31,147 nt of DNA from Haloferacaceae archaeon (GCA_042217455.1 JBDGSQ010000137.1:1-31147), one strand, 5' to 3'. Numbered from the stretch's first letter, positions 1 through 31,147 are shown. Program-made: numbers and translations. Notes: a model not told the origin generated them from the sequence alone.

Positions 1-83
1 AAAATATTTCTGAATATGTTTATGGACTGAACCATCCGCCGCTCCCCTCGACGTCGGCGGACACCGCTCCGGAGCCGTCACGG

Positions 84-1325
84 TCACTTGACAGACTCTT
101 CCGCCCGCTCCCCCCTCGAATCGCCTGAACTGCCCGCGGCTGGCGACAGGCCGAGCGTCCGCTCGACCCGCTCGGAGTGGCGCATCAGCGTCGTCCCGAG
201 GATGCTCATGACGAGGACGTAGCCGACGACGAGGGCGGGAATCGTCTGGCTCAGCGCGGGCGTCGCTGCCGCGGCCGTCGCCAGCGCGGCGATGACGAGC
301 GAGAACTCCCCGCGCGGGACCAGCGAGAGGCCGACCCGGAGCGAGCGCCGGTCGGTGAGGCCGAACGCGCGCCCGGCGTAGAATCCGCTGACGGCCTTCG
401 TCCCCGCCGTGACGACGACGAGCGCCGCCACGGGGACGACGACGCCGCCGAACGCCGAGGGGTCGGTCACGAGGCCGATAGAGAGGAAGAAGACGCCCGC
501 GTAGAGGTCCCGCTCGGAGGTGATGACCCGTTCGATGCGGGCCGCGTGCGAGGTTCCGCCGAACGCCGACCCGAGGAAGAACGCCGCGACGGCCTCGCTG
601 ACGCCGAGTTCGAGCGCGACGCCCCCGACCAGCACCGCCGCCGCGACGACCTGAATCAGGAAGCGCTCGTCCGACCGGACGTCGTAGAGGCGTTCGAGCA
701 GCGGGGTCCCCACGGCGGCGAGCGCGACGAGCGCGCCGAGGAACGCGAACGACCGCCCGAGCGACGCCGCTATCGACGCCGGGTCGCCGCCCCCGAGGGC
801 CACCGCAGAGAGGAGCGCGAGGTAGACGGCGACGGCGACGTCCTCGAAGACGAGGACGCCGAGGACGGCCTCGCTCTCGGGGTCCGCTATCCAGCCGAGG
901 TCGATGAGCGTCTTGGTGACGATCGCGCTCGACGAGACGTAGACCGCGCCGGCGACGAACAGCGACTCGAAGGGAGAGAACCCGACCAGCAGGCCGAGTC
1001 CGAAGCCGACGGGAAAGTTGACGCCGAGGTCGATCAGTCCGGCCCGGACGAGTCGGTTCCGGCTCGCCAGCAGGCGGTCGAGGTTGAACTCCAGTCCGAT
1101 GAAAAACAGCAGGAAGACGACGCCGAACTCGGAGAGGAGCGTGACGAACTCCCGCGTCTCGACGAGGGCGAGCGAGACGCCCGAGACGGTGGGCGCGTTC
1201 GGCCCGAGGAAGACCCCGGCGACGATGTACGCCGGGATGACCGACTGCCCGATTCTGGCGGCGAGTGCACCCCCGAGGGCGAGAACGGCGAACACGACAC
1301 CCGCCTCGAACAGGACGCCGGCCAT
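84..1325 (-). CDS. Cation:proton antiporter, CPA2 family (KefB/KhtU-like K+/H+ antiporter membrane subunit)
   Basis: 413 aa, about 12 hydrophobic segments. Carries CPA2 motifs LFFIGLEF, SSSAIVTKTL, GVLVFED and PRGEFSLVIA. Its ATG shares 1 bp (TGATG) with the stop of the upstream RCK_C gene. Confidence 0.9.
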   Translation of the reverse strand: MAGVLFEAGVVFAVLALGGALAARIGQSVIPAYIVAGVFLGPNAPTVSGVSLALVETREFVTLLSEFGVVFLLFFIGLEFNLDRLLASRNRLVRAGLIDLGVNFPVGFGLGLLVGFSPFESLFVAGAVYVSSSAIVTKTLIDLGWIADPESEAVLGVLVFEDVAVAVYLALLSAVALGGGDPASIAASLGRSFAFLGALVALAAVGTPLLERLYDVRSDERFLIQVVAAAVLVGGVALELGVSEAVAAFFLGSAFGGTSHAARIERVITSERDLYAGVFFLSIGLVTDPSAFGGVVVPVAALVVVTAGTKAVSGFYAGRAFGLTDRRSLRVGLSLVPRGEFSLVIAALATAAAATPALSQTIPALVVGYVLVMSILGTTLMRHSERVERTLGLSPAAGSSGDSRGERAEESVK

Positions 1326-1804
1326 CAGTCAGCGAGGAGCGACCGGACCGCGGCCTGTTCGGTCCGCGTTCCGAGGACGACCAGCACGTCGCCGGCGCGG
1401 AGCACCCGGTCGGGTTCGGGGTTCGCGACCGTGTCGCCGTCGCGTCGAATCGCCACGACCGACGCGCCCGTCTCGCCCCGGACGTTCGCAGACCGGAGCG
1501 ACTGCCCGGCGAGCGGGGACTCCTCGCCGACAGTGTGCCACTCCATGATGGCGTCGCCGAGCGGCACGTCGAGTTCGTCGACGTCGACCGTCTCGAAGTA
1601 CGCCCCCTCGAGGATGGCGCCGAGGCGACTCGCCTGCCCGGCGTGCAGGTCCAGGAGCTTCTCGCTGTCGGCGTCGGGGGTCGGCCGGTAGAACAGTTCC
1701 CGCCGCCCGTCGTGGTGGAGGACGACCACCGCTCGCGCGTCGCCGTCGAGTTCGAGTTCGAACTTGCGCCCGACGCCCGGAACGTCGGTCTCGTAGACCG
1801 TCAT
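1325..1804 (-). CDS. KhtT-like regulatory subunit of the cation:proton antiporter (N-terminal domain plus TrkA-C/RCK_C domain)
   Basis: Start moved to ATG 1804 (MTVYETDVPGVGRKF..., the typical KhtT-family N-terminus). C-terminal RCK_C signature ESPLAGQSLRSANVRGETGASVVAIRR...PEPDRVLRAGDVLVVLG. Confidence 0.88.
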   Translation of the reverse strand: MTVYETDVPGVGRKFELELDGDARAVVVLHHDGRRELFYRPTPDADSEKLLDLHAGQASRLGAILEGAYFETVDVDELDVPLGDAIMEWHTVGEESPLAGQSLRSANVRGETGASVVAIRRDGDTVANPEPDRVLRAGDVLVVLGTRTEQAAVRSLLAD

Positions 1805-1828
1805 GCGCCCGGATTCGGCCCGCGGACG

Positions 1829-1834
1829 CTTAAG
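1829..1834 (-). promoter_or_regulatory. Putative TATA box (CTTAAG) for the khtT-like/antiporter pair, overlapping the TAA stop of the upstream gene
   Basis: AT-rich hexamer in 70% GC context, about 25-30 bp upstream of ATG 1804. This spacing fits haloarchaeal leaderless transcripts. Confidence 0.5.
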
Positions 1835-3098
1835 TGTCGGCGGGCAGACTCGCCTCCGGGGCCGGGGAGCCGGCGCGCTCTTCGAGTCGTCGGATGTCGT
1901 CCGGTCGGCCGACGACGTACACCTGCTCACCGGGGGTGAGTGCCCGCGCCCGCGACGGGATGGCCTCCACCTCGCCCTCGACAGACCGGACGGCGACCAC
2001 CGGCACGTCGAGGTCGCCGACGGTCCGGGCCGCGAGGTCGCTCTCCTCGGCGACGGTCAGGACGCCCATGGTCTCCTCTGCGTTGCGCAGGAGCGACGCG
2101 AACTCCCGGTCCTGTCGCGTCGGCCCCCACGCGGGGAGGGTCACGAGCCGGTACGCCTCGGCGGGGTCGAGCGCCCCCGCGTCCGCCTCGTCGAGCGCGA
2201 GCGTCACCACGTCCCCGGCCGTCGCCCGGAGCTCGGCCCGGGCGAGCGGTCGGGGGTCGGGCGGACCGGTCCACACCTGCACCACGTCGCCGGGACTCGC
2301 GCTGTGGGCGGGGTCCGCGCGGATGGCGGTGGCGACCGTCCCCGGCGCGAGCGTCGGCCCCAGGCCGGCGACCCTGCTCCCGAGGGCGAGGTACTCGACG
2401 TCGCCGCGGTCCGTGAACTCCACGTCCACGTAGCCCACGCCGTAGTCGGTCTTCACCCGGGTCACGAACCGGTCGCGCAACTCCTCGACGGTCAGCCGAC
2501 CCGGAAAGAGGAGCGTCTTCCCGGCGAGTTCTGCGGTCACCTCGGGGGGCACCGGGTCGTAGGCCTCCATGTCGTCTATCTCCTCGGGGAGCGTGACCGC
2601 GGTGACGCCCCCGACCGAGCGGACGATGCGGCTCACCTCCCCTTCGAGCTGGCGACCGCCCGCGATGGCGAACAGGTCGGTGGCGACCCGGTCGCCCACG
2701 GCCCGCCCCACCGGCGTCGCCAGCGCGGCGACGGAGAACGTGACCGCGTTCCGGAGGACGTCCTCGAGTTCGAAGAGCGACGCACCGCCGCCGCCGATGA
2801 CCTGCTGGAGCGCCGTCGTCGAGTTGAGATAGAGGGCGACCGCGCCGAGACCGAGCAGGACCGTCACGCCCTGCGGGACGGGTTCGCGGGTGTACCACCG
2901 GTGGACGAGCGCCGCGACCGCGGCGACCGTCGCCGCGACGAGGGCAAAGCCCGCGACGCCCGCGACGAACCGCACGAGCGACTCGGCGACGACCGGGAGC
3001 GCCGACCCCGTCTGCACCGGGAGCGCGGAGTCGACCGGTGCCGGGGAGCCGGCGAGCGCCGACACGGTCCGTACCGGAACGACCGCGAGGGCGCTCAT
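1830..3098 (-). CDS. Membrane protein with C-terminal TrkA-C (RCK_C) domain; paralogue of the adjacent upstream gene
   Basis: 422 aa with N-terminal hydrophobic helices, an acidic soluble middle region and an RCK_C-like end (VAEESDLAARTVGDLDVPVVAVR...LTPGEQVYVVG). ATGA overlap with the upstream gene at 3095-3098. Confidence 0.8.
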   Translation of the reverse strand: MSALAVVPVRTVSALAGSPAPVDSALPVQTGSALPVVAESLVRFVAGVAGFALVAATVAAVAALVHRWYTREPVPQGVTVLLGLGAVALYLNSTTALQQVIGGGGASLFELEDVLRNAVTFSVAALATPVGRAVGDRVATDLFAIAGGRQLEGEVSRIVRSVGGVTAVTLPEEIDDMEAYDPVPPEVTAELAGKTLLFPGRLTVEELRDRFVTRVKTDYGVGYVDVEFTDRGDVEYLALGSRVAGLGPTLAPGTVATAIRADPAHSASPGDVVQVWTGPPDPRPLARAELRATAGDVVTLALDEADAGALDPAEAYRLVTLPAWGPTRQDREFASLLRNAEETMGVLTVAEESDLAARTVGDLDVPVVAVRSVEGEVEAIPSRARALTPGEQVYVVGRPDDIRRLEERAGSPAPEASLPADT

Positions 3099-4342
3099 CG
3101 GACCGCCTCCTCGAAGGACGCGAGCGCGCTCGACGCCCCGGTCGCGAACAGTTCGTCGCCCGCCGCCAGCCTCGTCGCCCCCCGCGGGGCCAGCGACCAG
3201 TCGCCGCCGTGCCTGACGCCGAGGACGACCACGTCGTACGTGTCGCGCACCGCGGCGTCTCGGAGGCTGGCGTCCGCGAGGTCGCTGTCCGCGCCGACGG
3301 TGAACTTCCGGAACCGCTTTCCCGCCCGCTGGAGGAGCGCCACGAGTTCGTACTCCCGGTGGGTCCCGCGGGACCGGACGACGAACTTCGCGTCGCCGAC
3401 CTGCAGGAGTCGCTCCGCCTCGGCGCGAGACGCCGAGACGGTCAGCCGCCCCTCGCCGCCGGTCGTGACGGGCGCGGCCGGCACCGCTTCCGGCGGCGTC
3501 TCGTCGCCCGCCTCGTCCTCGCCGCCGTCCGCCTGTCCGTCCTCAGGGTGCGCTTCGACCCGCCGTGTCGCCGCCGGGGCGGTGGTCCCCGCGCTGACGA
3601 CGGTTCCCGCCACCGCGCCCGAACCGGCGTGGACCGTCACCTCGTCGCCGCGGGCGAGCCCGGTCGGAATCAGCCCCGAGAGCGAGACCGCGCGCTCGCC
3701 GGCCGGCACCCGCTTCGAGACGCTCCCGGCGGGCGGCGCGGCCCGGACGGTGGCCCGCGCCCGCTCGTCGAGCGTGACCGACACCTCCGCGAGGTCGAAC
3801 TCCGTCCGGATGCGGTCTGTCACCCGCGTCTCGAGTTCGACGAGCGGGACGTCCGCGGGGAAGGTCCACTCGCCCCGCCGGATGCCCGCTCTGAGGTCTG
3901 CTGAGAGCGGCGGGTAGCCCTCGATGTCGTCGACGTCGCCGACGACGTGGACGCGCACCTGCCCGCGCCCGCCGACGAGTTCGACCACGTCGGTCGAGAG
4001 CGTCCGCTCGCGGAGCTTCTTGAGCGAGATGCGCCGGGGGAACTCCGCGCCCATCTGGTCGCCCTTGGCGTGGGCGTACAGCGCCAGCATCAGGACGACC
4101 AGCAGCGCGACGATGAGGCGCTCCTGTCCCGTCCGGAGGATAGTCGGGTCCGCGAGGGCCAGCAGCCCGCCGTTGACCCCGGCGATGGCGACAGCGAGGA
4201 CGACGACGGCGAATCCGGCGATCGAGACGCCGGTGAAGTACCGGAAGATGAACCCCAGCGTCCACGCGACCAGCGCGGGGATGATGCCCGTCAGGAGGCC
4301 GAGGTAGATGCCGAAGAGAATTTCGATGGGGAGCGAGGCCAT
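3095..4342 (-). CDS. Membrane protein with C-terminal TrkA-C (RCK_C) domain (putative K+ transport-associated)
   Basis: Start placed at ATG 4342 (MASLPIEILFGIYLGLLTGIIPALVAW...), followed by 3-4 TM helices. RCK_C end: VGADSDLADASLRDAAVRDTYDVVVLGVR...LAAGDELFATG. An in-frame GTG at 4420 is an alternative start. Confidence 0.8.
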   Translation of the reverse strand: MASLPIEILFGIYLGLLTGIIPALVAWTLGFIFRYFTGVSIAGFAVVVLAVAIAGVNGGLLALADPTILRTGQERLIVALLVVLMLALYAHAKGDQMGAEFPRRISLKKLRERTLSTDVVELVGGRGQVRVHVVGDVDDIEGYPPLSADLRAGIRRGEWTFPADVPLVELETRVTDRIRTEFDLAEVSVTLDERARATVRAAPPAGSVSKRVPAGERAVSLSGLIPTGLARGDEVTVHAGSGAVAGTVVSAGTTAPAATRRVEAHPEDGQADGGEDEAGDETPPEAVPAAPVTTGGEGRLTVSASRAEAERLLQVGDAKFVVRSRGTHREYELVALLQRAGKRFRKFTVGADSDLADASLRDAAVRDTYDVVVLGVRHGGDWSLAPRGATRLAAGDELFATGASSALASFEEAVR

Positions 4343-4416
4343 GTCCCCCCTGACTCCTCGGAGCGACAAGTGATTACCGGCGTCTGCGGGGGGAGAGACC
4401 GGGAGCCACCGTCTGC

Positions 4417-5037
4417 TCACCCCACGTCGTAGGTGTCCCGGACCGTCTCGGCGAGGAGCCCCCCCTTCCGGAGGGCGATGTAGACGAGGACGAAGGGGTG
4501 GTCGACGGGGCGCATCACGAACACCTCGCGCTCGCCGGCGTCGTGGTTCTGGTTCACCCGTGCGAGGAGCGGCTCCAGCGGGAGCGCGCCGGTCCGGAAC
4601 TCCTCGAAGACGTCGCGCGCGCCGGACTGCTCGGCGAAGACGTAGAGGACGCCGTTCGCCTCGCCGTCGGTGTCGTAGGTGACCCGCGAGTTCATCCCCG
4701 CGCCGTCGGCGACGGCGGCCTCCCACGTCTCGGTGGCCGCCTCGAAGACGCCCGTCACGTCGTCGGCGAACGCCACGACCGAGCGCCTGACGACCGAGAG
4801 GTCGGTGAACCGGGCGGTGCCGGCGTCCCACGCGAGCGTCGCCTCCGCGACGTTCCCCGGTTCGAGGTCCGCGACGGTCGACGCGAGCGGTTCGCCGTAG
4901 CCGGCGGCGTCGACGACGGTCGGTTCGTAGGCGTCCGGCGCCTCCGGGTCCTCGGGGGCGACGTCGACGAGGAGGAGCTTCGACGGCGCTCTGGGGCTCT
5001 CGAGGACGCGGAACCGGCCGCTCGTCGTCAGATCCAT
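4417..5037 (-). CDS. Conserved haloarchaeal hypothetical protein (resembles the DUF6663 family; recalled from memory, needs an HMM check)
   Basis: 206-aa acidic ORF from ATG 5037 (MDLTTSGRFRVL...VLYVFAEQSGARDVFEEFR...PLEPLL...TVRDTY) with halophile codon usage. A TTTTG TATA-like element lies about 25 bp upstream. Confidence 0.75.
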   Translation of the reverse strand: MDLTTSGRFRVLESPRAPSKLLLVDVAPEDPEAPDAYEPTVVDAAGYGEPLASTVADLEPGNVAEATLAWDAGTARFTDLSVVRRSVVAFADDVTGVFEAATETWEAAVADGAGMNSRVTYDTDGEANGVLYVFAEQSGARDVFEEFRTGALPLEPLLARVNQNHDAGEREVFVMRPVDHPFVLVYIALRKGGLLAETVRDTYDVG

Positions 5038-5065
5038 GGGCGACCTACCCGGCGGGACGACAAAA

Positions 5066-5146
5066 GCCGGACGGTCCGGACTCGGGGGAGCACGCCGGAC
5101 GGTTCGTGCCAGGGGAGCACACCGGGCCGTCCGGGCCAAGGAGTTA
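5066..5146. repeat. Degenerate 27-28 bp triple direct repeat in a divergent promoter region
   Basis: Copies: GCCGGACGGTCCGGACTCGGGGGAGCAC (5066-5093), GCCGGACGGTTCGTGCCAGGGGAGCAC (5094-5120), ACCGGGCCGTCCGGGCCAAGGAGTTAT (5121-5147). Confidence 0.6.
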
Positions 5147-5172
5147 TCCCTCAGTCGGTGAATTGACACGCC

Positions 5173-6540
5173 ATGGTACTCTCGGGATCGTTCCTGTACG
5201 CCGGCCTCGGGGTCGTCGTCGTCCTGCTGGCCCTGAGCGCCTTCTTCTCCGGCAGCGAGATCGCCGTCTTCTCTCTCGAACGCCACCGCGTCGACGCCCT
5301 CCTCGACGCCGGCGCACCGGGCGGAGAGACGCTCTCTCGCCTCCGGACGAACCCCCACCGACTGCTCGTCACCGTCCTCGTCGGCAACAACATCGTCAAC
5401 ATCGCGATGGCGAGCATCGCCACGTTCGTGCTGACGGCCCTCCTCGGTCCGGGCGTGGGGCTGACCGTCGCGACCGTGGGGATGAGCTTCCTCGTCCTCG
5501 TCTTCGGGGAGATAACGCCGAAGTCCTACGGCGTGGCGAACGCGGAGTCGTTCGCGCTCCGGGTGGCCGGGCCGCTCTCCGTGATTCAGGCGGCGCTCTA
5601 CCCGCTCGTGGTCTTCTTCGAGGGCGTCTCGCGTGGCATCAACCGACTCACCGGCGGCGAGATGGAGATCGAGCGGCCGTACATGACCCGCCAGGACCTC
5701 GAGACGCTCCTGCAGACCGGCCGGACGCGCGGCGTCATCGACGAGGACGAACACGAGATGGTGCAGGGGGTCTTCGACCTGAGTTCGACCATCGCCCGGG
5801 AGGTGATGGTCCCGCGGGTGAACGTCGTCGCCGTCGACGTCGGGACGCCAATCGAAGAGGTTATCGAGGTCTGTTCGACCGAGCGGCTCACCCGCGTGCC
5901 GGTCTACGACGGGACGCTCGATCACGTGGTCGGCATCGCCGACATCCGCGACGCCGAACGCGCCGCCCGGGAGGGGCGCACGCTCCGGGAGGCGCTCCTG
6001 CCCGTCTATCAGGTCCCCGACACCCGCGAGATAGACGACCTGCTCGCGGAGATGCAGGAGGGCCGCGTCCCGATGGTGGTGGTCCGCGACGAGTTCGGCG
6101 AGACGGAGGGCATCGTCACCGTCGAGGACATCCTCGAGGAGATCGTCGGCGAGATATTCGAGACCGGCGAGGAGCGCCGCATCCGCTGGCGAGACGGCGA
6201 CCTGCTGGTCAACGGGGAGGTGACCATCGGCGAGGTGAACGACGCCTTCGAGGCGTCGCTCCCGCGCGAGGGCGAGTTCGAGACGGTGGCCGGGCTCATC
6301 AACGACCAGCTCGGCCGCATCGGCGACGTCGGCGACGAGGTCGTCGTCGGCGACGTCTCGCTTCGGGTCGAGTCGGTGGAGGGAAATCGCATCACGCGAG
6401 TCTGCGTCCGCAGACGGGTAGCGAATTCCGAGAGTGAATTCCCGACAGGTGAGGGTGAACTCCCGACTGACGAGGGCGAAGCGCCCGGCGACGAGGAGCG
6501 AGAGGACCGGGCGGGAGACGAGGAGGGGAGTGGGGGCTAG
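5173..6540 (+). CDS. Hemolysin/CNNM-CorC family protein (DUF21 TM domain, CBS pair, CorC_HlyC domain); putative Mg2+/Co2+ transporter
   Basis: Motifs LSAFFSGSEIAVFSL, LVGNNIVN, FGEITPKS, AREVMVPR, TRVPVY, DEFGETEGIVTVEDILEEIVGEI and ETVAGLI. Ends in an acidic repetitive tail. Confidence 0.93.
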   Translation: MVLSGSFLYAGLGVVVVLLALSAFFSGSEIAVFSLERHRVDALLDAGAPGGETLSRLRTNPHRLLVTVLVGNNIVNIAMASIATFVLTALLGPGVGLTVATVGMSFLVLVFGEITPKSYGVANAESFALRVAGPLSVIQAALYPLVVFFEGVSRGINRLTGGEMEIERPYMTRQDLETLLQTGRTRGVIDEDEHEMVQGVFDLSSTIAREVMVPRVNVVAVDVGTPIEEVIEVCSTERLTRVPVYDGTLDHVVGIADIRDAERAAREGRTLREALLPVYQVPDTREIDDLLAEMQEGRVPMVVVRDEFGETEGIVTVEDILEEIVGEIFETGEERRIRWRDGDLLVNGEVTIGEVNDAFEASLPREGEFETVAGLINDQLGRIGDVGDEVVVGDVSLRVESVEGNRITRVCVRRRVANSESEFPTGEGELPTDEGEAPGDEEREDRAGDEEGSGG

Positions 6541-6614
6541 ACGGGAGGCGACGAACGGGGTGAGGGCCAGACGGGAGGCGACGAACGGGGTGAGGGCCAG
6601 ACGGGAGGCGACGA
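6511..6614 (+). repeat. 30-bp tandem repeat (about 3.5 copies) spanning the CNNM stop codon
   Basis: ACGGGAGGCGACGAACGGGGTGAGGGCCAG is exact at 6541-6570 and 6571-6600, with a partial copy at 6601-6614. A degenerate copy at 6511-6540 (21/28 matches over 6513-6540) ends in TAG instead of CAG. Confidence 0.9.
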
Positions 6615-6684
6615 GGAGAACCGGCGCGTGTGGGGGCGGCGCGATGGTGAGCGACGGGGCAGACTCCGGACGAGCGCCAGCCGC

Positions 6685-7641
6685 TCACCGCGAGATGTCG
6701 CGCTCGGTGGACGAGAGCACCGCCTCGACCTCCTCCGGGGTGACCACGGCGACGTCGCCGTCGACCGTCCGCTTGACGGCCGCGGTGGCCGCGCCGTAGG
6801 CGAGCGACTCGGCCACCGACCCGCCGCGCTCCCGCCGGACGAGGTAGCCGCCGACGAAGGCGTCGCCGGTGCCGACCGGGTCGAACGTGTCGGCCTCGAA
6901 TGCCTCCTGTTCGTGAATCTCGTCGTCGTGGAGCGCGAGCGCCCCCCTGTCGCCGCGGGTGACGACGACGGTGTCGAAGCCGAATTCGGCGGCGAGTCCG
7001 TTCGCCAGTTCGACGGTCGTCCCCTCCCGGTCGAGGACCTCCCTCGCGTCTCGCTCGGCGACGACGAGGACGTCGACGGCGGGGAACAGCGACTCGTAGA
7101 CCTGCCGGGCCTCCCCCGGTTCCCAGAGCTTCCGGCGGTAGTTCACGTCGAAGACGGTCTGCGTTCCGGCCTCGCGGGCGAGTTCGAGCGCCGCCGCCGT
7201 CGTCTCGCGGAGCGTCTCGGAGAGCGCGGGCGTGATACCGCTCGTGTAGAACGTGCTCGCGTCTCTGAGTATCGACAGCGGGAGGTCGGACGGCGTCGCC
7301 GTCGTCACCGCCGACTCTGTCCGGTCGTAGACCACCTCCGTCCCGCGCGGGTTCCCGCCGTGTTCGAGGTAGTAGGTCCCCGCGCGGCCCTCGTCGGCCC
7401 ACGAGACGCCCACCCTGACGCCGTGGCTCCGGAGTTCGCGGACGACACGCCGCCCGAGCGGCGAGTCCGGGAGTTTCGAGAGCCACACCGCGTCGAGTCC
7501 GAGATTCGCGGCCGCGGCGGCGACGTTGCTCTCTGCGCCGCCGACGGCGACGTCGAGCGTCCGGGTCGTCTCCAGGCGCTCGCCCCGCGGCGGTGTGAGA
7601 CGGAGCATCGTCTCACCGAAGGTGACGATGTCGGCTGCCAT
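6685..7641 (-). CDS. kdgK: PfkB-family sugar kinase, 2-keto-3-deoxygluconate kinase-like
   Basis: Motifs [44 protein letters not shown] and [12 protein letters not shown] (PfkB signature). TTATC TATA-like element about 25 bp upstream. Confidence 0.85.
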
Positions 7642-7773
7642 GGCTCTGCACTCGTCCGGGGGGCTGATAAGTCTCTGCCCGCGTTCTCGCTCGCCGAGAC
7701 CACCGGCGCTGGTTCTTCGCGCCCACGTCAGCCGACCGCGCCCGCGCTCCCTTCGGGACGACCGGGGCCCCGG

Positions 7774-10002
7774 TCACTCCTCGCGGCGGCCCGCGTGGCC
7801 GGGGTAGTCCCGCTCGAAGCGGTTCTCGATGTCCTCGCGGTCGAAGCCGACGACGACCGGGCGGCCGTGCGGGCAGGCCCACGGGTTCTCGCAGGCGTCG
7901 AGCGACTCCAGCAGGTCGACGACCGACCCCTCGTGCAGCGACGTGTTGCCGGTGATCGAGGGGTAACACGCGAGGTCCGCGAGGAGGGCGTCGGCGACGG
8001 ACTCGACCGTCTCCGCGCCGCCCGCCTGTCCGTCGCTGACGAACGCGGTCAGGGCGTCCCGGAGCAGGTCCGGGTCGAGCGTCGCGTCGAAGACGGCCGG
8101 CACCGCCCGCACCTCGACGGTCCGCTCGTCGGTCCGCTCCGCGCGGAAGCCGAGCCGTTCGAGGGCGTCGGCGTACTCATCGAACAGCGCCGCTTCCCGC
8201 GCCGTGAGTTCGAGCGCGACCGGGTCGGCGAGCGCCTGCGCGGACCCGCCCCCCTCGAAGTCGCCTCTGAGTCGCTCGTAGTTGATGCGCTCGTCGGCGG
8301 CGTGCTGGTCGACGAGCACGAGGCCCTCCGGCGACTCGGCGACGACGTAGGTGTCGTGTAACTGCCCCAGCACCCGGAGGTCGGGGAGGCTGTCGAAGGA
8401 CGTCTCCGGCGTCGCCGTCTCGCCGGTCAGAGTCCGCTGGGCCGTCGGGCCCGTGACCGACGCGCCGGCCCCGGCGACGCCGTCGTCCGCGACGTCAGTT
8501 CCGCCGTACGCGTCGTCTGCTGGCCTGTCGCCACCGCCGTCCGCGACGTCTCCGCCACCGTCGTCCGCGACGTCTCCGCCGCCGTCTCCGCCCCCGGATG
8601 CGCTCTCCGGCCACGACGACGCCTCGTCCTCGCTTTCGTCCCGCACTCGCCACCGGCGCTCCGGCGTCGACTGGCTCTCGACCACCCAGTCGCGCCCGTC
8701 GTCCGACTCCGTCGGGGAGGGGCGGTCGCCGTCTGCGTCGTCGTCGGGCCAGTCGCTGTCGGCGTCGCCGGCGGGTCCCCGGCCGTCTTCGTCGTCTGCG
8801 GGTGACCGGTCGTCCGAATCGCCATCGGACGACCAGTCGTCGGCGGATGCCGCTGTCGGGTCGCCGCTCGCTCCGGTGTCGCCGACGCGCTCGTCCGGGT
8901 CCGTACCCCGCCCGCGTTCGGGGCGGACCTCCGTCTCGTCGGGGCGGGAGCGTCCCCGCGGGGCGCCCGAGCGGAGCAGTCCGGCGTCGAGGAGAGCCTC
9001 CCGCACCGCGGACGCGACGGCGTCGGTGACGCCCTCCTCGTCGTCGAAGCGGACCTCCATCTTGCGCGGGTGGACGTTCACGTCCACGGCGTCCGGGGGG
9101 AGGTCCACGAAGAGGACCGCGAAGGGGTACCGGTCCGGCGCGAGCTGGCCGCCGTAGGCGTCGAGGACCGCCTGTCTGAGGGTGCTCTCGGTGACGTACC
9201 GGTCGTTGACGAACGTCGAGAGGTACTCGCGCCCGGCGCGGGTCGTCTCCGGGTGGCTCACGAGTCCCGTGACCGACTCGACGGGGGCGTCCGCGTCGGT
9301 CAGGTCGCCGTCCACGTCGAGCATCGACTCTGCGACCTCGCGGCCGTACACCGAGAGGACCGTCGCCCGCAGGTCGCCGTTGCCCTCGGTTGCGAACACC
9401 TCCCGGTCGTCGTGGTCCAGCGAGACGGCCACGTCGGGGTTCGCCAGCGCGTACTGGGTGACGACGGTGCTGACGTGGTCGAACTCGGTCGCCTCGGTCT
9501 TGAGGAACTTCCGACGCGCCGGCGTGTTGAAAAAGAGCTCCTCCACCTCGACGGTCGTCCCGGGGGGACAGCCGGCCGGCGACACCTCGCCGACGTCGCC
9601 GCCGCTGACGGTGAGTTCCGCGCCCGTCTCACCCGGCGGTCGACTTCTGACGGTCAGTTCCGAGACGGCCGCGATGGTGGAGAGCGCCTCCCCGCGGAAG
9701 CCGAGCGTCCCGACGCCCGCCTCGAGGTCGTCGATGTCCGAAATCTTGCTCGTCGTGTGCTCCTCGACGGCGACTGCGAGTTCGTCCGGACCAATCCCGC
9801 GGCCGTCGTCCCGGACCCGGATGCCGTCGATGCCGCCTCGTTCGACGGCGACGGAGACGCGGGTTGCCCCGGCGTCGAGGCTGTTCTCGACGAGTTCCTT
9901 CACGACCGACGCGGGCCGCTCGACCACCTCGCCGGCGGCGATGCGCTGGACCGTCCGCTGATCGAGTGCGCGAATCTCCCCGCCCTCGGTCTCCTCGCTC
10001 AT
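7774..10002 (-). CDS. mutL: DNA mismatch repair endonuclease MutL
   Basis: GHKL motifs IAAGEVVERPASVVKELVENSLDAGA, DDGRG, TSKI, GFRGEAL and FNTPARRKFLK, plus DVNVHPRK. C-terminal endonuclease motifs DQHAADERINYE and CPHGRP. Start placed at ATG 10002. Confidence 0.97.
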   Translation of the reverse strand: MSEETEGGEIRALDQRTVQRIAAGEVVERPASVVKELVENSLDAGATRVSVAVERGGIDGIRVRDDGRGIGPDELAVAVEEHTTSKISDIDDLEAGVGTLGFRGEALSTIAAVSELTVRSRPPGETGAELTVSGGDVGEVSPAGCPPGTTVEVEELFFNTPARRKFLKTEATEFDHVSTVVTQYALANPDVAVSLDHDDREVFATEGNGDLRATVLSVYGREVAESMLDVDGDLTDADAPVESVTGLVSHPETTRAGREYLSTFVNDRYVTESTLRQAVLDAYGGQLAPDRYPFAVLFVDLPPDAVDVNVHPRKMEVRFDDEEGVTDAVASAVREALLDAGLLRSGAPRGRSRPDETEVRPERGRGTDPDERVGDTGASGDPTAASADDWSSDGDSDDRSPADDEDGRGPAGDADSDWPDDDADGDRPSPTESDDGRDWVVESQSTPERRWRVRDESEDEASSWPESASGGGDGGGDVADDGGGDVADGGGDRPADDAYGGTDVADDGVAGAGASVTGPTAQRTLTGETATPETSFDSLPDLRVLGQLHDTYVVAESPEGLVLVDQHAADERINYERLRGDFEGGGSAQALADPVALELTAREAALFDEYADALERLGFRAERTDERTVEVRAVPAVFDATLDPDLLRDALTAFVSDGQAGGAETVESVADALLADLACYPSITGNTSLHEGSVVDLLESLDACENPWACPHGRPVVVGFDREDIENRFERDYPGHAGRREE
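8530..8589 (-). repeat. 24-bp in-frame tandem repeat in the MutL linker (GGDVADDG/GGDVADGG)
   Basis: GCCACCGCCGTCCGCGACGTCTCC (8530-8553) and GCCACCGTCGTCCGCGACGTCTCC (8554-8577), then a partial third copy. A related copy lies near 8479-8500. Confidence 0.8.
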
Positions 10003-10111
10003 TCGTCTCCCCATCGGGGGCCGAACCCCCTTGAGTACTCCGACCGTCGCCACCACGTGCCCGCACCCGAAGCGCTCGACGCCGTTCGGCGCCCCGCCGT
10101 GCTCCGGCGTC

Positions 10112-11542
10112 TCACCGGCCGGCGGGCACGACGCGGTGGAGCCCCGTCTTCCCGCCGGCGGTCCCGAGAACGTACAGTTCGCCGTCCGCGTCGCGGCCGA
10201 ACGAGAGGACGCGGCTCAGTCCCCCGGCCACCTCCACTGACCGCGTCTCCCACGTCCCGCCGTTCCGGTCGCTCCCGCCGTCCGTCTCGCCCGCGGTGTC
10301 GCCGCTCCCCGGCGGCGTGGCGACGAACAGGCTCCCCCCGGCGTTCAGGTCGGCGAAGACGTACCGCCCCGCCAGCCCCGGGAGCGACGCACCGCGGTAG
10401 ACGTAGCCGCCGATGACCGCGATGCCGCTGACCGCCGCCCCGGAGTGCGGATACTCGACGACCGGGTCCCGCAGCGGTTCGCCGCCCCGGACGCTCGCCG
10501 GCGTCCGGTCGGGACACCGGGAGGCGTCGTAGCAGTGGGTCGCCTCCTTCACGTTCCAGCCGTAGTTGCCGCCCCGCTCGACCAGGTTCACCTCCTCGTA
10601 CCGGCTCTGGCCCACGTCCGCGACGTAGAGGTCCCAGTCGCCGCCGGACGCCGTCCCGTCGGACCCGTCTGCCGGCACGTCGAACGACAGCCTCCACGGG
10701 TTCCTGAACCCCCACGCGTAGTGCTCGTCGAGGCCGTCCTCCCCGAGGAGGGGGTTGTCGTCGGGAATCGCGTACGGCTTCCCGGCCGCGCTGTCGTCGA
10801 CGTCGATGCGGAGGAGGCTCCCGAGGAGGTTCTCGGTCACGTCCTGCCCGTTCCCGCCGGGGACGGCGTCGTACCAGTCGTCGACGTGTCCGGTGCCCCT
10901 GTCTCCGCCGGCACCGCCGTCGCCGACGCCGACGTAGAGGCAGCCGTCCGGACCGAAGACGACCGACCCGGCGTTGTGGTTCCGCTGGGGTTCGGGAATC
11001 TCGAGCAGCGTCCGCTCCGTGTCGCGCGCGACCCGCCGGCCGTCGTCGTTCGCCGCGAACTCGGAGAGGACGAACGTGTGGTTGTACCCCGACGGCGTCC
11101 CGTCCCGCGGCGGGGAACTGTACCGGACGAACACCCGACGGTTGTCGGCGAAGTCGGGGTGGAGCGCGACGCCGAGCAGTCCCGTCTCGCTGCCGACCGT
11201 CACCGCGTCGCGCAGGTCGAGAAACGGGTCGTCGCGGAACCCACCGGACTCGTGGACGAGGACGCGTCCGGACTGGTCCGCCACGTACCGACGGTCCGCG
11301 TCCGGTGCGAACGCCACGTCCAGCGGGGCGCGGAGACCCGCCCCGAGCGTCTCGAGTCCGACCGACACGGGGACGTCCTCCTCGGCCGCCGTCGACGTGG
11401 TCGCCGCTCCGGTCGTCGTCTGCCGTGTCGTCCCGTCGGTTCCACCGGCGGACGGTGGCCCCCCGGCGCACCCCGCGAATCCCGCCGCCGTTCCGGTGAG
11501 CGCCGCTCTGAGGAGGGCTCGCCGAGTCGTGCGGTCGTCCAT
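10112..11542 (-). CDS. PQQ-dependent sugar dehydrogenase (GSDH/YliI-like beta-propeller), Tat lipoprotein
   Basis: Tat signal TRRALLR with lipobox FAGC. GSDH motifs ETGLLGVALHPDF, NHNAGSVVFGPDGCLYVGVGDGG, GSLLRIDVD, YAWGFRNPWRLSFD, EEVNLVERGGNYGW and SFGRDADGELYV. Confidence 0.9.
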   Translation of the reverse strand: MDDRTTRRALLRAALTGTAAGFAGCAGGPPSAGGTDGTTRQTTTGAATTSTAAEEDVPVSVGLETLGAGLRAPLDVAFAPDADRRYVADQSGRVLVHESGGFRDDPFLDLRDAVTVGSETGLLGVALHPDFADNRRVFVRYSSPPRDGTPSGYNHTFVLSEFAANDDGRRVARDTERTLLEIPEPQRNHNAGSVVFGPDGCLYVGVGDGGAGGDRGTGHVDDWYDAVPGGNGQDVTENLLGSLLRIDVDDSAAGKPYAIPDDNPLLGEDGLDEHYAWGFRNPWRLSFDVPADGSDGTASGGDWDLYVADVGQSRYEEVNLVERGGNYGWNVKEATHCYDASRCPDRTPASVRGGEPLRDPVVEYPHSGAAVSGIAVIGGYVYRGASLPGLAGRYVFADLNAGGSLFVATPPGSGDTAGETDGGSDRNGGTWETRSVEVAGGLSRVLSFGRDADGELYVLGTAGGKTGLHRVVPAGR

Positions 11543-11693
11543 GTCGGAGGGCGGTCGTCTGGACAGATAACTTGCACGTTGATTGTCACGCGGCGGTGCC
11601 GGTTCGGCCGCGCGGCGCTCCCGCTCCGATGTACCGGTGGCACGTTCCGCCCGCGGAAGACAGGTCTAAGGCCGCGCCGGCCCTCGCTCCGGT

Positions 11694-12302
11694 GTGGCCT
11701 CAGAGACCCGCACCCCCCACCACGACCGGGTGGCGACGGCGCTCGACTCGCCGACGCTCGAGACGCTCGCGGCCATGGCTGTCGTCACCGCCCTCCGGTG
11801 GCTCGTCGGCCTGTTCGGCGCGTCCCCGTTCGTCCTCAGCCTGCCGCTCTCGCGCCACCCGTGGACGCTCTTCACGAGCGTCTACGCCCACGCCGGCCCC
11901 CTGCACCTCCTCTCGAACGCCGTCGCGCTCGTCCTCGTCGGCGCCTTCCTCGAACGGCGGACCACGCGGCTTCGCTTCCACGGCTTCTTCCTCGCCACCG
12001 GCGCGCTCGCGGGTCTCGCACAGGTGACCCTCGGGGGACTGCTCGCTCTCGGACCGGTCGGCGTCCTCGGCGCGAGCGGAGCGGTCTTCGGCTGTCTCGG
12101 ATACCTGCTCGCGGGGAACCGCGTCGCCGGCGGCCTCTACGACCTGCTCCCGCTGTCGCCGCGGGCCACGGCGGCCGTCGTGGTCGTTCTCGCCGGCGTC
12201 ATCGTCGTCGCCGCGAGTCCGCCCGGGAGCGCCCTCGTCGCCCACTTCGTCGGCCTGTTTCTCGGCCTCGTCGCCGGACGGGTTCGCCTGCTCGACGCGT
12301 AG
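11694..12302 (+). CDS. Rhomboid-family intramembrane serine protease
   Basis: About 6 TM helices, HAGPLHLLSN (HxxxN), catalytic GASG and VAHFVG (catalytic His). GTG start uncertain; ATG 11777 is an alternative. Confidence 0.88.
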   Translation: MASETRTPHHDRVATALDSPTLETLAAMAVVTALRWLVGLFGASPFVLSLPLSRHPWTLFTSVYAHAGPLHLLSNAVALVLVGAFLERRTTRLRFHGFFLATGALAGLAQVTLGGLLALGPVGVLGASGAVFGCLGYLLAGNRVAGGLYDLLPLSPRATAAVVVVLAGVIVVAASPPGSALVAHFVGLFLGLVAGRVRLLDA

Positions 12303-12477
12303 GTGGTCGCTCTTTCAGTCTCTCCCGGACGCTTCTCGCCGGCCTCTCGCGACCGGCGGTATTCCCAGACGCTGAGAACGTTCGGCACGTTACACGGTGA
12401 CGTGACACGATAGGTCTCTAGCGGACCGCACGGAACCATGCACTCGAACAGCGCATCTCCCCACCGTGGAACCGACG

Positions 12478-13812
12478 ATGAGTGAGGCCCCGGTTCGAGT
12501 CGGCGTCCTCAGTCTCCACAACAGCAAAGAGACGAAGGCGATTCTGAACGCCGTCGAAGCGCTCGGTCACGACACCGAGTGGCTGCGGTCGGAGAACACG
12601 ACGGTCCGATTCGACGGGGGCGAAGTCAGGCTCAGTCCCGACGTCGACGTGATCGCCAACCGACTCCTCCTCTCGAACACCGACCAGCCGTCCGAAGAAC
12701 TGGGTCTGGCCCAGACGCTTTCGGGCATCCGGCCGATGTTGAACGCTCCGGAGGCGACGGCGCGGGCCGCCCACAAAACGGCGGCGGCCGTCTCGCTCGT
12801 CAACGATGGGATTCCCGTCCCGAAGACCGCCTTCGCGCTCGACACCGACCAGCTCAACCACCTCCGCGAGGAGTTCGGACCCGAGGTGGTCTACAAGACC
12901 GCGATTGGGACACACGGCGGCGGAGCGTGGAAGGTGCTGACGACCGACACGCTCACCGCCCGGGTCGGCAAACGCCGCGCCTTCCTTCAGGAACTCGTCG
13001 GGAGAGCGGGAGAGAGGCCCCGCGACCTCCGCGTCTACGTCGTCGGCGACCAGGTCATCGGCGCCATGTTCCGGTACGCAGTCGAGGGCGACTGGCGGAC
13101 GAACGTCGCCCTCGGCGGAATCGTCGAGGACGCGACCGACTCGACGACCGAGGAGGTGTTGGACCTCGCCCGGCGGGCGGCGTCCACGCTGGGCCTCGAC
13201 TACGCCGGCGTCGACCTCATCGAGGGGGACGACGGGTGGTACGTACTGGAAGTGAACCCCACCGCCGGGTTCAAAGGGCTCTATCAGGCGACCGACCGGA
13301 GCCCCGCTCCGTACATCGCCGAGCAGGCCATCGAACGCGCCGGGGGGTCGGTCGACGAGAGTCGAGTGGCGAACCTCGCGTCGACACTCGACGACTCGGT
13401 GCCGTCCTGCAAGCCGGCCCCGACGCCGATTCCGTCCGAAGAGCCCATCACCATCGGCTTCACCGAACAGGTCGTCATCAGCGGGACCAGCGGTCGGAAG
13501 ACGGTCATCGCCAAGTCGGACTCCGGGGCCGCCAGAACCTGCATCGACCTCCGACTCGCTGCGGACATCGGCGCGGGACCGATCCACACCGTTTCGCGCG
13601 TGCGCTCGGGGAGTTCCAAAACGTCACGGACGCGGCCGGTCGTCGACCTCGTCGTCGGCATCGGCGGCGAACAGTACACCGTCGCCGCCAACATCGAGGA
13701 CCGCACGCACATGACCCACCCCCTCCTGCTCGGCCGAGACATCCTGAAGAACTACCGCCTCGACGTCAGTCGCCGGGTCGAAGACCACGCGGTGGTCGCC
13801 GACGAGGAGTGA
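12478..13812 (+). CDS. RimK-family ATP-grasp alpha-L-glutamate ligase fused to a C-terminal retropepsin-like (RimB/'ATP-dependent zinc protease') domain
   Basis: ATP-grasp motifs VVYKTAIGTHGGG, FLQE, DLRVYVVG, WRTNVALGG, YAGVDLI and VLEVNPTAGF. C-terminal AKSDSGAARTCID and LLGRDIL. Confidence 0.9.
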   Translation: MSEAPVRVGVLSLHNSKETKAILNAVEALGHDTEWLRSENTTVRFDGGEVRLSPDVDVIANRLLLSNTDQPSEELGLAQTLSGIRPMLNAPEATARAAHKTAAAVSLVNDGIPVPKTAFALDTDQLNHLREEFGPEVVYKTAIGTHGGGAWKVLTTDTLTARVGKRRAFLQELVGRAGERPRDLRVYVVGDQVIGAMFRYAVEGDWRTNVALGGIVEDATDSTTEEVLDLARRAASTLGLDYAGVDLIEGDDGWYVLEVNPTAGFKGLYQATDRSPAPYIAEQAIERAGGSVDESRVANLASTLDDSVPSCKPAPTPIPSEEPITIGFTEQVVISGTSGRKTVIAKSDSGAARTCIDLRLAADIGAGPIHTVSRVRSGSSKTSRTRPVVDLVVGIGGEQYTVAANIEDRTHMTHPLLLGRDILKNYRLDVSRRVEDHAVVADEE

Positions 13813-13822
13813 ACTCGCCACG

Positions 13823-16486
13823 TCACTTCTCGCTCAAGTCCTCCTGCCAGTCCAGCACGCGCTGTGCCAATTCGAGCGGCGACATCTCGTTGACGTTGAC
13901 CGATTCCAGTTCTTCGAGAACCTCCTCGGTCTCGGGGTCGAGCCCGTCGTCTGCGGAGTCGGTTGCCGCTGACCCTCCGTCTGTGCCCGCTTTGAACTGT
14001 CCGGACGAGAGGTCGAACGTGACTTGCTGTGTCGTCCCGTCGTCGGTAGTCGCTCCTCGAACGTCGATGGCCTTCTCCTCGCGGAGCCTGCGAAGCACGT
14101 CGCGCGCGCGGTCGACGACCGGGTCGGGAACGCCCGCGAGTTCGGCGACGTGAATCCCGTAGGACCGGTCGGCGGGGCCGTCGCGAATCGTCCGGAGGAA
14201 GGTGACGTCGCCGTCTCGCTCGTCTGCGCCCATGTGGACGTTCGCGACCCCGTCGAGTCTGTCGGCGAGGGTCGTCAGCTCGTGGTAGTGGGTCGCGAAG
14301 AGGACCTTCGGCCCGTTCGGACCTCGCCCCGTCGCGTCTGGCCCCACAACGTCGCCGTGGTGGAGGTACTCGGTGGCGGCCCACGCGATGGAGATGCCGT
14401 CGTACGTCGCCGTCCCCCGGCCCACCTCGTCCAGGACGACCAGCGACTCCTCGGTGGCCGAGTGGAGGATGTTCGACAGCTCCTGCATCTCCACCATGAA
14501 CGTCGAGCGTCCCTGCGCGAGTTCGTCGAGCGCGCCGACCCGGGTGTAGATGCCGTCGACGACGCCCACCTCGGCGCGCCGGCCGGGGACGAAGCTCCCG
14601 ATCTGCGCCAGGAGGACGACGAGCGCGGTCTGTCGCATGTACGTCGACTTCCCGCTCATGTTCGGGCCGGTGACGACGAGAAAGCCCCGCTCGTCGTCCA
14701 TCCGGAGGTCGTTCGGGACGAAGTCGGTCGTCTGCTCGACGACGGGGTGTCGGCCCGCCTCGATGTCGAGGACGCCGGGTTCTCGCAGTTCGGGCCGCGT
14801 CCAGTCGTTGCCGGCGGCGTGGGTCGCGAGCGAGGCGAGGGCGTCCACCTCGGCGACGGTGCGTCCCACGTCCTGCAGGAGTTCGACGCGGTCGCCGACC
14901 CGCGTTCTGAGTTCACAGAACAGGTCGTACTCCAGCTCGCCTCGCGCTTCCTCGAGTCTGAGCACCTCGCGCTCCCGCTCCTCCAGTTCGTCTGTGACGA
15001 AGCGCTTCGAGTTCTTCAGCGTCTTTAGCTCGCGGTAGTGTTCGGGCACCCGGTCTGCGACCGACTTCCCGACCTGCACGTAGTAGCCGTCCGTCTTGTT
15101 CCGGTCGACGGTGACGTGCGAGAGGCCGTGCTGGCGCTTCTCGCGCTCTGCGAGCGTGTCGAGCCACCGGGTCACCTCGTCGTGGCGCTCCATCAGCCCG
15201 TCGAGTTCGTCGTCGTAACCGCGACAGAACAGGCCGCCCTGCGTGACGGTCTTCGGGGGGTCCTCGGCGAGCGCCTCGTCGAGTTCCTCGTGCAGTTCCC
15301 GCGCCGCGTCCCGGTCCGGTCGCGTGACGACGTCCGCGAGCGGCGAGTCGGCGAGGTCGGTCCCCTCGATGGCCTCGCCGAGGGCCGGCAGGAGCGCGAG
15401 CGTGTCCCGGACTGCGAGCAGGTCGTTCGCGTCGGCGCTCCCACTGGCGGCGCGGCTCGCCAGCCGTTCGAGGTCGTACGCCCCGTCGAGGACGTCCCTG
15501 ACGCGCTCTCGCGCCAGAGCGGCGGACGCGAGCGCCTCCACCGCGTCGAGGCGGCGCTCCAGTTCCTCCCGGGAGCGCCGCGGTCTGATGAGCCACTCGC
15601 GGAGGAGCCGGCCGCCGGCGCTCGTGACCGTGTGGTCGATGGTGTCGTACAGCGACCCCGAGCGCCCGCCCTGCATCGTCTCGGTCAGTTCGAGGTTGCG
15701 CTGGGTGGTGGCGTCGAGTTCGAGGTGGTCCGCCGTCTCGTAGACCTGCAGCCGGGTCACCGACGCCAGCACGCCCGCGCCCGTCTCCTCGACGTACGAG
15801 AGAACCGCTCCCGCGGCCCGCACCGCGAGGTCCGAGTCGAGGCCGACGCTCGCTGTCGTCTCTTCGCCGAACTGCGAGCGGACGGCGTGTTTCGCCCGCC
15901 CGGGCGCGAAGCTCTCTGCGTCGTGGAGCGTGAGCGTCGCGTCGGTCTCCCCGCGGATCGTCGAGAGGAAGCCGTCGTCGTTTCTGAGGTCGGGGCCCGG
16001 CAGCACCTCGACCGGGGCGAAGCGGTAGAGTTCGGCGCGCACGTCCGGCGTCGTCGTCACGAGGAACCGGCCGGTGGTCACGTCGGCGAACGCGAGCCCG
16101 TACTCGTCGTCCGCGCCGGCGACCACGGCGGCGAGGTACTGGGCGTCGTCGTCGCTGACAGAGAGGAGCGTTCCAGGCGTGACCACGCGGGTCACCTCCC
16201 GGTAGATGTCGCCCGCGTCGGTCTCCGACTGGTCTGCGACGGCGACGCGGTAGCCGCGCTCGACGAGCGCTTTCAGGTACGGCTCGAGGTCGTCGACCGG
16301 AACGCCGGCCATCGGATACGAGGAGCCGTGAGAGGACTTCTGAGACACCTTCAGGTCGAGTTCGTCGCTGACGAGTTCCGCGTCGTCGCCGAAGAACTCG
16401 TAGAAGTCGCCACACTGCATCGCGAGCACGTCGGTGTCGGTCTCTGATTTCAGCGAGAGGAACTCGCCGACGATTCCTTCGGGCAT
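13823..16486 (-). CDS. mutS: DNA mismatch repair protein MutS (MutS1 type)
   Basis: Mismatch-binding GDFYEFF, MAGVP, RVVTPGT, LDATTQRNLEL, GRHPVVE, Walker A TGPNMSGKSTYMRQ, STFMVEM, LDEVGRGT, FATHYHEL and SYGIHVAELAGVP. Confidence 0.97.
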   Translation of the reverse strand: MPEGIVGEFLSLKSETDTDVLAMQCGDFYEFFGDDAELVSDELDLKVSQKSSHGSSYPMAGVPVDDLEPYLKALVERGYRVAVADQSETDAGDIYREVTRVVTPGTLLSVSDDDAQYLAAVVAGADDEYGLAFADVTTGRFLVTTTPDVRAELYRFAPVEVLPGPDLRNDDGFLSTIRGETDATLTLHDAESFAPGRAKHAVRSQFGEETTASVGLDSDLAVRAAGAVLSYVEETGAGVLASVTRLQVYETADHLELDATTQRNLELTETMQGGRSGSLYDTIDHTVTSAGGRLLREWLIRPRRSREELERRLDAVEALASAALARERVRDVLDGAYDLERLASRAASGSADANDLLAVRDTLALLPALGEAIEGTDLADSPLADVVTRPDRDAARELHEELDEALAEDPPKTVTQGGLFCRGYDDELDGLMERHDEVTRWLDTLAEREKRQHGLSHVTVDRNKTDGYYVQVGKSVADRVPEHYRELKTLKNSKRFVTDELEEREREVLRLEEARGELEYDLFCELRTRVGDRVELLQDVGRTVAEVDALASLATHAAGNDWTRPELREPGVLDIEAGRHPVVEQTTDFVPNDLRMDDERGFLVVTGPNMSGKSTYMRQTALVVLLAQIGSFVPGRRAEVGVVDGIYTRVGALDELAQGRSTFMVEMQELSNILHSATEESLVVLDEVGRGTATYDGISIAWAATEYLHHGDVVGPDATGRGPNGPKVLFATHYHELTTLADRLDGVANVHMGADERDGDVTFLRTIRDGPADRSYGIHVAELAGVPDPVVDRARDVLRRLREEKAIDVRGATTDDGTTQQVTFDLSSGQFKAGTDGGSAATDSADDGLDPETEEVLEELESVNVNEMSPLELAQRVLDWQEDLSEK

Positions 16487-16714
16487 GCCTCACTGTCGGT
16501 CGGTCCCCTAGTAAAACTCTGTGGGTGAGACCGCGAGTGCCGCGCCGCCCGGACAGGCCCCTACCCAGGTCCGTGGCGCGCGCGACGGGTGAACATTTAT
16601 AGCGCCGTACTTGGCGCTTGTGGCTTCGGCCGTCGCTATCCGTCGGTCAGGCGTCAGACGACCGCGTGCGACGGTCTCCGGCCGGGACTGCAGAGAGGCG
16701 CACGTCCGGGGTCG

Positions 16715-17977
16715 TCAGGCGGCGTCGGGCGACGGCGGCCGCAGGACGAGCGCGCTCACGGCGGCGACGAGGGCGAGCGCGCCGCCGACGAGGAACGTCG
16801 TCGTCCAGCTCGTCTGGGTAACGAGCCACCCGGCGATCGCGCCGCCGAAGATGCCGCCCCACATCTTGCCCGAGTAGAGGAGCGCGTAGTTCGCAGAGGA
16901 GTGCTGTCGGCCGTAGTAGTCGCCGACGACGCTCGGGAACAGGGTGTACTGCGGGCTCCAGAAGAAGGTGGCGACGAAGACGGCGGCGATGAAGAGGTAG
17001 CTCCGGCCCCACTGTGCGAACAGGACCACGAACAGGAGGCCGACGCCGCAGAGGAAAAACGACACCGCCATGGCGCGCTCTCGTTTCACCCGGTCCGAGA
17101 CGTCGCCCATGACGAGGCGGCCGACGCCGCCGGCGACTGGGAGCAGCGTCGCCGACAGGGTGGCGATGAGTTCCGCGAGGCCGAGGTTCTGGGCGAACGA
17201 GACCACCTTCGCGGTGAGCATGAGGCCCGCGCCGCTCATCGCGATGAACATCACGTACATGAGCCAGAACTGCCACGTGCCGAGCATCTCGCGCCACGTG
17301 AACTGCTTGCGACTGTCGGCGCTCCCGCCGTCCGCCTCCGCGTCGTCCTCGCTCGCGTCGTCGTCGAGCCAGTTCGTCGGCGGGTCCCGGAGGACGAGCG
17401 CGCCGACGAGGATGCCGGCGCCGATGAGCAGCCCCATGTTCGTGAGGACCACCGGGTAGCCCGACACCGTCGCGTTCGCCCTGACGTACGGGACGACGAG
17501 GGCGCTCCCGCCGGCGAAGGCCATCGTCCCGACGCCGGTGGTCAGCCCCCGACGGTCGGGGAACCACTTCAGCGCGGTGTTCACCGCCACGGTGTAGACG
17601 ATTCCGACGCCGATGGCCCCGAGCGAGTAGAGGAGGTACAGCTGCCACACCTCCGTCGCGTACGCGATGCCGATGTATCCGCCGCCGGCGAGGACGCCCG
17701 CGAGGAGCGTGAGTTCGCGCGGGCCGCGCCGGTCGCGCCACCACCCGACGGGGAACTGCGACCCGGACTGGAAGATGACGAAGAGGGTGAACACCAGCCC
17801 GAGCGCCGGCAGCGAGATGCCGAGGCTCTCCGCGAGCGGTCCCTCTATCGAGGACCAGACGTACTGGTAGGGGCTCACGAGACCCATCATCACCGCCGCC
17901 GCGACGACCTGCCACCAGCGCGAGAAGCCGAGTTGCTCTCTGGCCCGTGCCGCGTAGTCGACGTCGCCCGCCGTCAT
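16715..17977 (-). CDS. MFS transporter, oxalate/formate antiporter (OFA/OxlT-like) family
   Basis: 12 TM pattern with motifs YQYVWSSI, GWWRDRRGPR, NTALKWFPDRRGLTTG, FAGGSA, GRLVMGDVSDR and FPSVVGDYYG...ANYALLY. Confidence 0.88.
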   Translation of the reverse strand: MTAGDVDYAARAREQLGFSRWWQVVAAAVMMGLVSPYQYVWSSIEGPLAESLGISLPALGLVFTLFVIFQSGSQFPVGWWRDRRGPRELTLLAGVLAGGGYIGIAYATEVWQLYLLYSLGAIGVGIVYTVAVNTALKWFPDRRGLTTGVGTMAFAGGSALVVPYVRANATVSGYPVVLTNMGLLIGAGILVGALVLRDPPTNWLDDDASEDDAEADGGSADSRKQFTWREMLGTWQFWLMYVMFIAMSGAGLMLTAKVVSFAQNLGLAELIATLSATLLPVAGGVGRLVMGDVSDRVKRERAMAVSFFLCGVGLLFVVLFAQWGRSYLFIAAVFVATFFWSPQYTLFPSVVGDYYGRQHSSANYALLYSGKMWGGIFGGAIAGWLVTQTSWTTTFLVGGALALVAAVSALVLRPPSPDAA

Positions 17978-18153
17978 CGTCTCACCGACCTCTCGACCGA
18001 CGGTGTCTGTCCGGGGGGTGCCATCATACCATGGTTCTGCGTGACGCCGGGCAAAAACGTGTCTATCTAGGCGTTCGAGCCGAGCGCGTGTGACGCGGGG
18101 CGTTCACCGCGAGACGCGACGGCCAGCGCGCGCCGAACAGGCGGTCTCCGTCC

Positions 18154-18618
18154 TCACTCCTCGACGACGACCGTCCCCTTCATCCCGCTCATCTCGTGGG
18201 GGACGCAGAAGTACTCGTACGTGCCGGCGGTCTCGAAGGTGTGCTCGTAGGACTCGCCGCCGGGAACGTCCCCGTCCGGATAGCCGTTCCGCGCCGCGTC
18301 CTCGGAGTCGAAGCCGCCGCTCGCGAAGTAGGCCGCGCCGTCGGGTATCTTCTCGCCGTAGGCCGTCACCGTGTGGCCGAGCGACCCCACGTTCTCCCAC
18401 GTGACGGTGTCGCCGACGGAGACGGTGAGGCTCGCCGGGACGAACTTCAGGTTGTCGTTCATCTCCACCGTCGTTCCGCTCCCGCCTCCGCCGCCGGCGG
18501 TCGTCTCTCCACCGTCACCGCCGCCGCCGGAGCAACCGGCGAGCGAACCGAGGCCGGCGACCGAGCCCGCAGTCCCGAGACGCTTCAACACCTGCCGCCT
18601 GTCGTAGGTACGTGTCAT
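18154..18618 (-). CDS. Halocyanin-like blue copper protein (plastocyanin/azurin family), Tat lipoprotein
   Basis: Tat DRRQVLK with lipobox LAGC and a Gly-rich linker. Type-1 copper ligands His (GHTVT) and C-x-x-H-x4-M (YFCVPHEMSGM). Confidence 0.92.
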   Translation of the reverse strand: MTRTYDRRQVLKRLGTAGSVAGLGSLAGCSGGGGDGGETTAGGGGGSGTTVEMNDNLKFVPASLTVSVGDTVTWENVGSLGHTVTAYGEKIPDGAAYFASGGFDSEDAARNGYPDGDVPGGESYEHTFETAGTYEYFCVPHEMSGMKGTVVVEE

Positions 18619-18747
18619 AGTGGGGTGTCCGACTGCGCCGCGTCACCGCCACGTTCGGACCGTCGGCGGAAAGTGCCTGTCGGTTCTCCCGTCGCCCGGA
18701 GGGTGATTCGCAAACCGTGCGCCGATTCGCGCCGGCGTCGCGTCGCT

Positions 18748-18887
18748 CACCGGTCGGGCGGCGAGGCGTTCACGGTACGGGCCGCTCGTCCACCGGTCGG
18801 GCGGAGTGGCGTTCTCGATTCGAGACACTCGTCCACCGGTCGGGCGGCGAGGCGTTCTCGATTCGAGACACTCGTTCACCGGTCGGG
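18748..18887. repeat. 43-bp tandem repeat (3 full copies plus a partial copy) overlapping the stop of the MFS gene
   Basis: CACCGGTCGGG recurs at 18748, 18791, 18834 and 18877 (exact 43-bp period). Copies 2 and 3 differ at only a few positions and contain the inverted repeat TCTCGA-T-TCGAGA. Confidence 0.9.
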
Positions 18888-20171
18888 TGCGGATTCGCCC
18901 CTTCCGGTGTCGACCCGCTCGGTTCCGGGGTCGTAGTCCCCGAAGTCGGGGTGCGTCTCGCGCATCCAGACGAGCGTCACGGCCCCGGAGACGAACATCG
19001 CGACCGCGACTGCGTAGAACGCCGCCTCGATGGCGACGGCGTCGGCGACGACGCCGACGACGATGGCCCCGAAGCCGTAGCCCGCGTCGCGCCACATCCG
19101 GTAGACCCCGAGGCCGGTCGCCCGCCACCGGGGGTGAGCGGCGTCGCCGACGACGGTGATGAGGTTCGGGTAGAGCAGCGCCATCCCGACGCCGGTGGCG
19201 CCCGCGGCGACGATCCACGGCACGTAGCCGGAGACGAGAGCGGTCACGAGGACGCCCGCACCGGCGAGGAACATCCCGGCGACGACCGGCGGCCGCCGCC
19301 CCACGTCGTCTGCGAGTTTCCCGGTGTAGAGCTGCAGGACGCCCCAGACGCCCCCGTACGCGCCGACGACGACGCCGACCTGCGCCACCGACAGCCCCTG
19401 ACTCGTGAGATACAGCGGGTACGCGATCCAGACGAGGGCGTCGACGAACTTCTCGACGCTCCCGGCCTGCGACGCCGCGAACAGGGTCCGGTCGCCCCAC
19501 GTCGCCCGCCGGACCACCGCCGCGAAGGGGAGGTCCGCGTCCCCGTCGTCGCCCTCCTCGTCGGCCTCGGCCTGCGCGTACGGGAGCGTCTCTTCGACGA
19601 GGAGGACGGCCGCGAGCAGCGCGAGAACGACGACGCCCGCGAGGAAGTAGAACGGTTCGGGGCGGAGGCCGTAGCGCGCGGCGACGACGCCGGTCACCCA
19701 CGCGCCGACGGCGACGCCGCCGTACCCGAACGCCTCGTCGAGGCCAACGGCGAGGCCGCGGGCGTCGCTCCCGGCGAGGTCTATCTTCGCGTTGACGCTC
19801 ATGCTCCACGCGAGGCCCTGATTGACCCCGAGCAGGACGTTGCCGAGGGTGATCCACCACCAGTTCGGCGCGTAGACCAGCACGACCGGGATGGGGAGCG
19901 CGACGACCCACCCGGCTATCAGCACGGGCTTGCGGCCGTAGCTCTCGGCCCACTTGCCGCCGTAGAGATTCATCAGCGCCTTCACGAACCCGAAGCTCAC
20001 GACGAACGAACCGATGACCAGCACCGACTGGACGCCGAGCAGGTCCCGCCCGATGACCGGGACGACGTTGCGCTCTGTGCCGATGGTCAGGCCGACGGCG
20101 AACACCGTGAGCAACTGGAGTGCGAACTGCGGGGCGTTCTCGCGGATTCCCTGCCGGTACGCCCCCGTCAT
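18876..20171 (-). CDS. MFS transporter (12 TM)
   Basis: Start placed at ATG 20171 (MTGAYRQGIRENAPQF...). MFS motif-A-like GKWAESYGRKPV and GKLADDVGRRP, plus LLYPNL and GVYRMWRDAGYGFG. Confidence 0.88.
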   Translation of the reverse strand: MTGAYRQGIRENAPQFALQLLTVFAVGLTIGTERNVVPVIGRDLLGVQSVLVIGSFVVSFGFVKALMNLYGGKWAESYGRKPVLIAGWVVALPIPVVLVYAPNWWWITLGNVLLGVNQGLAWSMSVNAKIDLAGSDARGLAVGLDEAFGYGGVAVGAWVTGVVAARYGLRPEPFYFLAGVVVLALLAAVLLVEETLPYAQAEADEEGDDGDADLPFAAVVRRATWGDRTLFAASQAGSVEKFVDALVWIAYPLYLTSQGLSVAQVGVVVGAYGGVWGVLQLYTGKLADDVGRRPPVVAGMFLAGAGVLVTALVSGYVPWIVAAGATGVGMALLYPNLITVVGDAAHPRWRATGLGVYRMWRDAGYGFGAIVVGVVADAVAIEAAFYAVAVAMFVSGAVTLVWMRETHPDFGDYDPGTERVDTGRGESAPDR

Positions 20172-20382
20172 GGGCGCACCCGTGCGTTCCCGCGACCCAC
20201 ACGCGCTGCGCACTCACACCTGTCTGTCCCGCGCGCGACGCGCTCACATCGTTTCGTCTGCTCCCGACTCGCGTGTCCGAATCGACCCTGCATGCGCTCG
20301 TCGGAGATACGTGCGGGTCCCCCCATCTACGTGTCGCCGGTCATAACCGGGAGTACTTGAGTCCCCGCACCGAACCACGGCC

Positions 20383-21102
20383 ATGGCGCTCTACGAAGCG
20401 ACCTTCCGCGTCCGCCACGAGTGTCCCTACCGAGAAATCTCCGAACGGCACCCGGACCTCACCATCCGCGAGTGGTTCATGCGCGACTGTCAGGTCCTCG
20501 AACTCGTCGCCGACGCCCCGACCGAGACGCTCCGGGAGGACCTCCGGACGCTCGGCACGGTCCTCCACGAGTCCGCCACCGACGACGGTCTCCACGCAGT
20601 GATGCGGTCCTGTCGCTGCTCGCTCGACGACTCGATAGTGGCCCGATTCGAGACCCACGACTGCCTCTACCAGCCCCCGACCGTCTACCGGCGCGGGTGG
20701 GAACACTACACCGTCGTCGCGTTCGAGGAGGCGGACGTGCGCGCGCTCCTGCGCGATCTGGACGACGAGCGCGACGTCGAGGTGACCGCGAAGACGACCA
20801 TCGAGGAACGGCCGGTCGGCGAGAACCTCCTGACGCCCGCAGAGCGACTGTTCGACGGGCTGACCGACCGACAGGTTGCGGCGCTCCGGCTCGCCCTCGA
20901 CAACGGGTACTACGAGCAGCCGCGCGGGGCCTCGGTGGCGACGCTCGCAGAGCGGACCGACGTGGCGCGCTCGACGTTCGAGGAACATCTCCGGAAGGCG
21001 GAGAACAAACTCCTCACGAACGCCGGGCAGTTCGTCCGTCCGCTGACGGCCTCGCGCGGGACCGACCCGCTGGTTGAGCGGTCGCCTCCGGCGGACGACT
21101 GA
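20383..21102 (+). CDS. Bacterio-opsin-activator-type transcriptional regulator (HTH-10 C-terminal domain)
   Basis: C-terminal LTDRQVAALRLALDNGYYEQPRGASVATLAERTDVARSTFEEHLRKAENKL is the haloarchaeal HTH_10 signature. The Cys/His-containing N-terminal domain is a probable sensor. Confidence 0.9.
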   Translation: MALYEATFRVRHECPYREISERHPDLTIREWFMRDCQVLELVADAPTETLREDLRTLGTVLHESATDDGLHAVMRSCRCSLDDSIVARFETHDCLYQPPTVYRRGWEHYTVVAFEEADVRALLRDLDDERDVEVTAKTTIEERPVGENLLTPAERLFDGLTDRQVAALRLALDNGYYEQPRGASVATLAERTDVARSTFEEHLRKAENKLLTNAGQFVRPLTASRGTDPLVERSPPADD

Positions 21103-21164
21103 CTGGTTGAGCGGTCGCCTCCGGCGGACGACTGACTGGCCGAGCGGTCGCAGTCAGACGGCTG
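21070..21164 (+). repeat. 33-bp tandem repeat duplicating the last 10 codons and stop of the HTH-10 gene
   Basis: CTGGTTGAGCGGTCGCCTCCGGCGGACGACTGA is exact at 21070-21102 and 21103-21135. A degenerate third copy starts at 21136. Confidence 0.92.
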
Positions 21165-21196
21165 CCGCGACCCCAATCGCGCGTCCCCGCGACCCC

Positions 21197-21901
21197 CTAC
21201 TCGTCGAGGTTGGCGGGTTCGAGTTCGTCGCCCGTCCGCACGACGGGGAGCGTCGGCGTCCCGTCGCGGAGCTGCGGGCGGATCCAGTCGTGGGTCCGGA
21301 CTGTCCCCTCCGTGACCGGGTCGCCCTCCTCGTCGACGACGCGGATGCCGTCCCCGCGGAGGCGACTGACGCCGACCGTCTCCCCGTACTCCCGGATGTC
21401 GCCGTAGGCGACGAAGCGGCCGTCCTCGCCGGCGGCGGTCAGTCCCACCGACCCCAGCGCGCCGATGACGCCGTCGCCGGTGCCGCCGTACTCGTCGAGA
21501 AACAGGCCCGCCTCCTCGGCCACCTCGTAGGCGTCCTCCTTCGTCACGACCTCCTCCTGGGCCCGGCGGCCGAAGGCCGTGACCTCCTCGGTGACGGCCG
21601 CGACGGCCGCGACGCAGAGGCCGGGGTCCGCGACGTCCGCCATCACGTCCCGGAGGAACGCGCCGGCGTCTTCGACGATAGCGTCGACCGGCGGCACCTC
21701 GGCGTCGAAGCGGAGACACGCCGCGCTGTTGTGTGTCGTGTAGGGGACCCGCGGGTCGACGAGGAACTGCTGGCGGACGCTCCCGACCCACGTGAGGTCG
21801 TAGTCGCGTTCCAGTCTGGCACCGAGCTCTCTGCTCACCCGGCCGGTTCCGTGGTCGCTGTCGACGGCGTCCGTGTCGTCGATTCCGACGAGAAGTCTCA
21901 T
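21197..21901 (-). CDS. TiaS-like protein: isolated N-terminal kinase domain (GIDDTD) without the agmatine/tRNA-binding domains; function unknown
   Basis: 234 aa from ATG 21901. Motifs MRLLVGIDDTD, DPRVPYTTHNSAA, DPGLC and GTGDGVIGALGSVG align by eye with the TiaS motifs GIDDTD, NPxIPYKTRGNGA, NPG and GRGLIGALAAVG. Too short to hold the OB-fold and Zn ribbon, and has no CxxC pairs. Confidence 0.8.
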   Translation of the reverse strand: MRLLVGIDDTDAVDSDHGTGRVSRELGARLERDYDLTWVGSVRQQFLVDPRVPYTTHNSAACLRFDAEVPPVDAIVEDAGAFLRDVMADVADPGLCVAAVAAVTEEVTAFGRRAQEEVVTKEDAYEVAEEAGLFLDEYGGTGDGVIGALGSVGLTAAGEDGRFVAYGDIREYGETVGVSRLRGDGIRVVDEEGDPVTEGTVRTHDWIRPQLRDGTPTLPVVRTGDELEPANLDE

Positions 21902-21923
21902 CGCTCCACGTCCCTGTCGAATC

Positions 21924-21931
21924 ACTTTAGT
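21924..21931. promoter_or_regulatory. Candidate shared bidirectional TATA element (ACTTTAGT / ACTAAAGT)
   Basis: Main AT-rich, near-palindromic stretch in the 54-bp gap. It lies about 23 bp from ATG 21901 (-) and about 25 bp from ATG 21956 (+). Confidence 0.5.
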
Positions 21932-21955
21932 CGTTGTGGGTCGCTCGTTGTATCC

Positions 21956-23266
21956 ATGACGAGACAACGCTCGCGGCGGCGGTTCCTCGGCGGAATCGGC
22001 CTGCTCGCACTCGGGAGCGTGACGGGGCTCGCAGGCTGTACGTCCCAGTCGGCGTCCCCGGGCGACGGTGGCGACACGACCGACGCGGAGACGACGACCC
22101 GTACCGCCACCGACGCGACGACCACCACGGCGTCGGGGGCGGGTGCGTCTGCCGGTCGGTCCGTGACGGACGCCGCGGGGAGGACGGTGACGGTGCCCGC
22201 GGACGTCGAGCGCGTCGTCGCGCTCGGGTCCGGAGGCCTCCGGTTCGTCACCTACGCCGGCGGCGTCGACCGGGTCGTCGGCGTCGAACAGCTGGAGACC
22301 TCGAACGCCGACCGACCGTACCGACCCTACACGCTCGCCAACCAGGGGCTGACGGGGCTCCCGACGGTCGGCACGCGGAAGGAACCGGACCGGGAGCGCG
22401 TCCTCCAGACCGACCCGGACGTCGTCGTCTACGCCTACGCGAGCGAGTCGGCGGCGAACGAGATGCAGGACAAGCTCGGCGTCCCGGTGGTCACCATCCG
22501 ACCGGGCGGGCTGACGCCGGAGCTCCGCAGCTCGTTCTTCGACTCGCTCGACCTCCTCGGCACCGTCCTCGGGACGACAGACCGGGTCGAGCGCCTCCGC
22601 GCCGACGTCGAGGACGTCCTCGCCGACCTCGCCGACCGGCGCGGACGTGTCGAGACGAAATCCGATGCGTACGTCGGTTACCTCGGCCGCGGGAAGCACG
22701 GCCTCACGTTCACACAGCCGAGTTACGTGCCGTTCGCCCTCGGCGGCGTGGCGAACGTCGCCGCCGGGGCGAGTGGCAGTGGTGGCGGTGGCGGTAGCGG
22801 CGGAGGCGATGGAAGCGGTGGCGGTAGCGGCGGAGGCGATGGAAGCGGTGGCGGTAGCGGCGGAGGCGATGGAAGCGGTGGCGGCGGTGGAGGTGGTGGC
22901 GACGGCGGCCGCAAGGGCGCGACCAGAATCACTATCGACCCCGAGACGCTCCTCAAGTGGGACCCGGAGGTGCTCTTCGTGGACCTCGGGACCGAGTCCT
23001 ACGACGCCCTCGACGCGCCGGAGTACCAGGACGTCACGGCCATCGCGAACGGCGACGTCTACGCGGTCCTGCCGACGCGCGACTACGGGACGAACTTCGG
23101 GACGGTCCTCGCAGACGCCTACGCCGTCGGCGCGGCGGCGAACCCCGACGTCTACGACGTCGACCCGGTCGCGAAGGCGAACGAACTCTACGAGACGTTC
23201 GTCGGCGAGGGCGTCTACGAGGGCGTCGCCGACGCCTACGGGGACGGATTCGGTCGGATGGAGTGA
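21956..23266 (+). CDS. ABC transporter substrate-binding lipoprotein, BtuF/FecB/HemV-like (metal-chelate/cofactor), Tat-exported
   Basis: Tat SRRRFL with lipobox LAGC and a Thr-rich linker. Motifs VTDAAGRTVTVPADVERVVALG, RVVGVE, LPTVG, ERVLQTDPDVV and IDPETLLKWDPEVLFVD. Confidence 0.92.
   Translation: MTRQRSRRRFLGGIGLLALGSVTGLAGCTSQSASPGDGGDTTDAETTTRTATDATTTTASGAGASAGRSVTDAAGRTVTVPADVERVVALGSGGLRFVTYAGGVDRVVGVEQLETSNADRPYRPYTLANQGLTGLPTVGTRKEPDRERVLQTDPDVVVYAYASESAANEMQDKLGVPVVTIRPGGLTPELRSSFFDSLDLLGTVLGTTDRVERLRADVEDVLADLADRRGRVETKSDAYVGYLGRGKHGLTFTQPSYVPFALGGVANVAAGASGSGGGGGSGGGDGSGGGSGGGDGSGGGSGGGDGSGGGGGGGGDGGRKGATRITIDPETLLKWDPEVLFVDLGTESYDALDAPEYQDVTAIANGDVYAVLPTRDYGTNFGTVLADAYAVGAAANPDVYDVDPVAKANELYETFVGEGVYEGVADAYGDGFGRME
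22787..22876 (+). repeat. 30-bp in-frame tandem repeat x3 encoding (GGGSGGGDGS)3 inside the binding protein
   Basis: GGTGGCGGTAGCGGCGGAGGCGATGGAAGC is exact at 22787, 22817 and 22847, flanked by further Gly codons. Confidence 0.95.
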
Positions 23267-24411
23267 CCGTGTTCGACGGCGACGCGTCGGAGCGAAACGC
23301 GGGCGCGAACTCCACCGCGAAGATGTCGTACGCGGTCGAGTCGGACGCGACCGGAGACGAGGCGGCGGACCCGGTGGCGGCCTACGAGCGCCGCGTCCGC
23401 GGTAAACTCGCCGTCTTCGGCGGGCTCGTCGTCCTCCTGCTGGCGCTCGTCGGGTACGCCCTGCTCTCCGGGCCGATAACCGTCCCCGTGCGGGTGCTCC
23501 CGTCGGTCCTCCTCGGGCAGCGGGGCGGCACCGCCGCGCGGGTGGTCTGGAACATCAGGCTCCCGCGAATCGTCGCGGCGCTCGGCGCGGGGTTCGGTCT
23601 CGCCGTCGCCGGCGCCGTCCTCCAGAGCCTCCTGCGGAACCCGCTGGCCTCCCCCTACACGCTCGGTATCTCGCAGGCGGCCGCCTTCGGCGCGGCCGTC
23701 GCCATCGTCGTTCTCGGTGCGGGGTCCTCCGCGACCGCCTCGGCGCTGGACTGGGTGCCGTATCTGACGACGGCGTTCGCCTTCGGGGCTGCGCTGCTCT
23801 CGACGTTCGCGATTCTGCTCGTCGCCAGGCTCCGGCGGGCGACCCCCGAGACGCTGGTCCTGACCGGCATCGCGCTGGGGGCGTTCTTCACCGCCGGCAC
23901 CTCGGCGCTCGAGTACTTCGCCACGAACGTGCAGCTGGCGGCGCTCATCGCGTGGAAGTTCGGGAGCATCTCCGGAGCGACGTGGGGCGGAAACGCGGCG
24001 CTCTGGGCCACCGGCGTGGTCGCCGGCGGCTACTTCCTCCGGAACGCGTGGTCCTACGAGGTGCTCGACGCCGGCGACGACACCGCCCGGTCGCTCGGCG
24101 TGCGCGTCACCCGGGTGCGACTCGGCGGCATGATCGTCGCCTCGCTGGTGACGGCGGTCGTCGTCTCGCTGTTCGGCGTCATCGGCTTCGTCGGCCTCGT
24201 GGTCCCGCACATCGTCCGGCGGGTCATCGGCGGCGACGAGCGGTTCCTCGTCGCCACGTCGAGCGTCGCCGGCGGCGCACTCCTGCTCGCCTCGGACCTC
24301 GTCGCCCGGTCGGTGCTCGCGCCGGTCGTCCTCCCGGTCGGCATCGTCACCGCTTTCGTCGGTGTGCCGCTGTTTCTCTACCTCCTCGTCAACGGGAGGG
24401 AGTACTGGTGA
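23263..24411 (+). CDS. ABC transporter permease, FecCD/BtuC family
   Basis: Motifs VWNIRLPRIVAALGAG, LQSLLRNPLASPYTLGISQAAAFGA, ARSLGV, GVIGFVGLVVPHIVRR and PVGIVTAFVGVPLFLYLL. GTG 23263 overlaps the binding-protein stop (GTGA); ATG 23323 is an alternative start. Confidence 0.93.
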   Translation: MTVFDGDASERNAGANSTAKMSYAVESDATGDEAADPVAAYERRVRGKLAVFGGLVVLLLALVGYALLSGPITVPVRVLPSVLLGQRGGTAARVVWNIRLPRIVAALGAGFGLAVAGAVLQSLLRNPLASPYTLGISQAAAFGAAVAIVVLGAGSSATASALDWVPYLTTAFAFGAALLSTFAILLVARLRRATPETLVLTGIALGAFFTAGTSALEYFATNVQLAALIAWKFGSISGATWGGNAALWATGVVAGGYFLRNAWSYEVLDAGDDTARSLGVRVTRVRLGGMIVASLVTAVVVSLFGVIGFVGLVVPHIVRRVIGGDERFLVATSSVAGGALLLASDLVARSVLAPVVLPVGIVTAFVGVPLFLYLLVNGREYW

Positions 24412-24450
24412 CCGTCGTCTCCGGGAGCGTCCCGGCGATAGTCGCCGGGG

Positions 24451-24507
24451 GGAGGGGTCCGCCGGTGATTCGCCTCGACAGGAGGGAGTGCCGGTGATTC
24501 GCCTCGA
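24451..24507 (+). repeat. 29-bp-period direct repeat duplicating the ribosome-binding site and start of the ABC ATPase
   Basis: GCCGGTGATTCGCCTCGA occurs at 24461-24478 and 24490-24507, each preceded by GGAGGG. Confidence 0.85.
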
Positions 24508-25243
24508 TTCGGTCACCGCCGGCTACGACGACCCGGTCGTCTCCGACGTCTCGCTCGGCGTCGACCGGGGCGAGTGCGTCGCGCTGCTGGGTCCGAACGG
24601 GGTCGGCAAGTCGACGCTCCTCCGGACGGTCCTCGGACTGCAGTCGCCGCTGGCCGGAACCGTCGCCGTCGGCGGCGACGACGTGACGACGCTCTCGCGG
24701 CAGGCCGTCGCGAACCGCCTCGGCTACGTCCCGCAGTCCGAACCGTCCGGCCTCCCCTCGACGGTGTTCGAGACGGTGCTGACCGGTCGGAAGCCCCACA
24801 CCTCGTGGCGACCGACCGCGAGCGACCGGGAGATCGTCGGCGACGTCCTCGGGCGACTCGGCGTCGCGGACCTGGCGATGCGGCCGCTGTCTGCGCTCTC
24901 CGGCGGCCAGCGCCAGCAGGTCCGACTCGCGCGCGCGCTCGCACAGGACCCCTCCGGCCTCGTCCTCGACGAACCGACGAGCAGCCTCGACCTCCGCCAC
25001 CAGCTCGACGTCCTCGGGCACGTCCGGTCGCTGTGCGCAGACGGGATGGCCGTCCTCTTCGCGCTCCACGACCTCGAACTGGCGACCCGATTCGCTGACG
25101 AACTCGTCTTCCTCGCCGACGGGGGCGTCGTCGCCTCCGGCGGTCCGGACGTCGTCACGTCCGACCTCGTCGCAGCGGTGTACGGCATCGACGCCCGCGT
25201 CGTCGACGTCGACGGCCACCGGGTCGTCCTGCCCGAACCCTAG
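24494..25243 (+). CDS. ABC transporter ATP-binding protein, FecE/BtuD family
   Basis: Walker A GPNGVGKSTLL, Q-loop GYVPQ, signature LSGGQRQQ, Walker B LVLDEPTSSLD and H-loop LHDL. GTG start preceded by GGAGGGAG. Confidence 0.93.
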   Translation: MIRLDSVTAGYDDPVVSDVSLGVDRGECVALLGPNGVGKSTLLRTVLGLQSPLAGTVAVGGDDVTTLSRQAVANRLGYVPQSEPSGLPSTVFETVLTGRKPHTSWRPTASDREIVGDVLGRLGVADLAMRPLSALSGGQRQQVRLARALAQDPSGLVLDEPTSSLDLRHQLDVLGHVRSLCADGMAVLFALHDLELATRFADELVFLADGGVVASGGPDVVTSDLVAAVYGIDARVVDVDGHRVVLPEP

Positions 25244-25296
25244 CCGCCGGCGGCGGCGGACGCTCCCGCCGCGAACGTCGCCGCACCCGCGCTCGT

Positions 25297-25815
25297 TCAC
25301 CGACCGTTCGCGTCGCCGCACCCCTCTCTGACTGCGAGGACGGGAACCGACGCCCGGCGGAGGACGCGCTCGGTGGTGCTCCCGAGGAGGTACCGCTGGA
25401 CTCCCCGCCGGCCGCGGGTCCCCATCACGACGAGGTCGACGTCGTTGTCGGCCGCGTAGGACAGAATCTCCTCGTCGGGGATGCCCCGTCGAATCTCGGC
25501 GACGACGTCTGCGCCGCGGGCGGCCGCCGCCTCCCGGACGTCCTCGATCGCGTGCTCGCCGACGCCCTCGAACCGCTCGAACAGGCGGTTCACGTCCGCG
25601 TCGAAGCTCACGTCGTCGAGTCCCGTGTCCGTGGCCAGTTCCGCGATGGTGCTGTCGTCGACGACGTAGAGGACGTGGATGGTCCCGCCGGACAGTTCCG
25701 CGAGCGCGAGCGCCTCTTCGAGGGCTTCGAGGGCGAGGTCGCTCCCGTCGGTCGGGACCAGGATGTTCGCGTAGGGGCTGTGCGCCGTCGTTCCGTCGGT
25801 GTGTGTGTCTCGCAT
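25297..25815 (-). CDS. Universal stress protein (UspA family)
   Basis: Motifs ILVPTDGS, IHVLYVVD, GIPDEEIL, DLVVMGTRGRRG and LLGSTTERVLRRASVPVLAV. Confidence 0.93.
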   Translation of the reverse strand: MRDTHTDGTTAHSPYANILVPTDGSDLALEALEEALALAELSGGTIHVLYVVDDSTIAELATDTGLDDVSFDADVNRLFERFEGVGEHAIEDVREAAAARGADVVAEIRRGIPDEEILSYAADNDVDLVVMGTRGRRGVQRYLLGSTTERVLRRASVPVLAVREGCGDANGR

Positions 25816-25833
25816 TCGTCTGTCGTCTGCAGG

Positions 25834-27267
25834 TCAGTCGTCCGAGGCGGTCGCGTCCACGTCGTCGGTGTCGATACCGGGGCCGGGGGTCCCGCGCACG
25901 TCGGCCTCGCGCCACGTTCCGCGGCGGAACCAGAGCCACGCGATGACCGCGCCGGCGACGTTCGAGACGAAGAAGGCCGTCCAGATGCCGCGCACGCCGA
26001 TGAGATACTGCGAGGCGACGTAGGCGATGGGCAGGCGGATGCCCGCCAGCGTGAGAATCGAGATGGCGGCCGCGACGAGGGTCTTCCCGGCCCCGCGGAA
26101 GCCTCCGGTGAACGCTCGCATGACGCCGATGAAGCCGAACGAGAGCGAGACGTACCGCAGGAACTGCGTCCCGGTCGCCAGCACTGACGGGTCGTCGGTG
26201 AACACCGAGACGATGGGCGTCGGCACGAGGAAGATGAGGAGGCCCGCCAGCGCGAGGACGACGAACAGCCCCTTGGCGGCGACGTAGTTCGCCCGCTCGG
26301 CACGGTCGTACCTGTCGGCCCCGATGTTCTGGCCGCTCATCGTCTCGACGCCGCGGGCGACGGCGATCGCGGGCAGGAAGATGACCGAGAAGACGCGCGT
26401 GCCGATACCGAAGGCCGCGACGACGTTCGTCGGAAACATCCCCACGATGAGCAACAGGAGGTTGATAGAGAGCGCGCGCCCGGTCCCCTCGACGCTCGCG
26501 GGGATGCCGATGTGGAGTATCTTCCGGAGGTAGCCGAAGTCGGGGCGCATGTCCGAGAGGTGTATCTGGATGCCGCGGGTCCCGGACTCCATGATGAGTA
26601 GGCCGACCAGCATCGCGATGCTCCGGGAGAACACCGTGGCGATGGCCGCCCCCTGGATGCCGAGTTCCGGGAACGAGACCGGCCCGACCGCCCAGCCGTT
26701 GATGAGAAACGGGTCGAGGACGATGTTGAGCACGACCGTCCCGAACATCACGAGCATGGGCGTGATGGTGTCGCCGGCCCCGCGCATCAGCGAGATGAAC
26801 ACGAAGAAGCCGAACATGAACGGCAGTCCGAGGGCGACGACCTGCATGTAGGCCGTCGCGCCGGGCAACACGGCCGGCGACGCCCCGAGGAAGTCGAGGA
26901 ACGGCCTGACGAACGGGTAGCCGACCGCTCCGAGAATCACCGACCCGGCGAGCGCGAACGTGACCGTCTGCGAGGCGGCGTACTCGGCCCGCTCTGTCTC
27001 CCCTGCGCCGGTGTGCTGGGCGACGAGGACGCTCCCCGCGACCGAGAGACCCATCCCGAGCGAGATGAGCAGGAACACCATCGGGAACCCGAAGGAGATG
27101 GCCGCCAGCGCCTCCGTGGAGTACTGGCCGAGCCAGAAGGTGTCAGCGAGGTTGTAGGCCGTCTGCATCAGGTTCGTGACGACGATGGGCAACGAGAGGT
27201 AAAACAGCGGCCGCACGATGCCGCCCTCGGTCAGGTCGAGTTCCTCCTGCCCCTTGAAGATGCTCAC
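25834..27267 (-). CDS. MATE-family efflux transporter
   Basis: Motifs LTEGGIVRPLFYLSLP, YNLADTFWLGQ, LMRGAGDTITP, NIVLDPFLI, LGIQGAAIATV, GQNIGA and FRGAGKT. GTG start placed at 27267. Confidence 0.93.
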   Translation of the reverse strand: MSIFKGQEELDLTEGGIVRPLFYLSLPIVVTNLMQTAYNLADTFWLGQYSTEALAAISFGFPMVFLLISLGMGLSVAGSVLVAQHTGAGETERAEYAASQTVTFALAGSVILGAVGYPFVRPFLDFLGASPAVLPGATAYMQVVALGLPFMFGFFVFISLMRGAGDTITPMLVMFGTVVLNIVLDPFLINGWAVGPVSFPELGIQGAAIATVFSRSIAMLVGLLIMESGTRGIQIHLSDMRPDFGYLRKILHIGIPASVEGTGRALSINLLLLIVGMFPTNVVAAFGIGTRVFSVIFLPAIAVARGVETMSGQNIGADRYDRAERANYVAAKGLFVVLALAGLLIFLVPTPIVSVFTDDPSVLATGTQFLRYVSLSFGFIGVMRAFTGGFRGAGKTLVAAAISILTLAGIRLPIAYVASQYLIGVRGIWTAFFVSNVAGAVIAWLWFRRGTWREADVRGTPGPGIDTDDVDATASDD

Positions 27268-27316
27268 GCGACGACCCCCCACGCGACGCTCCCCCGGGGT
27301 GACGAACGCCGGTGGC

Positions 27317-27907
27317 TCACGCGGCCACCCCCGACGTCCACCCGACAGTCGTCGCGAGGTAGTGTTCGATTATCCGCCGGGTCTCGGTGGGGTTCTCGCC
27401 GAGTGCGACCTTGCGCGCGTGACTGCCGTTGATGACCGTCACGACGAACCGGGCGACCTCCCCGGGGTCTTCCTCGGCGAACGTCCCCGCCTCGACGCCG
27501 TCGCGGACGGCGGACGCGACGACGTCGTGCATCCGCTCGTCGAGTTCGAGAAAGCGCTGGCGGTAGGTCTCGTGGTAGGGCGCCTGCGCCTTCAGCTCCA
27601 TGAGCGCGACGGCGAAGTCGTCGTCGCCGTCGCTCTCGTCGACGGGCGCGAACACCGCCTCGAGGAACGCGGCGAGTCGCTCGTGGGGGTCGCTCGCGTC
27701 GCACGCCAGTCGCTCCTCGAACCGGGCCAGCAGGTCGTCGAGGAAGGCGTTCAGCAGGTCCTCCTTCGTGTCGAAGTGGTAGTGGAGCGCCGCCTTCGTC
27801 ATCGTCGACTCGTCTGCGATTCGCTGCATCGTCAGGTCCGCGTAGCCGTGTTCACAGAGGGCCCGGTGGGTCGCCTCCATGATTCCGGCCGACGTGTCCG
27901 CATCCAT
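27317..27907 (-). CDS. TetR/AcrR-family transcriptional regulator
   Basis: N-terminal HTH IMEATHRALCEHGYADLTMQRIADES...KAALHYHFDTKEDLL. Sits directly upstream of the MATE gene. Confidence 0.93.
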   Translation of the reverse strand: MDADTSAGIMEATHRALCEHGYADLTMQRIADESTMTKAALHYHFDTKEDLLNAFLDDLLARFEERLACDASDPHERLAAFLEAVFAPVDESDGDDDFAVALMELKAQAPYHETYRQRFLELDERMHDVVASAVRDGVEAGTFAEEDPGEVARFVVTVINGSHARKVALGENPTETRRIIEHYLATTVGWTSGVAA

Positions 27908-27922
27908 CTTCTGCCCGAACTT

Positions 27923-27963
27923 ACTGTCCGGTCAGCAAAAAGGGTTCTGACTGACTGGTCAGT
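27923..27963. promoter_or_regulatory. Two candidate TetR operators (ACTGAC-NN-GTCAGT) flanking the tetR TATA box
   Basis: ACTGACTGGTCAGT at 27950-27963 has perfect 6-bp arms; ACTGTCCGGTCAGC at 27923-27936 has 2 mismatches. A TTTTTG element (minus strand, 27941-27936) lies between them, about 30 bp upstream of ATG 27907. Confidence 0.7.
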
Positions 27964-28174
27964 TAAAAGCGTCGCGGACGCGGTAGAAACTGCGTGGACC
28001 CACGCGGGCGGTGTCGCTCCCGCTGCCGAGTCGGAACACGGCCGTCCCACTACCGAACGTCGCCAGACCGACTCACGGACGGGACGCCGTCTGCTTCGCC
28101 GGCCGACTGCCCTCGAGACCCGTCACGGCGACAGTGTAGCCCGCGGGAGCACATTTGCTATCGCTCGATGCGGT

Positions 28175-29089
28175 TTATGCGTCGGCGTAGTCTCCGACCG
28201 TCTCGAAGCGGTCCGCAGCGATCGCAGCCGCGAGACCGTCGAAATCGACTGAATCGGGCATCGTTCGGGGGTACTTCCGCCGGAAGTGGCTGACGAGGTT
28301 CCGGACGTCCCGGGCGAGCAGCTCGCGCGCGTTGTCGTGGTCCGTCTGGACGGCCTGCGGCCAGTCGAAGACGGTGACGCCCGACTCGCTGACGAAGACG
28401 TTGTACTCACTCATGTCCGCGTGGACGTAGCCGGCGTCGTACGCCGCCGCTACCTCGTCGAGAACCAGGTCGAGGACGCCGGTGACCTGCGACTCCTCCA
28501 GTTTCGCCTTCGCGAGTTCGACCCCCTCCAGTTTCTCCATCACGATGGCGTGCCGGTTGTGGTCGACCGGACGCGGGACCGAGACGTCCGGGTAGAGCGT
28601 ATCGAGCGCGTCGTACTCGCGTTCGGCGGCCTTCCGGGCGGTGTAGAGCCACGAGACGTGCTGCCTGTCGGCGGTGTACTCCCGCTCTCGCTTCACTTCC
28701 CGGAAGTTCGTGTACCCCTCCCGGTGGAACTTCAGCGCGAGGGGCTTGTACGACTGAACCTCGAAGACGTCGCTCTCCTTTCCGACCCCGAGGGGCGCGC
28801 CGACGCCCTCGACAGTGTCCCGCTCGGCGAAGGTGTGGAGTGCGAGCGCGTCGTACCCCTCCGCCTCGAGCTGGTAGCCCTCGTACTGGATGGTCTTTCG
28901 CTTCACGAGGTCGCGTGACATACAGCGGTCGAGCCGGTATTCGACGTTCTCCGGGGTCAACCCGCTGTACTCCGGGAGCTTCCCGCGGTTGACCCACCTG
29001 CTGAAGCGCATCCCCTGCTCGACGCCCGAGAGGAGATAGAAGTCCTCGGGTTCGAGTTCGGCGATGACGCTTGCGACGTTCCGAACCAT
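28175..29089 (-). CDS. rio2: RIO-family Ser/Thr kinase, Rio2 type (N-terminal winged helix)
   Basis: N-terminal winged-helix region (FYLLSGVEQGMRFSRWV...YEGYQL...GYDALAL), GVGKESDVF, ALKFHREG, AAEREYDAL, VHADMSEYNV and FDWPQ. Start at ATG 29089 with TTTTAC about 25 bp upstream. Confidence 0.9.
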   Translation of the reverse strand: MVRNVASVIAELEPEDFYLLSGVEQGMRFSRWVNRGKLPEYSGLTPENVEYRLDRCMSRDLVKRKTIQYEGYQLEAEGYDALALHTFAERDTVEGVGAPLGVGKESDVFEVQSYKPLALKFHREGYTNFREVKREREYTADRQHVSWLYTARKAAEREYDALDTLYPDVSVPRPVDHNRHAIVMEKLEGVELAKAKLEESQVTGVLDLVLDEVAAAYDAGYVHADMSEYNVFVSESGVTVFDWPQAVQTDHDNARELLARDVRNLVSHFRRKYPRTMPDSVDFDGLAAAIAADRFETVGDYADA

Positions 29090-29151
29090 GCCCGCTCTAG
29101 ACGGCCGACCGGTAAAAGGACCGTGAGTCGGCCGGTATGAATCACATACCG

Positions 29152-29565
29152 CTATACGGAATCGACTTCGCCCGCGAAGAGACGTCGGAGCGCCTCGACG
29201 ACCGGCACGACCGGCTGGTCCGGCGCGATACCGACGAAGACGCCCACGTCGTGCGTGCATGCACAGACGACCTCCGCGGATTCGACCCACGTCGTCGTGT
29301 ACCGTACCTCGGCGCTCGTCCGGTCCACGTCATGGATCGGCTGGCCGAGCGCGGTGTCGAGAAATCGGAAGTACGCGTGCAGGCGAGCGCAGAACGCCGC
29401 GGGACTCGAAGTCGGGTGGTCCCCGGAGAGCGTCTCGGCTCTCTCCCCCCGGCGGCGGACGACGAAGCGAGGCGACGTGTCGGCGGCGTCACCGACCGCC
29501 GCGAGGACTGCCCGGTCGTCGAACACCGCCTCGCTCACATCCGCTGTGACCGGTTCTGCGCCCAC
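29152..29565 (-). CDS. Hypothetical protein (137 aa)
   Basis: The only frame in this gap with normal, non-Arg-rich, acidic composition. GTG start preceded by GGGGGA. No family recognised. Confidence 0.55.
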   Translation of the reverse strand: MGAEPVTADVSEAVFDDRAVLAAVGDAADTSPRFVVRRRGERAETLSGDHPTSSPAAFCARLHAYFRFLDTALGQPIHDVDRTSAEVRYTTTWVESAEVVCACTHDVGVFVGIAPDQPVVPVVEALRRLFAGEVDSV

Positions 29566-29786
29566 GTGTTCCCCCGTTCGGGCTCTCCGGGCCGGCAGTC
29601 ATGCGGACGCCGCCCGGCGTGGAGCCCCGAAGACCGGTTAGAAACGAAACATTATAAGCCGACCGTACGCTCTCACGGGTGATAATTGAATGACACTATC
29701 GGCGTGCGGGGGACGCCCGATGACCCCGGTCGCTGCCGGGTCGCGGCAGTCGCAACCGACTTTGCCCCCACCGCCGTACCCGGTGC

Positions 29787-30602
29787 ATGGACGAGACGGT
29801 CGAGGTGGCCGACCGCGAGTGGCGGCTCGTGCGCGAGGAGGCCCGCACGGGGCCGCTGAACATGGCGCTCGACGAGATCGCAGCCGAGACAGCCGCCGAC
29901 GGCGGCCCCCGGACGGTCAGAGTGTACCGGTGGGAGCCGAGCACCCTCTCGCTCGGATACCGGCAGGACCCGGACACGGTCGACTGGGACCACTGCGCCG
30001 AGACCGGCGTCACGGTCACGCGCCGACAGACAGGCGGCGGCGGCATCTACCACGACGCGTACGGCGACATCTCCTACTCTATCGTCGCGCCGACCGCAGA
30101 GCTACCGGGGGCGCTGATGGACGCGTACGAGTTGCTCTGCGAACCGGTGCTCGACGCCTTCGAGCGCATGGGCGTCCCCGCCCACTTCGCAGACGAGGAG
30201 CGACCCGAGGTGTACCGGCCGGCCTGTTACCTCCGGGAGCTACACCCCGCTCACGACGTCGTCGCCGGCGGCAGGAAGGTGAGCGGCAACGCCCAGTACC
30301 GCCGCAAGGACGCGGTCATCCAGCACGGGTCGCTCACCTACGCGGTCCGGCCGGAGGCCCACCTCGCGGTGTTCGCCGACCCGGGCGTGTCCCCCGACGA
30401 GTTCAGCGAGCGCGTCACCGGTATCGAGGACCACGCGGACGTGAGCCGCGGGGAGGCGGTCGAGACGCTGGAGTCGGCGCTCGCAGACTGGGCGGACGCA
30501 GACGAGGGTGAGTGGACCGACGACGAACTCGCCCGCGCCCGCGAGCGCGCCGCATCGAAGTACGCGACCGACGAGTGGACGCGCCGTCGGGCGAACGAGT
30601 GA
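29787..30602 (+). CDS. Lipoate-protein ligase A family (biotin/lipoate A/B ligase)
   Basis: Motifs [50 protein letters not shown] and IQHGSL. Confidence 0.92.
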
Positions 30603-30693
30603 GGGCGCGGCGGGCAACGCGCGTTTCGTCGCGGCCTCTCGTTCGCCTGCCGACTCCGAAGTCCTCTTGACGGTTCGAACCGTCCGGACGGGC

Positions 30694-31147
30694 ATGCGAG
30701 TCGGAGCACACGTCTCGATTGCGGGCGGCGTCGACAACGCCGTGGAGCGACAGCTAGACGTCGGCGGGAACTGCGGACAGATATTCACCCACTCCCCGCA
30801 GGTGTGGCAGGACCCGAACATCGGCGACGAGGAGGCCGAGCGGTTCCGCGAGGAGACCGCGGAACTGCTCGACGGGCCGTGGGTCATCCACTCGTCGTAC
30901 CTCGTCAACCTCTGTACCCCGAAAGACGACCTCCGCGAGAAGTCGATCGACAGCATGCAAAAGGAGGTCGACGCCGCGGCGAAACTTGGCGTCGAGTACG
31001 TCAACGTCCACCTCGGCGCGCACACCGGCGCGGGGGTCGAGACGGGCCTCGACAACGCCGCCTCGGCGCTCGGCGAACTCGACGTTCCCGACGGCGTGAC
31101 GGTCCTCGTCGAGAGCGACGCCGGGAGCGGGACGAAACTCGGCGGCG
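30694..31147 (+). CDS. nfo: Endonuclease IV (deoxyribonuclease IV, AP endonuclease family 2), 5' part; runs off the window
   Basis: Translated by hand because it is absent from the ORF track: [12 protein letters not shown]...[11 protein letters not shown]...[12 protein letters not shown]...VNVHLGAH...[11 protein letters not shown], which are EndoIV Zn-ligand motifs. Confidence 0.93.

What the first reader, a model, noticed from the sequence alone, without database searches (positions are those of the whole stretch)
21197..25243. Stand-alone TiaS kinase-domain paralogue sharing a bidirectional promoter with a cofactor/metal-chelate ABC importer: candidate uncharacterised uptake-and-activation system
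Seen in sequence: the 234-aa gene keeps the N-terminal TiaS motifs. These are GIDDTD, a Thr in 'HGTG' that aligns by eye with the 'CTT' Thr, PxVPYTTHN where TiaS has PxIPYKTRGN, DPG, and GxGVIGALG. It then ends in about 80 residues unlike the rest of TiaS. It has no Zn-ribbon CxxC pairs and is too short for the ferredoxin-like and OB domains. Its ATG is only 54 bp from the ATG of a BtuF/FecB-BtuC-BtuD-type operon, with one central TATA-like element about 23-25 bp from both starts. Established: TiaS (tRNA-Ile2 agmatinylcytidine synthetase) uses this N-terminal domain to hydrolyse ATP to AMP + PPi and phosphorylate C34, and is itself phosphorylated on a Thr. Its downstream domains bind agmatine and the tRNA anticodon arm. 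Inference: this paralogue cannot recognise tRNA the way TiaS does. It may instead phosphorylate or activate a small molecule, possibly the cofactor, metal chelate or modified nucleoside imported by the co-regulated ABC system. The TRGN-to-TTHN change suggests an altered active site.
Basis: partly seen in the sequence, partly recalled or inferred. Interest (0 to 1): 0.8.

Follow-up and report, generated by a model that had tools for sequence, protein, structure and literature searches.

The report
TiaS-kinase-like partner of Mo/W-regulated importer
A haloarchaeon carries, besides its normal tRNA enzyme TiaS, a stand-alone copy of TiaS's ATP-using kinase domain that is always paired head-to-head with a B12/siderophore-type ABC importer. 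The importer's start codon lies in a DNA palindrome that otherwise marks tungstate/molybdate uptake genes, so the pair is probably an undescribed way of acquiring these metals.

Summary
A 234-aa gene (21197-21901, minus strand) keeps the TiaS kinase (TCKD) fold (VIA-align Z 21 to PDB 3AMT). It lacks the FLD, OB and zinc-ribbon parts. It lies 54 bp from the start of a binding-protein/FecCD/ATPase importer operon. A complete TiaS is encoded elsewhere in the genome, so this is a true paralogue.

The protein belongs to an uncharacterised family. In 73 of 80 bacterial and archaeal loci it sits beside importers (TupABC, ECF, TonB, FecCD types), tungsten/molybdenum (W/Mo) regulators or enzymes, or molybdenum-storage-like genes. 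One locus has a Moco riboswitch directly upstream.

In haloarchaea the family is rare (4 of 300 genomes). All 10 loci examined have the same divergent importer.

New here: the importer's ATG sits in the centre of a 24-bp palindrome (21946-21969). In 27 of 30 sampled sites from other haloarchaeal genomes this palindrome marks the start codons of TupA-like or WtpA-like genes. It has the half-sites and spacing of the palindrome upstream of E. coli modA.

Most likely this is a Mo/W-repressed uptake module with an ATP-dependent cytoplasmic partner. The transported species and the enzyme's chemistry are untested.

The scan has already noted bacterial members many times (42 notes). I found no paper on the family.

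The parts
21197..21901 (-). Gene for the 234-aa stand-alone TiaS-TCKD-like protein (P0001), stop codon included
   Evidence: Translation. Homologues start at the same Met. Pfam, NCBIfam and structure matches.
21428..21901 (-). TCKD-like (TiaS kinase fold) domain, residues about 1-158. Family-invariant residues are D8 D9 T10 D11, G18 T19 G20, R24, R43, T55 N58 S59, P93 G94 and G144-A148. H57 and C96 are nearly invariant.
   Evidence: VIA-align Z 21.1 to 3amt_A residues 1-160. Foldseek E 5e-10. Invariant columns from a 28-sequence alignment.
21200..21427 (-). Family-specific beta-rich C-terminal domain, residues about 159-234, with invariant G161 R162, R170 and R208 P209. Its fold is unassigned.
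   Evidence: Conserved in the whole family. Modelled alone at pLDDT 80. No Foldseek match at E<=0.001 and no VIA-align match at Z>=2. It is therefore not detectably TiaS FLD, OB or TOBE.
21902..21955 (.). 54-bp divergent intergenic region
   Evidence: Sequence. The same head-to-head layout is seen in 10 of 10 haloarchaeal loci.
21924..21931 (.). Near-palindromic TATA-like element ACTTTAGT, 27 and 28 nt from the two ATGs. An extra CGTTGT copy follows at 21932-21937.
   Evidence: Read from the sequence. The function is inferred (leaderless archaeal promoters). Transcription starts were not mapped.
21946..21969 (.). 24-bp palindrome CGTTGTATCC-ATG-ACGAGACAACG centred on the importer start codon. 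Candidate Mo/W-box operator of a ModE-like repressor.
   Evidence: Conserved at the importer start in 10 haloarchaeal loci. In 5 genomes, 8 of 9 sites with <=3 mismatches are module importer starts or TupA/WtpA-like gene starts, with 0 hits to the reversed control. It occurs in 107 of 301 Halobacteria genomes. Of 30 sampled sites, 27 lie on TupA-like or WtpA-like start codons. The half-sites and spacing match the palindrome upstream of E. coli modA.
21956..23266 (+). Substrate-binding protein: Tat signal (RRRF), lipobox Cys28, Thr-rich linker, Peripla_BP_2 fold
   Evidence: Pfam 75.6 bits. The best solved relative is 2etv (T. maritima TM0189) at E 6e-51. Orthologues are aligned.
22785..22884 (+). 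Perfect 30-bp x 3.3 in-frame tandem repeat. It encodes part of a Gly/Ser/Asp insertion of about 45 residues in the binding protein.
   Evidence: TRF reports 100% matches. The insertion is present only in the subclade of the window, L084, L088 and L089.
23323..24411 (+). FecCD/BtuC-type permease (type II ABC importer)
   Evidence: Pfam FecCD 276 bits. NCBIfam BtuC/FhuB/FecCD models all score below their equivalog cut-offs.
24488..25243 (+). ABC ATPase of the importer (GTG start assumed)
   Evidence: Pfam ABC_tran 109 bits. Start chosen from the codon table and the alignment to L084.

Best explanation
The four genes form a Mo/W-regulated metal-acquisition module.

The Tat-exported lipoprotein binding protein, FecCD permease and ATPase make a type II ABC importer. 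It brings in tungsten or molybdenum, either as the oxyanion (as MolBC-A of Haemophilus does) or bound to a carrier molecule.

The divergently encoded 234-aa protein is the module's cytoplasmic partner. It is an enzyme built on the TiaS kinase fold and keeps the acidic DDTD metal/ATP motif and a helix-capping Thr. It has lost every tRNA-binding domain and gained a small Arg-rich beta domain. I propose that it spends ATP on the imported species: it traps, activates or releases the metal so that it can be handed to storage or to pyranopterin-cofactor synthesis.

Expression is probably shut off when Mo/W is sufficient, by a ModE-like repressor binding the 24-bp palindrome that straddles the importer's start codon.

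Shown: the fold; the separate TiaS; the conserved pairing with importers; the W/Mo context of the family; the shared palindrome.

Inferred: Mo/W as substrate; ModE-like control; ATP use.

Speculative: the chemical step.
For: (1) TCKD fold with catalytic motifs kept. Pfam and NCBIfam hits. Foldseek E 5e-10 and VIA-align Z 21.1 to TiaS structures. Invariant DDTD, GTG, T..NS, PG and GVIGA columns.

(2) Not TiaS. The genome's own 431-aa TiaS, with all four domains, is on another contig. Identity to it is 29%.

(3) Family context, from clustering neighbours in 80 loci.
- 70 of 80 have an importer or W/Mo gene within 4 kb. Three more have FecCD-type importers.
- Neighbours include TupA/TupB/WtpC-like and ModA genes and HTH_17+PBP_like regulators of the TaoR type (PMC11980592).
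- A homologue of molybdenum storage protein beta (E 4e-66 to 2ogx_B) is present in 35 loci.
- AOR and FDH subunits also occur.
- In Geobacteraceae locus L072 a Moco/Wco riboswitch (60 bits) ends 126 nt upstream of the gene's start. Three more lie in the same tungsten island.

(4) In Desulfobacterium locus L070 the gene ends a FecCD-ATPase-binding-protein operon. That binding protein matches MolA (HI_1472, 3psa) at E 1.6e-23.

(5) Haloarchaea. Only 4 of 300 near-complete genomes carry the family. All 10 loci keep the divergent importer while other neighbours vary.

(6) Palindrome.
- It is centred on the importer ATG in these loci.
- In the five carrier genomes the only other good copies sit on the ATGs of WtpA-like or TupA-like genes. 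Two of those are divergent from a ModE-N+TOBE regulator gene.
- Class-wide it occurs in 107 of 301 genomes, usually once per genome, and the reversed-pattern control hit only 3 genomes once each.
- 27 of 30 sampled sites start TupA-like or WtpA-like genes.
- In the window's own genome the WtpA site reads CGATGT..ACATCG. Both half-sites are changed together, and the coding half changes Gln to His. This argues for selection on the DNA symmetry.
- The 24-mer upstream of E. coli modA has the same CGTTRT-N12-AYAACG layout. Its role as the ModE operator is textbook knowledge, not tested here.

(7) All five carrier genomes have 2-6 AOR-family genes.
Against: - No W/Mo gene lies next to the module in any haloarchaeal locus. 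The link rests on the palindrome and on relatives that are 40-46% identical.
- The haloarchaeal proteins form their own group in the tree, so function could have diverged.
- The window's binding protein does not match MolA at E<=0.01. Its nearest solved relative is labelled a putative iron(III)-binding protein.
- The carrier genomes already have TupA-like and/or WtpA-like binding proteins, so a third oxyanion importer is not obviously needed.
- The palindrome lies 44-68 bp upstream of the TCKD-like ATG, beyond its presumed TATA box. Control of that gene by the same site is uncertain.
- ATP binding and turnover are untested (one search was not folded).
- The Lys and Arg of the TiaS KTRGN motif are replaced.
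Confidence: 0.55

Rival explanations
1. One reading: the importer takes up an organic cofactor, iron chelate, corrinoid or nucleoside-like molecule, and the TCKD-like enzyme phosphorylates that organic molecule as a salvage kinase. Mo/W is not the cargo.
For: - Peripla_BP_2/FecCD importers usually carry chelates, haem or corrinoids.
- The nearest solved binding protein is annotated as iron(III)-binding.
- Weak NCBIfam hits to corrinoid, F420-0 and haem ATPases are all below cut-off.
- The carrier genomes already own Tup/Wtp-type oxyanion importers.
- ECF and TonB partners in bacteria are typical of vitamin uptake.
Against: - The importer start carries the palindrome that otherwise marks TupA/WtpA-like genes.
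- The family context is W/Mo transport, storage, regulation and a riboswitch.
- The FecCD-linked bacterial member has a MolA-like binding protein.
- A variant in which the cargo is a W/Mo-loaded carrier or a pterin is not excluded. It overlaps with the best explanation.
Confidence: 0.15
2. The TCKD-like protein is a sensor or switch rather than a metabolic enzyme. It binds a nucleotide and/or the metal or cofactor. It autophosphorylates on the conserved Thr as TiaS does, and it signals cytoplasmic W/Mo status to the importer or to a regulator.
For: - TiaS autophosphorylates Thr18 (established knowledge).
- The GTG Thr is invariant in the family.
- ESM Atlas lists archaeal clusters in which a TCKD domain is fused to TrmB/IclR-type HTH domains. 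This shows the fold can be used in regulators.
- The gene sits at promoters and operon ends next to regulators.
Against: - There is no DNA-binding or receiver domain here.
- The partner importers belong to three unrelated ATPase/permease classes, which makes a direct gating contact unlikely.
- The full acidic catalytic motif and many invariant Arg residues fit a substrate-turnover site.
- The tight coupling with a MoSto homologue and a 74-aa protein in one clade suggests a handling step.
Confidence: 0.2
3. It is still an RNA-modifying enzyme: a split or alternative TiaS-like kinase acting on a tRNA or another RNA. The neighbouring importer is coincidental.
For: Homology to TiaS TCKD. Several sources annotate homologues as TiaS. 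The protein has many conserved Arg residues.
Against: - It lacks the FLD, OB and Zn-ribbon domains that hold agmatine and tRNA.
- A full TiaS exists in the genome.
- The family is widespread in Bacteria, which use TilS (established knowledge).
- The importer linkage is conserved in 10 of 10 haloarchaeal loci and in most bacterial loci.
Confidence: 0.05

Closest known systems
TiaS, archaeal tRNA(Ile2) 2-agmatinylcytidine synthetase (A. fulgidus, PDB 3AMT/3AMU/5XOB; P. furiosus 3U02)
   Same: It shares the N-terminal Thr18-Cyt34 kinase domain fold (Z 21.1, rmsd 2.1 A over 152 residues). It also shares the motifs G-I-DDTD, P-Y-x-T-x-N, (D/N)PG and GxG-IGAL.
   Different: It has no FLD, OB or zinc-ribbon domain, and has a novel 75-residue C-terminal domain instead. 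KTRGN is replaced by TTHN, and there is a new near-invariant Cys96. It scores 43.7 bits against the equivalog cut-off of 600. The genome has its own TiaS. The genomic context is metal uptake, not translation.
MolBC-A (HI1470/HI1471/HI1472) of Haemophilus influenzae, the type II ABC importer for molybdate/tungstate (PMC4031551)
   Same: It has the same architecture: a Peripla_BP_2 binding protein, a FecCD-type permease and an ATPase. A bacterial member of the TCKD-like family sits in an operon whose binding protein matches MolA at E 1.6e-23. The window's importer carries the haloarchaeal Mo/W-type palindrome.
   Different: The window's binding protein is not detectably MolA-like. No TCKD-like partner is described for MolBC-A. 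The cargo here is unknown.
ModE-molybdate repression of modABC in E. coli
   Same: It is a 24-bp palindrome with CGTTRT/AYAACG half-sites 12 bp apart, close to the start of the binding-protein gene. ModE-N+TOBE regulators are present in all five carrier genomes, and two are divergent from a palindrome-bearing WtpA-like gene.
   Different: In haloarchaea the palindrome is centred exactly on the start codon and constrains the first five codons of unrelated binding proteins. Binding by the archaeal ModE-like protein is untested.
TupABC / MoSto-like / 74-aa protein operons of anaerobic bacteria that contain the same TCKD-like family
   Same: The protein family is the same: 40-46% identity over the full length and all invariant residues shared. 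Each is encoded next to a high-affinity importer.
   Different: The haloarchaeal group is a separate branch. It pairs with a FecCD-type importer in divergent orientation. It has no MoSto homologue, no 74-aa partner and no riboswitch nearby.

Membership tests
TiaS (tRNA(Ile2) agmatidine synthetase) | N-terminal TCKD kinase domain | tested here: met
   Pfam PF22641 scores 27.5 bits against a cut-off of 27. Foldseek E 5e-10. VIA-align Z 21.1.
TiaS (tRNA(Ile2) agmatidine synthetase) | FLD, OB-fold and C-terminal zinc ribbon that bind agmatine and tRNA | tested here: not met
   No Pfam hit beyond TCKD. The protein is 234 aa with 2 Cys and no CxxC. The C-terminal domain matches nothing. The genome's real TiaS shows all four domains.
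TiaS (tRNA(Ile2) agmatidine synthetase) | Score above the NCBIfam equivalog cut-off (600 bits) | tested here: not met
   43.7 bits, covering only positions 1-176 of 422.
TiaS (tRNA(Ile2) agmatidine synthetase) | KTRGN motif after the conserved P-Y | tested here: not met
   It is replaced by T-T-H-N-S, which is nearly invariant in the family.
Uncharacterised TCKD-like family linked to W/Mo uptake (ESM Atlas cluster of 3253 'hypothetical proteins') | Full-length similarity, including the C-terminal domain and the invariant residues | tested here: met
   321 homologues were found, and 549 representatives at E<=1e-10. Atlas structural TM is 0.96.
Uncharacterised TCKD-like family linked to W/Mo uptake (ESM Atlas cluster of 3253 'hypothetical proteins') | Encoded next to a high-affinity importer | tested here: met
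   The window has a FecCD-type importer 54 bp away. All 10 haloarchaeal loci do the same. Among the other 80 loci, 57 have a TupABC, ECF or TonB importer component within 4 kb and 3 have a FecCD-type importer.
Uncharacterised TCKD-like family linked to W/Mo uptake (ESM Atlas cluster of 3253 'hypothetical proteins') | Mo/W-responsive control (riboswitch, ModE/TaoR-type regulator or operator) | tested here: inconclusive
   There is no riboswitch in the window. A palindrome shared with TupA/WtpA-like genes lies at the importer start. Its binding protein and its effect on the TCKD-like gene are untested.
MolBC-A-type (type II) molybdate/tungstate ABC importer | FecCD-type permease, ABC ATPase and Peripla_BP_2 binding protein | tested here: met
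   Pfam hits.
MolBC-A-type (type II) molybdate/tungstate ABC importer | Binding protein homologous to MolA (HI_1472) | tested here: not met
   phmmer of the window's binding protein against the PDB lists no MolA at E<=0.01. The binding protein of bacterial locus L070 does match, at E 1.6e-23.
MolBC-A-type (type II) molybdate/tungstate ABC importer | Binds and transports molybdate/tungstate | not testable with these tools
   This needs ITC or ICP-MS on the purified binding protein, and uptake assays.
BtuCDF / siderophore / haem importers | Score above an NCBIfam equivalog cut-off for a named substrate | tested here: not met
   All BtuC, FhuB, FecCD, haem and corrinoid models score far below their cut-offs.
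ModE regulon | Palindromic operator CGTTRT-N12-AYAACG at the promoter or start of the transport gene | tested here: met
   Window 21946-21969. The E. coli modA upstream sequence was read.
ModE regulon | Binding of a molybdate/tungstate-loaded ModE-type protein | not testable with these tools
   ModE-N+TOBE genes exist in all five carrier genomes. An EMSA or footprint is needed.

The most novel reading that the evidence does not exclude
The TCKD-like protein catalyses a so far unknown ATP-dependent step in tungsten/molybdenum acquisition. Examples would be phosphoryl or adenylyl activation of the oxyanion, or release of the metal from an imported carrier. The same step would be shared by Bacteria and Archaea and coupled to four unrelated importer classes. 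Separately, haloarchaea control their W/Mo uptake genes, this module included, through a ModE-type operator that is written across the start codon and dictates the first codons of unrelated binding proteins.
Probability: 0.4. Interest if true: 0.85.

Novelty: new variant of a known kind. Interest (0 to 1): 0.7.

Why it matters
How cells tell tungsten from molybdenum, and how they pass the imported oxyanion to storage and to pyranopterin-cofactor synthesis, is an open question in metalloenzyme biology.

A conserved, uncharacterised ATP-type enzyme sits beside W/Mo importers in hundreds of anaerobes. Here it also sits in aerobic haloarchaea that own several AOR-family enzymes. That makes it a concrete candidate for a missing step.

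The haloarchaeal version is a compact four-gene module found in cultured genera (Halobellus, Salinirubellus, Haloarchaeobius, Halolamina, Halanaeroarchaeum), so genetics and biochemistry look feasible.

The start-codon palindrome gives a simple marker for predicting the Mo/W regulon in Halobacteria. It is also a clear case of an operator constraining signal-peptide codons.

Tried and rejected
- C-terminal domain. I asked whether it is a TOBE/Mop, OB or TiaS-FLD fold. Modelled alone (pLDDT 80), it gave no Foldseek hit at E<=0.001 and no VIA-align hit at Z>=2. The fold is unassigned.
- ATP/Mg docking with complex prediction. The job was not folded by the tool, so it gives no evidence either way.
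- Longer family members (276-428 aa) as informative fusions. Pfam found no extra domain.
- The four-cysteine miniprotein partner mentioned in earlier scan notes. A scan for small ORFs near the gene in 80 loci found only the 74-aa charged protein of the MoSto clade. The 94-bp gap downstream of the gene in the window leaves no room for one.
- The idea that carrier genomes lack canonical W/Mo importers, so that the FecCD system would be the only one. Rejected: TupA-like and/or WtpA-like genes are present.
- MolA-likeness of the window's binding protein. Not found.
- Riboswitch or other Rfam element in the window. None found.
- W/Mo genes elsewhere in the 31-kb window. None among the 10 further ORFs scanned; those found are MutS, MutL, a Na/H exchanger, CNNM, PfkB and similar.
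- Literature. No paper in the searchable library links TiaS-like/TCKD proteins, COG1571 or methanogenesis marker 11 with tungsten or molybdenum.
- RNA-hairpin reading of the palindrome. Judged less likely, because the TATA-like box 28 nt upstream predicts a leaderless mRNA that would lack the upstream arm. This is an inference, not a test.

Full report
**1. Observation**

The window is about 70% G+C. The protein sequences and their closest homologues are haloarchaeal.

The minus-strand ORF 21197-21901 encodes 234 residues.

On the plus strand, a binding-protein gene starts at 21956, exactly 54 bp away. A FecCD permease (23323-24411) and an ABC ATPase (24488-25243) follow it.

A near-palindromic TATA-like element, ACTTTAGT (21924-21931), lies 27 and 28 nt from the two start codons.

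**2. The protein is a real TiaS-kinase-domain relative, but it is not TiaS**

- Pfam TiaS_TCKD just passes its cut-off (27.5 bits against 27).
- NCBIfam TiaS matches only positions 1-176 of 422, at 43.7 bits against a cut-off of 600. The C-terminal half of 'methanogenesis marker protein 11' also matches.
- An AlphaFold model built from 28 homologues has pLDDT 93.4.
- Foldseek ranks the TiaS structures first (E 5e-10). An exhaustive VIA-align pass gives Z 21.1 to 3amt_A residues 1-160, with the next unrelated chain at Z 7.8.
- The last 75 or so residues form a beta-rich domain that is conserved in the family. Modelled alone, it matches no solved fold.
- The genome (a 54%-complete assembly) encodes a 431-aa TiaS with TCKD, FLD, OB and zinc-ribbon domains on another contig. 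It is 29% identical to the paralogue.

**3. The family**

- A word-seeded search finds 321 homologues.
- An exhaustive search of 1.8 billion cluster representatives finds 549 at E<=1e-10.
- Members are mostly 230-260 aa, unnamed or mislabelled as TiaS.
- They come from haloarchaea, Methanoculleus, Thermodesulfobacteriota, Chloroflexota, Bacteroidota, Planctomycetota, Actinomycetota and Sporomusa.
- Invariant residues are D8 D9 T10 D11, G18 T19 G20, R24, R43, T55 N58 S59, P93 G94, G144/I146-A148, G161 R162, R170 and P209. H57, C96, V145 and R208 are nearly invariant.
- I found no paper on the family.

**4. Neighbourhoods outside haloarchaea**

I clustered all ORFs within 5 kb of the gene in 80 loci from species-representative genomes. 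I named the recurrent clusters with Pfam, NCBIfam and PDB searches.

| Neighbour | Loci (of 80) |
|---|---|
| Homologue of molybdenum storage protein beta (E 4e-66) | 35 |
| Conserved 74-85-aa charged protein | 32 |
| 191-aa polytopic membrane protein | 29 |
| TupA-like binding protein | 24 |
| TupB-like permease | 24 |
| EcfT/CbiQ, with paired ECF ATPases | 19 |
| HTH_17+PBP_like regulator of the TaoR type (PMC11980592) | 18 |
| TonB-dependent receptor | 17 |

WtpC-like TOBE-bearing ATPases fall within a general ABC-ATPase cluster found in 47 loci. ModE-N-like HTH proteins, ModA, AOR and FDH subunits also occur.

Seventy of the 80 loci have at least one of these within 4 kb. Three more (L004, L005, L070) have FecCD-type importers.

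In L070 (Desulfobacterium) the gene is the last of a FecCD-ATPase-binding-protein operon. That binding protein matches MolA of the Haemophilus MolBC-A molybdate/tungstate importer (E 1.6e-23).

In L072 (Geobacteraceae) a Moco/Wco riboswitch lies directly upstream of the gene. Three more switches precede AOR-ThiF, an IclR regulator and a porin-TupABC unit.

A maximum-likelihood tree separates three groups that follow context:
- a Tup+MoSto clade;
- an ECF/TonB clade, which also holds L070 and L072;
- the haloarchaeal sequences.

The TiaS outgroup branch is very long, so the root is uncertain.

**5. Haloarchaea**

- Among 300 near-complete Halobacteria genomes, only four carry the family.
- In those four, in five further haloarchaeal contigs and in the window, the gene is head-to-head with an orthologous Peripla_BP_2/FecCD/ATPase importer. 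That is 10 of 10 loci. All other neighbours differ.
- In Halanaeroarchaeum the importer gene order is permease-ATPase-binding protein, yet the divergent pairing is kept.
- The rest of the window holds unrelated housekeeping genes and no Rfam element.

**6. The palindrome**

Aligning the regions upstream of the importer genes showed a conserved element centred on the start codon. In the window it reads CGTTGTATCC-ATG-ACGAGACAACG (21946-21969): 6-bp arms separated by 12 bp.

*In the five carrier genomes.* A search for the extended pattern with up to three mismatches gave nine sites, and none for the reversed control.
- Five are the module's importer starts.
- Two are the start codons of WtpA-like genes. 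Each of these is divergent from a ModE-N+TOBE regulator gene.
- One is the start codon of a TupA-like gene.
- One is a stray.

*In the window's own genome.* The pattern occurs only twice in 2 Mb. The WtpA-like copy reads CGATGT..ACATCG, so both arms are changed together. The coding arm thereby encodes Glu-His-Arg instead of Arg-Gln-Arg. This points to selection on DNA symmetry rather than on the peptide.

*Across the class.* The motif (<=2 mismatches) occurs in 107 of 301 genomes, usually once per genome. Only three genomes had one hit each to the reversed-pattern control. Of 30 sampled sites, 27 are the start codon of a TupA-like (15) or WtpA-like (12) binding-protein gene.

*Comparison with E. 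coli.* The sequence upstream of E. coli modA contains CGTTATATTGTCGCCTACATAACG, which has the same CGTTRT-N12-AYAACG layout. That this is the ModE operator is established knowledge that I recall; I did not test it here.

I therefore read the element as the haloarchaeal Mo/W box, bound by the ModE-like regulator that all five carrier genomes encode. On that reading the FecCD-type importer belongs to the Mo/W regulon.

The TATA-like box 28 nt upstream predicts a leaderless mRNA. That favours a DNA operator over an RNA hairpin (inference).

**7. Mechanism**

Shown:
- a TCKD-fold protein with its acidic motif intact, without tRNA-binding parts;
- obligate pairing with importers of four classes;
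- the W/Mo context of the family;
- a shared palindrome with tungstate/molybdate binding-protein genes.

Inferred:
- the importer carries W/Mo, either as oxyanion (as in MolBC-A, PMC4031551) or as a complex;
- the module is repressed when Mo/W is sufficient;
- the TCKD-like protein uses ATP on the imported species, to trap, activate or hand it over.

Counter-points:
- the window's binding protein is not MolA-like, and its nearest solved relative is a putative iron-binding protein;
- the carrier genomes already have Tup/Wtp systems;
- no W/Mo gene flanks the module;
- the palindrome lies upstream of the paralogue's own presumed TATA box;
- no biochemical test was possible.

Rivals (see their fields): salvage of an organic cofactor or chelate; a sensor/switch role, supported by TCKD-HTH fusions in methanogens; a residual RNA-modifying role.

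**8. Relation to earlier scan notes**

After forming my reading I consulted the scan's notes. Forty-two notes in at least 32 other genomes describe bacterial members. They reach the same family-level conclusion: W/Mo uptake or storage, a riboswitch, a MoSto homologue, MolBC-A-like importers.

I re-derived the neighbourhood statistics, the MoSto homology and one riboswitch case independently. I could not find the 'four-cysteine partner' in my loci. None of the notes returned by these searches concerns haloarchaea or the start-codon palindrome.

**9. Verdict**

The finding is real. The functional reading is sharpened from 'cofactor/chelate uptake and activation' to 'Mo/W-regulated uptake module with an uncharacterised TCKD-like enzyme'.

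It is a new variant of known kinds: a type II ABC importer, a ModE-type regulon and the TiaS kinase fold. Its core component has no described function.

Noticed in passing
window 21946-21969; G000:C79:898-921; 107 of 301 Halobacteria genomes: A 24-bp palindrome (consensus CGTTGTATCn-ATG-nnnnAACAACG) is centred on the start codons of TupA-like and WtpA-like binding-protein genes across Halobacteria. It fixes their first codons (M-x-[KIE]-Q-R). It looks like a ModE-type Mo/W box and could be used to predict the regulon.
   Followed up: yes
window 22785-22884 (within the binding-protein gene): A perfect 30-bp x 3.3 tandem repeat encodes part of a Gly/Ser/Asp insertion of about 45 residues in the binding protein. 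The insertion exists only in the closest orthologues (L084, L088, L089) and is absent from the others, so it is a recent expansion of a flexible loop.
   Followed up: partly
L072:3474-13309 (Geobacteraceae MAG): Four Moco/Wco riboswitches lie within 6 kb. They precede AOR-ThiF/MoeB, an IclR regulator, the TCKD-like gene and an anion porin-TupABC unit. This is a dense tungsten island.
   Followed up: partly
L006, L008, L011, L016, L028, L030, L038, L040 and other loci (clusters 5, 10 and 11): A 191-aa polytopic membrane protein with no Pfam or NCBIfam match recurs next to the TCKD-like gene. It comes with EcfT/CbiQ plus two ATPases and/or a TonB-dependent receptor, often alongside TaoR/ModE-like regulators. 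This may be an undescribed ECF/TonB route for W/Mo.
   Followed up: partly
L007:8739-8987, L019:4768-4992 and about 30 other loci: A conserved 74-85-aa highly charged protein without any family match always sits between the TCKD-like gene and a single-subunit molybdenum-storage-protein homologue in the Tup+MoSto clade. It is absent from the haloarchaeal module.
   Followed up: partly
NCBIfam TIGR03280 hit on P0001; ESM Atlas rows 5, 6 and 8: The C-terminal half of 'methanogenesis marker protein 11' resembles this TCKD-like domain. Methanobacteriota also have TCKD domains fused to TrmB/IclR-type HTH domains. Both are further uncharacterised uses of the TiaS kinase fold in archaea.
   Followed up: no
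window 20383-21102 (+): An HVO_A0563_N + HTH_10 transcription regulator gene converges on the 3' end of the TCKD-like gene, 94 bp away. It is not conserved next to the module in other haloarchaea, so it is probably unrelated.
   Followed up: partly
window 21932-21937: An extra CGTTGT half-site copy abuts the TATA-like element in the window, L084 and L088. WtpA-like promoters have CGTTAT or AGTTAT at a similar place. It may be a second contact for the same regulator.
   Followed up: no
L064:11533-11621 and 15515-15604 (Actinomycetota MAG): Two c-di-GMP-II-GAG riboswitch matches (60-65 bits) lie a few kb downstream of the TCKD-like gene. They are unrelated to the finding.
   Followed up: no
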